NCBI GenBank assembly: GCA_951812955.1
Contig: OX638340.1
Coordinates: 3,360,001-3,424,000 of the forward strand
Length of the DNA: 64,000 bases
From: an uncultured Gemmatimonadota bacterium
GTDB taxonomy: Bacteria > JAAXHH01
Direction of reading: 5' to 3'
The first letter of the stretch is position 1; each line of letters opens with the position of its first letter. Below, one piece after another: positions 1 through 64,000 of this stretch. Under the pieces are notes generated by a model, which saw only the letters and a list, made by a program, of their open reading frames with translations, had not been told where the DNA came from and searched no databases. A program made the translations under genes and the position numbers.

Positions 1-1202
1 CAACGCACGTCGAACTGTCCTCCCTGGCGGCCGCCCTGAACGAAATGGCCGCGCAATCAAAGGAAAGGCTTTCGCAGATCCGGGAAGAAAACGCCCAGCT
101 CGAAGCGGTGCTGTCCGGCATGGCGGAAGGCGTAATGGTGACCTCCGCGGAAGGGCGTATCCTGATGGTCAACCCGGCTTTCAAGCGCATGATGGACGTG
201 GACGCATGGTGCCTGAACAAGCGGCCCATCGAGGTAGTCCGCAACCACGACCTGCAAAGCGTTGTGGAGGCCGCGATCGATTCGGCGCCCTCCCTGCACG
301 AGGATGCCGTGATCGACCTGACGCTGGAGTGGAGCCAGCGCATCTTCCAGGTGCATCTGACCCCTATACGCATCGGCGAGCGGCTTCATGGCGTGGTTGC
401 CGTGTTTCACGACATGACCGAACTGCGCCACCTGGAGCAGGTTCGGAAAGACTTCGTGGCCAACGTGTCCCACGAACTGCGGACGCCCCTGACCTCCATC
501 AAAGGCTATGTCGAAACGTTGCTGGACGGCGCCATGGAGGATTCCGACGCGCTGCGCCGATTTATGACGTCCATCCAGCACCATGCCGACCGGCTGCAGG
601 CGCTGGTCGAGGACCTTCTGCAACTGTCCAGAATAGAGTCGGGCCGGTACGAGGTCGAATTCACGGCCTGCCACCTGGACCGGGTTTCGGAGCGGGTCGC
701 CGAGATCTTCGCGAAGCAGATCGACCGCAAGCAGCTTGTTTTCTCGTTGCGGTTCGAAACGGACAACCCGGCGCGCGGAGACCCCGAACTCATGGAACGG
801 GCCCTGTCCAACCTGGTGGACAACGCCGTGAAATACACGGAGAAAGGCGGATCGATCGCCATCCGCACCGTGGAAAGGGACGACGAAATCATCCTGTCGG
901 TCGCCGATACGGGACCGGGCATACCGTCCGATGCGCTCCCACGTATTTTCGAACGCTTTTTCCGGGTGGACCGGGCACGGTCCAGGGCGCTGGGCGGAAC
1001 AGGCCTGGGTCTCGCGATCGTCCGGCACACCATGGAATTGCTCGGTGGCAAGGCATGGGTCGAGAGCAGGCTCGGCGAAGGCGCGACCTTCTACCTTTCC
1101 CTGCCCGTGTGGGCGGAGGATGAGCAAGCCGGCGATTCGAACCGTGCGCTTCGGACGGCGCGGGAAGAAAACCCCGAAACCCCAACGGGCAGTCAGGCTT
1201 AA
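1..1202 (+). CDS. phoR: Sensor histidine kinase, PhoR-like (5' partial; reading frame is open to position 3 upstream of the listed ATG at 45)
   Basis: PAS-like segment, then HisKA H-box FVANVSHELRTPLTSIKGY, then HATPase_c G-box GGTGLGLAIVRH. No in-frame stop between nt 3 and 45 (VELSSLAAALNEMA looks like a HAMP end). pstCAB-phoU and ppk lie in the same neighbourhood. Confidence 0.6.
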   Translation, partial: THVELSSLAAALNEMAAQSKERLSQIREENAQLEAVLSGMAEGVMVTSAEGRILMVNPAFKRMMDVDAWCLNKRPIEVVRNHDLQSVVEAAIDSAPSLHEDAVIDLTLEWSQRIFQVHLTPIRIGERLHGVVAVFHDMTELRHLEQVRKDFVANVSHELRTPLTSIKGYVETLLDGAMEDSDALRRFMTSIQHHADRLQALVEDLLQLSRIESGRYEVEFTACHLDRVSERVAEIFAKQIDRKQLVFSLRFETDNPARGDPELMERALSNLVDNAVKYTEKGGSIAIRTVERDDEIILSVADTGPGIPSDALPRIFERFFRVDRARSRALGGTGLGLAIVRHTMELLGGKAWVESRLGEGATFYLSLPVWAEDEQAGDSNRALRTAREENPETPTGSQA

Positions 1203-1337
1203 AAGAACCATCCCCCCTGATCTCTGCGCCTGGTTGGACCGGGGACGGTCCAGCCGAAGCCGCAGGTACCGCGGTCTGTTCATCAGAAAAACACCATCGG
1301 ATCACGGGTGTTTTCAGGGCAAAACACACATTAGCCC

Positions 1338-1366
1338 TTGACAGTCCCAACCCTCCGGCATTTATT
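1338..1366 (+). promoter_or_regulatory. Candidate sigma70-like promoter (TTGACA-N17-TTTATT) upstream of the tandem small membrane protein genes
   Basis: TTGACA at 1338-1343 and TTTATT at 1361-1366 with a 17-nt spacer, in a lower-GC intergenic stretch. Confidence 0.25.
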
Positions 1367-1615
1367 AGGTACATAATCCAAAAAACGCAATAGAACAATC
1401 GGGAATCAGGCCCGATTTCGCAGGACTCCGACCAGGCTTCTGAAGGCAGTCATGACGCGCGGACGCGTGCGCTTGACTGAACCGGTTTGAAGGAAGTTAG
1501 CGACCGGTGCGGCTTACTGTGCGTACCCGACGCAAGTTCGTCTCGCCGTCGTTTCACGTCATCGGTGCGCGAATGCGGATGCGGTGGCATAACCATTCTC
1601 CTCCAGGAGGTAGGT

Positions 1616-1945
1616 ATGGCAACCAGAGTTATTGTGGGACTGATCGCCCTTCTGTCCATCGTGCAGGGTTTGGCAGGCGGCATGATGGCAGATGGCGGTA
1701 TCGTGATGCTCGTGATCGTGCTCCTGGGCATCATTTACGGTTTCATGGGGGTGGACGCGGAGGACGCGACGGACTATCTCGTCGTGACAATTGCGGTCGG
1801 CGCGGCGGCGAGCGCAAATGCACTGAGCGGAATACCGGGCATTGGGATGCACTTGGACAATATACTCGATCCCGCGAGCATGGCCCTCTACGCCAGCGTA
1901 GCTTCCATTCTGATCATGCGTACGGTCAACCGGATGAAGGGTTGA
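1616..1945 (+). CDS. Small integral membrane protein (109 aa, ~3-4 TM), paralog A of a tandem pair; function unknown
   Basis: Strong SD AGGAGG 6 nt before the ATG at 1616. Starts MATRVIVGL..., closely parallel to paralog B (MATRIIVGL...). Hydrophobic TM segments. The ORF-track start at 1487 is rejected. Confidence 0.6.
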   Translation: MATRVIVGLIALLSIVQGLAGGMMADGGIVMLVIVLLGIIYGFMGVDAEDATDYLVVTIAVGAAASANALSGIPGIGMHLDNILDPASMALYASVASILIMRTVNRMKG

Positions 1946-2039
1946 CGATCGCGCCCGTGGATCCCTGGAACCAGTCCGGGCGATTCACCTGGAACGGTCG
2001 CATTTAGGATTCGCAATCCCCGTTTAGGAGGTTAGGTCT

Positions 2040-2369
2040 ATGGCAACACGAATTATCGTTGGACTTTCGCTTCTGCTGGCGGTGGTAGAAACACTGGCGC
2101 CCGGCGCCCTGTTATCATCAATGATCGTGATGATGGCGCTGGCGATCCTTGGCCTGCTCTATGGGCATATGGCGATCGATGCGGAAGATGCGACGGGCTA
2201 CCTGGCGGTCACGATAGCCGTAGGTGCGGCGTCGGGCATGGACGTGCTAGGTAATATCCCGGCAGTCGGCAGCTACCTCGACGGCATCATGGACATGGTC
2301 ACCGTCGTCCTATACGCCGGCGTCGCATCCATACTCGTCAAGCGGGTGAAAGCCCGCATCGGGTGGTAG
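2040..2369 (+). CDS. Small integral membrane protein (109 aa), paralog B (~45% identity to A)
   Basis: SD AGGAGG before the ATG. Shared motifs with A: DAEDATxYLxVTIAVGAA and YA(S/G)VASIL. Confidence 0.6.
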   Translation: MATRIIVGLSLLLAVVETLAPGALLSSMIVMMALAILGLLYGHMAIDAEDATGYLAVTIAVGAASGMDVLGNIPAVGSYLDGIMDMVTVVLYAGVASILVKRVKARIGW

Positions 2370-2393
2370 TGTCGTAAAAAAGAAGCAGACGTA

Positions 2394-2455
2394 GAAAAAA
2401 ACAGGCGGATCGGGGAGTCCTTGAACTTCCCTGGTCCGCCTGTTTCGATAATACC
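2394..2455. terminator. Bidirectional rho-independent terminator between the convergent small-protein gene and ppk
   Basis: Perfect inverted repeat CAGGCGGA...TCCGCCTG (2401-2408 / 2443-2450), flanked by an A7 run on one side and TTT on the other. Confidence 0.5.
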
Positions 2456-2504
2456 AAACTTAAAAAGGGTCCTGGCCGGCCCTTATAAGGATCCTTTCTC
2501 CCCT

Positions 2505-4802
2505 TCAGGCTTCCGTCCTGCCCTTCAAAGGAGCCGTCCTCCCCTTCAGGCTTCCGGCCCCACGCGTACGAGCGCGTTTCGAGCCGTTGTTGACCCTGAC
2601 CGTTTCACAGGCCTGTTCGTATAATTCCCTCTGAGACTGTAAACGACTACCCGCCTTCTTCACGTACCGGTACGTTCCATCCGACTGCAATTCCCGCGCC
2701 TTCACGTTGTCCTTCAACTGGATTTTCAAATACGCCCACAGTTCCGCCTGGAGCGCACGGTCGACGACCGGGAAGGAAACTTCAACGCGCCGGTTGAGAT
2801 TCCGGTCCATCCAGTCCGCGCTGGAAAAGTAATACTCCGGGTCTCCGTCGTTGTAGAAATAGAAGAGGCGGACGTGTTCGAGAAACCGGTCGACGATGCT
2901 GATGACGCTGATGTTCTCGCTCAGACCCGGAACACCTGGTCTCAGGCAGCATATGCCCCGAATGATCAGCTGAATCTGCACGCCGGCCTGTGACGCCTGG
3001 TACAGCTCGACGATCATGTCCGGGTCGACGAGCGAATTGATCTTGGCGATTATGAGGGCCGGCTGGCCGTTTCGGGCCCGCTCGCTTTCCCTCCGCAGCC
3101 TTTTAACCATGTCCTCCCGCATCGACGTGGGAGAAAGGATGAGGTGGTGAAAGTGCTTGGGCAGCGCGTAACCCGTCAGCAGGTTGAACAACTGCGTTAC
3201 GTCCTCGCCGAATTCCTCCTTGTCCGTGAACAGGCCGAAATCGGCGTATATCCGTGCCGTCTTGTCGTTGTAATTCCCCGTGCCCAGGTGACAGTAGCGG
3301 TGAATTGCGTCGCCTTCGCGGCGCACCACCAGGCAGGCCTTGCAATGGACCTTTATGCCTGGTATGCCGTAGATGACGTGGGCCCCCGCTTCCTCGAGCT
3401 GCCTTGCCCACTGGATGTTCGCCGCCTCGTCGAACCGGGCCTTCAATTCCAGCAGCACCGATACTTCCTTGCCGTTTTCCGCCGCCCGGGTCAGCGCCCG
3501 TGTAATCGGCGAGTTTGCGCTCACTCGGTACAGCGTCATCTTGATGGCGAGCACGCTGGGGTCTTCCGCCGCTTCCGAAACGAAACGGACTACCGCGTTG
3601 AACTGATGGAAGGGGTGGTGCAGCAGGATGTCTTCCTTCTTGATGGCGTCCCATATGGAAGGGGCTCCCTCGAAGGACATCGCCGGCTGGGGCGGGAAGG
3701 GTTCGTCCATGAGATCCGGCCGGTCGATGGCATCGTAGAACTCGATGAGATCGGAAAAGGCGGTGAAACCCTCCGTGGGGTAAAGGTCCTCCTGCTCCAG
3801 TTCCAGTTCGTCCACCAGGATGTCCAGGACGCGGGTGGATAACTCCGGATCGTACTGCAGCCGGACGGCAGCCCCGTTTCGCCGGTTTCTTATGCCCTCC
3901 TCGATGACCGTCAGCAGGTCCTCCGCGCCTTCCTCCTCGTAGTCCACGTCGGCGTCCCGCGTCACGCGGATCGACGCGCAGTTCAGCACCTCGTAGCCGT
4001 TGTAGAACAGGTCGAGGTTCATGAGGATGACGTCCTCCAGCATGAAGAACGCCTGCCGGCCGTTCTCGGACGGTAGTTCGAGGAATCGCGGCATGACGGA
4101 TGTGGGCAGGTGGATGACTGAAAGGTTTGTGTGGGGAAAGACGGACCGCTGGATCTTCCGGATTTCAGCCACCAGGCAGAGCGTGCCGTTGGCCAGGTAG
4201 GGAAAGGGATGTCCCGGGTCTACCGCCAGCGGGGTCACCACGGGCAGTATGGTCTTCCGGAAGTACTCGTCCAGGTAGGCCTTCTGCGAAGGGCTGAGCT
4301 GTTCGGGCTTGAGTATGTCGATGCCCTGCTCGGTGAGCTGCGGGAAGATCTCGTTGATGAACAAGCCGTGCTGCTTGTTGACCAGTTCGTGCATCCTGGC
4401 CGAAAGGGCGGTCATCACCTCTCTGGGACTCAGGCCGTCCGCGGTCCGCGTGGATTGGATCTGCGCATCGATCTGTCTTTTGACGCCGGCGACGCGGATC
4501 ATGAAGAATTCGTCCAGATTGGTACTGAATATGGCCAGGAACTTCACTCGTTCCAGCAGGGGCACCGACGGATCGAGCGCTTCCTCGAGCACCCGCGCGT
4601 TGAACTCCATCCAGCTGAGTTCCCGGTTGAAGAAGTGCTCCGGGCGCCAGTAGTTCGTCACCAGCGGTGCCGTGGACGGCCGGGGCTTTCGGGTGAAGCG
4701 CCGGCCGGCTCGCTTAGAGGCGATGGTTCGAACCGTTGCGGTCCTGGCGTTGTTTCTTTTTGCAGTTGGCATTACCAGGTCACCAGAGATGATTGCGGAC
4801 AT
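2505..4802 (-). CDS. ppk: Polyphosphate kinase 1 (the true start may be an internal codon; N-terminus is ~40 aa longer than E. coli PPK)
   Basis: Canonical PPK1 N-domain NRELSWMEFNARVLEEA...VKFLAIFSTNLDEFFMIRVAG and PLD-like C-domains, along 765 aa. Confidence 0.9.
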   Translation of the reverse strand: MSAIISGDLVMPTAKRNNARTATVRTIASKRAGRRFTRKPRPSTAPLVTNYWRPEHFFNRELSWMEFNARVLEEALDPSVPLLERVKFLAIFSTNLDEFFMIRVAGVKRQIDAQIQSTRTADGLSPREVMTALSARMHELVNKQHGLFINEIFPQLTEQGIDILKPEQLSPSQKAYLDEYFRKTILPVVTPLAVDPGHPFPYLANGTLCLVAEIRKIQRSVFPHTNLSVIHLPTSVMPRFLELPSENGRQAFFMLEDVILMNLDLFYNGYEVLNCASIRVTRDADVDYEEEGAEDLLTVIEEGIRNRRNGAAVRLQYDPELSTRVLDILVDELELEQEDLYPTEGFTAFSDLIEFYDAIDRPDLMDEPFPPQPAMSFEGAPSIWDAIKKEDILLHHPFHQFNAVVRFVSEAAEDPSVLAIKMTLYRVSANSPITRALTRAAENGKEVSVLLELKARFDEAANIQWARQLEEAGAHVIYGIPGIKVHCKACLVVRREGDAIHRYCHLGTGNYNDKTARIYADFGLFTDKEEFGEDVTQLFNLLTGYALPKHFHHLILSPTSMREDMVKRLRRESERARNGQPALIIAKINSLVDPDMIVELYQASQAGVQIQLIIRGICCLRPGVPGLSENISVISIVDRFLEHVRLFYFYNDGDPEYYFSSADWMDRNLNRRVEVSFPVVDRALQAELWAYLKIQLKDNVKARELQSDGTYRYVKKAGSRLQSQRELYEQACETVRVNNGSKRARTRGAGSLKGRTAPLKGRTEA

Positions 4803-5067
4803 GCGGCGCGTGACGGTCTCGCGCGCACTACCGCATCACGAATGCTGTTCAGATGTCAGCGGACCGGACGGGACCGGATTGGGCCAGACCGGGCCGGATC
4901 AATATGAATTGCGCCCCGGTCCGAGTAACAATAAAGCGGGACGCAAGGCGATGTTGTCAAGCCGTCTTTACCCTGTCGATCGTGTCTAACAAGAAAAATG
5001 CACATTAGTCATATCGTCATTGCGCCGTCATGGTTTTGTCATTCGACATCGTTATAATAAGCCGTGA

Positions 5068-5613
5068 ATGAACGAAGAACTGACAAAGAATCGTGGAGAA
5101 GTCATGCAAAAGAGTCGTGGCGAAGTCATGAAAATGAATGAAGTGTTGGATGTACTTAAAGGAAGCCTGGCCAAGGTAGACGGCATGAAGTTCTTGCTGG
5201 ACTACGAGGATCTCATCTGGCGCATGGCGCCGAACGCCCAATCCGTACAGGCGTTGCTGGAAGATATGGTCGACGCGGAACAGCAACTCTGGTCCGCCCT
5301 GCTGCCAGGGTGCCTGGAATCCCGGCAACGCCGCATCTTTCAAGATCGTCTCCGCGAACGGAATCGATTCTGGCAAAAGAACGACAACCGCCTCGGCATT
5401 TTCAACCAGTTTCTCAGCAACCGGCGCATTACGCTGCTTCTGCTCGAAGATTTAGCGGGAAATGACTGGAACAGGAATGCCCCCGACGGAATGGATGAAG
5501 GATCCGTCGTCGACCAGGTCGATCGCCTGATCGAGCGCCAGAACCAGTGCCTTACCATGATCCAGGGGATACTGAACGAGCGGTTCGAAGCAATGAAGAA
5601 AAGCGCCGTATGA
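5068..5613 (+). CDS. Hypothetical soluble protein (181 aa) inside an AT-rich patch; N-terminus has two copies of a 24-nt repeat (KNRGEVMQ/KSRGEVMK), so several in-frame SD+ATG starts exist
   Basis: ORF with GGAG-like SDs before the ATGs at 5068, 5104 and 5128. No recognisable domain. Local GC is clearly lower than the ~65% flanks. Confidence 0.4.
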   Translation: MNEELTKNRGEVMQKSRGEVMKMNEVLDVLKGSLAKVDGMKFLLDYEDLIWRMAPNAQSVQALLEDMVDAEQQLWSALLPGCLESRQRRIFQDRLRERNRFWQKNDNRLGIFNQFLSNRRITLLLLEDLAGNDWNRNAPDGMDEGSVVDQVDRLIERQNQCLTMIQGILNERFEAMKKSAV

Positions 5614-5671
5614 GGAACCTGGTGTCTACCACCCGATCTCCGGGAATCACGCCATCAATAAACTCTGTCCT

Positions 5672-5727
5672 TGTCATGGCCTTGTATGCTGTTCGTCACA
5701 GAATCGTCAAACAACCTCTTTATAATG
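5672..5727 (+). promoter_or_regulatory. Pho-box-like direct repeats (TTGTCAT / TTGTATG / TCGTCAC at 11-bp phasing) followed by a perfect TATAAT, about 90-145 bp upstream of the TonB receptor gene
   Basis: Heptads begin at 5672, 5683 and 5694 (11-bp period, TGTCA core as in the E. coli CTGTCAT Pho box). TATAAT at 5722-5727. Confidence 0.35.
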
Positions 5728-5816
5728 CCCGTGTCAATCATGTCTATCATACCAGACTCTCGCATAAAACACGCCTGCAATCGGGTTCATAGAACACAAA
5801 CAGAGGGAGATGCCGC

Positions 5817-8759
5817 ATGACGAATGTCTACCTGTTCTGCAATAACCGGATCTCGAAAACCGGGCCGGGCCGTGTGGCCAGGTCGATGCTCGTCGCAGTG
5901 ATCGCCGTCGCGGTCCTGGTGGGCGCGGCCGCGGAGGCCGGCGCACAGCAGTCCGTGGGCCGCATATCCGGAACGATAGTCGACGCGGAGACCGGCGATT
6001 CCCTGATCGGCGCGACGGTGATGGTGGTGGGACTCGAACTTGGCGCGATGGCCGATCTTGAAGGCGCCTTTCTCATCCGAAACGTCCCCGCCGGCCGGCA
6101 CACCATCCTGGTATCCATGATCGGGTACGGGCAGAAGCGGGTCACCGAGATCCAGGTCGACCCCGGACAGGTGAGTCGAATAGACATCGCCGTCGAGCAG
6201 GAACTTCTCGTGGCGGACGTGGTTGAGGTGACGGCCCGGGCCCTGGAAAACACGGAAGCGGCGCTTCTGAAGCGCCGTCAAAACGCCCTTTCCATCAGTG
6301 ACGCCATCAGCGCGGAGGATATCTCGCGGGGCGCACAGGGCGACGTGGCCGCGGCCATGACCCGCGTCACCGGCGCGTCGGTGGTGGACGGCAAGTACGT
6401 CTACATTCGAGGTCTGGGCGAACGGTACAGCACCGCGCAGTTGAACGGCACGACCTTGCCGAGTACCGATCCCAACAGCCAGTCGGTGCAGATGGATATC
6501 TTCGCGACGAACCTGCTGGACAACATCACCACGGAGAAGTCCTTTACGCCGGACAAACCGGGCAACTTCACCGGCGGCAGCGTCAACGTCAAGACCAAGT
6601 CGCTTCCCGAGTCCTTCACCATGTCTTTCTCCACGTCCACGAAATACAACTCCCAGTCTTCCTTCAAGGACATGTTGAGTTACGACGGCGGTGAATACGA
6701 TTTCCTGGGCTTCGACGACGGCACCCGGGATATACCCCTGCCCCTTCAGAATCCCGAGTTGGATATACCCAGCATTACCAGTGCGTTCCGGGACCCGGAA
6801 GCCGCCCAGTTGCTGGATCTCTATTCCAAGTCGTTCGCAGATAAGTCGATGACGCCGACCACAATAAAAGGCGGACTCGGTCAGAGCTACTCATTTTCGA
6901 TGGGAAACCAGACGACGGTTTTCGACCGCCCGTTCGGGATGTTGGGAAGCGTGAGTTACAATCGAAACATTTCGGCGTACGAGAACGGCGTTTCCGGTAT
7001 ATGGAAACGCGTGTCCAGGGAATCCGAGGGGCTGAACAGAGAGCGGTTCGCCACGGACATGAGCGGTTCCGAGGAGGTGCTCTGGGGCGGACTGTTAAAC
7101 GCCACCTACCAACCGAGCATCACGCACGAAATCGGCGCCAACGTGCTATACAATCGCAGCGGTGAGAAGCTGTCCAGGTTTCAAACCGGCGCCTGGCCTT
7201 CCTCCCTGCCCGGCGACAACGTTCGGTACGAGACCCGCGTGCTGTCCTTCATCGAGCGTGAAATGCGTTCCCTGCAGTTCCGCGGCAAACATGTCCTTCC
7301 GTCCGTATCCAACATGGAAATCGAGTGGACCGGCGCTTTCATCAGGTCTACGCAGGACGAACCGGACCTGCGCTACTTCACCAACGAGTTCCGGACGGTC
7401 GACGCGGCCGGCGAAGGAACTCCGGAAGTGGACAGCTATACAATCGCGCTCTCGAACTACGCGGCACCGACGCGATACTTCAGGAATCTGGAAGAATCGA
7501 ACAGGGACTTCAGGCTGGACCTGACGCTGCCTTTCTCCCAGTGGTCCGGACAAACCGCCCGCCTCAAGGTAGGCGGCGCATACCTGGACAAGGACCACAC
7601 CTTCCGCGAGAGACGCTTTTCCTTCTTCCAGGACGACTTGCAGTACAGGAACGATCCATCAGTCTTCTTTTCCTCCGATCGCACCGGGATACTGCCGGCC
7701 GAGCTCCAAACCACCCCCGGCTTTACCCGGTTCGGGAATTTCGTGTCCGAGGATTCCAAACTCAGAAACAATTACGACGGTGATCAGCAAATCGGCGCCG
7801 GTTACCTGATGCTGGACCTGCCGCTCAGCAGGCAACTCAAGGTCGTTGGCGGCGTCCGCTACGAGTCCACCCTGCTGGACGTGGTCAGCCACGACGATTT
7901 GCTTTCGCCAGGCAGCATGGACGAGAAGGACTGGCTACCGTCGATGAACGTGGTGTACCAGGTCGTGGACGACATGAATGTACGAGGCGCTTTCAGCCGT
8001 ACCCTGGCCAGACCTTCGTTCCGCGAACTTGCGCCGTTCGCTTCCTTCCTCTTCGTCGGCGACTACACTTTCGTCGGCAACAGCGAGTTGAAGCGAACCC
8101 TTATCGAGAATTACGATCTCCGCTGGGAGTGGTTTTCACGGCCCGGCGAGATATACGCCCTCAGCTATTTTTACAAGAAGTTCGAAAACCCGATCGAGCG
8201 CGTGATTGTAACCACGAACGGCGAAATCCAGTTTCAGAATGTCGACAATGCATATGTTACGGGCGTGGAAATGGAATTCCGGAAGCAGCTCGACCAGGTC
8301 CATCCGTTTTTGAGCAACTTCCAGATCGGCGGAAATCTCTCCCTGGTCAGGTCCCAGGTGGATATCGCGCAGTCGGAACTCGCCATTATTCGAGCTCTCG
8401 ATCCAACCGCCGGGGACTCCCGAAAATTGCAGGGCCAGTCACCCTACGTGGTAAATATCGATGCCATGTACGACAACCTCGATACCGGGACCCTGGTCAG
8501 CGTTCATTACAACGTGTTCGGCGAAAGACTTGCCGAGGTCAGCACGGGCGGAACGCCGAACGCCTTCGAGCAGCCCGCGGGCATGCTCGATTTCACGGGC
8601 TCGCAGCGGCTCGGAGACCGGGTGACGCTGAAGTTTTCGGCCAAGAACCTCCTCGATCCCGACATCAAGAAAGTCCATCCCTTCAACAACGCGGAGTTCA
8701 TCCGCAGCCTCTACAAGCGGGGAAGAACGTTTACCCTGGGTCTCTCATACGGGATATAG
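5817..8759 (+). CDS. TonB-dependent outer-membrane receptor, SusC-like architecture (CarboxypepD_reg N-domain + plug + 22-strand barrel)
   Basis: SD GAGGGAG before the ATG at 5817. Signal peptide ...AVLVGAAAEAGAQQ. CarbopepD_reg segment ISGTIVDAETGDSLIGATVMVVG...AFLIRNVPAGRHTILVSMIGY. Plug segment VVDGKYVYIRGLGERYSTAQLNG. Barrel ends ...FTLGLSYGI. Confidence 0.8.
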   Translation: MTNVYLFCNNRISKTGPGRVARSMLVAVIAVAVLVGAAAEAGAQQSVGRISGTIVDAETGDSLIGATVMVVGLELGAMADLEGAFLIRNVPAGRHTILVSMIGYGQKRVTEIQVDPGQVSRIDIAVEQELLVADVVEVTARALENTEAALLKRRQNALSISDAISAEDISRGAQGDVAAAMTRVTGASVVDGKYVYIRGLGERYSTAQLNGTTLPSTDPNSQSVQMDIFATNLLDNITTEKSFTPDKPGNFTGGSVNVKTKSLPESFTMSFSTSTKYNSQSSFKDMLSYDGGEYDFLGFDDGTRDIPLPLQNPELDIPSITSAFRDPEAAQLLDLYSKSFADKSMTPTTIKGGLGQSYSFSMGNQTTVFDRPFGMLGSVSYNRNISAYENGVSGIWKRVSRESEGLNRERFATDMSGSEEVLWGGLLNATYQPSITHEIGANVLYNRSGEKLSRFQTGAWPSSLPGDNVRYETRVLSFIEREMRSLQFRGKHVLPSVSNMEIEWTGAFIRSTQDEPDLRYFTNEFRTVDAAGEGTPEVDSYTIALSNYAAPTRYFRNLEESNRDFRLDLTLPFSQWSGQTARLKVGGAYLDKDHTFRERRFSFFQDDLQYRNDPSVFFSSDRTGILPAELQTTPGFTRFGNFVSEDSKLRNNYDGDQQIGAGYLMLDLPLSRQLKVVGGVRYESTLLDVVSHDDLLSPGSMDEKDWLPSMNVVYQVVDDMNVRGAFSRTLARPSFRELAPFASFLFVGDYTFVGNSELKRTLIENYDLRWEWFSRPGEIYALSYFYKKFENPIERVIVTTNGEIQFQNVDNAYVTGVEMEFRKQLDQVHPFLSNFQIGGNLSLVRSQVDIAQSELAIIRALDPTAGDSRKLQGQSPYVVNIDAMYDNLDTGTLVSVHYNVFGERLAEVSTGGTPNAFEQPAGMLDFTGSQRLGDRVTLKFSAKNLLDPDIKKVHPFNNAEFIRSLYKRGRTFTLGLSYGI

Positions 8760-8831
8760 CGCAGAATGACGACTTGCGGGGACGCTCGACCTTTTCAATC
8801 TCAACTGCCAGCTCAATTAAGGAGGAGTAGT

Positions 8832-11800
8832 ATGTTTCGGCGGAATGCCATCGCTGCAATTTTGGTATCGTTGTTTTTACCAGTCCTCGCAGAAGCACAA
8901 TCCAACCCGGTCGTTTCAGTCACAGACTCGGACATCGTGGGTAACGTGACCTTCACGTCGAACAACACGTACCTGCTCTCGGGCCTGGTGTTCGTGGAGG
9001 ATGGCGAGACGCTTACGATCGAACCCGGCACGGTGATCAAGGCGCGTCCGGCGGACGCCGACGGTGTGGTCTCGGCATTGATTGTAGCGCGCGGCGGGAA
9101 GATCTTTGCTGACGGTACGGCGATGGATCCCATCATCTTCACGGCCGAGGCCGACAATGTGGACGATCCGGACGACATCCTGCTCACCTCGGAAGCGGCC
9201 TCGCGGGGGTTGTGGGGCGGCGTGATCATCCTGGGCAGGGCATCGATCAACGCGGCCACGGGCATGAACAACATAGAAGGCATAGACACGACTGAGCCGC
9301 GGGGCATCTACGGCGGCGGCTCGTTCCCCGACGATAACGACAACTCGGGCGTGTTTCGCTACGTGTCGATCCGCCACGGCGGCGCGCGGATCGGAGCGGA
9401 CAACGAGATCAATGGGCTGACGATGGGCGGCGTGGGGCGTGGCACGACGATAGAGCACGTGGAGGTGTTCTACAACCAGGACGACGGGTTCGAGTGGTTC
9501 GGGGGCACGGTGAATACGCGTTACCTGGTGGCGGCCTTTGCCGGCGACGACAGCTTCGACTACGACGAGGGCTTCCGCGGTGAGCACCAGTTCTGGTTCT
9601 CTATCCAGGATCCGGCCGTAGGCGACCACGCCGGCGAGCACGACGGCGGCACCAAGCCGGAGGATGGCAGGCCGTACGCCAGTCCCACGATCCTGAACGC
9701 CACGTACATTGGGCGGGGCGCTTCCTCGATGGGGGGCAAGGCGAATAACGCCCTGATCTTCCGCGACAACGCGGGGGGCATGTATTTCAACAGCATCTTC
9801 ACCGAGTTCCAGGGCCGGATGCTGTCGATCGAGGACCTCGAGGGCAATGCGGGCACGGACAGCCGCGCGCGTCTTGAGGCCGGCGACCTTGCGTTCCAAA
9901 ACAACATCCTGGGTGCCTTCGGCGCGGGCAACACGCCATCGCAACTCGCCGCCGAGTCCGAGGATCACACGGCCATGGTGCTTTCAGATCCCGGGAACAT
10001 GATCCGAATCGTAGATCCACAATTGCAGGGCATCAACTGGAACCGCAACCGGGGGCTGGACCCACGACCCGGTACCAACAGTCCTGCCTGGGATGCGAGC
10101 CAGCTCAAGGAAGAACCCCGGAACACCGGGTTCTTTACGGACGTCGATTACGCAGGGGCATTCGGTACGGAAAACTGGGCGGCGGACTGGTCGGCCCTCG
10201 CGGACCTGGGCTATTTCAGCACCGCACCTCCACCCGAGCCGCCGGAGCCCGGGGTTGTTACTGTCACAGACTCGGACATCGTGGGTAACGTGACCTTCAC
10301 GTCGAACAACACGTACCTGCTCTCGGGCCTGGTGTTCGTGGAGGATGGCGAGACGCTTACGATCGAACCCGGCACGGTGATCAAGGCGCGTCCGGCGGAC
10401 GCCGACGGCGTGGTCTCGGCATTGATTGTAGCGCGCGGCGGGAAGATCTTTGCCGACGGTACGGCGATGGATCCCATCATCTTCACGGCCGAGGCCGACA
10501 ATGTGGACGATCCGGACGACATCCTGCTCACCTCGGAAGCGGCCTCGCGGGGGTTGTGGGGCGGCGTGATCATCCTGGGCAGGGCATCGATCAACGCGGC
10601 CACGGGCATGAACAACATAGAAGGCATAGACACGACTGAGCCGCGGGGCATCTACGGCGGCGGCTCGTTCCCCGACGATAACGACAACTCGGGCGTGTTT
10701 CGCTACGTGTCGATCCGCCACGGCGGCGCGCGGATCGGAGCGGACAACGAGATCAATGGGCTGACGATGGGCGGCGTGGGGCGTGGCACGACGATAGAGC
10801 ACGTGGAGGTGTTCTACAACCAGGACGACGGGTTCGAGTGGTTCGGGGGCACGGTGAATACGCGTTACCTGGTGGCGGCCTTTGCCGGCGACGACAGCTT
10901 CGACTACGACGAGGGCTTCCGCGGTGAGCACCAGTTCTGGTTCTCTATCCAGGATCCGGCCGTAGGCGACCACGCCGGCGAGCACGACGGCGGCACCAAG
11001 CCGGAGGATGGCAGGCCGTACGCCAGTCCCACGATCCTGAACGCCACGTACATTGGGCGGGGCGCTTCCTCGATGGGGGGCAAGGCGAATAACGCCCTGA
11101 TCTTCCGCGACAACGCGGGGGGCATGTATTTCAACAGCATCTTCACCGAGTTCCAGGGCCGGATGCTGTCGATCGAGGACCTCGAGGGCAATGCGGGCAC
11201 GGACAGCCGCGCGCGTCTTGAGGCCGGCGACCTTGCGTTCCAAAACAACATCCTGGGTGCCTTCGGCGCGGGCAACACGCCATCGCAACTCGCCGCCGAG
11301 TCCGAGGATCACACGGCCATGGTGCTTTCAGATCCCGGGAACATGATCCGAATCGTAGATCCACAATTGCAGGGCATCAACTGGAACCGCAACCGGGGGC
11401 TGGACCCACGACCCGGTACCAACAGTCCTGCCTGGGATGCGAGCCAGCTCAAGGAAGAACCCCGGAACACCGGGTTCTTTACGGACGTCGATTACGCAGG
11501 GGCATTCGGTACGGAAAACTGGGCGGCGGACTGGTCGGCCCTCGCGGACCTGGGCTATTTCAGCACCGCACCTCCACCCGAGCCGCCGGAGCCCGGGGAA
11601 CCGGAAGAAGAAGCGCCGGACGCGTTCAGCCTGTCGCAGAACAGTCCGAACCCCTTCGGCATGACCACGAATATAGAGTACGCAGTATCTTCGACGAGCC
11701 ACATACTGATCGAGGTGTACAACATTCGGGGCCAGCGGGTAGCCATGGTCGTTAACGATATCAGGCTTCCGGGGCAGTACTCGGAGATATGGGACGCTCA

Positions 11801-11897
11801 GCACCTTTCAAGCGGCGTATATTTCTACCGCTTCGAGGCTACGGCGGATGGGCGGACCGCCCACGTTTTTAACAGGAAGATGACGCTTCTGAAGTGA
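8832..11897 (+). CDS. T9SS-secreted protein (1021 aa): signal peptide, two near-identical 448-aa modules of unknown function, and a Por-secretion C-terminal sorting domain
   Basis: Strong SD AAGGAGG before the ATG at 8832. Signal peptide MFRRNAIAAILVSLFLPVLAEA. C-terminus LSQNSPNPF...HILIEVYNIRGQRV...SGVYFYRFEA matches the TIGR04183-type T9SS CTD. The internal modules carry no recognisable catalytic motif. Confidence 0.75.
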   Translation: MFRRNAIAAILVSLFLPVLAEAQSNPVVSVTDSDIVGNVTFTSNNTYLLSGLVFVEDGETLTIEPGTVIKARPADADGVVSALIVARGGKIFADGTAMDPIIFTAEADNVDDPDDILLTSEAASRGLWGGVIILGRASINAATGMNNIEGIDTTEPRGIYGGGSFPDDNDNSGVFRYVSIRHGGARIGADNEINGLTMGGVGRGTTIEHVEVFYNQDDGFEWFGGTVNTRYLVAAFAGDDSFDYDEGFRGEHQFWFSIQDPAVGDHAGEHDGGTKPEDGRPYASPTILNATYIGRGASSMGGKANNALIFRDNAGGMYFNSIFTEFQGRMLSIEDLEGNAGTDSRARLEAGDLAFQNNILGAFGAGNTPSQLAAESEDHTAMVLSDPGNMIRIVDPQLQGINWNRNRGLDPRPGTNSPAWDASQLKEEPRNTGFFTDVDYAGAFGTENWAADWSALADLGYFSTAPPPEPPEPGVVTVTDSDIVGNVTFTSNNTYLLSGLVFVEDGETLTIEPGTVIKARPADADGVVSALIVARGGKIFADGTAMDPIIFTAEADNVDDPDDILLTSEAASRGLWGGVIILGRASINAATGMNNIEGIDTTEPRGIYGGGSFPDDNDNSGVFRYVSIRHGGARIGADNEINGLTMGGVGRGTTIEHVEVFYNQDDGFEWFGGTVNTRYLVAAFAGDDSFDYDEGFRGEHQFWFSIQDPAVGDHAGEHDGGTKPEDGRPYASPTILNATYIGRGASSMGGKANNALIFRDNAGGMYFNSIFTEFQGRMLSIEDLEGNAGTDSRARLEAGDLAFQNNILGAFGAGNTPSQLAAESEDHTAMVLSDPGNMIRIVDPQLQGINWNRNRGLDPRPGTNSPAWDASQLKEEPRNTGFFTDVDYAGAFGTENWAADWSALADLGYFSTAPPPEPPEPGEPEEEAPDAFSLSQNSPNPFGMTTNIEYAVSSTSHILIEVYNIRGQRVAMVVNDIRLPGQYSEIWDAQHLSSGVYFYRFEATADGRTAHVFNRKMTLLK
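8919..11606 (+). repeat. Direct tandem duplication, 2 x 1344 bp (copy A 8919-10262, copy B 10263-11606), >99.8% identical over 1336 bp
   Basis: Identical antisense ORFs appear at a 1344-nt offset in the ORF track (8916-9968 vs 9984-11312; 9560-9934 vs 10904-11278). Aligning the plus-strand text by eye finds two mismatches, both synonymous: GGT/GGC near 9075/10419 and GCT/GCC near 9109/10453; the alignment was not checked base by base. Confidence 0.9.
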
Positions 11898-12099
11898 TCC
11901 TGAAGCCGGCATAGTGGGCCGCAACCGGTATACTTCACCGATGCGGACCGTTCAGAGAGTCGATTGGGGCCTCGCGTATGTACTTATGCGGGGCCCTGTT
12001 GTTTTATACGGCGTTCCGCCGGGGTTGACGCGGTACGGGGCCACATCTATTTTTAACACGTTGCCCCCATTGTATCAATCCACTATCCAGGACTATCGG

Positions 12100-13230
12100 A
12101 TGACTGATCGCGCCCGGGGACGCCGGATTGACCGGCGCCGTCTGCTGGACTTACTGTTCGGTCGCCTGGCCGCACTGGGCGGTATTGCGCTGATACTGAC
12201 CATACTGGCGGTCTTTGCCGTGATACTGTGGGTCATTTACCCCTTGTTCCTGTCGCCCGCGGAATACCGCTGGGATACCCCCGGTCCCGATGGAATCGAG
12301 TCCGGATACGGCATCCTGCCCCTGATCTTCGGGACCCTGAAAGGCGCGGTGTACACCCTGCTTTTTGCGGTGCCCGTTTCGGTGCTCGCCGCGCTCTACG
12401 CGTCGCAGTTTCTGCCACGGTCGCTGAAGGAAAACCTGAAACCGCTGGTGGAAATCATGGCCGCGGTGCCGAGCGTCGTGCTCGGATTTATCGGCGGCAT
12501 ATGGCTCGCACCGTTCCTGGCGTCCCACGTTTTCGCACTCTTCCTCGCGCCGGTATTTATCGCAGGCACCGTTTTGACCGCTTTTCTGGTCAGACACCAT
12601 GCCCCGGTCCGGTTTCTGGTATTTAATCATCCGGGCAGGGAATTCTGGCTGCTCCTGGCCGCCGTGTTGGCCGGGGGATGGCTGGCCCTGGAATGCGGGG
12701 CGTTGCTTGAGGCCGCCTATCTGCATGCGGGCTACGAAACGTGGCTTGAAGAATCCCTGGGACTGACCTACGAGGAACGAAACGCGATTGTCGTGGGTAT
12801 GGTCATGGGGCTGGCGGTGACCCCGATCATATTCACCATATCCGAGGAAGCGCTTTCCGCTGTGCCCCGTTCGTTTTCTGAAGGATCCATGTCGCTGGGG
12901 GCCTCACGCTGGCAGACCGCCATACGCATCGTCCTTCCCGCCGCGGGCGCCGGGATCCTGTCCGCCGTCCTGCTGGGATTCAGCAGGGCGATCGGGGAGA
13001 CCATGATCGTGCTGTTTGTTTCGGGCAATGTCCCGGCCATGGACTGGTCCGCTTTCTCCGGGTTCAGGGCGCTGTCCGCCAACGTAGCGCTCGAATTGCC
13101 GAACGCTGCGCGGGACGACAGCCTCTACCGGGTCCTGTTTTTCGCCGCCTTTCTCCTCCTCGTTTCGACTTTTGCGATTAACATCGTGGCCGAACTGGTT
13201 CGACGACGACTGAGACGGCGGTATGCCTAA
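12100..13230 (+). CDS. pstC: Phosphate ABC transporter permease PstC (the ORF-track GTG at 11914 is an alternative start)
   Basis: Collinear with E. coli PstC: GILPLIFGTLKGAVYTLLFAVPVSVLAALYASQF...PLVEIMAAVPSVVLGFIGGIW, plus the EAA loop ...ASRWQTAIRIVLPAAGAGI. Confidence 0.85.
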   Translation: MTDRARGRRIDRRRLLDLLFGRLAALGGIALILTILAVFAVILWVIYPLFLSPAEYRWDTPGPDGIESGYGILPLIFGTLKGAVYTLLFAVPVSVLAALYASQFLPRSLKENLKPLVEIMAAVPSVVLGFIGGIWLAPFLASHVFALFLAPVFIAGTVLTAFLVRHHAPVRFLVFNHPGREFWLLLAAVLAGGWLALECGALLEAAYLHAGYETWLEESLGLTYEERNAIVVGMVMGLAVTPIIFTISEEALSAVPRSFSEGSMSLGASRWQTAIRIVLPAAGAGILSAVLLGFSRAIGETMIVLFVSGNVPAMDWSAFSGFRALSANVALELPNAARDDSLYRVLFFAAFLLLVSTFAINIVAELVRRRLRRRYA

Positions 13231-13265
13231 GCGCCGGGCGGTCCGCCCGCACGCAAGGAGATACG

Positions 13266-14693
13266 ATGGGTTCGAAGTGGTCAAAGGATGACGCCTTGAT
13301 CTGGTTGTCCGGGGGGGGTCTGGTCCTCGGCTGCCTGATGGTGGCGGGACTGTTCCTGGTGATCGTCGTACATGGACTGGACCGGTTCTGGCCCCAGGAC
13401 CTGACACGGTACACGCTGCACGACGGCGGGGTTGTCCTGGGCCACGAGGCGTCCCGTGAGGACGTACTTACAACCAACGCCAGGGGTGAGCGTTCTGTGG
13501 CATACCGTTTGAGGATCCGGACCGGTGACCGGGACCGGTATCCGGACGACTACGTCTGGCTGGAGGAAGGCCGCGTCACTTGGCGGGATGTCCCACGCGA
13601 GGCCGTGGTGGTGGAACAGGTTCGGGGCGGGGACTTATTCGGATTCCTGGATTCCTTCGTGGACGATGGCACGGTCGTCGCCCTGGGTTACGATGACGTC
13701 TGGGCACTTTACCAGGAGGGGTACCCGGAACTGGAACGGCTGCGCCGGCAGAGGTCGCTTTCTATCGTCCTGTCTTCGGCGGATGGCCGGCCGAGCACCA
13801 TTTCACTTGCTGACGTCCAGCGGATCTATACGCCAAATGCGATGACGGCGTGGACAAGGATCCGCCACTATATGGCCAGTGCGTGGTCCTACCTGTGGGC
13901 GCCCCCGCGGGACGAAAACCGCCAGGGCGGGGTCTTTCCTGCTGTCTTCGGCACGGCGGCGATGGTCATCCTCATGTCGGTCGTTGTCATGCCCTTCGGC
14001 GTGCTCGCGGCCTTCTACCTGAGAGAATACGGAAAACCGGGTCCGTTCCTGAACGCGGTACGTATCGCCGTAAACAGCCTGGCCGGAGTGCCGTCCATCG
14101 TCTTCGGGGTTTTCGGGCTCGGTTTCTTCGTGTATTTTGTGGGAGGCATCCTGGACCGTCAGTTCTTCCCGGAGGCACTTCCGGGACCGACATTCGGCCG
14201 GGGCGGCATCCTCTGGTGCTCACTGACCCTGGCCTTGCTCACATTGCCCGTGGTCATCGTGGCCGTGGAGGAAGGCCTGGCCGCCGTGCCATCGGGACTC
14301 CGCGAAGCGTCCCATGCCCTGGGTGCGACGCGGTTCGAGACGCTTTGGCGCGTCGTCGTACCCGTGGTGCTGCCATCCATTCTCACGGGTCTGATCCTGT
14401 CCGTGGCGCGGGCGGCCGGTACCGTGGCGCCGCTCATGATCGCCGGGGTCGTCGCCTTTTCTGCCGATTTGCCCGTGGACGGCGAATGGCCGTTCGTGCA
14501 CCTGGATCGCGAGTTCATGCACCTGGGATTTCATATCTTCGACACCGGTTTCAGGCCCGGCGAAGGAGATGCGGCGCTATCCATGGCCTACACTTCCACC
14601 CTGTTGCTGCTGGCCATCGTGGTCGCACTGAACGCGGCGGCGATCGGGCTCAGAAGCCGGTTGAGGAGACACTATTCGCTGGCCGCGCCATAG
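13266..14693 (+). CDS. pstA: Phosphate ABC transporter permease PstA (long form with a large periplasmic insert)
   Basis: C-terminal half matches PstA ([14 protein letters not shown]...[40 protein letters not shown]). Six TM segments. Follows pstC. Confidence 0.85.
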
Positions 14694-14766
14694 GCGTACC
14701 CGGTCCGCGTACGATCCCGATCCGCGGCATACGAGATCCCGGTCCGCTTACAAGAGGTATAATCGC

Positions 14767-15564
14767 ATGACGATGGAAAATGCGCCGTTCACGCCGAAGA
14801 TCATGCGCGAAGAAACAATCATCGATGTCGAGAACGTGTCCTTCTGGTACGGGGACAGGGCCGCGCTGAGGAACGTTTCCATGGCGATCGATCGCCATGT
14901 CATCACGGCCTTCATCGGACCGTCAGGCTGCGGCAAGACGACATTGCTGCGGCTGTTCAACCGCATGAACGACCTGGTTCCCCAGACCCGCATGACGGGA
15001 TCGATCCGGATGAACGGAGCAGACATCTACGGCCCGGATACCGACGTCACGCGTCTGCGCCGGCGCGTGGGCATGGTCTTCCAGCAACCGAATCCCTTTC
15101 CCAAGTCGATCTATGAGAACGTAGCCTATGGCCCCCGAATCCATGGGGTGAAGTCCGGGGAATTTCTCGACGAGATCGTGGAACGGTGCCTGCGAAGGAC
15201 GGTGCTGTGGGACGAGGTTCAGGATCGGCTCGAAGAAAGCGCGCTCAAACTCTCCGCCGGACAACAGCAACGGCTTTGTATCGCGCGGGCGGTCGCCGTC
15301 GAACCGGAAGTCCTGCTCATGGACGAGCCGTGCTCGTCACTGGACCCGGTCGCCACGTCCAGGATCGAGGAATTAATGCTTGATCTGAAGGATGATTACA
15401 CCATTGTTATCGTGACACACAATATGCAGCAGGCAGCGCGTGTGTCGGAATACACCGGGTTCATGCTCAAGGGCGAACTGGTGGAAATGGGTGTGACCGA
15501 CGTGATGTTCACCACGCCGGGGGACCGGCGCACGGAGGATTACATTACGGGTCGTGCGGGATAG
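14767..15564 (+). CDS. pstB: Phosphate ABC transporter ATP-binding protein PstB
   Basis: Walker [10 protein letters not shown], signature [15 protein letters not shown], Walker [12 protein letters not shown], and a PstB-type C-terminus. Confidence 0.92.
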
Positions 15565-15595
15565 CGACCCGTGATACTGACCGAATAAGGCGACC

Positions 15596-16300
15596 ATGGA
15601 GACCCACCTTCAGCAACAACTGGAAGACCTGAAATCCGCCCTGCTGAGGATGGCGGCGCTGGTCGAGGAACAGATCGCGCGGTCGATTACCGCTATGATG
15701 GAGCGGGACGTGGAATTGTGCGACCAGGTCATCCGCGGAGATCAGCCCATTGACGCCATGGAACTGGAGATCGACGATCAGTGTATCAGGTTGCTTGCTC
15801 TCCAGCATCCCATCGCGCGGGACCTTCGCTTCGTTGCGGCCAGCATGAAGATTACGATCGACCTGGAACGGTTGGGCGACATCGCAGTCAACATCGCCAA
15901 GAAAACGAAACGGCTCGTGGGGATGCCCCTCCTGAAACCGATCGTCGACATTCCGCGCATGGCCGAAATGTCCCAGTCCATGGTGAAGGACAGCCTCAAC
16001 GCCTTCGTCCGCGGAGACGAGCAACTGGCCGTGGACGTCTGCGTAAGGGACGAAGCGGTAAATCAACTGCAGGACCAGGTCTTCCAGGATCTGGTGACTG
16101 CCATGGTGGAAGATTCGGCGACGGTGCCCCAGGCGCTCCAGTTGATCTTCATATCCCGCCACGTCGAACGGCTCGCAGATCACGCCACGAACATCGCCGA
16201 AGGGGTGGTGTATTTCTCAGAAGGCCGCGTGATCAAGCATCATGGGAATGACGATCCGAATCAGCCACCCAATCGTCCAGTATCCGGTGGGCCTGCGTGA
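15596..16300 (+). CDS. phoU: Phosphate signalling complex protein PhoU
   Basis: Two PhoU repeats (...RDLRFVAASMKITIDLERLGDIAVNIAKK... and ...ISRHVERLADHATNIAEGVVY). Directly downstream of pstB. Confidence 0.88.
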   Translation: METHLQQQLEDLKSALLRMAALVEEQIARSITAMMERDVELCDQVIRGDQPIDAMELEIDDQCIRLLALQHPIARDLRFVAASMKITIDLERLGDIAVNIAKKTKRLVGMPLLKPIVDIPRMAEMSQSMVKDSLNAFVRGDEQLAVDVCVRDEAVNQLQDQVFQDLVTAMVEDSATVPQALQLIFISRHVERLADHATNIAEGVVYFSEGRVIKHHGNDDPNQPPNRPVSGGPA

Positions 16301-17279
16301 CCGTATCCACCTGGACGAGGCTGGTCCGCAGGTGAGACGCGTTGGGAAAGCCCTTGAAGTAGGAAGCGAAGAACTTGCGCATTTCCATCACGCCGACCTT
16401 TTCCCCCTTGTACTCCACCATCATGCCCAGGTGATCCCGCGCGAGACGGACCCGCTCGGAGAATGTGGGGGTCACGTCGCCGGAGAAGATGTAGGGGTTG
16501 TCCCGCGCGGCCCGGGCGATCATCACGCCGGCGCATCCGGTCTCATCCACCATGCGCACCGCGTCCTGGTAGGTGAACACGTCGCCGTTCCCGAAGATCG
16601 GCACAGGGGAGACTTCCGCGGCGCGCGCGATCCATGACCAGTCCGCGGTCCCGTTGAACTTCTGGGCTACGGTCCGGGCGTGCACCGCCACGGCGTGGGC
16701 GCCGGAATCCGCGGCGCGTTTAACCACCTCCAGAATGCTGATGTTGTCGTGGTCCCAGCCCAGCCGCGTCTTGATGATCACCGGGATCGAGACCGCGTCG
16801 GCCACGCTGCGCACCGCGTTCATCATCCGGTCGATGTCCTTGAGGAAGGCGGCGCCGGAGTCTGATCGCAGGATCTTGGGCACGGAGCATCCGAAGTTGA
16901 TGTCCATGATCTGCGCGCCTTTATCCTCCAACACCCGGGCCCCTTCCACCATGCGGCCGATGTCGTTCCCGTAGATCTGCGCCGCGAGCAGCGACATCCC
17001 GGTATCGCGGTAGATGTCGGCGTCGCAGAAGTTCATCATCTGAAGCGTCTTCGGGTTCTCGTGGAGAATGGCGTTGCAGTTGATGAATTCCACGCCGACC
17101 ATCTGTGCACCCATTTTCGCGCAGATCAGCCGGAACGGCCAATTGCTGATGCCCGCCATGGGCGCCAGCGTGAGGACCGGCATGCCCGGTCTGAGCGACT
17201 TTATGCGATGAGGGCCTATGGTTATTTCGTGAGCCATGGTTTCGTGTCGGTTTTGCGTGTTCGCCTTTGACGTTGACAA
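16233..17279 (-). CDS. dus: tRNA-dihydrouridine synthase (Dus family; an alternative start ATG at 17237 is likely)
   Basis: LAPMAGISNWPFRLICAKMGAQMVGVEF...TIM-barrel FMN motifs, ...GNGDV. The 3' end overlaps the phoU 3' end by 68 nt (convergent). Confidence 0.8.
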   Translation of the reverse strand: MSTSKANTQNRHETMAHEITIGPHRIKSLRPGMPVLTLAPMAGISNWPFRLICAKMGAQMVGVEFINCNAILHENPKTLQMMNFCDADIYRDTGMSLLAAQIYGNDIGRMVEGARVLEDKGAQIMDINFGCSVPKILRSDSGAAFLKDIDRMMNAVRSVADAVSIPVIIKTRLGWDHDNISILEVVKRAADSGAHAVAVHARTVAQKFNGTADWSWIARAAEVSPVPIFGNGDVFTYQDAVRMVDETGCAGVMIARAARDNPYIFSGDVTPTFSERVRLARDHLGMMVEYKGEKVGVMEMRKFFASYFKGFPNASHLRTSLVQVDTVTQAHRILDDWVADSDRHSHDA

Positions 17280-17446
17280 CGACTAACCGTGCAGATAGAT
17301 TGCGTCACGACTGACTGTCCGCGTTGAAGTTAAGCCGAATTCCCGTTTAGTCGCAAGCTGTTTGTCCTCTACACGGGACTTATCGATCCCGTACCCGGCG
17401 TTCCGTATCTTCGCGGGACGCCGAGACATCATGGGAGCGTGTCATT

Positions 17447-17764
17447 ATGGCAGTTGCCTACGTACCGGATCGGAAGCGTTTTTCGGAAGAGAAGTTTCAG
17501 AAGGTAAATCTCTTCGATACCGAACGCATGTTCTGCGATATCTACTGTTTCGAGCCGGGACAGGAACAGAAGGCTCACAGCCACGCCGAAAACGACAAGA
17601 TCTACTACGTGCTGGAGGGCGCCGGTGATTTCACGGTCGGTGAGGATACTGTAAAGGGCGTTCCCGGTACGGCGGTACTGTGTCCCCCGGGCGTGGACCA
17701 CGGCGTGTGCAACACGGGTGGTGAACGTCTGGTCGTGCTGGTGTTTATGGCGCCCCATCCATGA
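17447..17764 (+). CDS. Cupin-2 domain protein (105 aa)
   Basis: Cupin motifs: G(X)5HxH-like AHSHAENDKIYYVLEGAG and PPGVDHGVCNTG. Confidence 0.6.
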   Translation: MAVAYVPDRKRFSEEKFQKVNLFDTERMFCDIYCFEPGQEQKAHSHAENDKIYYVLEGAGDFTVGEDTVKGVPGTAVLCPPGVDHGVCNTGGERLVVLVFMAPHP

Positions 17765-18053
17765 ACGGATCGGTTCGGCCGATTGCGGATGTATTCGACG
17801 TTCCGACCGGCGCCGGACACGATGCGTGCAGTATCCGAGCCGTCCTTTACGATCTCCGACCCGGACACGGCCCGTTCCCAACCCGCCGCCCCGGGAACGC
17901 GCTAAGGCATCGGTCCGCGTAAGCCGGCCGCTGGCCGTCATCTGGGTGTCCCTTCAGAATTTTCTATATCTAATCATTGACACGTGTATATTATAACTAT
18001 ATATTTAGCCTAGTCTAAAAATAGAGAGGTTATTGCACCGGTTATAAACACAA

Positions 18054-19223
18054 ATGAATCGATACGACAGAATACTTCTCTCGATAGCCGTTGCGCTCCT
18101 GGCGGCCATCCGGGTGGATCCAGCCGCGGCGCAGGACGCGTCAGTTGAAGCAGAGCCGGGTCTTATTCCCGGTCACATCGAAGTCGGCGGCGTGGTGCAA
18201 CTTTCGGCATCCCACGAACAGTCGTACGGAGGCGGAAGCACCACGTCCACCGCCGCCGAGCAACTGGAACTCGGGATCGGGATCGAACTGCACGAGTGGG
18301 TTGGAACCGAGGTCATCTGGATCCACGAACATGAAGACGAGGAAGCCGGCGACGAGCATGGACACGACCTGGGATTCTTGACGGCCACGGTCATTGTCGG
18401 TCCCCACGAAGGCTCCTGGTGGCTAAAGGGCGGGGTGCAATTCCTGCCCTTCACCCTATTCGAACTCGCCAGTGTGCACGCCGTACACGACGCGACCATT
18501 GGACCCTTCGAGTCGGCCGCGATCGTCGACCCGTTGTCCTTCGAGTACGGAGAAAAGCTGGAGAAATCGTTGCAGCTGGGGGTTTCGGTGGGTCAATTCG
18601 AAGGAAGTCTCTTCGGTTTCTACGGTGACGACCCACGGTCGTCCGGCAACAGGGCTGGATACGGTGCTGCGATCGGGTACAAGGATGCCCTGGACAGTGG
18701 TCCCGAATTCGCGGTAAACGTTTCTTTCATCGATGATCTCGGCGGACTGGATCTTTTCGCGGAGGAGCTATTCGATGAATCAGGGGCGGCAGATGGAGCG
18801 CACCAACGCACCGACGCGAACGAAGATGACCGTGTTCCCGGCTGGGCGGCGGCCACGCAGCTTGCGTTTCAGTACCTGACGGTTACGGGTGAATTCATGA
18901 TTGCCCAGGACCGGTTCAGTCCCTCGGTACTAACATTCGGTGACCGGGGGGCCCGGCCTTCGGTATGGGTACTCGAGGCTGGTTTCGCCTTCGAGTTGGC
19001 GGGTAGATCGGGAGAAGTCGTAGTGGCAAGCCACGGGACCTCGGAAGCGGCCGGCCTGGCCCTGCCCGCGACGCGATTCGTGGCGGCTCTCAACGTCGAC
19101 CTGTGGAACGAGAGGCTGATCGGCACCGTCGAATGGGTACGTGACAGCGACTACGGGACGTCGCACGACGGCACCGGTGGAGTCTTGAATACATACACCG
19201 CTCAATTGGGCATGGAATTCTAA
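18054..19223 (+). CDS. Outer-membrane beta-barrel protein, porin-like (candidate phosphate/anion porin by context)
   Basis: Signal peptide MNRYDRILLSIAVALLAAIRVDPAAAQ. Alternating amphipathic strands. C-terminal ...YTAQLGMEF ends with the aromatic residue typical of OM barrels. AT-rich promoter-like region 17941-18053 upstream. Confidence 0.5.
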   Translation: MNRYDRILLSIAVALLAAIRVDPAAAQDASVEAEPGLIPGHIEVGGVVQLSASHEQSYGGGSTTSTAAEQLELGIGIELHEWVGTEVIWIHEHEDEEAGDEHGHDLGFLTATVIVGPHEGSWWLKGGVQFLPFTLFELASVHAVHDATIGPFESAAIVDPLSFEYGEKLEKSLQLGVSVGQFEGSLFGFYGDDPRSSGNRAGYGAAIGYKDALDSGPEFAVNVSFIDDLGGLDLFAEELFDESGAADGAHQRTDANEDDRVPGWAAATQLAFQYLTVTGEFMIAQDRFSPSVLTFGDRGARPSVWVLEAGFAFELAGRSGEVVVASHGTSEAAGLALPATRFVAALNVDLWNERLIGTVEWVRDSDYGTSHDGTGGVLNTYTAQLGMEF

Positions 19224-19254
19224 TGGAACCCGGATCCACCCTGTCCGGCCAGCG

Positions 19255-19509
19255 TCAACGCCCGACACCCCGGTCGCCGAAGGGCGTGGTCGGAATGTGA
19301 CGCTCGTTCAGGGCGAGTCCCAACCGGGACAGGCCTTCGGGATCTCCCCAGGCCAGGACCGATTTTCCGGCACGTGTCTGGTCGAGCACGCGGCTGATGC
19401 ACCGGTTAAAGAACGGTTTCGCCGGAAACATCACGGTAACCCGGTCCGATTTCCCCCGGCTCCACTTGAACACCTTATTGCCTTCGAATCCGCGGTAAAT
19501 GATTACCAT
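19255..19509 (-). CDS. Hypothetical small protein (84 aa)
   Basis: ORF with a plausible SD (AAGGGG, about 7 nt upstream). No recognisable motif. Confidence 0.3.
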   Translation of the reverse strand: MVIIYRGFEGNKVFKWSRGKSDRVTVMFPAKPFFNRCISRVLDQTRAGKSVLAWGDPEGLSRLGLALNERHIPTTPFGDRGVGR

Positions 19510-19787
19510 ACTCTACCCCTTTCCGAAAGCATCCCAGAATTACTAAACATAAGATAAGCATAAACTGGTAAGTTGTCAACTTTTTACCGGTTTTTTTAGT
19601 TTAGCAATCGGCCAAGCATCGCGTTCTGGCAAAGATCCGGCTTTCCACACGGAAACATCCCGCGTATGGAGTCCGGGGTACGCTGAAACGCGCTGCTTGA
19701 TGCTTATATTCAATCTTTCAGTCGGAAAAGGGCTCGAAAATCCGTGAAAAACGTAGAGATCCGGCTTCGCGCCGCGTTATTTCCTGG

Positions 19788-20312
19788 TCACCCGCCTTCC
19801 GGTTTCGGCATGACGGCGCCGCAAATCTTGCAGGTCCGGTTCTCCTCGCTGCTGAAGAACCGGTTCATGACGGGCGGCAACTGGCTGACGATGTCTTCCA
19901 GTTCGAAACGTTCCTCGTAGAGTTTTTTCCCGCAGCTTTCGCAGTACCACATGAAACCGTCGATCTCACCGCTTCTGCGCCTGGTCTCCATTACCAGGCC
20001 TACGGTATCGGCCGGCCTCTGGGGCGAGTGCGGCACGCCGGCGGGCAGCAGGAAGATCTCGCCTTCCCGGATCGGGACGTCCACCGGTTTCCCGTCCTCG
20101 ATGATCTTCAGTATGATGTCCCCCTCCACCTGATAGAAAAACTCCTCGCCCTCGTTGTAGTGGTAGTCCTTTCGGGCGTTCGGTCCGCCGACTACCATGA
20201 CGATGAAGTCTTCCGCCTCCGTGTAAACGCACTGGTTGCCGACCGGGGGTTTGAGGAGGTGCCTGTGTTCGTCTATCCAGGCCTTGAAGTTGAAAGGAGC
20301 CGTTACCGGCAT
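19788..20312 (-). CDS. nbaC: 3-hydroxyanthranilate 3,4-dioxygenase (HAAO/NbaC)
   Basis: Collinear with bacterial and eukaryotic HAAO: KPPVGNQ...DYHYNEGEEFFYQVEGD...IREGEIFLLPAGVPHSPQR. C-terminal rubredoxin-like CxxC...CxxC. Confidence 0.88.
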   Translation of the reverse strand: MPVTAPFNFKAWIDEHRHLLKPPVGNQCVYTEAEDFIVMVVGGPNARKDYHYNEGEEFFYQVEGDIILKIIEDGKPVDVPIREGEIFLLPAGVPHSPQRPADTVGLVMETRRRSGEIDGFMWYCESCGKKLYEERFELEDIVSQLPPVMNRFFSSEENRTCKICGAVMPKPEGG

Positions 20313-20328
20313 GATCGAACCTCCTTTT

Positions 20329-20742
20329 TCAGATGGTGGCGATGCACTTCAGTTCGATGGCGATTTTGGTCGGCAGGCGCGAAACGCCGACCGTGGTGCG
20401 GCAGGGCTGGTTGTTCTTGAAATACTCGCGGTAGACCCGGTTGAACACGGCGAAGTCCGCCTCCATGTCGGTGAGGTACACGGTAATGTCCACGAGGTGC
20501 TCCCAGTCACTGCCCGCGTCTTCGAGGATACTGCGGACATTGCGGAACACGGAGTGGCACTGCGCCTCGATATCGTAGGACTCGACCTCTCCGTCCGGCC
20601 CCAGCGTCACGCCCGGGATATCCTGCCGGCCCCTGGCCCGGGGCCCGATACCCGAAAGAAACAGCAGGTTCCCCACCCGGCGGGCATGGGGGTAGGGTCC
20701 GACAGGTTCGGGCGCGCGGTCGGAATCATAATGCGGATGCAA
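20329..20742 (-). CDS. RidA/YjgF-family protein, probable 2-aminomuconate deaminase
   Basis: RidA fold signature (...PVGPYPHARRVGNLLFLSG...TVYLTDM...). Sits between the AMSDH and HAAO genes, as in nbaF/amnD-type clusters. Confidence 0.7.
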   Translation of the reverse strand: MHPHYDSDRAPEPVGPYPHARRVGNLLFLSGIGPRARGRQDIPGVTLGPDGEVESYDIEAQCHSVFRNVRSILEDAGSDWEHLVDITVYLTDMEADFAVFNRVYREYFKNNQPCRTTVGVSRLPTKIAIELKCIATI

Positions 20743-20790
20743 AGATAGCCTCCAATTCGACCTGCAATGCCTGGTTCCGCATAAAATCTC

Positions 20791-22230
20791 CTACATCTTG
20801 ATACACACGTTCTTGGGTTCCGTGAAGAAACGCAGGGCCTCGATTCCTCCCTCCCGGCCGACCCCCGACTGTTTCATGCCACCGAATGGCGTACGGAGGT
20901 CCCGCAACATCCAGCAGTTGATCCAGATGATGCCGGCGTGCAGACGTTCGGCGACGCGATGGGCCCGGCCCAGGTTTTCGGTCCACAGCATGGCGGCCAG
21001 GCCGTATGGCGTACCGTTGGCCTGGGCGATCACGTCCTCCTCGGTATCGAAAGGCAGGAGCGAAACGACGGGACCGAAGATTTCCTCCTGGTTGGTCCGG
21101 CAGTCCGGTGGCAGGCCTTCGATCACCGTAGGCGCTACGAACCAACCGTCCCGACAGCGCCCGTTTACCCGAACCCGTTGGCCGCCGCAGAGGACCCGCC
21201 CGCCTTCGTCACCGGCCAGTTCGATGTAGGCGAGGATCTTGTCCATGTGGTCCGCGGAAACGACGGCGCCGAGCCGGTTGCCCGCAGACCTTGGATCGCC
21301 GACGGTCAGTTGCCGGGTCCGTTCGACGAAATCGTCCCGAAAGGTGTCGTAGAGCGGCCTTTCGATGAAGATGCGCGGACCGCACAGGCAGATCTCGCCC
21401 TGGTTGGAGAACGAGGAAAGCAGGGCGGTCTGTAATGCATCCTCATAGGGACAGTCCGCGAAGACGATATTCGGGTTTTTCCCGCCCAGTTCGAGGGAAA
21501 TCCGCTTGAATAGGGGCGCGGCCGCGGCCGCGATCTTCCTGCCCGTGTCCGTTCCTCCGGTGAAGGATACTGCGTGAACCCGGGGATGTTCCACCACGGC
21601 CGCTCCCGCCTTGTGGCCGTAGCCGTGCACGATGTTCAGCACACCCGCCGGCAATCCCGCTTCCCTGCAGATCCCGGAGAGCAGGAACGCGGTGGTGGGG
21701 GTAAGTTCGGACGGTTTGCCGATCACGCAGTTTCCGGCGGCCAGCGCCGGCGCGATCTTCCACGTCAGCAGGTAGAGGGGCAGGTTCCAGGGCGATATGC
21801 ACCCGGCGATACCGATGGGGCCGCGCAGGGTATAGTTGAGGGCGCCTTTACCCATGGCGTGGGATTCGCTGGAAAAGTGCTCGATGGCCGTGGCGTAGAA
21901 CCGGAAGTTGCTCGCGGCGCGGGGGATATCCACCGATTCCGCCAGGGCAACGGGTTTGCCCGTATCGTCCGATTCCGCGAGGGCCAATTCATCTCGCCTC
22001 TCCTCGATCAGGTCGGCAATGCGGTGGAGATACCCTGACCGATCCTGGACGGACAGGGATGACCAGTCCGGAAAGGCGTTTTCCGCCGCGTTCACCGCTT
22101 CTTCCACATCCCGGCCGTCCGAGTCGGGAATCCCGCCCAGTACGGTGGCCGTGGCGGGATCGACATTGTCCAGGTAGCCGCCGCCGACCGGTTCGCGCAA
22201 TTCGCCGCCGATGTAATTGAGTATGTGCAT
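20791..22230 (-). CDS. Aldehyde dehydrogenase, probable 2-aminomuconate-6-semialdehyde dehydrogenase (start at the ATG at 22230; the longer ORF to 22329 is rejected)
   Basis: ALDH family: N-terminus MHILNYIGGE, catalytic ELGGKNP and GEICLCGPR(I) Cys motif. Context within the kynurenine operon. Confidence 0.8.
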   Translation of the reverse strand: MHILNYIGGELREPVGGGYLDNVDPATATVLGGIPDSDGRDVEEAVNAAENAFPDWSSLSVQDRSGYLHRIADLIEERRDELALAESDDTGKPVALAESVDIPRAASNFRFYATAIEHFSSESHAMGKGALNYTLRGPIGIAGCISPWNLPLYLLTWKIAPALAAGNCVIGKPSELTPTTAFLLSGICREAGLPAGVLNIVHGYGHKAGAAVVEHPRVHAVSFTGGTDTGRKIAAAAAPLFKRISLELGGKNPNIVFADCPYEDALQTALLSSFSNQGEICLCGPRIFIERPLYDTFRDDFVERTRQLTVGDPRSAGNRLGAVVSADHMDKILAYIELAGDEGGRVLCGGQRVRVNGRCRDGWFVAPTVIEGLPPDCRTNQEEIFGPVVSLLPFDTEEDVIAQANGTPYGLAAMLWTENLGRAHRVAERLHAGIIWINCWMLRDLRTPFGGMKQSGVGREGGIEALRFFTEPKNVCIKM

Positions 22231-22339
22231 TTGCAGAGAGAACCGTCGGGAATGCTGTGTCAGAGACGTCAGGTACGAGCCGCCTCGCAGGGTAACCGGT
22301 AATGTAGACCTGGCCGGACGGCCTGTCAAGCCGGGGGCC

Positions 22340-22466
22340 GCCGCTCACCAAAGCCTCTCCGCGGCCGTTGCCATGCTGTTTCGTGGCCGCTGCTCACCAG
22401 GGCCTCTTCGCGGCCATTGCCCTGCTTCTTCGTGGTCGCCGCTCACCAGGGCCATGCTTCAAAACC
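22340..22466. repeat. 49-bp tandem repeat, ~2.3 copies, in the intergenic region between the KMO and AMSDH genes
   Basis: Units start at 22340, 22389 and 22438: GCCGCTCACCAAAGCCTCTCCGCGGCC... / GCTGCTCACCAGGGCCTCTTCGCGGCC... / GCCGCTCACCAGGGCC (truncated). Confidence 0.7.
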
Positions 22467-22497
22467 ACGCACGCCGTGTTTCACGTGCCTGCCGTCA

Positions 22498-23862
22498 TCA
22501 GGTTCCGAGCCGCTCGCTGACCAGCCGTTCCGCCAGGTCCCAGTCCACCTGCTCTTCCGCGGATATGGAATCGCAGATTTCCCGTAAAATGCCGTCCTGG
22601 ATTTCACCGCTGCGCAGCGCCTCGCTATAGGGAAACCGGTGGAATGACACCATGGAATAACGGGGGATATACAGGTCGGGAAACTTCCGTTCCAGCAGGA
22701 AACCCACCTTCTGCCTGAGTTGAAACCCCGGGTCGCTCACCTGGTCGCGCATCTCGACGTAATTGGCCAGCGCCATGTCGGCGATGGCATCCGTGTCTTC
22801 CTTCCTGCGGCGCCCGAAGGACTCGAATACCGTTTCCCAGTCCGGCCAGTATGCCTCGATACATTCGTCGAGGACGGTGCAGTCCTCGAAAGCGCAGTTC
22901 ATCCCCTGGCCGAAGAAAGGCACGATGGCGTGCGCGGCGTCGCCCAGAAGGAGGACCCGGTCACGATAGTGCCAGGGAAAACACTTGAGCGTGACCAGCG
23001 ATCCCGTGGGATTGTCGAGGTACAGCGTGGTCAGATCGGGCATCAGCGCCGCGGCATCTGGGAACTGCGACTTGAAAAAGTCCAGTATCTGCCGCGGGTC
23101 CAGGAGGCTGGCGAAACTGTAATCGCCTTCGTGGGGGAAGAAGAGGGTGCAGGTAAAGCTGCCGTCCAGATTCGGCAGCGCGATCAGCATGTACAGGCCC
23201 CGCGGCCAGATGTGGAGGGCATTGGGCTCCATCCTGTACGCACCGTTCGTCCCCGCTGGAATGGTCAGTTCCTTGTATCCGTGGGTCAGGTACTGCTGGG
23301 AGAGGTCGAACCGGCCCACGTTCATCATGGCGGTTCGTATGGCCGAAGCGGAGCCGTCCACCCCGATGATCCGCTTCGGGCGGAGCGAGTGGACGTGATT
23401 GGTCGCGTCGTCGCGGACATACAGCACACCGGTACGGAACTCCACCCCCGTGCACCGGGCGTTGAAATGCAGCCGTACGCCGTCCTGCCGTTCCGCGGCG
23501 CTGAGCAGGACCCGGTTCAGTTCGCCGCGGGATACGGAGTAGATGACCTCTTCGTCCCGCTGGCCGTAAGGCTGGAGGACCCGTTCGCCTTTCACGGGAT
23601 GAATCAGCCGTCCCGCCATGGGTATCGCCATGCCCAGGACTTCGTCTTTGAGACCGACCTGCTGTAGCGCATGGAGTCCACGGGCGGACATGGCCAGGTT
23701 GATCGACCGGCCGGCTTTACCGGCGCCAGTCGAAACCCGACGGATATCGGGCCGCTTTTCGTATACTTCGACCCTGAAACCCCGGCGGGCGAGAAAAACC
23801 GCCAGCAGGGATCCTGCGAGACCCGCGCCTACCAGGGTTATGGTCTCCCGTTTGACACCCAT
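22498..23862 (-). CDS. kmo: Kynurenine 3-monooxygenase (FAD-dependent; start at the ATG at 23862)
   Basis: FAD fingerprint ITLVGAGLAGSLLAVFLARRGFRVEVYEKRPD, DG motif IIGVDGSASAIR, GD motif LLGDAAHAIVPFFGQGMN, and a KMO C-terminal tail. Confidence 0.85.
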   Translation of the reverse strand: MGVKRETITLVGAGLAGSLLAVFLARRGFRVEVYEKRPDIRRVSTGAGKAGRSINLAMSARGLHALQQVGLKDEVLGMAIPMAGRLIHPVKGERVLQPYGQRDEEVIYSVSRGELNRVLLSAAERQDGVRLHFNARCTGVEFRTGVLYVRDDATNHVHSLRPKRIIGVDGSASAIRTAMMNVGRFDLSQQYLTHGYKELTIPAGTNGAYRMEPNALHIWPRGLYMLIALPNLDGSFTCTLFFPHEGDYSFASLLDPRQILDFFKSQFPDAAALMPDLTTLYLDNPTGSLVTLKCFPWHYRDRVLLLGDAAHAIVPFFGQGMNCAFEDCTVLDECIEAYWPDWETVFESFGRRRKEDTDAIADMALANYVEMRDQVSDPGFQLRQKVGFLLERKFPDLYIPRYSMVSFHRFPYSEALRSGEIQDGILREICDSISAEEQVDWDLAERLVSERLGT

Positions 23863-23902
23863 GGGTACCCACATTCGGTTCGAAACCGGAATGAAAACCA
23901 GG

Positions 23903-25195
23903 TCAGCCGACCGAGCCCAACTCCCCCGCCATGACCTCCACGAAACGATGGACATCCGTGTAGCGGTTGTAGAGCGGAACGGGGGCGACGCGGATCACGT
24001 CGGGTTCCCGCCAGTCGCACCGGATGCCGTGCTCCGACAGAATCCCGTGTACGCGGCGTCCTGCCGGCCCCGTCCTGATCGAAAGCTGGCATCCGCGCTG
24101 TACCGGGTCCGGCGGCGAGATGATGGACAGCTCTTCCGGCAGGCGGGTCCGGAGCAGGTGTTCCATGTACCCGGTCAACCGCATGCTCTTGTTTCGCAGC
24201 CGGTCCATGCCCGCCTCGTCGAAGAGTTCCAGCGAGGCGCGCAGGGCCGCAAGGGGCAGGATCGGCGGATTGCTCAGCTGCCAGCCTTCCGCCCCCGGGA
24301 TCGCCTCGAAAGCCGGTGGCATCCGGAACCGGGTGGACTTGTCATGTCCCCACCAACCGGCGAACCGGGGGAGATCGTCCCTTCGGCCATGCCGTTCGTG
24401 GACGAAGCACCCGCCGACGCAGCCGGGTCCCCCGTTCAGGTACTTATAGGAACACCAGGCGGCGAAGTCGACGTCCCAGTCGTGGAGCCGCAGGGCCAGG
24501 TTGCCCATGGCGTGGGCGAGGTCGAATCCCACGACGCACCCTTGCCGGTGACCCGCCCGGGTGATCCGTTCCATGTCGAAGGCCTGTCCGGTCAGGTAGT
24601 TCACCCCACCCAGGAAGACCAGGGCGATGGTCTCGCCTTCCCGTTCGATCAGGTCCTCGATGTCGGACGTGCGGATCGTGTCCTCCCCTTCCCGGGGCCG
24701 CAGCTCGATCACGCTTTCGGCAGGGTCGTATCCATGCCAGGCGGCCTGCGAAGCCACGGCGTACCGGTCCGAGGGGAATGCGGAGCCTTCGATGAGGATC
24801 CGGTTTCTCCCCGGCGTGGGGCGGTAGAAAGAGACCATCATCAGGTGCAGATTCACCGTGAGGGTGTTCATGGCCACGACCTCTCCGGGCCCGGCGCCTG
24901 CGAGACGGGCCAGCGGGTCCGTGAGCGCTTCGTGGTAGGACATCCAGGGGTTATCTCCCTCGAAATGTCCTTCGACGCCCAGCCTTCGCCAGTCTTCGAG
25001 TTCCCGGTCCACGTAGTCCCGGGCGGCTACCGGCTGGAGTCCCAGCGAATGGCCCACCAGGTAGACCGCATCCCCCCCGTTTTCAGCGCGGGGAAAATGA
25101 AAGCGGGACCGGAAGGCCGAAAGGTCATCGGCGGCGTCCAGTTCTGCGGCGTCGGTTTCTGTGGCGTTCATTGGGAAATCGATTCGATCATTCAT
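23903..25195 (-). CDS. kynU: Kynureninase (PLP-dependent)
   Basis: Collinear with KynU: ...AVYLVGHSLGLQP...MNTLTVNLHLMM...CSYKYLNGGPG (PLP-Lys region). Confidence 0.88.
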   Translation of the reverse strand: MNDRIDFPMNATETDAAELDAADDLSAFRSRFHFPRAENGGDAVYLVGHSLGLQPVAARDYVDRELEDWRRLGVEGHFEGDNPWMSYHEALTDPLARLAGAGPGEVVAMNTLTVNLHLMMVSFYRPTPGRNRILIEGSAFPSDRYAVASQAAWHGYDPAESVIELRPREGEDTIRTSDIEDLIEREGETIALVFLGGVNYLTGQAFDMERITRAGHRQGCVVGFDLAHAMGNLALRLHDWDVDFAAWCSYKYLNGGPGCVGGCFVHERHGRRDDLPRFAGWWGHDKSTRFRMPPAFEAIPGAEGWQLSNPPILPLAALRASLELFDEAGMDRLRNKSMRLTGYMEHLLRTRLPEELSIISPPDPVQRGCQLSIRTGPAGRRVHGILSEHGIRCDWREPDVIRVAPVPLYNRYTDVHRFVEVMAGELGSVG

Positions 25196-25198
25196 GGG

Positions 25199-26251
25199 CT
25201 AAACGGTTTCTCCAAAATACCGGTCGGCTTCCAGGTTCAGCCAGGCCAGGGCGGAGCGGTACAGCAGCCTGGACTTGACGTCATCGTCCAGGTGGTCCAT
25301 GGATTCGATCATCCTGCCGGGCACCGCTTCGCCGAGGGGGAACGGGTAGTCGGAGCCCAGGGCGATGTGGTCCGGGCCGATAAGGTGGATCAGGTAGTCC
25401 AGGATGCGGCTGTCATGGACGAGGGAATCCAGGTAGAATCTGCCCAGGTAGGCACTGGGAAGCACGTCGTTGTCCACCGCGCACAGATCGGGGCGTGTCT
25501 TAAAACCGGAATCGATGCGCCCGATGGTCGCGGGAAAAGAACCACCGCCGTGGGCGAATGCCACGCGCAGCTTCGGCAGGCGCTCGAATACACCGCCGAA
25601 GATCATGGAACAGATCGCCCGGGAAGTCTCGGCCGGCATGCCCACCAGCCAGGGCAGCCAGTACTTCTCCATGGTCTCCTGTCCCATGATGTCCCAGGGA
25701 TGAATGAACACTGCCGCGCCCAGTTCAGCCGCCGCTTCGAACACCGGGAACAGGTGGGGTTCGCTCAGGTTGTTCCCATTGATGTGGGTACCGATCTCAA
25801 TCCCTGAAAGCCCCAGTTCCCGGACGCAACGCTCCATTTCCCGGATGGCCATGTCGGGCGCCTGCATGGGTACGGTGCCCAGGCCGATGAACCTCCGGGG
25901 CCAGGTGTGGATCACTTCGGCAATGTGGTCGTTCAGCATGCGGGACAGGTCCAGCGCGTCCGCCGGCTGGGCCCAGTAGCTAAACATGACCGGGACAGTG
26001 GAAAGGACCTGTACGTGCACGCCCGCTGTTTCGCATTCGCCGAGCCGGGTCAGCGGGTCCCAGGAATTGGCCTGGATTTCGCGGAACCGCCTGCCGTCGA
26101 TCATCATGCGCGCGCAGCCAGGATGGTAATGTTCCAGTTCGACGAATCCGCCGTACCCGTACCGTTTGCGCAGGTCAGGCCAGTTTTCCGGCAGGATATG
26201 GGTGTGGATGTCGATCTTGGGTATGGGCCTGGGGCCGGTGTAGTCGCACAT
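25199..26251 (-). CDS. 2-amino-3-carboxymuconate-6-semialdehyde decarboxylase (ACMSD, amidohydrolase_2)
   Basis: N-terminus KIDIHTHILPENWPDLRKRYGYGGFVELEH parallels human ACMSD. Metal ligands HxH...H...D conserved. 3-nt gap to kynU implies translational coupling. Confidence 0.85.
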   Translation of the reverse strand: MCDYTGPRPIPKIDIHTHILPENWPDLRKRYGYGGFVELEHYHPGCARMMIDGRRFREIQANSWDPLTRLGECETAGVHVQVLSTVPVMFSYWAQPADALDLSRMLNDHIAEVIHTWPRRFIGLGTVPMQAPDMAIREMERCVRELGLSGIEIGTHINGNNLSEPHLFPVFEAAAELGAAVFIHPWDIMGQETMEKYWLPWLVGMPAETSRAICSMIFGGVFERLPKLRVAFAHGGGSFPATIGRIDSGFKTRPDLCAVDNDVLPSAYLGRFYLDSLVHDSRILDYLIHLIGPDHIALGSDYPFPLGEAVPGRMIESMDHLDDDVKSRLLYRSALAWLNLEADRYFGETV

Positions 26252-26492
26252 GGTTCTAGGCGGGGTTATGGGCGGCGGGACGTGGGGACCGCCTGCCGAT
26301 GAGCTCGATGACGGCGCGTTCCAATACCCGGCCGGGGACCGGTAAATGCAGAATCAGGATAACGGGTAACGCGCCCTGTTGTCAAGGGTATTGCGGGAGG
26401 TCATATCCGTGCTGCCCGGGCGGGAATTTCGGCCCCCGCGACCACTCCGGCGGCGTTATCGCCTCTTTGGACCGTGCCCCCAGAGGCCGCGC

Positions 26493-27464
26493 TCAGGGTA
26501 ACGCTTCACGATAGGGGGACAGATCGATCCCCGGGAAGGCATGCTCCAGCAGTCCGAGGGTCTGTGCCGTGTAGTAGGGATGACCGGGCTCGGGCCAGCC
26601 GAACAGCGACCGCACCCGAGGCGTCGTCCGCGTGATGAATGGCAGCATGTATTCCCGCTCTCCGTAGATGAAGGGATTCGAGAACCGGGTCCACCGGTCG
26701 GCGTCGCATCGGCACATGGACAGCGTCCACAAAGCCCGCTGTTTCTTCCGATTCTCAAAGGGTTGCGCCGAATGGAGCAGGTAGGAGGAATAGAAGAGCG
26801 CGCTTCCCCGCTTGCCCACGGCTGGGATCGGATCTTCCAGGCCGGCCTTGCGGATGTCCCGGACGTGACTTACGCCCGCCATGTTGCCGGATTCCCAACC
26901 ATCGGCGAATACCCCGGCCGCCCGCGTGTGCGAACCGGGAACGAGCAGCATGGGCGCACCGTCGTCGTCGACGTCATGGAGGTACACGCCGGAATTGACG
27001 TAAGAAAACCGTCCGGCGTCATCGGACGGCGGAAGTACGCAATTGGTGTTGTGATCGACGTGGTACCCGCTCCAAGGTTCGTCCGGATACCGCTCGTCCA
27101 CCGGCCCCGTGCGCATGAAGAGATGGGCGTTGCAGTAACTGGGCCTGTCGCCCAGGAACAATTCAAAAAGATCGAGATAACGGTCGTTCTCGATGAGCCG
27201 GTCCAGGCGCGGATCTCCCACGGGAAACTGGGACCGTCCCGCCACCTCGTCCTGCTTCGTGGTGAACCCGTCTCCCACGGATCCATGTTCGCCGCGTTCG
27301 AAGTCATCGAGCCAGGATGCGTACGACTTGCCGTAGAGATTCCCCTCCATGGCATCCAGTGCGGCGTCCATTTCCACGTCGCTGAAGACGTCCGGAACCA
27401 GGATGTAACCATCGCGTTGAAACTGTTCCAACATGGCGCTCCTCCGGGTGTCGTTGACGACCAT
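26493..27464 (-). CDS. Phytanoyl-CoA dioxygenase (PhyH)-family Fe(II)/2-oxoglutarate oxygenase
   Basis: PhyH N-terminus FQRDGYILVPDVFSDVEMDAALDAM. HxD...H facial triad context. Confidence 0.65.
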   Translation of the reverse strand: MVVNDTRRSAMLEQFQRDGYILVPDVFSDVEMDAALDAMEGNLYGKSYASWLDDFERGEHGSVGDGFTTKQDEVAGRSQFPVGDPRLDRLIENDRYLDLFELFLGDRPSYCNAHLFMRTGPVDERYPDEPWSGYHVDHNTNCVLPPSDDAGRFSYVNSGVYLHDVDDDGAPMLLVPGSHTRAAGVFADGWESGNMAGVSHVRDIRKAGLEDPIPAVGKRGSALFYSSYLLHSAQPFENRKKQRALWTLSMCRCDADRWTRFSNPFIYGEREYMLPFITRTTPRVRSLFGWPEPGHPYYTAQTLGLLEHAFPGIDLSPYREALP

Positions 27465-27469
27465 CGAGA

Positions 27470-28879
27470 TCAGTCGTTGCGTATCAGGTCATTCCACGGC
27501 GGCGAGATACCGTCCCGCCTGCGACGGGATACGTTCATTACGGGTCCGTCGGGGCGGACGCCATGACGCATGATCACGTCGAAATAGGGTTCCCGCGTGG
27601 CTTCCAGCAGTTTCAGCAGGCGCGTCCGCATGTCTCGCACTACATCAGGATGCGACTGGACCAGGCTGCGCATTTCATAGGGGTCTTCCCACAGGTCGAA
27701 GAGCAGTTCGTGCCCGGTCTCGTAGTAGGCGTACTTCCAGCGGTCCGTGGCCAGGCCGCGCCAGTCGGCATAGTCGAAATGCACCCGCGGCGCCCCCACC
27801 ATTTCGAGCAGGACCTCCCGAGGTCCGTCTAATTCCTCCCCCCTGCAGGCAGGGGAGAAATCGGTCCCCTGCATGTGTTCGGGTACGGGTACACCGGCCA
27901 GCCCCAGGGTCGTGGGTGCCATGTCGACCAGGCTGAAGAGGTCCGTTCGCCCGCCCTGGGCCTGCAGCAATCCGGGACCATGGAAGATCGCGGGAACCCG
28001 GGTGGACTCTTCATGGGGATGACCCTTGTCCTCCATCTGGTCGTGGCTTCCCATGAAGTCGCCGTGGTCGGAGAAATAAACGGTGACCGTGTTGTCCTGG
28101 AATCCGCCGATGCCCTCCACGGCGGCTAGCAGGCGGCCGATGTTCCAGTCCAGGTTCTCGACCATGGCGTAGTATGCCGCAAGCCGCTCGCGGAAATCGG
28201 GTTTGCCGCCGAAATTGGGGCGGGTCCGCAGGGACGCGGGATCGAACCGCATGTATGCATCCGGCGCTTCCAGTGGCCAGTGGGGCGGCTCCACGCTGAG
28301 GACGAGAAAGAGCGGGTGCTCCCTGTCGTATTCGGTCAGGTACCCGATGGCCATGTCGGTCAGCGCGTCGGTCTGGTAGCCCGGCATGCGCGTGGGATCG
28401 ATATCGTTTTCGCGGTAGTAGAATCCCTTGAAAGGCGCGTTGTTCATCTCGAAGCCGTACCAGTCCTGGAATCCGCCCCGGTGGAACTCCGGCGTGCGCG
28501 GCGCCGCTTCCACGCTGTAGTAGTCCGGATCGCGCCGCACTTCAGGGGGAATCTGGTCGCGGACCGTCCCGCAGTGCCACTTGCCGAAATAGGCGGTATG
28601 GTAGCCGCCCTCGCGAAGGATGGTGGCGGTACTCGGCGCAGCCGGCTTGTACACGTCGTGGAATCCCTGCACCGGTCCGGCGTGGGCGTGTCTGCCTGAG
28701 AATATGGTGCCACGGGAGGGTGTGCAGACCGGACAGTTTGCCCGGGCGCGTACAAAACTCATGCCTTCCACGGCCATGCGGTCCATGTTGGGGGTCCGCA
28801 GGTTTGGATCCCCGGCGTGACCCATGGCCTGTCCCGCGTGTTCGTCAGACAGGATGTAGAGTATATGCGGTCGGGGCAT
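27470..28879 (-). CDS. Sulfatase (formylglycine-dependent family) without a signal peptide
   Basis: Sulfatase signature CPVCTPSRGTIFSG (C-x-P-x-R). N-terminus MPRPHILYILSDEH has no hydrophobic leader. Confidence 0.8.
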   Translation of the reverse strand: MPRPHILYILSDEHAGQAMGHAGDPNLRTPNMDRMAVEGMSFVRARANCPVCTPSRGTIFSGRHAHAGPVQGFHDVYKPAAPSTATILREGGYHTAYFGKWHCGTVRDQIPPEVRRDPDYYSVEAAPRTPEFHRGGFQDWYGFEMNNAPFKGFYYRENDIDPTRMPGYQTDALTDMAIGYLTEYDREHPLFLVLSVEPPHWPLEAPDAYMRFDPASLRTRPNFGGKPDFRERLAAYYAMVENLDWNIGRLLAAVEGIGGFQDNTVTVYFSDHGDFMGSHDQMEDKGHPHEESTRVPAIFHGPGLLQAQGGRTDLFSLVDMAPTTLGLAGVPVPEHMQGTDFSPACRGEELDGPREVLLEMVGAPRVHFDYADWRGLATDRWKYAYYETGHELLFDLWEDPYEMRSLVQSHPDVVRDMRTRLLKLLEATREPYFDVIMRHGVRPDGPVMNVSRRRRDGISPPWNDLIRND

Positions 28880-28888
28880 GGTTCCGTT

Positions 28889-30277
28889 TCATTTCACGAC
28901 AGGCGAGTCGGCCGACTGGCGTTTTTTCCAGTAAAAATAGAAGGGCAGGCCCACGGCCAGGATCGCGAGTCCAAGCAGCGGCCGCGTAAAATCTGTAATG
29001 AGGGAGTTGGCCAGGACCCCGACGGCGATCAGGAGGAACAGGATCGGTGTTACCGGATACCCCCATACCCGGTATGGCCGGTGCAGGTCCGGTTCCTTCT
29101 TGCGTAAGATCATGAGACCGATCACAGCCAGTGTCAGGAACACGTAGGTGTAGAACATGGCGAAACTGACAATCTCGACGAAAGTGCCGGTCAGTGCGAA
29201 GACCGAAGCCCACAGTCCCTGCATTACAATGGATGCCACCGGGGTCCGGAACCGGGGATGGACGTACTGGCAGACCTTGAAGAAGATCTCGTGGTTGGCC
29301 ATGGCGTGGTAGACCCTGGGAGCTACCATCAACTGGGCGTTGACCGTACCGAATGTGGTCAGCATGATCGCCGCCGAAATGGCCATCGCCCCGGTGGGTC
29401 CTACCAGGGCCTGAAGCGTATCTGCGGCCGGCCGGCGGGACATTTGCAGTTCCTCGAAAGACAGGACGGTCAGGTACACGACATTGGCAAGGATATAGAC
29501 CGTGGCCACGATCGCCAGCGCGGCAAAAATCGCCCGGGGTATGCTCCGTGCCGGGTCCTTGATTTCGGTCGCGATGAACGTCACAAAAAACCACCCGTTG
29601 TAGGCGAACAGCGCCCCCAGGATCGCCAGGCTCAGACCGCCCAGGAGCGCGGTCCCGGTCTCTTCCTGAACAAGCGGGGTCCAGGAGACCTCCGTACCCG
29701 ATGCCAGGGTGAACCCGAGCAGGATGACGGCCAGGACGGCGCCGACCTTGATGAAGGCGAACACGTTTTGAACCGACCCGCCGATCTTGACGCCCAGGCA
29801 GTTGACCACCGTCAGGAAGAGGATGCATCCCACGGCCAGCAACCGTTCAGTCCAGAGGTCTTCGATGGCGAAGAGGCCGCCGGCGTACCGGGCGAAGACG
29901 GTGGCCACCGCGCCCATTGCGCCGGTAATGATGATGAAGAGAAAGGCCCACCCGAAGAGAAAGGCGATCAGGTCCGTGTTGTACGCCCGCCTGAGGAAGG
30001 CGTAGGTTCCCCCGCTCCTCGGTATGGCCGCGCCGAGTTCCGCGTAGCATAGCGCGCCTGCCAGGGCGAGCATGCCGCCGATAATCCACACGAACAGACT
30101 GAGCGAGGGCGAGCCGACCTGGGAGGCCACCGTGCTCGGTACCATGAAGATGCCCGAGCCGATAATCGCTCCGATGATCACCGCCGTACCCGTTTTCGCC
30201 GTCAACACGCGAAGCAGTCTGGGTTGACCAGCCGGCAATATCTCCTCTACGAGTTCGTCGTCATGGGTATGTGACAT
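28889..30277 (-). CDS. APC-family amino acid permease (12 TM)
   Basis: ...TGTAVIIGAIIGSGIFMVPSTVA...GGTYAFLRRAY. Typical APC fold. Confidence 0.75.
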   Translation of the reverse strand: MSHTHDDELVEEILPAGQPRLLRVLTAKTGTAVIIGAIIGSGIFMVPSTVASQVGSPSLSLFVWIIGGMLALAGALCYAELGAAIPRSGGTYAFLRRAYNTDLIAFLFGWAFLFIIITGAMGAVATVFARYAGGLFAIEDLWTERLLAVGCILFLTVVNCLGVKIGGSVQNVFAFIKVGAVLAVILLGFTLASGTEVSWTPLVQEETGTALLGGLSLAILGALFAYNGWFFVTFIATEIKDPARSIPRAIFAALAIVATVYILANVVYLTVLSFEELQMSRRPAADTLQALVGPTGAMAISAAIMLTTFGTVNAQLMVAPRVYHAMANHEIFFKVCQYVHPRFRTPVASIVMQGLWASVFALTGTFVEIVSFAMFYTYVFLTLAVIGLMILRKKEPDLHRPYRVWGYPVTPILFLLIAVGVLANSLITDFTRPLLGLAILAVGLPFYFYWKKRQSADSPVVK

Positions 30278-30340
30278 GAGGGCTCCTGTTGGTATGCAAT
30301 CTGGACGTTCTACAACCGGTCTGGATGTTCATCAACCGGT

Positions 30341-31336
30341 TCATTCCGGCGCGATGACCGGTGCGGCTTCCAGCTGTGAAGGAACGGGTTCGACTCCGTG
30401 AAAACGGGTGCCGTGCTCGAACCAGGACCGGGGGGCGGCCTGTCCCCACAGGGTCTGCCGCCGGGTGTCCTTCAGGTCCCATATCCGCGCGGGATGATCC
30501 GGGTCGACGGTGACGTAGTCTCCCGTGAACAGTTCGATCCGGTGTCCGTCCCGGTCGAAGAGGTACAGGAAGAAGGCGTTCGAGATGCCGTGGCGTCCCG
30601 GTCCCCGTTCGAAGGCGTCGCGGTGCTCCGAACTGGCCAGGCGGTCGCAGAAGTGGATGATGTCCATGGCCGTGGGCACGTAGACCCCGATGTGGTGCAG
30701 GCGGGGTCCGATGCCGTTCGTAAAGGCGATGTCGTGAACGCCGCCCCGGCGGTGCAGCCAGGTGGCCCACAGGTCCGAGTCCTCGTCCCCGATGTCCGCC
30801 ACCGTCACTTCAGTCGGCCGGAATCCCAGCGACTCAGCGTAGAAGGCCGTCATCCCGTTAACGTCATGGGAAAACAGGTTGAAATGGTCGATGCGCTGGA
30901 TGTGTGCGCCCCGGTATCGGCTGTACGCCTGCAGCAGGAGCTCCCGCCGTTCCATTTCGTGGTAGAACTCCAACGGAATGCCGTAGGGATCCTCCACGTG
31001 CAGCGTCCGGCCCTGGGCGTACCGTTCGACGAAAGCCGTCCGGCATCCGGCCGAGCCGTAGAATGCCTCCGCCCGGTCCAGGTCGGCTTCGCAGGCGACC
31101 TTGAAGGCGATGCGGTACACGACCGGTTCATCCGCCTTCGTCAGGATCAGCGAATGGTGGTTCCGTTCCTCCATGCCGCGGAGGTAGAGCGCGTCGCCCG
31201 TATCGTCCTCGCAGACATAACCCAGCAGGTCGACATAGAAGTCTCGCGCGTAGTCCAGGTCCGTTACGCCCCACTCCGCGTGGCTGGCGCGGATGATGTT
31301 GAAGGGCGGGGAATGATTCGCATTCGGAACGGCCAT
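30341..31336 (-). CDS. Two-domain VOC-superfamily extradiol ring-cleavage dioxygenase (3,4-dihydroxyphenylacetate/catechol 2,3-dioxygenase-like)
   Basis: Duplicated glyoxalase-like modules; ...HHIGVYVP...; size and order as in HPCD/MndD. Adjacent to the HpaE-like ALDH and the FAH hydratase. Confidence 0.65.
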   Translation of the reverse strand: MAVPNANHSPPFNIIRASHAEWGVTDLDYARDFYVDLLGYVCEDDTGDALYLRGMEERNHHSLILTKADEPVVYRIAFKVACEADLDRAEAFYGSAGCRTAFVERYAQGRTLHVEDPYGIPLEFYHEMERRELLLQAYSRYRGAHIQRIDHFNLFSHDVNGMTAFYAESLGFRPTEVTVADIGDEDSDLWATWLHRRGGVHDIAFTNGIGPRLHHIGVYVPTAMDIIHFCDRLASSEHRDAFERGPGRHGISNAFFLYLFDRDGHRIELFTGDYVTVDPDHPARIWDLKDTRRQTLWGQAAPRSWFEHGTRFHGVEPVPSQLEAAPVIAPE

Positions 31337-31384
31337 GGCCGACCTCTCGCTCGGATCTAACGCGGTATGGGATTCATGCGCGTG

Positions 31385-32920
31385 TCATCCCTTGCCTAGC
31401 TTCGGTACCGGGTGGCGCGCAAGGGCGATGTCGATATTCTTCGTTTCCATGTAGAAATCAAAACTGTAGTCGCCCCCGTCCCGCCCGATCCCGCTCGACT
31501 TCATGCCGCCGAAGGGCGTGGGGAGATGGCGCACGTTTTCGGAGTTCACCCAGACCATGCCGGCTTCGAGCCGCCGGGCAAAGTCATGGGCGCGGGTGAC
31601 GTCGCTCGTCCACAGGTAGGCGGCCAGGCCGTAATCGACGTCGTTGGCGATGTCCAGCGCTTCCGCTTCCGTGTCGAAGGGGATGGCGGTGAGAAAGGGC
31701 CCGAAAACCTCTTCACGGGCGATGCGCATGGACCGCTCGGCGTCACCGAAGAGCGTGGCCTCGAAATAGTTCCCGGAGCCGGCGTTCTCCGGGCATCCTC
31801 CACCGGCGATCAGCGTTGCGCCTTCTTCCTTTCCAGCGGACACGTAGCCTAGGACCTTCTCGAGGTGCAACGGGTGGATCAGGGGACCCAGTTCGGTGGC
31901 CGGGTCGAAGGGGTTTCCCAGGCGGATGCGCTTCACGCGCTCCGCGAGCCGGCCGGCGAAATCATCGTAGACCGTCCGCTCCACCAGCACGCGGCTGCCC
32001 GACGTGCACCGTTCCCCGTTCAGGCTGTAGATCATGAATACCGTGGCGTCCAGGGCCCGGTCCAGATCCGCGTCGGCGAAGACGACCACCGGGTTCTTGC
32101 CGCCCAGTTCGAAGTGCACCCGCTTGAGCGTATCCGCGCCCTGCCGCATGATGGCGCGGCCGGTCCGCGTGTCGCCCACGAATCCGACGGCCTTGATGTC
32201 CGGGTGCTCGGTGAGCGCCCGACCCGTGGTTTCGCCGATCCCGTTGACCACGTTGACCACACCCGCCGGCACGCCGGCCTCATGGACCAGTTCGGCCAGC
32301 CGCATGGCCGTGACCGGGCTCCACTCCGCAGGTTTGTGTACCACCGTGCAGCCGGCCGCCAGCGCGGGCGCCATCTTCCAGGTGCTGAGCATGAAGGGCG
32401 TGTTCCAGGGCGTGATGATGCCCACGGGCCCGATGGGCTGCCTCAGGGTGTAGTTCAGGTGCCCGGCCGTTGGAAGCGCGAGCCCGTCCGATGCGCTCTC
32501 GGCGCGGTCCGCGAAGAACCGGAAGTTCTCGGCGGCGCGCGACGCGGCCTTGGACATGAAACGGATAGGCTGGCCCGTATCATAGGTTTCCAGCAGGGCG
32601 ATCTCTTCGCCGTGTTCCTCGATCAGGTCGGCGACCCGGTGCAGCAGCCGTTTTCGTTCCGTCCCCGGGGTGTCCCGCCAGTCTTCGAAAGCCTCCGTTG
32701 CCGCACGGGCCGCGGTGTCGATCACCTCCGGTCCACCGTTCGCGACGGTGCACAGGAAGGAATTGTCGACCGGCGTGGCGTTCTCTAAGGATGCGCCTCC
32801 TGCGGCTGGGACGGAGGAACCGCCGATGAGATGGCCGATGCCCTGTTCGCGGAACCGGGCGATGTGCCGCTCCGCTTTCGCCTGGTTCGGATGATTCGCC
32901 GTGGCCTGGATTGCTATGAT
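31385..32920 (-). CDS. 5-carboxymethyl-2-hydroxymuconate-semialdehyde dehydrogenase-like ALDH (HpaE-like); start codon unresolved (no in-frame ATG/GTG/TTG near the conserved N-terminus)
   Basis: Alignable end-to-end with E. coli HpaE (ours ...ARHPVPKLGKG vs HpaE ...DHPIPKWGV; catalytic ...FELGGKNP..., ...GERCTSGSR...). Conserved N-terminus ...IGHLIGGSSV begins about 32860. Strong SD AAGGAGG lies at 32931-32925. Confidence 0.75.
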   Translation of the reverse strand: MIAIQATANHPNQAKAERHIARFREQGIGHLIGGSSVPAAGGASLENATPVDNSFLCTVANGGPEVIDTAARAATEAFEDWRDTPGTERKRLLHRVADLIEEHGEEIALLETYDTGQPIRFMSKAASRAAENFRFFADRAESASDGLALPTAGHLNYTLRQPIGPVGIITPWNTPFMLSTWKMAPALAAGCTVVHKPAEWSPVTAMRLAELVHEAGVPAGVVNVVNGIGETTGRALTEHPDIKAVGFVGDTRTGRAIMRQGADTLKRVHFELGGKNPVVVFADADLDRALDATVFMIYSLNGERCTSGSRVLVERTVYDDFAGRLAERVKRIRLGNPFDPATELGPLIHPLHLEKVLGYVSAGKEEGATLIAGGGCPENAGSGNYFEATLFGDAERSMRIAREEVFGPFLTAIPFDTEAEALDIANDVDYGLAAYLWTSDVTRAHDFARRLEAGMVWVNSENVRHLPTPFGGMKSSGIGRDGGDYSFDFYMETKNIDIALARHPVPKLGKG

Positions 32921-33669
32921 GCATCCTCCTTCAGACCGTCCACCACGTCGTTTTGCAGTGCGCCCAGGCCGTCCACCTCCAGCCGGAGCCGGTCCCCCGC
33001 GTGGATGTGGGAAATGCCCTCCGGCGTACCCGACCAGATCATGTCCCCTGGGCTCAGGGTCATGTACGCGGTGATGTACTCGATGAGTTCGGCCACGCTG
33101 TGGCGCAGGTCGCCCGACCAGCCCTCCTGGCGGAGTTCGCCGTTGACGTAAGTACGCAGGTGAACGTCCGTGGGATCGATTTCGTCCGCGGTGGTCAGGA
33201 AGGGACCCAGGGGACCGAAGGTGTCGAAACCCTTGGCCTTGATCGGCGGCCTGAAATAGTTGCTCACGAAGTCCCGTATCGTCAGGTCGTTTCCAATGGT
33301 GTAACCGCCCACGTAGTCCAGGGCGTACTCGGCCTTTACCTTGCGCGCCGGACGGCCGATCACGGCGACAAGTTCGCATTCGTAGTGCAGGTAATCGAAC
33401 TCAGGCGGGACGACGATCTTCGCACGGTGTCCGATGAAGGTCTGGGGCATCTTGTTGAACAGGATGGGCTCTTCGGGCAGGTCCAGGTTCAGTTCCTTCG
33501 CGTGCTCCGTGTATCCCAGCGCGACCCCGATGGCTTTGCTCGTATGGTCCACCGGAGGCAGGAACATGACGTCCTCCGGATCGTAAGCGACCGTGCCCAC
33601 CATGAGCTGTCCGTCTTCGTACACGGCCTCGAGTACCTGGCCGTTACAGGCGAACCGTGCAGTCTTCAT
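32914..33669 (-). CDS. Fumarylacetoacetate hydrolase (FAH)-family protein, HpaG/HpcE-like hydratase/decarboxylase
   Basis: FAH motifs ...HYECELVAVIGR...GYTIGNDLTIRD...GDMIWSGTPEG.... Confidence 0.75.
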   Translation of the reverse strand: MKTARFACNGQVLEAVYEDGQLMVGTVAYDPEDVMFLPPVDHTSKAIGVALGYTEHAKELNLDLPEEPILFNKMPQTFIGHRAKIVVPPEFDYLHYECELVAVIGRPARKVKAEYALDYVGGYTIGNDLTIRDFVSNYFRPPIKAKGFDTFGPLGPFLTTADEIDPTDVHLRTYVNGELRQEGWSGDLRHSVAELIEYITAYMTLSPGDMIWSGTPEGISHIHAGDRLRLEVDGLGALQNDVVDGLKEDAS

Positions 33670-33681
33670 TTATACCCTCCG

Positions 33682-34551
33682 TCACACGTCATACCACGTG
33701 TCCACGCTATGCTCCAGTTCACCCGGCCGGGAATACCGCGTTTCCATGTCCCGTATCGCGCGTTCCACTTCCGTCGCGGCGGGAACGAGATCCCGCTGGC
33801 CGGCCGACAGGTCATAGACCGACCGCCCTTCCGTGGCAAGGGGACTGTCCAGGTCGATCCTCCCCGAGGGCCTGTGCTTGAGCAGGACAGTATAGGTGGC
33901 GCAGTAAAGGTCGGGGTCGTAGGCGCAAGGGGCCGCTTTCCTATTTTCGTCCACCAGGCCGAACCGCGCGGCCACCTCGCACAGGTCTTCCCACAGCGCG
34001 TACATGATGCCGGGTTGGGCGTCGCCTTTCTCCCGCTCGTGCAGGGGGCTGGCGCTCCGCGCCTTGCGTTGCGCCTCGATGAGCTGCCTTACCTGCCGGG
34101 AGGGCGTGGGAATGCCGAAGAAGGTCGATGTCTCGTCCATGAGATGGGATTCGACCGGGTCCGCTTCCCGGCGGACCAGTTCCACCAGCCGGTTGCCGAT
34201 GAGCGGTGTTTCCCCGATGAGGATGTGGCGGTCCTCCCGGTGCCGTTCCGCCCAGTCTCCGACCGCGCGCCGGGCCCACATGCCGACGGCCTTGCGGACC
34301 CCGGCGTGGGTGATTCCGTCCTGTTCGTGATAATGTTCCTTCACCCGGGCGTTTGTCAAGAACGGCAGCCGGCAGACGTCCCATTGGAGCAGGTGGGGCG
34401 TCCTGCCGCGGCCGTAGGCCAGGATGGCCAGTTGCTGCAGCAGCAGGCTCTTGCCGGTGCCCGGGAGTCCGGCCAGAAAAACCATCTTGCGGGTGTCCAC
34501 CAGGCTCCGGAGGGTCTGATACAGTCCGCTGTCCTCGGGAATCAGTAGCAT
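33682..34551 (-). CDS. P-loop NTPase-domain protein (predicted kinase/ATPase), function unknown (start at the ATG at 34551; the long upstream ORF is rejected)
   Basis: Walker A FLAGLPGTGKSLL about 25 aa from the proposed start MLLIPEDSG. Confidence 0.5.
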   Translation of the reverse strand: MLLIPEDSGLYQTLRSLVDTRKMVFLAGLPGTGKSLLLQQLAILAYGRGRTPHLLQWDVCRLPFLTNARVKEHYHEQDGITHAGVRKAVGMWARRAVGDWAERHREDRHILIGETPLIGNRLVELVRREADPVESHLMDETSTFFGIPTPSRQVRQLIEAQRKARSASPLHEREKGDAQPGIMYALWEDLCEVAARFGLVDENRKAAPCAYDPDLYCATYTVLLKHRPSGRIDLDSPLATEGRSVYDLSAGQRDLVPAATEVERAIRDMETRYSRPGELEHSVDTWYDV

Positions 34552-34577
34552 TATCCAGCCGGGTCCGCAGTCTCGGC

Positions 34578-36257
34578 CTATCCCGGCCCGTCTCCTCTCA
34601 CCCTGGGGCCTCGCTTGAACCGGTCCGCGTCCGGCATCTCGCCTACCGGGATCTCCACCACGGTCGGTCCATCTTCGGCGAACCCTTCGCGTATCGCCTC
34701 GCCCATCTCGCCGGGCGTGTGCGCCCGTAACCCCCTGGCGCCGAAGGATTCGACCAGCTTGACGAAATCGGGATTCCGCAGGTCGGACGCGATAACCCGG
34801 TTGCCGTACTGTTCCTTCTGCATCCGTTTCACGTTGCCGTAGGCATTGTCGTTGAATACGAGCGTGACCAGTCCGATGCCGTGCTGCACCGCCGTGGCCA
34901 GTTCCTGCACAGCGAACATGAACCCGCCGTCGCCGGCGATCGCCAGGACCGGTTTGTCCGGATGGGCGACCTTGACACCCAGCGCCGTGGGAAATCCCCA
35001 GCCCAGGGTGCCCTGGTAACCGGTGGATATGAAAGTATAGGGTTTGTACACCGGCATAACCTGCCGGCTTGCGTAGCCGACCTGGGTCAGCTCTTCCACG
35101 AAGATGCCGTCGTCGCCCAGTTCTTCGCGGATGACCCGGAGATAGGCGGCCTGGGGTTCCAGGGCGGCTGCGAGTTTTTCGTCTGTTTCTTTTTTTAATG
35201 CCAGCATCTCGGTTTTTAATGACGGCCGTCGCCGGTTGTGCTTCTCGACCAGGGGTATCAGCTGAGGCAGGGCGTCTTCGGTACGCGCCGTGATGGGCAG
35301 GTCCGGCATGGCGATCCGGTCGTGGGCGGCGCGATCCGCATCGATGCGGACGATGGTCAGGTCCTCGTCCACGCCCCAATTGAGTTGCGGGATCTCCATT
35401 CTGGATCCCAGGGCGAGGGCGACGTCCACCTTCGGCCACAGCCGGTGTCCCGACGGGTTGGTGATACTCAGGTAGTGGCGGCTGTCCAGCACGCCCCGTC
35501 CGGTGCGGTAGCTGATGACTGGCGCCTGGAGCAGTTCGGCGAGTTGCCGGACTTCTTCGGAAACGTTCATGGCGCCGCGGCCGACGAAGATCATGGGGTT
35601 CTCTGCGCGGCCGAGGATGCGCGCGGCCTGCGCCAGCGCTTCCGTGTCAACCGGGTCGGGCGATATGGGCAGCGGACCGGGAATGCGGTCCACCCGTCCC
35701 CCGGTCGCCAGTACGTCCCAGGGGCATTCCAGTCCCACGGGGCGCGGCCTGCCCGAATTCAGTTGCCGGATGGCCTCTGCCGTCCTGGACGGCGCCCCGG
35801 CGGTGCTGTCGATCCGGGCGGACCACTTGGTCAGGGACCGCAGCACGCCGAGCTGGTCGTTGATCTCGTGCAACTGGCCGACTCCGCGGCCGATAAACCT
35901 GGAAGGGATCTCGCCGGTCAGGCACAGGACCTTCGCGTTGGTGGCGTAGGACGTGCACAGGGCGCCGGTGCTGTTGAGAAACCCCGGTCCGGGCACCACG
36001 TTGTAGACGCCGGCACGGTCTGTCGAGAGGGCATACCCCAGGGCCATGTAGCCCGCGCCCTGTTCGTGGCGGGTGTGGATTACCCGGATATGGTCGCGGT
36101 GGTCGAAGAAGGCGTTGTAGAGCGCGTCGTTCTGCACGCCCGGCAGGCCGAAGACCGTTTCGATCCCATGGGATATCAGGGTACGGACGATCGCATCGGC
36201 GGTAGTCATTTCCTGCATGGAAGTCGAGGGAGCGGTAACGGCCGCGCGGTCGGTCAC
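34578..36257 (-). CDS. Thiamine-pyrophosphate-dependent enzyme (acetolactate synthase / benzoylformate decarboxylase / sulfoacetaldehyde acetyltransferase family)
   Basis: TPP_enzyme N, M and C domains. ...GLPGVQNDALYNAF...; TPP-binding ...IAGDGGFMFAVQELATA.... Confidence 0.75.
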   Translation of the reverse strand: MTDRAAVTAPSTSMQEMTTADAIVRTLISHGIETVFGLPGVQNDALYNAFFDHRDHIRVIHTRHEQGAGYMALGYALSTDRAGVYNVVPGPGFLNSTGALCTSYATNAKVLCLTGEIPSRFIGRGVGQLHEINDQLGVLRSLTKWSARIDSTAGAPSRTAEAIRQLNSGRPRPVGLECPWDVLATGGRVDRIPGPLPISPDPVDTEALAQAARILGRAENPMIFVGRGAMNVSEEVRQLAELLQAPVISYRTGRGVLDSRHYLSITNPSGHRLWPKVDVALALGSRMEIPQLNWGVDEDLTIVRIDADRAAHDRIAMPDLPITARTEDALPQLIPLVEKHNRRRPSLKTEMLALKKETDEKLAAALEPQAAYLRVIREELGDDGIFVEELTQVGYASRQVMPVYKPYTFISTGYQGTLGWGFPTALGVKVAHPDKPVLAIAGDGGFMFAVQELATAVQHGIGLVTLVFNDNAYGNVKRMQKEQYGNRVIASDLRNPDFVKLVESFGARGLRAHTPGEMGEAIREGFAEDGPTVVEIPVGEMPDADRFKRGPRVRGDGPG

Positions 36258-37225
36258 AGGTCGATCCGGTACAGGGGCTCCTGCCCCCGCGCGATCCGGT
36301 CGGTATTCTCGGCGGCCGCGGCGGCCCGGCGGCGTGATGTACCGTCCGTCACGCCGGCGATGTGGGGCGTAGCCACCACGTTCGGCAACTGGTAGACGGG
36401 CAGCGTCGAATCCGGAGGTTCCTGCGCGAACACATCGAGGCCGGCGCCACCGATCTTTCCGGCAACAAGGGCATCGTAAAGGGCCGCCTCGTCCACCAGG
36501 GCGCCCCGCGCCACGTTGATAATGCTCGCCGTCGGTTTCATGCGGCCCAGTTGCCGCGCATCGATGATATGGCGGGTTTCGTCGTTCAGGTGCAGGTGCA
36601 GGGAGAGGAAGTCGCTTTCGGCCACGACCCGGTCGAGATCGGCCGGCGTACCCATGAAGTCGGGCTGAATGTCGTCTAGCACATCGGATTCGATCTCGCG
36701 GACGTCAATACCCATGATCCGCATGCCGAAAGGCTTTGCCCTCCGCGCCAGCGCCTGGCCGCTCGCGCCGAATCCGACGATGCCCAGCGTCTGGTTTTCG
36801 AGTTCGTAGCCGAGCGGTCCGTAGAGTTGCCCCTCGCGGAAGTACTCCACCGCTTCCCGGTACCGCCTGGACAGCATGATCACGAACATCATGGCCGTTT
36901 CGGCCAGGGCGACGTCGCTGAAGAGTCCGGGCGTATTGGCCGTCGGGATGCCCTTCGTCTTGATATAGGACAGGTCGAAATTGTCGAAGCCCGTTCCCAC
37001 GATCTGCCACAGCCTGCAGTCGGTCGCGGCGTCCATCATTTCCCGCGTGCCCCGGCTGCCGCCCTGGTCGATCACCACGTCCATGCCGGCGAATTGCGGC
37101 GCCAGGGGCAGGTCGTCGTCGAGTTCCTTCAGTTCGTGCCGATCGCCGAGTGCCGCCTTGATGTTGTCGCACCATGGGGAGTAGATACGGCGCACGGGCA
37201 GCAGGATAACGTTCAGTCGATCCAT
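36254..37225 (-). CDS. D-isomer-specific 2-hydroxyacid dehydrogenase (NAD-binding)
   Basis: GxGxxG LGIVGFGASGQALA, catalytic R/E/H triad context ...VARGALVDE...TPHIAG. 4-nt overlap with the upstream TPP gene. Confidence 0.8.
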   Translation of the reverse strand: MDRLNVILLPVRRIYSPWCDNIKAALGDRHELKELDDDLPLAPQFAGMDVVIDQGGSRGTREMMDAATDCRLWQIVGTGFDNFDLSYIKTKGIPTANTPGLFSDVALAETAMMFVIMLSRRYREAVEYFREGQLYGPLGYELENQTLGIVGFGASGQALARRAKPFGMRIMGIDVREIESDVLDDIQPDFMGTPADLDRVVAESDFLSLHLHLNDETRHIIDARQLGRMKPTASIINVARGALVDEAALYDALVAGKIGGAGLDVFAQEPPDSTLPVYQLPNVVATPHIAGVTDGTSRRRAAAAAENTDRIARGQEPLYRIDL

Positions 37226-37234
37226 GTGAATTCC

Positions 37235-38029
37235 TCAATCCCCTTCTGGCTGATTTTCGATCAGGTCATCCACCGCCGCCGTATCCTGCACGTCGGTCCG
37301 GAACACCCAGGTGCCGTTCTTCACGTAATGTACCGCGAAAGCCAGGCGGGACCGGGTACGGGAACGGTTGGCGTAGGACCCGTGCACGGTCCTGCTGGTA
37401 AAGAACACGCCGCTGCCGCGGGGGACCGTCAACCGGACGAGGTCTTTTTCTTCTATGCCCACGACGTCGAAGGAGTAGAGTTTCTCGGTCCATTCGCGGC
37501 CGTCCGGCGAGCGCATGCCGTATTCACTCTCCCAGCTTACGTGCTCCGGATTGGTGTTCAGGCTCGTTTCGCGCAGGGCGTCCTTGTGGCTCCCCGGCGC
37601 CACGCACAGTCCGCCGTTCTCCGGGTCCGTATCGCTCATGGCGATCCAGCAGGCCATGAGGGTATCGGGTTCGTTGGGCAGGTAGTGGGAGTCCTGGTGA
37701 AGGGATATGCCGGCATCGCCCAGTTCTTCGCCCGGCCCGGCCGGTTGCTTGGCCATGTACATGGACTGCACGATGCGTGGCCGTCCGCCCAGGATCTGCG
37801 CGGCGACTCCCGCGACGTTCGGATGGGTGGCGAGTCCGCGCCAGTACGGATCGGATAGATGGGTACGGAGCCCTTGCCTCAGGGATTCTGCTTCCGGATC
37901 CGCCTGGTGACGCAGGAACGCTTCCACCTCGTCCGCAGACAGCAGGTCCGGGACGACGAGATAGCCATCCGCGTGAAACTGTTCGAGCTGCGTATCCTTA
38001 AGCTGGATGGGGGTGGTTTCCTTCGGCAT
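37235..38029 (-). CDS. PhyH-family Fe(II)/2OG dioxygenase (start ATG at 38029; the ORF-track start is 38107)
   Basis: ...QFHADGYLVVPDLLSADEV...ISLHQDSHY... Confidence 0.6.
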   Translation of the reverse strand: MPKETTPIQLKDTQLEQFHADGYLVVPDLLSADEVEAFLRHQADPEAESLRQGLRTHLSDPYWRGLATHPNVAGVAAQILGGRPRIVQSMYMAKQPAGPGEELGDAGISLHQDSHYLPNEPDTLMACWIAMSDTDPENGGLCVAPGSHKDALRETSLNTNPEHVSWESEYGMRSPDGREWTEKLYSFDVVGIEEKDLVRLTVPRGSGVFFTSRTVHGSYANRSRTRSRLAFAVHYVKNGTWVFRTDVQDTAAVDDLIENQPEGD

Positions 38030-38179
38030 GTTCGGCGGGACCTCACTGGATTCGAACGAAGGGATTGGGTCCGGGGAACTACATGCGCATGAGTCTGAAA
38101 CAATCAACTAAAGAAAACGGCCCGGAGAAGGCCGGTCAAGGAGTATGTCCCGGCCAGCCACCGCCGCGAATGCCGGACG

Positions 38180-39229
38180 CTACAACTGGTTGAGCAGCAT
38201 CAGTTCGCCGGGAAAGGGATGGAGGTAGGTCTGGTCTTTCAAGTAGGCGATGTCGAATTCGCGGACGTAGTGCCGCAGCATGACGACCGGGACGATCAGC
38301 GGGAGCAATTCCTCCCGGTAATTCTGAATCATGCGGGTCAGTTCCCGCCGGGTACGGCTGTCGAGCCGGTCGGAAACGTAGCCCGCCATGTGTTGCAACA
38401 CGTTGGTGTGGTTCCGCCGTGACGGGGTTCGTTTCATGACCGAGTTGAATTCGTCCAGGTAGGCATTCGCCAGGGCCTGGGTGGTCGCAAATCGTTCCGG
38501 TTTCGCCAGCAGCCGGCCGAGGCGGCGGGTGCCCTCCTGGCTGTGGGCCATGAGCAAGTACTTGTAGGCCCGGTGATATCCCATCAGCGATTCCCTGGTC
38601 AGGCCCGTAGTGACCAGTTGCAGCCAGCGGTAATAGGCGAACACCCGGCTGATGAAGTTCTCCCGGATCCTGAGGTTGTGCAACCGCTGCTCTTCTTCCA
38701 CCGGCAGATGGGGGAGGACTTCCATCAACCGGCGGGCGAATATGCCCCGCCCTTTTTTAAGTGTGGCGCCATCGGGCTGGACGACGGGTACGCGCTCCTT
38801 GCCGCAGGAGGGGGATCGGCTTTTCAGGATGTATCCGCTGAGCCTGGCCTGCTCCAGGGTCTGAACACGCTGCCGGGCGAACCAGTCCACCACGTCCGTG
38901 TGGTCGACGCCCGCCTTGGTCAGCATCCGGATGTCGCCGTCGACCCGCGTCAGCTGCACCGTCTCCCGCGGCATGCCCATGCCCGCCTCCACTTCCGGAC
39001 ATACCGGGACCCACTCCACGTACCGGCCGACCACGTCCACCAGGTAGTCGTCCCGTTTGTGCCCGCCGTCGTAGCGGACTCTCTCGCCGAGCAGGCAGGA
39101 GGAGATACCGATGCGCACGGGCAATTCGGCCCGGTGAATATCCAGCAGGGGTATTTCGCTCGAGGAAGTCCCGCCAAATACCGATTCGCTCATGATTCGT
39201 CCATTATGCTCTTCGCATTGCGGTTTCAC
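38180..39229 (-). CDS. DUF523 (TudS-like [4Fe-4S] thiouracil desulfidase fold) fused to a DUF1722 (YbgA-like) domain
   Basis: DUF523 N-domain with conserved Cys (ISSCLLGERVRYDGG...VPVCPEVEAGMGMPRE...SPSCG). C-terminal ~190 aa has YbgA-like helical character. Confidence 0.5.
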   Translation of the reverse strand: MKPQCEEHNGRIMSESVFGGTSSSEIPLLDIHRAELPVRIGISSCLLGERVRYDGGHKRDDYLVDVVGRYVEWVPVCPEVEAGMGMPRETVQLTRVDGDIRMLTKAGVDHTDVVDWFARQRVQTLEQARLSGYILKSRSPSCGKERVPVVQPDGATLKKGRGIFARRLMEVLPHLPVEEEQRLHNLRIRENFISRVFAYYRWLQLVTTGLTRESLMGYHRAYKYLLMAHSQEGTRRLGRLLAKPERFATTQALANAYLDEFNSVMKRTPSRRNHTNVLQHMAGYVSDRLDSRTRRELTRMIQNYREELLPLIVPVVMLRHYVREFDIAYLKDQTYLHPFPGELMLLNQL

Positions 39230-39243
39230 TCATGATGCGCTCG

Positions 39244-39990
39244 CTACCATCGGTCGATGGCTCCGAGAAGCAGTTTCTGTTCCTTCGTTCCCTTTTCCCG
39301 TATGGCCGTCACCCGGGGTCCGTCGAAGGGTTCCCTGGACTTCATCCAGGCGTTCTGGTAGCACATGAGGCAGACACGGCGGTTCCGTTCCGACTGGTTG
39401 GCGGCCCCGCGGTGAAACAGCCAGCCGTCGAACAGGACGGCCTGTCCCGGCCTGGCCAGCACGTGTTTTTCATCGGGGAACCGGGCATGCGTCTCCGGCG
39501 GCTTGAAGGGCGCCCTGTGGCTGCCAGGCACGATGACGATAGGACCGTTCTCCATGGTCAGCTGGTCCAGGTAATATCCGCAGTTGACCTGTCCCGGCTC
39601 GTTGCCGTAAGGCGGCGGTTCCGGGTCTTTGGGCCAGGGAATGTCCCGGTGCCAGTTCTGGTCCGGCTCCCCGGGTTTAGTCACCCGCGCCGTCGCGCTG
39701 TGCAACTGCACGCAATTGCCCAGGATGGCCTTCATACGGTCCAGGACGGGCGGGTTGTCGAGGAGGAAGGCGAACCGGTCGTCTTCCTCAAGGAGTTGGT
39801 GCGTGAAGGACTCGCCGCGCCGCTGGTAGGTCTCGTCCAGGGCGTCCCGGAGCTGTTCGACCTGCGGGACGGTCAACGCGTCCTCCACCACGAGATAGCC
39901 CCACTTCCTGAAGAAGGCGGCTTCCCGTTCCAGTTCCGGCGTCAGGTCCGGATTCATCCGCGGACCGACGATTTCGGCGTCATATCCCAT
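39244..39990 (-). CDS. PhyH-family Fe(II)/2OG dioxygenase
   Basis: ...KWGYLVVEDALTVPQV...NWHRDIPW...VPGSHR.... Confidence 0.6.
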   Translation of the reverse strand: MGYDAEIVGPRMNPDLTPELEREAAFFRKWGYLVVEDALTVPQVEQLRDALDETYQRRGESFTHQLLEEDDRFAFLLDNPPVLDRMKAILGNCVQLHSATARVTKPGEPDQNWHRDIPWPKDPEPPPYGNEPGQVNCGYYLDQLTMENGPIVIVPGSHRAPFKPPETHARFPDEKHVLARPGQAVLFDGWLFHRGAANQSERNRRVCLMCYQNAWMKSREPFDGPRVTAIREKGTKEQKLLLGAIDRW

Positions 39991-40064
39991 AGGTATCCCT
40001 GGTCGGTCGCGCGCCTGCTGGCCGGCACGACCTCCGGCACGCTACACGCCGTCCGCTCGCGACA

Positions 40065-41189
40065 TCAGAAGAAGCCGAGGTCTTCCCGGGCCGCCCGACG
40101 GGCCGTCTCCTCGTCCAGCGTCACACCCAGGCCCGGCTTCATGGGCAGGTCGATGTGCCCGTTCCGGATCAGGTCTCTTTCCACCGTCAGCGTATTCCAA
40201 ACTTCGTTGTCCAGGTGATGGAATTCGAGCACCTGGAAGTTGGGCACCGCCGCGCACAGGTGACACACGGCCACCGTGCCGATGGGTCCACAGATGTTGT
40301 GGGGCGACAGGGGGATGTAGTACATGTCCGCCAGGTCGGCGATTTTCCGGCCCTCGAGCAGTCCACCCGCCTTGGCGTGATCGGGCGAGATGATGTCCGC
40401 CGCCTGCGCCTCGATGAGGTCCCGGAATCCGTGGCGCGTGTAGAAGTTCTCCCCGGTGCAGATGGGGACGCGGGTAGCCTGGGTCACTTTCGCCATGGCC
40501 TCGATGTTCTCCGGCGGCACGGGATCCTCCAGCCACATCAGGTCCAGGTCCTCGCAGGCGTAAGCCACCTTGAGTATGTCCACCGGGGCGTAATTCCAGT
40601 GGGCGTCGATGAGCAGGTCGGTATTGGGGTTCAGCGAATCCCGAAGTGCGGTGATGACGTCAATGAAGAAGGCCACGTCGTCGTTGCTGATGGTCCGGTT
40701 GTACCGGTCCCGCCGGTTCGGCCGCGGATCGATGTCGAACTTGATGGCGTCGAAGCCGCGTGCTTCAACGGCCCGGGCTTTCTCCACATAGGCTTCCGGC
40801 GTCTCGTCATCCCCTGCGTGGCAGTCGTTGTAAACGCGGATGCGGTCCCTGAACTTGCCGCCGAGCAGTTGCCAGATGGGCACGCCGCAGGCCTGTCCCG
40901 TGATGTCCCACAGGGCCATTTCAATCCCGCTGATGGCGCTCATGACCGCGCCCTGGTAGAAACCGGACGCCGACATGGAAGACATCATGTCGTGGAAGAG
41001 CTTGTCCACGTTCCGCGGGTCCTGGCCGATGAGCGCCCGGTCCCGCAGCCTCGGGTCGGTGACGATCTGGTGGACCCCGGCGCCGTGATAGGCTTCGCCG
41101 ATGCCGACCAGCCCCTCGTCGGTTTTGACTTTTACCAGTACCCAGGGCATGGGCTGGAGCAGCACGGCCCCCACGTGTGTGATTTTCAT
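40065..41189 (-). CDS. Enolase-superfamily enzyme, mandelate racemase/muconate lactonising (MR/MLE) family (start ATG at 41189 with a GGAG SD)
   Basis: MKITHVGAVLLQ...VKVKTDEGLVGIGEA. MR_MLE N and C domains. Metal ligands D...E...D. Confidence 0.8.
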   Translation of the reverse strand: MKITHVGAVLLQPMPWVLVKVKTDEGLVGIGEAYHGAGVHQIVTDPRLRDRALIGQDPRNVDKLFHDMMSSMSASGFYQGAVMSAISGIEMALWDITGQACGVPIWQLLGGKFRDRIRVYNDCHAGDDETPEAYVEKARAVEARGFDAIKFDIDPRPNRRDRYNRTISNDDVAFFIDVITALRDSLNPNTDLLIDAHWNYAPVDILKVAYACEDLDLMWLEDPVPPENIEAMAKVTQATRVPICTGENFYTRHGFRDLIEAQAADIISPDHAKAGGLLEGRKIADLADMYYIPLSPHNICGPIGTVAVCHLCAAVPNFQVLEFHHLDNEVWNTLTVERDLIRNGHIDLPMKPGLGVTLDEETARRAAREDLGFF

Positions 41190-41327
41190 TTGGACTCCAT
41201 GACTGCCTGACTGCCGGACAATGGGTTCCCACGCTTCGCCCGCCCGATCCTCAAAGGTGCGAACGCGGTACACTAAAGACGCAAGCGCGGTACACTACAG
41301 CACGAGCGCGGTACATTCAGTAACCGA

Positions 41328-41939
41328 TCATTGCATCCTGGTCAGCGCGTCCCGGGCATTGAGATAGGGTACGGATCGCTCCAGGAACGTTTCAACCAGG
41401 TGACCGGGCGTGAGTTCGGAAGTATCGATGTCGAACTTTCGTTTGATCCAGGACTGCGCGACTTCCTCTTCGAACCGTTCCAGGACGTGCGGCACGTCCT
41501 CCGATGGAACCAACTGGCGTGGATGGGGATCCTGCTCCATGCGCCGCCGGATCACCTCGGGACGTGCGTGAAGATGGACCAGGATCGCGTCGCCGGGCAT
41601 GTCCGGTTCGTACTCACGCACCGCGATATTGATCCCCGGATAATAGTAACAGGGACCGTACACCATCTCCTCGATATGGAACCCGCCCAGGAGGATGTGG
41701 TCGAACTTGTGCATCAGCCGGACGTGGTACACGATCTGGAACCGCTGAAACCGTTCCTTTATGGCCGGCAGCATGTCGATGAAGCCCTGCTGCTCCTCCT
41801 CGTCGAGGTGGTAGGCGTCCGGGATGGTGAAGTGGTCGTCCAGGTGGTGATGAACGCCCCGCTCGTTCCCCCAGTTGTAGAGGCCGTCGATCAGCGTCGT
41901 GACCCCCGAGTATTCGCAGCCTGCGGCGATCAACCGCAT
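41328..41939 (-). CDS. Hypothetical protein with a degenerate P-loop-like N-terminus (AAGCEYSGVTTL); possibly a sulfotransferase/kinase fold
   Basis: ORF between two MR/MLE genes. The glycine-rich loop lacks the Walker A lysine. No firm family assignment. Confidence 0.35.
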   Translation of the reverse strand: MRLIAAGCEYSGVTTLIDGLYNWGNERGVHHHLDDHFTIPDAYHLDEEEQQGFIDMLPAIKERFQRFQIVYHVRLMHKFDHILLGGFHIEEMVYGPCYYYPGINIAVREYEPDMPGDAILVHLHARPEVIRRRMEQDPHPRQLVPSEDVPHVLERFEEEVAQSWIKRKFDIDTSELTPGHLVETFLERSVPYLNARDALTRMQ

Positions 41940-41970
41940 GGACGCTCCTTTCGTCGATATCGGAATGGTT

Positions 41971-43089
41971 TCAATCCAGTTCCTCGTAAGCCTGCGTATA
42001 CCGCTGCAGCGCGTCGTAATCCAGGTCGCAACCCAGTCCCGGCTTCATTGGCGTGGGCACGTGGCCGTCGACAAAGGTAATGGGTTCGAGGATCAGGTCG
42101 TCCTCCCGGGTCCACCCGCCGACGAAATCGGACGCCATGGTGCAGTTCGGCGCCGCGGCCGCGGCATGGACGAAGGAGGTGTCCGAAATCCCCAGGTCGT
42201 TTCCCGATCCGTGCCAGCACGGGAGTCCGGCCGAGGCGGCCGTGGCGGCATTGCGCTGGAAGCCGAACATGCTGCCACCCAGGTTTACGCAATCCACCAC
42301 GCCCCGGCCCCCGTCGGCCTGCAGGGCGCGGACCACGCCCGGCCCGTCTCCCAGGTGCATGGCCAGGGGGAAAGGGATGGCCCCGTGGATCTCTTCGTAA
42401 CCCTCGATATCGGACTTGGGTATGGGGTCCTCGAACACCTCCACGTTTCCCAGCGGTTCGAGGCGCCCCGCCAGTTCGATGGTCTGCGCGGCGGTGTAGA
42501 ACCGTTCGTTGGGGTCCACGGTCACCTTGAATCCGGGCCCCGCCACGTCGCGCATGGCCTTCAGGCGCTCGTACATGGGTTCCTCGAGCCGGCACTTGAT
42601 CTTGACCCCCGTAAACCCTTGCCGCATCCCTCGTTCCACGGCCCTGGCGCCGTCCTCCGGCGTCTGGTGGCCCATCCAGTAATCGGCGCGGACACGGTCG
42701 CGGACGGCGCCTCCGAGCAACGCATGCACGGGCAGTTCGCGGACCCGTCCCACGAGGTCCAGCACGGCCATCTCGAAGGCGTCGTACGCCGGACCGGTAC
42801 CTACCGTGATGTCGTCGGCCGCCCTTTCGGCCCGCCGTCCGAAGATATCCTGCGGGGCCACGTCCTCGGGGTCGCGGCCGATCAGCAGCGCCGCGCCTTC
42901 CCTGACCTCCTCGATGGGTACGCCGCGCCAGGTCTCCCCGATGCCCGAGAACTCGGTGTCCGTATCGACACGGATGATGTGCTTCGGGACCTCGTCCCAG
43001 CCGGCCTTCGCAGCGTATTCAGGGCTGTGGACGCGGCCCGGTATGGTGGGTACGACGACGGTCCAGACTGCAACGGATGTGATCTTCAT
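41971..43089 (-). CDS. Enolase-superfamily enzyme, MR/MLE family (second copy)
   Basis: MKITSVAVWTV...IRVDTDTEFSGIGET. MR_MLE architecture. Confidence 0.8.
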   Translation of the reverse strand: MKITSVAVWTVVVPTIPGRVHSPEYAAKAGWDEVPKHIIRVDTDTEFSGIGETWRGVPIEEVREGAALLIGRDPEDVAPQDIFGRRAERAADDITVGTGPAYDAFEMAVLDLVGRVRELPVHALLGGAVRDRVRADYWMGHQTPEDGARAVERGMRQGFTGVKIKCRLEEPMYERLKAMRDVAGPGFKVTVDPNERFYTAAQTIELAGRLEPLGNVEVFEDPIPKSDIEGYEEIHGAIPFPLAMHLGDGPGVVRALQADGGRGVVDCVNLGGSMFGFQRNAATAASAGLPCWHGSGNDLGISDTSFVHAAAAAPNCTMASDFVGGWTREDDLILEPITFVDGHVPTPMKPGLGCDLDYDALQRYTQAYEELD

Positions 43090-43122
43090 CCAGGACTCCC
43101 TGTTTGGGGCGAAAACGTCGCT

Positions 43123-44316
43123 TCAGTTGTTCCGCCACCCTGCGATAAAAGTGTCCACATTCAGGCAGGACGGCATTTCCTCGAAGTAGTAGTGCATGGG
43201 GTCCGACTGAAACCCTGGCACGTACTGTACGGTTTCTGATTGCACCATGCCGTCGAGTGGGGCGAAGCGCTGCCAGAGGGTGTCCAGTTCGCCGTCGGCA
43301 AACCGGGGTTTCAGGTCCTCGTCGTGCGATATGTCGCTGCCGTAGTGCGGCCGGACGGGATGTGCGGAGAACTTCATCTTGTAGACAATCTTGGACAGGA
43401 GCACGACGCACACGATACGCCCGATCTCGCCGGGGTGCAGCGCGGCAAGGCCTTCCTGGAAAGCGTCCTCGTCCCGGCCGATGACGGCGCGGAAAATGGA
43501 CTCTATCAGGTCTGACTCCTCGTCATACCTGCGCTTGACGTCCTCGAAAACGGCCTGCAGATCGGAGGGCAGGCATTCGGTGAAGGAGAGATCCCTGAAG
43601 GTGCGGTTGACGTAGGGGAAGATCGGACCGCCGTAGGACCGGTAGCCCAGGTGGATGGTGCGCCTCATCCGGGCGCTGTAATTGCTCCCCCAGTGCAGGA
43701 TCGTATTGGTATAGACCACCCCGTCGCCCGCATTCAACTCGACCTGGACGGCGCCGGGCAGTACCTCGCGGGGATTCCGTCCCAGGCAGCGGTTCTCTTC
43801 GGCCGTGTTCCCCCGTTGATGACTCTTCGGCACGACCCAGAGCACGTTGTCATCGTAGAGCGGGATGTTCCACTGGAGATAACCGGGGGCGTTGTGCAGC
43901 AGGTCATCCTGCAGGCCCCTGAGCGGCGCCTGGTCGATGGGATGTATGTCCCGGTGCCACGCCGCCGGACCGTGGTCTTCCACCGGGTTGCACATGAAGA
44001 AGAAACCGGTGTTTCCCGCGGCTTTCGCGTTCATGATGCGCCGGCTGACCCCCATGGTATGCTCGTGCAGGCCGAAGGCCATGGTATTGGCCGTGTCCTC
44101 GTCCACGAGGGATTCGAAGTTCAGCCGGGGCTGGGAACTGACCGCCCACTGGCCTCCGGGCGGATCGTCCGGTTTCCTTTCCCTGGCCCAGATTTCCTTC
44201 TGACGATCCACCATGCGCTCGAAGCTGTCCCTTAACGGGTCTAGCCAGTCAGGGGGAACCACCCCACGAAGCACGATGAAACCGTCTTCGAACAGTTTCC
44301 GAGGATCGAAATTCAT
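43123..44316 (-). CDS. PhyH-family Fe(II)/2OG dioxygenase (long form, 397 aa)
   Basis: ...FEDGFIVLRGVVPPDWL...AWHRDIHP... Confidence 0.6.
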   Translation of the reverse strand: MNFDPRKLFEDGFIVLRGVVPPDWLDPLRDSFERMVDRQKEIWARERKPDDPPGGQWAVSSQPRLNFESLVDEDTANTMAFGLHEHTMGVSRRIMNAKAAGNTGFFFMCNPVEDHGPAAWHRDIHPIDQAPLRGLQDDLLHNAPGYLQWNIPLYDDNVLWVVPKSHQRGNTAEENRCLGRNPREVLPGAVQVELNAGDGVVYTNTILHWGSNYSARMRRTIHLGYRSYGGPIFPYVNRTFRDLSFTECLPSDLQAVFEDVKRRYDEESDLIESIFRAVIGRDEDAFQEGLAALHPGEIGRIVCVVLLSKIVYKMKFSAHPVRPHYGSDISHDEDLKPRFADGELDTLWQRFAPLDGMVQSETVQYVPGFQSDPMHYYFEEMPSCLNVDTFIAGWRNN

Positions 44317-44593
44317 GTAAGGTTTACCGCAAAAAGATGCGACGCGGGACGATGCCCGCGCCGTAGAACAGGGTTAACGTTCAATCTACATCGGCCCATG
44401 GGAATGTCAAGAGTGGGAAGACACAAATTGCGTCTTTGTTTGACTCTGAGCCGGCACCGCCCTGAGACTGCCGCGTGGACGGGTATTTCGTCTTGCAGGA
44501 AGCCCGCCGCGAAATTAGATTACGGTCCTGTAATTCAATAAACCCTGGTCCGGTTCGTTTCCACGAATACCGGTTTTCTTCCTTGTCGACGGA

Positions 44594-45205
44594 GTGCTCA
44601 TGGCGGTCCAGAAAGACTGGTGCCGGTTTGTCCTGCTGCTCATCGACGTCCAGCGGGATTTCTGGCCGGAGGAGACGGCCGAGTCTTTCCCCGATTTCCC
44701 GTCGAACGTCGAACGGCTGCTCGAATATTGCCGCGTTTCCGGTCTCGACGTCGTCCACGTGCGTGCGGATTTCGAACCGGACGGATCGGACTGGATGACG
44801 CCCTATCGGATTAAGGGGGAAACACCCTGCATACGCGGCACGCGGGGTGTGGAGGTGCTGCCCTGCGCCATGGAAATGGACGGCGAACCCGTCCTGCGCA
44901 AGCGGACCTTCGACGCCTTCCTTCAGCCGGACCTATTATCCCGTTTACATCGTGCGCGTAAATCCTATATACTGATTGCGGGACTTGAGACCTCCGTCTG
45001 CGTGCTTCTTACCGCTGCTTCCGCCGTACAGCACGGGTTCCTGGCCGCGGTCGTCGCGGACTGCTGCGCCGACGATCCCGCCAGGCACGAGGCGGTGGTA
45101 AACGGATATCCCTTCATGTTTGACCGCACTACCCTCGCCAGGCTCGAAACCGACCACGACCGCTGGATGGACATGCTGAACAAGCTGCAGCATGCCGGAG
45201 GATGA
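44594..45205 (+). CDS. Isochorismatase-family cysteine hydrolase
   Basis: ...[10 protein letters not shown]...[16 protein letters not shown]... (catalytic D-K-C arrangement). Confidence 0.7.
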
Positions 45206-46248
45206 CCGTGAACCATTTGAATGTAGGGATCGTCGGCCTCGGCTGGGTGGCCGGGGCGCACATCGACGCCTTCAAGGCCGTGACCGGGGCCGACGTTACC
45301 GCCGTATGCTCCCGGAGGAACCATGACGACGCGGAACTTTCCGCGCAGTTCGGCACGCCGCTGAAGTCCTGTGTCGATTATGGCGATCTGCTCGCCGATC
45401 CCGACGTCCACGTGGTCGACATCTGCACGCCCCACCCCTTCCACGCCGACCAGGCCGTGGCCGCCGCGGAGGCCGGCAAGCATCTCATCATCGAGAAGCC
45501 CATTGCCCTGACTCCCACGGACGCCGTGCGCATCCAGTCCGCCGTCGAGAAGGCCGGGGTGTGTGTCTGCGTCTGTTTCGAATGCCGGTACAGCGCGCAC
45601 TTCACCATGATCCGGTCCGTCATCGACCAGGGGCTGCTCGGTGATCTACACTACGCCGAAGTCGACTACTACCATGGCATTGGTCCCTGGTACGGGCAGT
45701 ACGGCTGGAACGTGAAAAAGGACATGGGCGGGTCCAGCCTGCTGACGGCGGGGTGCCACGCCCTGGACGCCCTTCTGTTCTTCATGGACGGCAAGGTGGA
45801 GGAAGTCACCAGCTACAGCACGAAGTCCTCCAGCCCCCACTTCGCGCCGTACGAGTACGATACCACGAGTGTTTCCATCCTGAGATTCGAGGGCGGCAAG
45901 CGGATCGGCAAGGTGACCTCCAGCATCGACTGTCTGCAGCCCTACTATTTCCACGTGCACCTGGTAGGTAGCGAAGGAAGCCTGCTGGACAATCGGTTCT
46001 ATTCGCATAAGCTCGATGGTCTGGACCGCAGCCGTTGGAGCACGCTCGAGACCTCCCTGATCGATTCGGGCGACGTCCAGGATCACCCTTACGAACCCCA
46101 GTTCCAGGCCTTCGTCGACAGTATCAACGGAGGCGGACCCATGCCGCTCACGGACATGCATACCGCCTACGAGTCGCACCGCGTCGTCTTCGCGGCCGAC
46201 CGTTCAGCTGCGGAGGGCCGGTCTGTGCGCCTGGACGAGGTGGACTAG
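45202..46248 (+). CDS. Gfo/Idh/MocA-family NAD(P)-dependent oxidoreductase
   Basis: Rossmann N-terminus [16 protein letters not shown]...EKPIAL. ATGA start/stop overlap with the isochorismatase gene. Confidence 0.8.
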
Positions 46249-46279
46249 ACGGACCAGTAACCGAAATGGAGTAAGGGAC

Positions 46280-49087
46280 ATGCGGCAGGGCGACGCCATC
46301 CTGCATTACCGCATCGTAAAAAGCCTTGGTAAGGGCGGCATGGGCGAGGTCTACCTGGCCGAGGACACCCGCCTGAAACGGCAAGTCGCCCTCAAGGTGC
46401 TGCCGGAGGACCTGGCCCGCGACCCGGCGCTGCTGCAGCGGTTCCGTGTGGAGGCCGAGGCGGCCGCCAAGCTGAACCACCCGAATATCGCCCAGGTCTT
46501 CGCCACCGAAGAGGCGCGCCTGGAAGACGACCGTACCGGCAAGGACGGTGAACGAGGCGACAGCGGCCGTACCATTAACTTCATTACCATGGAATACGTG
46601 TCCGGACGGCCCCTTCATGAACACCTCTCCGGGAAGCCCCTCCCCCTCGATACGTTCTTCGACTGGTTCCTGCCCATTGCGGACGCCCTGGATCACGCCC
46701 ACGAGCGGGGCGTCGTGCACCGGGATATGAAACCTGCGAACGTCATGATTTCGGACGAAGGCGTCCCCAAGATCCTGGATTTTGGCCTGGCCCGGGTCGT
46801 CGCCGGGGCTTCCAATGAAACCGATGGCGGAGGACCGACGATCAGTCTTACGCAGGCCGGGGCCGTCATGGGCACCCCGGCGTACATGTCGCCCGAACAG
46901 GCGACCGGCAGCCACGGCGATCATCGGAGCGACATATTCAGCCTGGGCGTCATGATGTACGAGGCCCTGGCGGGCGCCCGGCCCTTCACCGGCGACAACT
47001 ACGTAACCGTCATCAGCAGTACCCTGAAAGATGACCCGGAGCCGGTGAGCAGCGGCAACGGCGAAGTGCCTCCCGCGCTGAACCGGGTCGTCCGTCGATG
47101 CCTTGGCAAGGACTCGAGGTCCCGCTACCAGTCCGTGCTCGACGTGAGACACGCCTTGGCCGACAGCCGGGAAGAATACGAGGCTGGAACCACCACCGGA
47201 ACGACCAGCGACGCTTCCAGGCCGGTACGGGCGGTTTTCCTCCTGCGGCGTCCCGAGGTGCTCGGAGCCTGCGCCGCGTGCCTGGTCGCCGGGGCGTTGA
47301 TCGTTGCGGCCTTGATGGGGGCATTCGAAGAAGAATCGGCCGCGCCGCTGCGCAGATTCCAGGTGAGCCTGGACAATCTGGGCCGGGACAACGCGGCAAT
47401 CTCTCCGGACGGATCGCTGCTTGCCTATGTGCGTGAAAACCGCCTCTGGGTGCGTTCCCTTGACCAGGACGAGGGCCGGGAGATTCCAGGTACCGACGAC
47501 ATAGAACAGATATTCTGGTCATCCGACAGCCGCCAGATCGGTTACCTGGTCAGACGATCGATCTGGAAGGTCGCGGCGGACGGCGGCGGACAGGTGCATC
47601 TCTGCGATTTGCCGGAACGTGATCTGAGGGGTATTTCCTGGGGCGGCGACGGCCGGATACTGTTCGCCATGGCCAGCATGAGATCCGGTGGGGGGCTTTA
47701 TGCCGTGTCTGACCAGGGCGGCGATCCGGACCGCCTGCTGGAACCGGATCCGGCGAATGCCGAAAGGGCGTTGCAGTCCCCGTTGAACCTGTCCGAGTAC
47801 GGCCTGCTCATGTACGCGGTGGTCACAGTCTCCGACGATCCGCAGGAGATCGCCGACCTGAGCGAACGTTACCGGGGAAACGGGGATCTGAGCATGGCGA
47901 TCTCCATGGCTCGAATCACCACGTCCCGCATTGCCGTGGAGTTTCCAGGTCCGTCCGGATCGCCCGGTTCCTCCCGCCGAATTCTTCCACTGGAGGGCGA
48001 TTTCCTTGCCGTAGCGGGATATGCGTCCGGCCACCTCCTGTACTACCGGGAGACCACGACCCATTCCGAGGATGATCTGTGGGCCGTGCCCTTTTCACCT
48101 CGGGTCGGTGAACTGACGGGCGAGGCCTTCAGGGTTGCCCGGCGCGTCAATACGCTCAGCGTGTCCGACAACGGGATCATGGTCTATCGGAAGTTGTCCG
48201 AGTCCCCGCAGCAACTGACCGTGGTCGACCGCCGCGGCCGGATCGAACGGATCATTGGCCAGCCCCAGGAAAGGATCACAGAACTGGTCCTGTCCCCCAC
48301 CGAAAAGCAAGTCATGGTGGAAAGCGAAGAAGGCGTCCTGGCCGCGCTGTGGCTGTACGAGATCGAAAGCGGTATCGGCAGCCGGCTTACCTCTGCGGAC
48401 TTGAACTACAGCCGGCCGAGCTTTACGCCCGACGGCGGTTCGGTCGTGTTTTCGGTTTCTCCGGCGGTGAATCCCGGACTTGCGCGCGGGAACGCGCTCT
48501 TCATGCGGATGGATCTGGACGTCCTGGACGAAATGAAACCCTTCTCGGCTGATTCGCTGAGGGGGTGGGCGCCCACGCTCTCGAGAGACGGCCAGTTCCT
48601 GGTTTACTTCCATCAGCGTCAGGTTCAGTTTATTTCCACGGAGGAAGGCGCCAAGCCCCAGGTGCTCGTGGATGGCCAGGGGAGGGTGGTGCAGACGGCC
48701 CTGTCCCCGGATAACCGATACCTGGCCTACGTATCGAACCAGGGGCCCGGCTGGCAGGTATACGTGACCGGGTTTCCCACTGGTACGGGGCGTTGGCAGG
48801 TTTCGTCGAACAGCGGCTGGACACCCCGCTGGAGTCCCTCGGGCGAAGAGCTGTTTTACGTGGAGGACAACCGGTTGATGGCCGTTCCTGTGGTGGATGG
48901 ACCCGGTTTCCGGTTCGGCCGTCCCGAAGCGCTCTTCGAAGGCGTCCAGGCGGGCGCAGATGACCTGCGGTTTCCCGGATACGAGGTCTCCGCCGGCGGG
49001 GAGTCGTTCATCATCGCGGCCAACGCGGAAGAAACCCGTCCATCCCTCACCATCGTGCAGAACTGGACGCGGGAATTCGACCCGTGA
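46280..49087 (+). CDS. Serine/threonine protein kinase with one TM helix and a C-terminal PD40/TolB-like beta-propeller
   Basis: Hanks kinase motifs GKGGMGEVYLA, VALK, HRDMKPANVMI, DFGLAR, GTPAYMSPE. TM helix ACAACLVAGALIVAALMGAF. PD40-like repeats in the C-terminal half (...YLAYVSNQGPGWQVYV...). Confidence 0.85.
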   Translation: MRQGDAILHYRIVKSLGKGGMGEVYLAEDTRLKRQVALKVLPEDLARDPALLQRFRVEAEAAAKLNHPNIAQVFATEEARLEDDRTGKDGERGDSGRTINFITMEYVSGRPLHEHLSGKPLPLDTFFDWFLPIADALDHAHERGVVHRDMKPANVMISDEGVPKILDFGLARVVAGASNETDGGGPTISLTQAGAVMGTPAYMSPEQATGSHGDHRSDIFSLGVMMYEALAGARPFTGDNYVTVISSTLKDDPEPVSSGNGEVPPALNRVVRRCLGKDSRSRYQSVLDVRHALADSREEYEAGTTTGTTSDASRPVRAVFLLRRPEVLGACAACLVAGALIVAALMGAFEEESAAPLRRFQVSLDNLGRDNAAISPDGSLLAYVRENRLWVRSLDQDEGREIPGTDDIEQIFWSSDSRQIGYLVRRSIWKVAADGGGQVHLCDLPERDLRGISWGGDGRILFAMASMRSGGGLYAVSDQGGDPDRLLEPDPANAERALQSPLNLSEYGLLMYAVVTVSDDPQEIADLSERYRGNGDLSMAISMARITTSRIAVEFPGPSGSPGSSRRILPLEGDFLAVAGYASGHLLYYRETTTHSEDDLWAVPFSPRVGELTGEAFRVARRVNTLSVSDNGIMVYRKLSESPQQLTVVDRRGRIERIIGQPQERITELVLSPTEKQVMVESEEGVLAALWLYEIESGIGSRLTSADLNYSRPSFTPDGGSVVFSVSPAVNPGLARGNALFMRMDLDVLDEMKPFSADSLRGWAPTLSRDGQFLVYFHQRQVQFISTEEGAKPQVLVDGQGRVVQTALSPDNRYLAYVSNQGPGWQVYVTGFPTGTGRWQVSSNSGWTPRWSPSGEELFYVEDNRLMAVPVVDGPGFRFGRPEALFEGVQAGADDLRFPGYEVSAGGESFIIAANAEETRPSLTIVQNWTREFDP

Positions 49088-49136
49088 CCGGTGCGGTCCG
49101 GGCCGCACCGGGCTTCAACGGTTACAGAATCGAGGT

Positions 49137-49670
49137 GTGAATTTGGAAGCACTCAAGCAGAAGATCCGCAACGTCCCCGATTTTCCCATTCCCGGGATCA
49201 ACTTCAAGGACGTGACCACGCTCTTCAAGGATCCGTCCGCCTTTCGTATGGCGGTGGATCGTTTCGTCACGGAGTACGCGGACAAATCCATCGATCTCGT
49301 GGCCGCCATCGAGGCCCGGGGGTTCATCCTGGCGCCGGTGCTGGCCTACCATATGGGTATGGGTATCGTCCCTCTTCGCAAACCGGGAAAGCTCCCCGCG
49401 GAGACCCGTCGGATCGAATACGACCTGGAATACGGCACGGACGCCCTCGAAATGCACCTGGACGCCGTGGGACCAGGGAATCGCGTGCTCATCGTAGACG
49501 ACCTGCTGGCCACGGGGGGAACGGCGGCGGCGGCCTGCCAGCTGGTCGAGGACGCGGGCGGGATCGTGGCCGGCGTGGGATTCCTGATCGAGTTATCCTT
49601 CCTTGACGGCCGCAAGCGTCTGGACGGCCGCCCTGTATTTTCGCTCCTGGAATACGGTTCCGACGAATAA
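49137..49670 (+). CDS. apt: Adenine phosphoribosyltransferase (start GTG at 49137 or TTG at 49143)
   Basis: Collinear with E. coli Apt: ...DFPIPGINFKDVTTLF...RKPGKLP...EYGTD...VLIVDDLLATGGT. No in-frame ATG, so a non-ATG start is inferred, with GAGG upstream. Confidence 0.8.
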   Translation: MNLEALKQKIRNVPDFPIPGINFKDVTTLFKDPSAFRMAVDRFVTEYADKSIDLVAAIEARGFILAPVLAYHMGMGIVPLRKPGKLPAETRRIEYDLEYGTDALEMHLDAVGPGNRVLIVDDLLATGGTAAAACQLVEDAGGIVAGVGFLIELSFLDGRKRLDGRPVFSLLEYGSDE

Positions 49671-49710
49671 CGCCGCACATCGACCCGGCAACCTGCGTTC
49701 AATCACGCCA

Positions 49711-50772
49711 TCAATCCGACATCAGTCGTTCCGCCTCCTCGATTACACGCCGTGATTCGAGATCCTCCATGCACGCATGGGTACCGTAGCGGCATGCCCG
49801 GTCCCCATGCAGGCTGCAGGGACTGCAGGGAAGGTCGAGCGTTACGGCGGCGTCCGCCGGCCCGAGGGGGGCGAACCCCAGCCGGGGATGTGTGGCGCCG
49901 AACACGCCGACGACCGGCGTACCCACGGCTGTCGCCACGTGCATGGGACCGGAATCGTTGCTGACCAGGAGTCCGCAGCGCCGCACGGCCGCGGGCAGCA
50001 GCGAGAGATCAGTCGTTCCGGTCCAGTCCACGGCCGGGCTCTTCATGGCGCGGGCCACCTCGCCTGCGACGGTACGGTCCTCCTCGCTGCCAAGAAGCAA
50101 CACCCTCATGTCGCGGGATTCCGCCACGTGGTCGGCGACCTCGGCAAACCGCTCCGGAAGCCAGTGTTTCGGACCGTGCGAGGCGCCGGGCGCCACCCCG
50201 AGTACCGGGACCCCGGGGCCGATACCGGCATCCGCCAGCCGTTCCTCCACCCACGCCACCGCCCGGGCGTCGACATTCAGTTCCGGCAGCCGCTTCTCTT
50301 CTGCGCCTTGTGCGCCATCAAGATGGGACGCACCGACTGGATCGAGCTGATCGAGTGTCGCAAGGTAGCGGTCGACCGTATGGGGCACAACCGCGGCACC
50401 GCCGGGCTTTCGAACGATGGCCATCCGGGAGAGCCGGCGCTTATCGTACCGGACGACCCGCCCCGCGTTGCCAGCCAGCGACACCAGCCGGCTGCGCAGG
50501 TTCCCATGCAGGTCGGTCACCAGGTCGTATTTTCTTCGCCGTATGCGGGAGATAAGGCGCGTGAGCCCCTTCGCGGGTTCCAGGCGCTCCACCTCGTTTA
50601 CACCGGGCAACGCGCGAGCCAGGCCGACGTATTCCGAACGCGTAAGAAAGTCGATTTCCGCGTCGGGCCAGATTCTGCGAACCGCTCGCGTAACCGGCGA
50701 GGTCAGCACGATATCGCCCATTGAACTGAACCGGATGACCAGGATGCGGGATGGGGATTCGGACGGGGTCAT
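49711..50772 (-). CDS. Glycosyltransferase family 9 (ADP-heptose:LPS heptosyltransferase-like)
   Basis: ILVIRFSSMGDIVLTSPV...GSEED...LLVSNDSGPMHVATAVGTPVVGVFG. Confidence 0.8.
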   Translation of the reverse strand: MTPSESPSRILVIRFSSMGDIVLTSPVTRAVRRIWPDAEIDFLTRSEYVGLARALPGVNEVERLEPAKGLTRLISRIRRRKYDLVTDLHGNLRSRLVSLAGNAGRVVRYDKRRLSRMAIVRKPGGAAVVPHTVDRYLATLDQLDPVGASHLDGAQGAEEKRLPELNVDARAVAWVEERLADAGIGPGVPVLGVAPGASHGPKHWLPERFAEVADHVAESRDMRVLLLGSEEDRTVAGEVARAMKSPAVDWTGTTDLSLLPAAVRRCGLLVSNDSGPMHVATAVGTPVVGVFGATHPRLGFAPLGPADAAVTLDLPCSPCSLHGDRACRYGTHACMEDLESRRVIEEAERLMSD

Positions 50773-50827
50773 TGAATCACGCCCCCTAGGTACGCGTTCT
50801 TACGGAAGGAATGGGCCGGTTTGCGCC

Positions 50828-51850
50828 TTATCCCAGTTGTTCGCCCACCGCCTCAACGGCCATATCCACGGTAATGCCAGTAAGGTCGCAGAGGGGACCG
50901 CGTTCGCAGGTCGGACACTGCCCGTCGGGCGGCAGCAGGTTTTTGTCCCGTCCGCCCAGGGGCCGCCACCGCTGCGGAGACCTCGCAGGCAACGGGCAGA
51001 AGATGGATACCGTGGGGACGCCCAGCGCGCCCGCCAGGTGCATGGGACCCGTGCTGCTGCACACCAGGAGATCCATTTCACCGACCACCGCGATGAGTTC
51101 GTCCAGCGAAAGCCGCCCCGCAAGGGAAAGGGCGGGTCCGTCCAGCGCGGACATGATCGTCCGGGCGAGATGGTCTTCCTCCGCGCTGCCGGTGACGACG
51201 ATTTTCGCGCCATGGCGGTCCTGCAACCGTTTTGCCAGTGCGCCGTACCGCTCGGCCGTCCAGTTCGGGGCGTTCCCGCCGTTACCGGGATGAATGCCGA
51301 TGACCGGAATCCCTTCCGCCGAGCCCAGTACCGCGCGGGCTTCAAGCCGCTTCCGCTCCTGCACCTCGATCAGGGTCCCCCTACCCGGTTCCCGGGCGTC
51401 GAGGGCACGGGCAAGGTCCAGGCAGTAGTCCGATTCGTGCCGGAGGGGTTCGTAACCGTCGCGGCTGATCGACCGCGTAAAGGTCAGCGCCTGGTATATC
51501 GTCCGGCCCACGCCGACGCGGCGCGGAATGCCTGCCAGGAAGAGCATCCAGGCATGGCGCATGGTCGGCATGAGCATCAGGGCCGTGTCGAATCGATGGG
51601 ACCTGAGAAGCCGCACCTGTTCCAGGAAACCCGCCGGGCCGCGATGACCGTCATCCGGGTCGTCCGCGATCACGGCGTCGAGAACGGGGTTTCTTTCGGC
51701 CACCGCTCGGGTGTAGGGATGTACCATCATGGCGAGGTAGGCTTCCGGCCAGCGATGCCGGAGGGCGTTGATCACCGGCAGAGACAGCACCACGTCTCCG
51801 ACCCGGTCGGGTCTGATCACGAGGATCCGGGGTGAGGTTGCCTGTTCCAT
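50828..51850 (-). CDS. Glycosyltransferase family 9 (second heptosyltransferase-like paralog; start ATG at 51850)
   Basis: ILVIRPDRVGDVVLSLPV...LLVCSSTGPMHLAGALGVPTVSIF. Confidence 0.8.
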   Translation of the reverse strand: MEQATSPRILVIRPDRVGDVVLSLPVINALRHRWPEAYLAMMVHPYTRAVAERNPVLDAVIADDPDDGHRGPAGFLEQVRLLRSHRFDTALMLMPTMRHAWMLFLAGIPRRVGVGRTIYQALTFTRSISRDGYEPLRHESDYCLDLARALDAREPGRGTLIEVQERKRLEARAVLGSAEGIPVIGIHPGNGGNAPNWTAERYGALAKRLQDRHGAKIVVTGSAEEDHLARTIMSALDGPALSLAGRLSLDELIAVVGEMDLLVCSSTGPMHLAGALGVPTVSIFCPLPARSPQRWRPLGGRDKNLLPPDGQCPTCERGPLCDLTGITVDMAVEAVGEQLG

Positions 51851-51887
51851 CGGCGATCCACCGTCGCTCCCGCGGCCTGTCGTCTTT

Positions 51888-52961
51888 CTACGCCTTCCGG
51901 GATTCGGCAAGGCGCAGTTGTCCGCATGCCGCGTCGATGTCCCTGCCGCGTTCCCGCCGCATGGTCAAGTGCAGTCCGCCCGCCCGCAACGCATCCGCAA
52001 AGACCGTCCGGCGGTATTCGTCGGGGGTTTCGTAGGGCAGGCCGCGCACCGGGTTATAGGGAATCAGATTCAGCTTGCATTTGTCCTTTTTCAGCAGCCG
52101 AACAAGGTGTTCCGCGTCCTGGAACCGGTCGTTCACGCCCTTGAGCAGGACATATTCATAGGTGATGATCCGGTCGGTCACCCCGGTGTAGTGGCGACAG
52201 GCCTTCATGAGCTGCTTGAGGGGATAACGCCGGTTGATGGGGACGATCTCGGAACGGGTTCGGTCGTCGGCGGCATGGAGGGACACGGACAACTCGAACT
52301 GGATCTTCTCGTCGGCCAGCTGGTAGATCTTGGGAACGAGGCCGCTGGTGGACAGCGTGATTCTGCGGGCGCCGATGCCGAGTCCCCAGTCGGCGTTGAT
52401 GATCCGTACGGCCCTGAGCACCTGGCTGTAGTTGGCGAGCGGCTCCCCCATGCCCATTACGACGATGTTGTTTATTGGACGGTCATCACCGGCCAGCTTC
52501 CTGACCTGGACGACCTGGTCGACGATTTCGGCCGACGTCATGTTGCGCGCCAGGCCCTCCAGCCCGCTCGCGCAGAAACGGCAGCCGATGGCGCACCCCA
52601 CCTGCGTGGAGATGCAGAGCGTGTTGCGCCGCGAACCGCCGATCAACACCGTCTCCACCTTCTGGCCGTCCCCGAGTTCGAACAGGTACTTCATGGTCGG
52701 ACCGTGGCGCGACTTCGACTGTTGGACGATGGTCAACGGGTTCAGGCAGGCGCGGTCCGAAAGTTCGGCCCGGAATGACCGGGACAGGTTGGTCATTTCC
52801 TCGAATGAGCCCACGGCCTTCTTGTATACCCATGAGGCGATCTGGCCGGCCCGATAGGCCGGTTCGTTCATCTCCGCGACGATCCGCGAGATCTCCGGCA
52901 GCGTCAGGCTCCTCAGATCCGGTTTGCCGCGCGCCGCCGTTCGTGATGTCGGTGCCTGCAT
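51888..52961 (-). CDS. rlmN: 23S rRNA (adenine2503-C2)-methyltransferase RlmN (radical SAM). The reading frame stays open through three 66-bp repeats up to 53126, so the N-terminus may be extended
   Basis: ...PAYRAGQIASWVYKK...EMTNL..., CxxxCxxC TQVGCAIGCRFCASG, ...GMGEPL..., ...DIDAACGQL. The ATG at 52961 gives an N-terminus of canonical length. Confidence 0.8.
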   Translation of the reverse strand: MQAPTSRTAARGKPDLRSLTLPEISRIVAEMNEPAYRAGQIASWVYKKAVGSFEEMTNLSRSFRAELSDRACLNPLTIVQQSKSRHGPTMKYLFELGDGQKVETVLIGGSRRNTLCISTQVGCAIGCRFCASGLEGLARNMTSAEIVDQVVQVRKLAGDDRPINNIVVMGMGEPLANYSQVLRAVRIINADWGLGIGARRITLSTSGLVPKIYQLADEKIQFELSVSLHAADDRTRSEIVPINRRYPLKQLMKACRHYTGVTDRIITYEYVLLKGVNDRFQDAEHLVRLLKKDKCKLNLIPYNPVRGLPYETPDEYRRTVFADALRAGGLHLTMRRERGRDIDAACGQLRLAESRKA

Positions 52962-53111
52962 GGTCAACTCCGATTTCCTCAGATCCGGTCTGCCGCGCGC
53001 CGCCGTTCGTGATGCCGGTGCCTGCATGATCAACTCCGATTTCCTCAGGTCCGGTTTGCCGCGCGTCGCCGTCCGTGATGCCGGTGACCGCATGGTCAAC
53101 TCCGATCTCCA
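52914..53111. repeat. Imperfect tandem repeat, 3 x 66 bp, at the 5' end of rlmN. Each unit (minus-strand sense) carries GGAG-N6-ATG and a TTGACC hexamer
   Basis: Units start at 52914, 52980 and 53046. The minus strand reads AGGAAATCGGAGTTGACCATGCAGGCACCG.... Encoded peptide repeat DLRKSELxMQAPxSRTAARGxP. Confidence 0.8.
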
Positions 53112-53377
53112 CAAAACCGGTTGCAAGATACGGCGGATCGAACCCGTTGTCTATGGAAAAGCGGTGAAGGCGCGCCGGTCGCGATCGCACCTTCAGCCCG
53201 TATACTATAGGCATGACGGCCCGGCAACGCCAAGGTTGACATTTTGCTTGTTTTCGACCTCCCGCCCGCGTATATTTTCGTCGGAAGGCAAACTGGCATG
53301 AACACAGGCTTAAGGGGTCTGCGACGTAGCGCGTCGACGCGAGGAACGCAAGGACTCCGTAGCGGAGGATTGAAAAA

Positions 53378-53554
53378 ATGGCTAAGGACAGAAGCTTTGC
53401 GGCCAAGATGGCCAAGGGGACCGACAAGGATCAGGAAGAGCAGATCCAGACCGTGCTGCTGGTCAAACCCGTCAAGTCGGAAGAAGGCCACTACAAGTTC
53501 AAGCGCACGATAACCAAGTTGACCCCCGAGAACAAGAAGGCCCTCGGCGTCTGA
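53378..53554 (+). CDS. Small basic protein (58 aa), DUF4295-like; not in the ORF track (under 60 aa)
   Basis: GGAGGA SD 8 nt before the ATG at 53378. MAKDRSFAAKMAKGTDKDQEEQIQTVLLVKPVKSEEGHYKFKRTITKL... has the compositional pattern of the FCB-group DUF4295 mini-proteins (MAKK...KMVKSPKTG.Y.F.E). Confidence 0.4.
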   Translation: MAKDRSFAAKMAKGTDKDQEEQIQTVLLVKPVKSEEGHYKFKRTITKLTPENKKALGV

Positions 53555-53605
53555 GACCAGGCCGCCCCCGGAACCGACCTCCCTTCAATACCGCAACGGG
53601 CCGCG

Positions 53606-54358
53606 TCAGAACAGGCCGTTGACGAGCGTGTCCCGTTCCTCCGACAACTGCAGGATGCTAAGCAGGTTGTTGACCGCATGGATCGCGAGGGGGACGTAGA
53701 GCGAACCGGTGCGTTCCCGAGCGAAGCCGAGCAGGATGCCGATCAGCGCGATCAGCACGAGGAAATACTGGTCGTACTGGCCGACGTGCAGCAGCGTCCA
53801 CAGTAGTGTTGTGACCGCGATCGTACCCCACGCGCCAATCCTCGTCCGGCGCAGCCCTTCGAACATAAACCCCCGGAACAGCACTTCTTCGAAAACCGGC
53901 GCGGCGATCACGAGCGCGACCCAGAGCATCATCGTGTATCGCGTGGTTTCTATGATCGTTTCCATCACCGGCGGCACGGGCGAGCGTCCGAGTTCGACCG
54001 TTGCCAGGTCGGCGAGTAGCAGCAGCAAGACGGCGAAAACCAGCCAGCCAAGCAGGGTCGCGGTGCGGACCGGTACAAGAGCCAGCCAGGATTTCGGGTC
54101 GACGCCCCGCGCGAGACCGAGGGCGAGCAAAACCAGGAACGTGCAGGGTACGGCGGAGAAAATGACGCCAAGGGCGACCAGGTCACCCATGCGCGCCGCG
54201 GGGTCCAGCCCCAGCATGGCCATCGCCGCGACGGTGGCGGCGATTTGCAGAACCAGGTACGTGCCCAGGATCAGCGCGGTGGAAACAAGGGTGAACCTGA
54301 GTCGGGGCGGAGCGGACGGGCCTTGCGGTTCAATGGCGTTCAGGGGTGTTTCGTTCAT
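53606..54358 (-). CDS. CPBP-family intramembrane metalloprotease (CAAX protease / Abi)
   Basis: Motif 1 APVFEEVLFRGF, plus conserved His motifs in later TM helices. Confidence 0.75.
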   Translation of the reverse strand: MNETPLNAIEPQGPSAPPRLRFTLVSTALILGTYLVLQIAATVAAMAMLGLDPAARMGDLVALGVIFSAVPCTFLVLLALGLARGVDPKSWLALVPVRTATLLGWLVFAVLLLLLADLATVELGRSPVPPVMETIIETTRYTMMLWVALVIAAPVFEEVLFRGFMFEGLRRTRIGAWGTIAVTTLLWTLLHVGQYDQYFLVLIALIGILLGFARERTGSLYVPLAIHAVNNLLSILQLSEERDTLVNGLF

Positions 54359-54415
54359 GAAGAATTGCCGGGCGTATCGGTGTCTTTGACGGGCCGGCCA
54401 GGGCCCGACACTGGC

Positions 54416-55678
54416 TTAGAGTATGGCCCGGAAAATGTAGAAAAAGACGATTGCCAGCAGGGCGCCGACGGGTACGGTGATGATCCAGGACGCCGCGATT
54501 CTTCCGAGGATGCTCAGGTCGAGGGCCTTGACGCCTTGGGCCAAGCCTACGCCCATGACGCCGCCGACCAGGGTTTGGGTCGTCGAAATGGGCAGGCCGA
54601 GTCGGCTGGCCAGCACAATAGTAACGGCCGCCGCGAACTCGGCCGAATAGCCCCGGGTGGGCGTCAGTTCCGTGATCTTGGTCCCGATGGTCGCCATGAC
54701 GCGGTATCCCATGGTCGCCAGCCCGATGACGATGCCGACGCCACCGACCAGCAGGAGCCAGCTGGGTACCTGGGACTCGGGGTTGACCACGCCCGACTGG
54801 CTGATATTCACCACCGCCGCAAGCGGTCCGATGGCGTTCGCCACATCATTGGAACCGTGGGCGAAGGCTACGGCACAGGCGCTCATGATCTGGAGCACGC
54901 CAAACATCTTCTCGACCACGGCCATTTGCGCATCGCCAGAGGACGGATCTTCGGATTCGGCACCCGGCCGGTTACCGATCATGCCAAGCAGAAAGTGACC
55001 CGCGATCACCGCGAAGAGGCCCAGGATACTGGACCAGAGCAGGGATTCCATCAGGGAGAGATCCAGGTCTATATTCTTGAGTCCCTTGAACAGGGTGACC
55101 AGCGAAATCACGATGACGACGCAGAAAATGTAGAGCGGCGCCCATTTCCGGGTCCGCCGCACCGGGTCCGGATGGCGGAGGATCGTCCACTTGATCGCAC
55201 TGAAAATCAGGTAGGCCAGGATGCCCGACAGGAGGGGTGACACGATCCAGGAAGCCACGATCTGGATCAGTTGATCCCACTGCACGACGCTGACACCGAA
55301 GGCGACGATGCCGAAACCGGCGATGGCGCCCACGATCGAGTGGGTGGTCGACACCGGCCATCCCAGCCGTGATGCGACAATGAGCCACGTTCCGGCGGCC
55401 GTGAGCGCCGCGAGCATGCCGTAGACGATGAGTTCGGGTGCAGCTGCGGAGATCTGCGGGTCGAGGATGCCTCCCCGCACGGTCTTGGTGACCTGCCCTC
55501 CCACCAGGAAGGCGCCGAGGAATTCGAGCACCCCGGCGATGAGGATGGCCTGCTTGATGGTGAGCGCCTTGGAGCCCACGGAGGTACCCATGGCGTTCGC
55601 CACGTCGTTCGCGCCGATGGAAAAGGCCATGTAAAGGCCGAGTACCACGGCAAGAATCAGCGTAAAATCGGGCCCCAT
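54416..55678 (-). CDS. pit: Inorganic phosphate transporter, PiT family
   Basis: Duplicated GANDVANA signature (FSIGANDVANAMG ... HGSNDVANAIG). Confidence 0.88.
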   Translation of the reverse strand: MGPDFTLILAVVLGLYMAFSIGANDVANAMGTSVGSKALTIKQAILIAGVLEFLGAFLVGGQVTKTVRGGILDPQISAAAPELIVYGMLAALTAAGTWLIVASRLGWPVSTTHSIVGAIAGFGIVAFGVSVVQWDQLIQIVASWIVSPLLSGILAYLIFSAIKWTILRHPDPVRRTRKWAPLYIFCVVIVISLVTLFKGLKNIDLDLSLMESLLWSSILGLFAVIAGHFLLGMIGNRPGAESEDPSSGDAQMAVVEKMFGVLQIMSACAVAFAHGSNDVANAIGPLAAVVNISQSGVVNPESQVPSWLLLVGGVGIVIGLATMGYRVMATIGTKITELTPTRGYSAEFAAAVTIVLASRLGLPISTTQTLVGGVMGVGLAQGVKALDLSILGRIAASWIITVPVGALLAIVFFYIFRAIL

Positions 55679-55821
55679 GGTCCCTTCTTACTCCCTGTTA
55701 GCAAGGTACGATTTCAGGATGATGTTTCGGAAGGCATGGACCGGAACCTTCAGGTGAGCACAATATAAAGTGCAGTACCGGGAGCGCCACGTTTATTTTG
55801 TATCTGAACCCCAGATACAGT

Positions 55822-57513
55822 TCAGTACTTCAACCCGGTGTACAAAGACTCATCCACGTGGGCGACCAGGACACGCGCTTCGCGGTCATGCACCCACCGC
55901 GCGACGGCGTTGCGGGTTTCTTCCAGTGTGCGGACGGCCTCGGCGCCGACCCCGAATCCTTCGGCGACCCTGACCCAGTCCACCGGTGCGAAATCGACGC
56001 CGGTCTCGGGCAGCCCGCGCGCCTGCTGGGCGATCTTGATGACGGCCAGCGAAGCGTCGTACAGGACGACGAGCAGGGGCGCCATACCGGTCCGATTAAT
56101 GGTTTCGAGTTCCTGTACCATCATGGCGAAGGCGCCATCACCGGTCACGGCTGCGACGGGACGGTCGGGATGGACCGTCGCGGCGCCCATGGCCGCGCCC
56201 ACGCCGTAACCCATGGATGAAAGTCCGTTGGACATGAGCAAGGTGTCCGGTCCGGGCGCCAGCCATCGCTGACCCATGACGTTCTTGTGGGCTCCCACGT
56301 CCGACGAGACGATGGCGTCCTCCGGCAGGGCCTCTTGCAGGACGCCGACCAGGTGATAGGGCGACATGCCGCCCGGTCCCACCGTAGCCGGCGGGTGGTA
56401 CATCGCGTCGACCCGCGCGCGCAGGTATCGAATGTCGTCGTCCGTCCACGCGCTTCGCCCGGTGTACTCCGCCGCGATGCGGTCCAGCAGGTCTGAGACG
56501 TCACCCACGCAGCAAGCGGGTGGGCTGTAGGCGCCGAAGCTTACGGGGGCGTTGGCGACCACGTGCAAGGGTGCGTCGAAGTGCCAGAGCCGGGAGATCT
56601 CCACGGGATCGAAGCCGATGCCCAGGACGCAGTCGCTTTGCTCGATCTGTTCGATGATGCGATCTTCGCCCGCGGCCGGCGCGATCGTGCCCAGGAATCC
56701 CTTCCCGCGTTCGTCCGCGATCCCCTTCGCCTGCACGGTCGTAGTATAGGGTATGCCCGTGTCCCGAAGGAAACGGCGCACGGCCGGCGCGTCCCCCGGG
56801 CCGTCCATTGCGATGCCGACTACGGCAATGGGTCGTTCCGCACCGTTCAGGCTGGCGAGTATGCGGGGAAAATCGGATTCGTCCGCCTGGACCGGCGGAG
56901 GCGGACGGCCTGGTCCGGCCTGCCCGGCGGCTTCCTGAAGAAAAGGATCGGGGCCGGCATCCCGATTCGCGGATTCGTCAGAGACCGGCTTCCCCGCCAG
57001 GTCGGACGGCAGGGCCAGGTAGACCGGGCCCCGCGGCGGGCCGGCGGCGACGGACAGGGCGGTTTTAACGGTATCTTCGATCCGGGCTTCTTCCAGGTCG
57101 ACGGACCAGCGGGTGATGGGCCTGAACAGATCGACCAGGGGCAGGTTCTGCTTGTTGCTGCGGTGGTGCCGCCCGGTCGCTGTCCGCGCGGAAATGGCCA
57201 GTACCGGATCCCGGTCAAGGTAGGCGGTCCCGGCGCCAAGGACCAGGTTGCAGGCGCCAGGGCCCAGGGTCGCGACGCACACCCCGGGGATCCCGGTCAG
57301 CCGACCCGCGGCGGCGGCCATGAACGCCGCCGTGGATTCGTGGCCGGTCAGGACGAACCGAATGCCCGCGCCTTCGAGCGCGTCGATCAGTTCCAGCACT
57401 TCCCCGCCGGGATGTCCAAAGGCGAAGCGGACGCCGGCGTCATGCAGGGTGTGCGCGATGACCGCCGCACCGGTTGGGCCAGGGTTCAATCGGTCGTCCT
57501 TGGTAGTGGTCAT
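55822..57513 (-). CDS. Thiamine-pyrophosphate-dependent enzyme (acetolactate-synthase-like), second copy
   Basis: TPP N/M/C domain order; ...GHPGGEVLELIDAL...; TPP-binding ...VTGDGAFAMMVQELETI.... Confidence 0.75.
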   Translation of the reverse strand: MTTTKDDRLNPGPTGAAVIAHTLHDAGVRFAFGHPGGEVLELIDALEGAGIRFVLTGHESTAAFMAAAAGRLTGIPGVCVATLGPGACNLVLGAGTAYLDRDPVLAISARTATGRHHRSNKQNLPLVDLFRPITRWSVDLEEARIEDTVKTALSVAAGPPRGPVYLALPSDLAGKPVSDESANRDAGPDPFLQEAAGQAGPGRPPPPVQADESDFPRILASLNGAERPIAVVGIAMDGPGDAPAVRRFLRDTGIPYTTTVQAKGIADERGKGFLGTIAPAAGEDRIIEQIEQSDCVLGIGFDPVEISRLWHFDAPLHVVANAPVSFGAYSPPACCVGDVSDLLDRIAAEYTGRSAWTDDDIRYLRARVDAMYHPPATVGPGGMSPYHLVGVLQEALPEDAIVSSDVGAHKNVMGQRWLAPGPDTLLMSNGLSSMGYGVGAAMGAATVHPDRPVAAVTGDGAFAMMVQELETINRTGMAPLLVVLYDASLAVIKIAQQARGLPETGVDFAPVDWVRVAEGFGVGAEAVRTLEETRNAVARWVHDREARVLVAHVDESLYTGLKY

Positions 57514-57603
57514 TCAATCAGCATGTGACGTCTATGGAAGGTACACGCGAACCGACCAGGACATGAACGTGGAGTGATGCCGAGGCGCCGCCGTCCGATT
57601 CGC

Positions 57604-58968
57604 TCAGTCGGAAGTGACCAGGTCTCCTCGCCGGAGATGGATCCGGTCGAAGCTGTCGGAGGAGATGACGTAGTACCACTGGGCGAAACGTGCGTTCAGG
57701 TCGGCGGAGGTCCGGCGCCCCGTATCGACGTTCCGCTGCCACGCTTCGTGTTTTTCCTGCAGGTCGGCGTTAGTCCGGTCGGCGTCGGTCCAGAGCGAGT
57801 CCGGCCGATTCTGGAAAGTCAGGTCGTCCGGCCTGCGCGGTTCCGGAAACGAGGCAGCGTCGAAACCGGTCGTGATGAACAGGTACCGGTTCTCGCCCGG
57901 TCCGACCGGACCGCCGGTCCCGGCTGCGCCCGTGCCGGCCGTAAGTCCATCGCCGGCGCCGTACGCGATCTCGCCGAAGCGCAGCGTGTATAGCACGCCG
58001 TCCCTGGTGCGGACCTGGGCCTCTCCCTCGTTGGAGACCAGTTGGCCGTCCCGGGTAAAGAAGTAACCCTTTTCCTGTAGGGAGGCCATATCGCTTCGCG
58101 TGATGCCGATGCCTTCGTCGTTGTCCTCCAGGCTCCTCGAAAGGCCGGCGGGCTTGGGACGGACGCCGACGATGGTCAGTTCGTCCAGGGCCTTGAGCAG
58201 GTCTTCCATCTTTACCTCGTCGACCAGCTGCCCGCTCCGCATGCGATTGACCGTCCAGTCGGTGTCTCCGCGGGTCAGGACGATCGTGTCGCGCTGGTTC
58301 AGGACCCTGGTGCGTTCGTCGATGGAGTAGTCCTTCAGGGTCACCTGCTCGATCCGGTCCGGGTCCACCTCCAGCAGGTCCTGCTCGATCCAGTCGCCGA
58401 ACCGGGACGAGACGTCCACGTCGAAGCGCGCCGCGTAGGTCCTTTTCTGGCCTGGCACCCGGAGGTAGCGGTACCTGCCCTCCCGCCCGGGCACGTTTTT
58501 GCCGATGATCAGGTCGGCGAGCAGGTTGTCGTTCCCGTCCTTTATCGTCACGCGCTTGCCTCGTCCGGCCAGCGAGGCGACGGATTCGTCCAGCGGGTCC
58601 ACCACGCCCAGGGCCTCATGGTCCGAGGCGACCTCGGCGACCACGTCGTCCTTGCGGGCCTCGATGAGACCGGCGGCGGTACGGGCCAGACGGTCCCGGT
58701 CATCCGCGGGGTAGTTGTGGTGGGACGGGATCCGCCAGCGCGTACCCTTGAACACCACATTGAAAGCGTCCACGCGGCCGGTCACCTCGTCGAAGTCGAT
58801 GACCTCCAGCGAAGCCGCTTCGTTGGGATCGGCGAATGCTGGAAAGAAGGCCTCGCCACGGTCGGAGAAAGCTTCAGGCGTAGGGTCCGCCGGCGCAACC
58901 AGAAATGCGGCGACGGTCACCACCGCGGCGGCGGCGACAAAGGCCAGGGTCTTGCGGATTTCATTCAT
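57604..58968 (-). CDS. DUF4340-domain protein (accessory component of GldG-type ABC systems), N-terminal TM anchor
   Basis: TM MNEIRKTLAFVAAAAVVTVAAFLV. Its position last in the ABC ATPase - permease/GldG - DUF4340 operon matches the widespread arrangement. Confidence 0.55.
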   Translation of the reverse strand: MNEIRKTLAFVAAAAVVTVAAFLVAPADPTPEAFSDRGEAFFPAFADPNEAASLEVIDFDEVTGRVDAFNVVFKGTRWRIPSHHNYPADDRDRLARTAAGLIEARKDDVVAEVASDHEALGVVDPLDESVASLAGRGKRVTIKDGNDNLLADLIIGKNVPGREGRYRYLRVPGQKRTYAARFDVDVSSRFGDWIEQDLLEVDPDRIEQVTLKDYSIDERTRVLNQRDTIVLTRGDTDWTVNRMRSGQLVDEVKMEDLLKALDELTIVGVRPKPAGLSRSLEDNDEGIGITRSDMASLQEKGYFFTRDGQLVSNEGEAQVRTRDGVLYTLRFGEIAYGAGDGLTAGTGAAGTGGPVGPGENRYLFITTGFDAASFPEPRRPDDLTFQNRPDSLWTDADRTNADLQEKHEAWQRNVDTGRRTSADLNARFAQWYYVISSDSFDRIHLRRGDLVTSD

Positions 58969-58975
58969 GGTCGGC

Positions 58976-61708
58976 TCAGCTCCTCAACCGGCGCGCGGCG
59001 GCTGCGGCTTCGTTCTCCCGCCGCCTTCTCCTTACGAATATGAATACGCCCAGGAGGAATACAGGCACGGGCGGCAACAGGGCGGCCAGGTTCTTTATGG
59101 TATTCTGAATCAATCGAATCTGGCCTTCCATCATTTCCTTGCTGGCCTGGATCCGGGCTTCCTTTTCTGCCTCGATATTGGTCTTCAGGGTTTCGAACCG
59201 ACGGTTCTCCAATTCCTCCAGGTTGCGGACCATGATCATCCGGGTCTGCTCGTCCAGGTCGGTCCGCTGGCGGACCTCGTCCACACGGGCCGTGAGCCGG
59301 CGGCGGGCCTGGTCCAGGGCCGCCTGCGCCTCCTGTTCGGCCGTGTCCTCGTCCGTGACCCGCTGCTGCGTGTACGCCAGGGTCTGCCTTTCGACCGTCT
59401 CGAGCGTCCGGTACCGTACCCGCTTGCTGCGAAGTGCGATGAAGGATTCGTCCCCGGCCAGGACGTCCATAGCGTTCAGGAAGAAGGTCACGTTGTCGAA
59501 ATTCAGTCCCGCGGCGCCCATGCGACGGATATCGAAGAACTGCTGCGACGCGAAATCCACGTCGGCCACGACGACCAGGTTGACAGGCGCGGTCATCCCG
59601 GTGTCGAGCCCGTCGACCGTGCCGGAGTCTGTCTCGTCACCGCCCGCCGCGCCGCCGGCCTCCGCGAAACCTGTTACGCGGGCCGCCATCGTGTAGGCAT
59701 GCTCGCTCGCCCGCCGGGGCACGTTGGAAAGGACCAGTTGCGAGCCCCCGAAGAAGTTGCGCTGCACGAGTTGGGAATAAACTGTAAGCCCCGATGCCAC
59801 TCCGCTCTGCACGAGGGGCTCGAAGGCGTAGCCGCCGGTCCCGGCGGGTTGCAACCGGCCCGGGAAGATGAAGACGAGTTCCTGCAGCGAGGCGGTGCTG
59901 GCCGCTTCTCCATTGAACGTGTCCGGGTTCTCGTTGCCCGGAGAGGCGAAGACCACTTCCGGCGGCAGATGAGCCATGCCCGGGTGGGGATTATAGCGGT
60001 CCCACACGATCAGCCCGGCATTCCATTCCACGCCGAATCTTCGCAGTAGGCCCTGGATATCGCCCTTGGGCGTCGGCGCAGGCTGCTGGTTGCCGGCGAA
60101 GGGATTGTTGCCCGCGCCCTTCTGCTCCGAGGGAGAAAGGGTCAGGTTGAAGGACGGCAGGGGATCCACGAGGAGCAGGGTGGGATGGCCCTCTTCGATG
60201 TAATCGGAAAGCCGGTCCATTTCTTCCTGCGCCAACGTGTTGGGCAGGGCGACCATGAGCGCGTCGAGATCGTCCGGATAGTCTTCCTGCGGCTGGACCT
60301 GCACCACGTCGTATTGCTTGCGCAGCTCCTCGGTCATGGCCCAGGGCTGCCGGCTCTGCATGGTGTTGAAATCGAATCCACCGAAGAGCCGAACGTCCGT
60401 GGTTAATATGCCGATTTTTGCGCGGTCCGCGCGGGCGACCACACGCAGGCTGCGCACCAGTTCATATTCTACGGGCAGCCCGGAATCCAGGAACCCGATG
60501 ACCCGTTCCTCCGGACCGCAGGTGACGGCTATCCCGGCGAACACATTTGTAAATCCCGAACGGGCGCTTCGAAGATCCGGCAGCTCTCGGGGCGTGATGC
60601 CGAATCGTTCCCGGGCTTCGCGGGCCTCCGGGGTATACATCTCGGTTTCCTCGATCCGCACCTGGACACGGGAGCCTCCCGCGGCGTCCAGCTCCTTGAG
60701 GACGTCCACCAGGTTAGAACGGGTCTGCACGTAGGATTCCGGCACCTCGGGGCTTACGAAGGCCTGGATGTACACGGGCCGTTCCGGGTCCAGTTCTCCC
60801 AGCATCTGCACGGTCTCGTCGGAGAGCGAATGGAGGCCTTCGGCGGTTACGTCAAGGCGTAGGCCCGCCCGGCCCAGAATGACGTTCAGTCCAATGACCG
60901 CTGCGACGAGCGCCGCCGTCCGCACGCCATGATGGATTCCCATCCGGTAGCCCCCGACCTGCGCGGGCCAGTGGCGGCGGCTGATCAGCACCACGTTCAG
61001 ATACAGCATGAGTCCCGTGACCGAAACGAAATGGACCAGGCCGGAGATACTCACGACGCCGCGCGCGAAGTCATCGAAGGCGCTGAAGAGGCCTAGAGGT
61101 GAGAGCAGGTCGCGCAGCCCCTCGCTGACACCGCTCGTTATGGAGCCTATCAGCACGAAGACTGCGCAGAACAGGGCGCCGAGGATGAAGGCGATGGTCA
61201 CGTGAGCAGTCAGCAGGGACGCCAGCATGCCGACGGAGATGAGGGCGGCTCCGGCGAACCAGTAACCCAGGTAGTTGCCCGCCATGAGCCCGAGGTCGGG
61301 ACTCCCGAGAAACATCAGAACCAGCACGTGGGTCAGCGAGAGCGCGAGCGAGGCCGTATAGACGCCCAGCACCGCGAGGTATTTGCCCAGGACGATTTCC
61401 AGGTCCGTGGCGGGCAGGGTAAGCAGCAGTTCATCCGTTCCCTGCCGTGTTTCCTCGGCCCAGACGCCCATGGTCAGCGCGGGTACGAAGAAGAGAAGCA
61501 GGTAGGGGAACACGGCGTTCAACTGATCGAGATTGGCCAGGTTGTTCAGGAAGAACTGGACCTGCCAGAACGCGGCGGCCGCGCTGAGGAAGATGAACAG
61601 GGTGACGAAGACGTATCCTGTGGGATTGCTGAAGGCCAGGCGCATGTCGCGGCGGGCGATGGCCGCAATAACCCTCCCGTTGAGTCGGCCGAGCAGTCCG
61701 ATGTTCAT
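58976..61708 (-). CDS. Fusion of an ABC-2-type permease (GldF-like, N-terminal ~250 aa) with a GldG-like ABC-type uncharacterised-transport-system auxiliary domain; C-terminal TM anchor
   Basis: Six TM helices N-terminally, a large extracytoplasmic domain, a C-terminal TM LLPPVPVFLLGVFIFV. ATGA overlap with the upstream ABC ATPase gene. Confidence 0.65.
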   Translation of the reverse strand: MNIGLLGRLNGRVIAAIARRDMRLAFSNPTGYVFVTLFIFLSAAAAFWQVQFFLNNLANLDQLNAVFPYLLLFFVPALTMGVWAEETRQGTDELLLTLPATDLEIVLGKYLAVLGVYTASLALSLTHVLVLMFLGSPDLGLMAGNYLGYWFAGAALISVGMLASLLTAHVTIAFILGALFCAVFVLIGSITSGVSEGLRDLLSPLGLFSAFDDFARGVVSISGLVHFVSVTGLMLYLNVVLISRRHWPAQVGGYRMGIHHGVRTAALVAAVIGLNVILGRAGLRLDVTAEGLHSLSDETVQMLGELDPERPVYIQAFVSPEVPESYVQTRSNLVDVLKELDAAGGSRVQVRIEETEMYTPEAREARERFGITPRELPDLRSARSGFTNVFAGIAVTCGPEERVIGFLDSGLPVEYELVRSLRVVARADRAKIGILTTDVRLFGGFDFNTMQSRQPWAMTEELRKQYDVVQVQPQEDYPDDLDALMVALPNTLAQEEMDRLSDYIEEGHPTLLLVDPLPSFNLTLSPSEQKGAGNNPFAGNQQPAPTPKGDIQGLLRRFGVEWNAGLIVWDRYNPHPGMAHLPPEVVFASPGNENPDTFNGEAASTASLQELVFIFPGRLQPAGTGGYAFEPLVQSGVASGLTVYSQLVQRNFFGGSQLVLSNVPRRASEHAYTMAARVTGFAEAGGAAGGDETDSGTVDGLDTGMTAPVNLVVVADVDFASQQFFDIRRMGAAGLNFDNVTFFLNAMDVLAGDESFIALRSKRVRYRTLETVERQTLAYTQQRVTDEDTAEQEAQAALDQARRRLTARVDEVRQRTDLDEQTRMIMVRNLEELENRRFETLKTNIEAEKEARIQASKEMMEGQIRLIQNTIKNLAALLPPVPVFLLGVFIFVRRRRRENEAAAAARRLRS

Positions 61709-62583
61709 TCGTCCGCCTCCCCGTTCGTCGCCTTCGAGTTCGCTGCGCCCCCGTTTATTTTGTCCCCTTTTGCCGTGTCCCGGCTCGTCGCTTCCCCGTT
61801 CGCCGTGTCCTCACCTGCCAGCCCGGCGGCGGTTTCGTCAAAACGGGTCTCCTCGCCGCTGGCTTCGGACGATGCCGAACCATTCCCGGTCAATGCGTAA
61901 AAGGATTCTTCCAGCGTACCGTCCCGCTGCAGCGTGTCGGGCGTGCCGTCGAAGACCAGCCGGCCTTCGTGGATCAGCAGCACACGGTCGGCGATGGCGT
62001 CCACTTCCTGGAGGATATGGGTAGACAGGAGTACGGTCTTGGTCTGCCCGAGCAACCGGATGTCCTGCCGGAAATCCCGGATCTGGTTGGGGTCGAGGCC
62101 GGCAGTCGGCTCGTCCATGATGAGCACGTCGGGATCATGAAGCAGGGCCTGAGCCAGGCCGACCCGCTGTTTGTTGCCCCTGGACAGCTTGTCTATGGGT
62201 TTTTCGAGGGCTTGGTCCAGGCTGCACCGGTCGATGACGTAGTCCAAGCGCCTGGTCAAGAGCCCACGCTCGAGACCCCGGGCCTCGCCGAAGAACCGCA
62301 ACAGTTCCAGCGGCGTCATGTTCTGGTACAAAGGACCGTTTTCAGGGAGGTAGCCCAGGTGCCGCGACATGGCGAGACGGTCCCGCCGCACATCAAATCC
62401 GGCGATGGACGCGCTGCCGGCGCTGGCGCCCAGGTAACCGCTGAGGATCTTCATCGTCGTGGACTTGCCTGCGCCGTTTGGACCCAGGAACGCCACGATC
62501 TGACCGTCGGGTATTTTAAAGGAGATGTCTTGCACGGCGACAAAGGAACCGTAGTACTTGCATAGTCCCTTTGCTTCGATCAT
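61705..62583 (-). CDS. ABC transporter ATP-binding protein (start at the ATG at 62583; acidic, low-complexity C-terminal tail)
   Basis: Walker A GPNGAGKSTT, signature LSRGNKQRVGLAQAL, Walker B VLIMDEPTAGLD. Confidence 0.85.
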   Translation of the reverse strand: MIEAKGLCKYYGSFVAVQDISFKIPDGQIVAFLGPNGAGKSTTMKILSGYLGASAGSASIAGFDVRRDRLAMSRHLGYLPENGPLYQNMTPLELLRFFGEARGLERGLLTRRLDYVIDRCSLDQALEKPIDKLSRGNKQRVGLAQALLHDPDVLIMDEPTAGLDPNQIRDFRQDIRLLGQTKTVLLSTHILQEVDAIADRVLLIHEGRLVFDGTPDTLQRDGTLEESFYALTGNGSASSEASGEETRFDETAAGLAGEDTANGEATSRDTAKGDKINGGAANSKATNGEADE

Positions 62584-62863
62584 TGTTCTTTCGGACACCC
62601 CGGTTCTCGCTCCTTTGCTTGCGTCATAAGCAGATGTCCGCATGCTAATCGCGTCGTTTTTTCGCGGCGTCGAATAATAACAAAGGGTCTTACGCCGTGT
62701 CAAGTCTGTAATCGCGGAACCAGCGAAATTACTTGACATAACGGCTAAAATAGCATAGTTTTATAGACTGAAATACCTTAGAGAATTCTGCTCATGTTGC
62801 ACAATCTTTGGATTGGTTCACCTGCCTTAGGGACTGGTCCATCTACCTCGTGACGAGTCCGGT

Positions 62864-63133
62864 ATGAAACTCCTTACGTTCTCCTCCATCCTGGTATTTG
62901 CCTTTCTTCTTACCAGTCCGCCGCATCATTGCCACGGACTGGATCAGGGCGCTGCAATTGCAGACCAATGCCAGGGTTGCCTTTTCGGCGGCGCATCCTC
63001 CGCGGTGCTCGAAAAGTCGCCTTCTACGCTCTCTGGGCACGAGTTTGTCGCCACCGTGGCCGACGCGCCGGAGCCTGGGCATCCCCAGGCACGGAACGCG
63101 CAGCACCGGAACCGCGCACCGCCCCTTTCCTGA
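62864..63133 (+). CDS. Possible small secreted Cys-containing protein (89 aa)
   Basis: Signal-peptide-like N-terminus MKLLTFSSILVFAFLLTS, then CHG...CQGC. No SD. Sits in a 790-bp lower-GC intergenic region. Confidence 0.2.
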   Translation: MKLLTFSSILVFAFLLTSPPHHCHGLDQGAAIADQCQGCLFGGASSAVLEKSPSTLSGHEFVATVADAPEPGHPQARNAQHRNRAPPLS

Positions 63134-63526
63134 CCTGACACCCCGCAGGATCCGGCCGATCGCCCGACCCATAGGGCACGGCCCGCGACCACTTCAGGAC
63201 TTGCACGATTCATATCGTCCAGTCCTCTGTCCTCAACGATAGCATTAAAATAGTTCGGATGACGCCGCTGGCAAGTGGTCGAGGGTGAATTTCCTTCGAA
63301 GAAACCAGTGTTCCACCAAGCGGCTTAGACGAGTTCGGTACCAGATCCAGCGGTTCTAAATCAGGTCATCCCGGGCAGGTCACCTGTTTGAGCAGGGCGA
63401 GCCTTGACGCTCTCGTCTCCGACGGGTTGAAACCGATGTTATGAGCATGATCTTAAGAAGCAGTTCGATACACAAGGCAGATGCAGTTCAACTTACGCAA
63501 CGCAGCAAAAAGAGAGGAAGTTCGAT

Positions 63527-64000
63527 ATGTTCAGGCATCGCTGGAACGTACTGTCAATCCTTACCGCCGCGGTATTTGTCTCCGCCGCGCTGACGTTTGC
63601 ATGTGCGGACGATGAAGACACCAGTCCGACCGGTCCTTCCGAACCGAACGGACAGGATGAGGACGACCATGGACCGGGCGAAGAAGAGCTCATTACGACG
63701 CTCGAAATCACACTTACGCCCAGTGGCGGGGGAGCGCCGTACACCGTGCGGTGGCGGGACTTGGACGGCTTAGGCGGCAACCATCCGGTCGTGGACAGGA
63801 TTGAGCTAGACGCGGGTACGGTTTACAATGGCACGGTACGGGTGTTGAACGAAACCGAGAGCCCGCCGGAGAATATCACCGAGGAGGTGGAGGAGGAAGC
63901 CGAGGCCCACCAGTTCTTCTATGCCACCCTGGGCGGTTTTTCACCGGCCTCCGTTACCTACGCGGACAAGGAATCCGATTACGTAACGAACTCGGGCGCC
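63527..64000 (+). CDS. Putative lipoprotein, 3' partial (runs off the window)
   Basis: SD GAGGAAG 7 nt before the ATG at 63527. Signal peptide + lipobox-like LTFAC. Acidic, low-complexity linker (DDEDTSPTGPSEPNGQDEDDHGPGEEE). Confidence 0.55.
   Translation, partial: MFRHRWNVLSILTAAVFVSAALTFACADDEDTSPTGPSEPNGQDEDDHGPGEEELITTLEITLTPSGGGAPYTVRWRDLDGLGGNHPVVDRIELDAGTVYNGTVRVLNETESPPENITEEVEEEAEAHQFFYATLGGFSPASVTYADKESDYVTNSGA

Follow-up and report, generated by a model that had tools for sequence, protein, structure and literature searches.

The window, by which we mean the whole 64-kb stretch of DNA analyzed here, encodes on its minus strand a homolog of the dual-specificity rRNA/tRNA methyltransferase RlmN, whose gene carries a tandem repeat at its 5' end (Table 1). 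The protein scores 420.3 bits against the RlmN equivalog model TIGR00048 (cutoff 290) and falls far under the cutoffs of the Cfr models. It bears the Pfam domains RlmN_N and Radical_SAM (E = 2.7e-17 for Radical_SAM) and contains the radical-SAM CxxxCxxC cluster motif as GCAIGCRFCASG, and solved RlmN structures match it with E-values down to 4e-99. Because homology to family profiles and structures begins 7–12 residues past the methionine encoded at 52961 (11 residues past it for the solved structure 6fz6), this proximal ATG yields an RlmN of canonical length, as the original prediction had proposed. The nearest homologs are 357–359 aa long with the N-terminus MQAPTSRTAARG, and gene callers chose the proximal ATG at every locus examined. 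A look-up of the exact 357-aa window RlmN found no record.

Table 1. Features at the rlmN locus, in window coordinates
Feature	Position	Strand	Details
Canonical rlmN coding sequence	51888–52961	-	357 aa plus stop, from the proximal ATG at 52961
Proximal unit C	52909–52974	-	GGAG 52971–52968; ATG 52961–52959; first 17 RlmN codons
Middle unit B	52975–53040	-	GGAG 53037–53034; TTGATC; ATG 53027–53025; in frame, +22 aa
Distal unit A	53041–53106	-	GGAG 53103–53100; ATG 53093–53091; in frame, +44 aa
14-nt flank, CCGGTTTTGTGGAG	53107–53120	-	11 of 14 positions match the unit 3' end, CCGGATCTGAGGAG
Promoter-like site: TAGACA, 17 nt, TATCTT	53125–53153	-	from consensus scan; directly upstream of the array
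Antisense ORF spanning the repeat	52924–53301	+	125 aa; overlaps rlmN; treated as spurious
Other-frame ORF	52486–53427	-	313 aa; overlaps rlmN; treated as spurious

The repeat consists of three head-to-tail 66-bp units that together occupy 52909–53106 and read in the sense of rlmN. Tandem Repeats Finder placed it at 52910–53122 (period 66, 3.2 copies, 89% matches, 0 indels, score 342), the highest-scoring tandem array in the window. A search with a query unit matched units C and B with one and three mismatches, respectively, and found matches in 0 of 100 shuffles; blastn recovered unit A at 91% identity, and an independent repeat-finding procedure agreed on all three copies and their 66-nt spacing. 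Within every unit, GGAG is followed by six nucleotides (TTGACC or TTGATC) and ATG, placing an SD-like sequence at a workable distance before each ATG. As 66 nt equals 22 codons, all three ATGs share the frame of rlmN, which runs without interruption from 53126 down to its stop codon at 51888. Thus the tandem in-frame units and the SD-ATG pair in each of them, both claimed in the original prediction, are borne out. Its proposal of RlmN isoforms with zero to three repeats stands insofar as there are three alternative in-frame ATGs, but the count does not, as these starts would add zero, one, or two extra repeats.

Transcription of the array would begin upstream of all three units. The promoter-like motif TAGACA-17-TATCTT is conserved just upstream of the array or unit in 20 of 20 related loci, and the same motif and spacing occur in single-copy species and in species with another upstream gene. 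Given the position of this site ahead of the whole array, every unit would be transcribed, either as leader or as 5' coding sequence, and the distal SD-ATG would be the first start on the resulting mRNA. The consensus scan returned no promoter-like site inside the units. TTGACC had been likened to a -35 hexamer; single-copy relatives carry TCGAGC, CAGAGC, or CAGAAG at that position, and we dropped this assignment. A structured RNA element was likewise ruled out: an Rfam scan of the whole window gave no match at gathering thresholds, the 251-nt leader folded no more stably than shuffled sequences (z = +0.73), and neither the three window units nor two homologous units from single-copy species were stable beyond shuffles, with z-scores for leader and units overall between -0.2 and +0.75.

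We reached relatives of this locus via the neighboring divergent 58-aa gene, and then via RlmN homologs and DNA patterns. This led to a close clade of 14 loci, window included, in which RlmN is 95–100% identical and 10 distinct array haplotypes occur, a small sample with some haplotypes drawn from short-read metagenome assemblies. Three sister species (L011, L012, and L013), with RlmN 86–87% identical and the same gene order, carry exactly one unit. In these, TAGACA, 17 nt, and TAT(C/T)TT are followed by a leader of about 25 nt (hexamer end to ATG) with GGAG, 6 nt, and ATG, then by about 17 tail codons and the conserved LRGLTLPEI. Gauged by how far the LPEI anchor lies from TAGACA, copy number differs at the same locus in steps of exactly 66 nt (147 + 66 = 213; + 66 = 279), beginning from this single-copy state (Table 2). 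These steps identify the array as a tandem duplication, in one lineage (RlmN at least 95% identical), of the region where translation of rlmN itself begins, together with the first 20 codons of the gene. That unit number might vary had been suggested from the window, and it does: one in the sister species, and two, three, or a nested expansion in the close clade. All 10 haplotypes of that clade hold at least two units and none has returned to one.

Table 2. Copy number and state of the upstream starts at related loci
Locus	Units	TAGACA-to-LPEI distance (nt)	Upstream starts
L011, L012	1	147	
L013	1 (by sequence reading)		
L001/L008	2	213 or 214	upstream ATG in frame, intact
L002/L005	2	213 or 214	shared 1-nt insertion (GGCAAATCCGG), 67-nt period; out-of-frame upstream ORF (uORF), 19 codons
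L004	2	213 or 214	1-nt insertion as in L002/L005; uORF 16 codons
L017	2	213 or 214	1-nt insertion as in L002/L005; uORF 44 codons
L006, L007	2	213 or 214	first-unit ATG to ACG
L014	2	213 or 214	distal SD and ATG both lost (GGAG to CAGC, ATG to ATA)
L003/L010	2 plus nested 21/22-bp sub-repeat	343	nested 21/22-bp expansion, +130 nt, frame shifted; uORF 62 codons
L009/L028	3	279	first-unit ATG to ACG; middle unit in frame, intact
Window	3	279	both upstream ATGs in frame, intact

An array of this kind might instead reflect faulty assembly, or a mobile or REP/MIRU-like dispersed element that landed at rlmN by chance; short reads can lead to misassembly of short tandem repeats, and 66 bp lies within the MIRU/REP size range. 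We consider either of these highly improbable. The array is present at 14 loci from independent assemblies, which include the complete chromosome OY762445.1 (L017), the hybrid Illumina/PacBio contig MKWU01001448.1 (L028), whose prefix is cited by metagenome papers on the sponge Aplysina aerophoba, and two large contigs, L004 and L014, whose naming points to assembly from long reads. The units differ by 3–8 substitutions, making them resolvable in assembly. As to dispersal, which the original prediction had proposed to check by searching for the unit elsewhere in the genome, a unit search allowing three mismatches and a relaxed blastn search found no other copies in the window, and a degenerate core pattern matched the complete 3.91-Mb chromosome at the rlmN locus alone, although very divergent copies could escape such a pattern. 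Scanned across 185,579 species genomes (one each), this pattern gave nine other single matches in unrelated GC-rich taxa, including haloarchaea and Myxococcales, which we took to be chance. A dispersed REP-like repeat was rejected on the strength of this single locus. No palindromic structure was found in the unit, and its homology to the single-copy rlmN start of the sister species means that it is not foreign. It had further been argued that orthologs lacking the repeat would reveal an insertion artefact. Such orthologs exist (L011–L013), but independent assemblies carry the array, and the two observations together point to a lineage-specific duplication rather than an artefact.

The units themselves record part of this history. 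Unit C is the functional translation-initiation region of rlmN; its ATG is intact in all 10 related haplotypes, and its between-genome distance of 5.2 differences per 66 nt is below that of the distal unit. Unit A adjoins the native promoter-like site and leader and carries the distal-specific variant ATGCGGTCACC, which is common to the distal units of the window, L004, L006, L007, and L009. Such sharing across genomes indicates that the distal copies are orthologous and that the first duplication occurred once. Other variants are specific to a genome and appear in both of its units (column 46 in L001 and L002; column 34 in the window and L014), which argues for partial homogenization by gene conversion. 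Unit B differs from unit C at three positions and has in common with it the derived bases ACGAACGG, GGATCTG, and the junction GGAAATC; it is the youngest copy of the window array. The middle unit of L009 is a mosaic of the two units of L006, a locus otherwise identical to L009. Considered with the closeness of unit B to unit C, this mosaic indicates that expansion from two to three units happened at least twice, independently.

How the first duplication arose may be read from its edges. The 14-nt flank, which explains the extra 0.2 copy in the Tandem Repeats Finder count, likely represents microhomology at the duplication breakpoint, and in two-unit relatives the junction reads CTGAGGAG immediately followed by ATCGGAG. 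Both are consistent with an origin by slippage or microhomology. In other lineages the same part of the gene has independently acquired different repeats: L025 and L026 carry in-frame 15-bp repeats at this rlmN site (3.7 and 4.7 copies, encoding GRKPD and GVKPE motifs), and the N-terminal tail of L027 has no 15-bp repeats. Tandem repeats thus arise repeatedly at the rlmN 5' end in this family, making it a hotspot, and the tail tolerates changes in length.

The proximal SD-ATG and an intact RlmN frame are found in all 10 haplotypes, whatever their copy number. An upstream start is intact and in frame in three of the 10, and in seven no extended RlmN can come from the first unit (Table 2); the 67-nt and nested-repeat haplotypes would presumably also break both of the spurious ORFs that overlap rlmN. 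To gauge constraint, we compared mean pairwise diversity among the close-clade loci. Values were 0.010–0.013 at rlmN codon positions 1 and 2, 0.071 in the promoter and leader, 0.079 at rlmN third codon positions and again in the proximal unit, 0.105 in the upstream intergenic DNA, and 0.143 in the distal unit. With the distal unit above third positions, the upstream copy evolves without detectable constraint. The native N-terminal tail is itself weakly constrained, which agrees with the very different tails seen among homologs at 82–91% identity, and the would-be extension is low in complexity and lies outside the RlmN_N domain.

These data bear on the proposal, made in the original prediction, that the array provides functional N-terminal isoforms of RlmN (with 0, +22, or +44 aa) and that slippage in repeat number acts as a contingency mechanism. 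Intact in-frame upstream ATGs with their SD sequences occur in the window, L001/L008, and L009/L028, copy number does vary, and in related species the same tail accommodates in-frame repeat expansions. A maintained isoform set is nonetheless difficult to reconcile with first units that are disabled in most haplotypes and evolve at least as fast as synonymous sites, with no purifying selection on the upstream units, or with an extension made of low-complexity sequence beyond the RlmN_N domain. Nor would changes in copy number switch the gene on or off, as a 66-nt unit is frame-neutral and the proximal start and intact RlmN are there in every haplotype. We therefore hold functional isoforms under contingency control to be quite improbable. 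The window strain probably also makes RlmN extended by 22 and 44 aa, from the starts at 53027 and 53093, with a tail rich in Arg, Ala, Thr, and Pro. Given the in-frame expansions of L025 and L026, these forms are probably tolerated by-products and not a selected isoform system.

The extra modules might alternatively act on translation of rlmN without altering its product. In such a selected leader or uORF device, additional SD-ATG modules would tune translation, either as ribosome loading or standby sites or by means of a uORF that ends just ahead of the rlmN ATG and couples or throttles initiation, and copy number would be an evolvable tuning knob. Retention of at least two units throughout the clade fits this idea, as does the inferred position of the distal SD-ATG as the first on the mRNA. 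A stop (TGA or TAG) also ends the uORF ahead of the rlmN ATG in three of the four frameshifted haplotypes. In L002/L005 and L003/L010, the proximal GGAG has become TGAG through a G-to-T change that weakens it and places TGA 7 nt before the rlmN ATG; in L004 the terminator is TAG. These stops hint at selection on leader translation, and the lack of any one-unit haplotype in the clade could mean selection for the array if contraction is frequent. On the other hand, no arrangement is conserved, the uORF being 16, 19, 44, or 62 codons long, fused in frame, or absent; the distal unit changes more rapidly than synonymous sites do; folding gave no signal of alternative structures; and a single unit suffices in the sister species. 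A selected translational device is, on balance, unlikely. The absence of a one-unit revertant from our sample and the stops in three of four frameshifted haplotypes are what keep a regulatory role under consideration.

We favor a simpler account, and believe it is probably correct: the array is a lineage-specific variable-number tandem repeat (VNTR, or minisatellite) in the region of rlmN that holds the transcribed leader and the N-terminal tail. The duplicated segment would comprise the rlmN SD, its ATG, 17 codons of poorly constrained tail, and the first three RlmN_N codons. Slippage or microhomology-mediated duplication between two short GGAG-ending repeats flanking the ancestral unit may have produced the first copy, with unequal exchange and partial gene conversion changing copy number later. 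The upstream promoter would transcribe the whole array, and the proximal SD-ATG, kept in every strain, would direct synthesis of canonical RlmN. The upstream units would then be pseudo-starts in decay, without a conserved role in coding or RNA structure, that are apparently being lost by several independent routes.

A further reading would have the rlmN 5' end selected as an evolvability hotspot in this sponge-associated clade. Three lineages have expanded repeats independently at the same rlmN site, namely the 15-bp repeats of L025 and L026, the nested 21/22-bp repeat of L003/L010, and the 66-bp SD-ATG modules, and no sampled strain of the clade shows the 66-bp array collapsed to one unit. 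If such selection operated, RlmN dosage or tail length would be set by multiplying the initiation modules or by terminating a uORF 7 nt ahead of the start, and a VNTR built from a gene's own initiation region would act as a knob for tuning the translation of an RNA-modification enzyme. We regard selection of this kind as rather doubtful.

Under the minisatellite reading, the array offers a natural example of tandem duplication that multiplies an entire translation-initiation region, which then decays, with redundant starts removed by start-codon loss, by frameshift, and by new stops arising just before the real start. There are practical consequences as well, as both start-codon calling and the predicted protein length of rlmN in these genomes hinge on how the array is read, and its variation supplies a ready-made strain marker for an uncultured sponge symbiont. 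Were the array selected, it would represent an unusual way to adjust how much of an RNA-modification enzyme is made, a possibility that the present evidence does not favor.

Among known systems, the array most resembles bacterial VNTRs or minisatellites such as those used as MLVA loci. It shares with them head-to-tail units of tens of base pairs, here repeated far beyond chance, strain-polymorphic copy number at one locus, and change by unequal exchange and gene conversion, as well as a position at a gene boundary and a unit length divisible by three. Contingency loci of the Haemophilus and Neisseria type have units of 1–9 nt, and changes in their number shift the reading frame or promoter spacing and switch the gene on or off. 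The rlmN array likewise is a slippage-prone repeat at a gene 5' end that varies by strain, but its 66-nt unit is in frame, the canonical start is never lost, and the promoter-like site sits ahead of all the units. REP palindromes form stable GC-rich stem-loops present in many copies, whereas the units here have z-scores of -0.2 to +0.75 and occupy a single locus. Leader-peptide attenuation of the erm/cfr type fits no better, given a variable or absent uORF, a leader z-score of +0.73, and no Rfam match.

MIRUs, as described by Supply et al. (1997) and recounted in PMC3184786, are 40–100 bp long, vary in tandem number, and are transcribed with flanking genes; their small ORFs have ends that abut or overlap the start of the neighboring gene, and they occupy about 40–50 loci per genome, where they look like inserted elements. 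The rlmN unit is similar in size, co-transcription, and ORF layout, with the uORFs of L002/L005 and L003/L010 ending 7 nt before the rlmN ATG, but it differs in being confined to a single locus and derived from rlmN itself. In single-copy relatives the homologous sequence is the native start of rlmN itself, so the additional units have arisen by duplication and not by foreign insertion. In-frame alternative starts that give N-terminal proteoforms in bacteria are surveyed in PMC11005335 and bioRxiv 10.1101/520783. As in those cases, several SD-ATG modules in one frame could give a long and a short enzyme; however, known alternative starts are usually conserved pairs, and the extra rlmN starts are recent duplicates lost in most relatives. 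A search of the literature on rlmN in connection with tandem repeats or start codons found nothing relevant. In all, the array looks like an ordinary minisatellite and not a regulatory device: its extra copies decay as unconstrained DNA does, even though copy number differs between related strains. Only one feature sets it apart from known VNTRs, whose units are anonymous: what is repeated is a complete translation-initiation module (SD, start codon, and first 20 codons of the gene), and each copy therefore recreates a potential start.

Within the rlmN leader of the close-clade haplotype represented by loci L003 and L010, a 21/22-bp sub-repeat, CCGGACGGCGGCRCGMGGCAAW, occurs about seven times; the copies are nested within the distal 66-bp unit and flanked on both sides by CGGAC microhomologies. 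These sub-repeats create a 62-codon uORF, whose TGA stop falls 7 nt before the rlmN ATG. Two loci from related species, L025 and L026, bear 15-bp repeats at the site of the 66-bp unit's 3′ end, and these encode GRKPD or GVKPE motifs. The same two loci each have a 16-bp repeat further upstream; these could be operator or UP-like sites, or may simply represent further slippage.

The gene divergent from rlmN encodes a 58-aa protein for which we found no matching family in Pfam or NCBIfam. An identical protein is listed in 31 blocks of a public collection (21 contigs read), and a 58-aa gene occupies the matching position in L011–L014, the loci of the 86–95% species. It is absent from L025–L027, in which a TonB-dependent receptor gene lies upstream of rlmN instead. 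On the downstream side, the order of rlmN followed by two family-9 glycosyltransferase genes is kept in all related loci.

Repeats and neighboring genes at rlmN, in the window and in related loci, and features elsewhere in the window
Feature	Location	Strand	Details
41-bp array	window 2479-2556		minisatellite-type, 1.9 copies
24-bp array	window 5081-5139		minisatellite-type, 2.5 copies
1043-aa ORF	window 8766-11897	+	large internal direct repeat, copies 8909-9208 and 10253-10552
49-bp tandem repeat	window 22336-22453		2.4 copies, 85% matches
22-bp array	window 41260-41315		minisatellite-type, 2.6 copies
Two adjoining family-9 glycosyltransferase genes	window 49711-51910	-	heptosyltransferase-like; after rlmN, same strand
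58-aa ORF	window 53378-53554	+	Lys/Glu-rich, MAKDRSFAAKMAKGTDKDQEEQ...; divergent to rlmN
16-bp tandem repeat GGCCGTCCGTGATTCC	L025 2383-2428		2.9 copies, directly upstream of conserved rlmN -35-like TAGAC(A/T)
15-bp tandem repeat	L025 2577-2631		3.7 copies, in frame, within rlmN N-terminal tail
16-bp tandem repeat CGGGCGGCCCGGGATT	L026 2397-2428		2.0 copies, directly upstream of conserved rlmN -35-like TAGAC(A/T)
15-bp tandem repeat	L026 2548-2617		4.7 copies, in frame, within rlmN N-terminal tail

Away from rlmN, the direct repeat in the 1043-aa ORF has a period of 1344 nt (448 codons) and 98% identity across at least 300 nt, and the 12-bp micro-repeats found at 9621-9652 and again, in identical form, at 10965-10996 belong to it. 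It appears to be a recent duplication within the ORF that kept the reading frame. The 64 kb window holds five arrays whose period is 20 bp or more, those of 41, 24, and 22 bp among them. The 49-bp array occupies the gap between two ORFs on the minus strand, 22498-23955 and 20791-22329, and its position, inside a possible operon, is MIRU-like.
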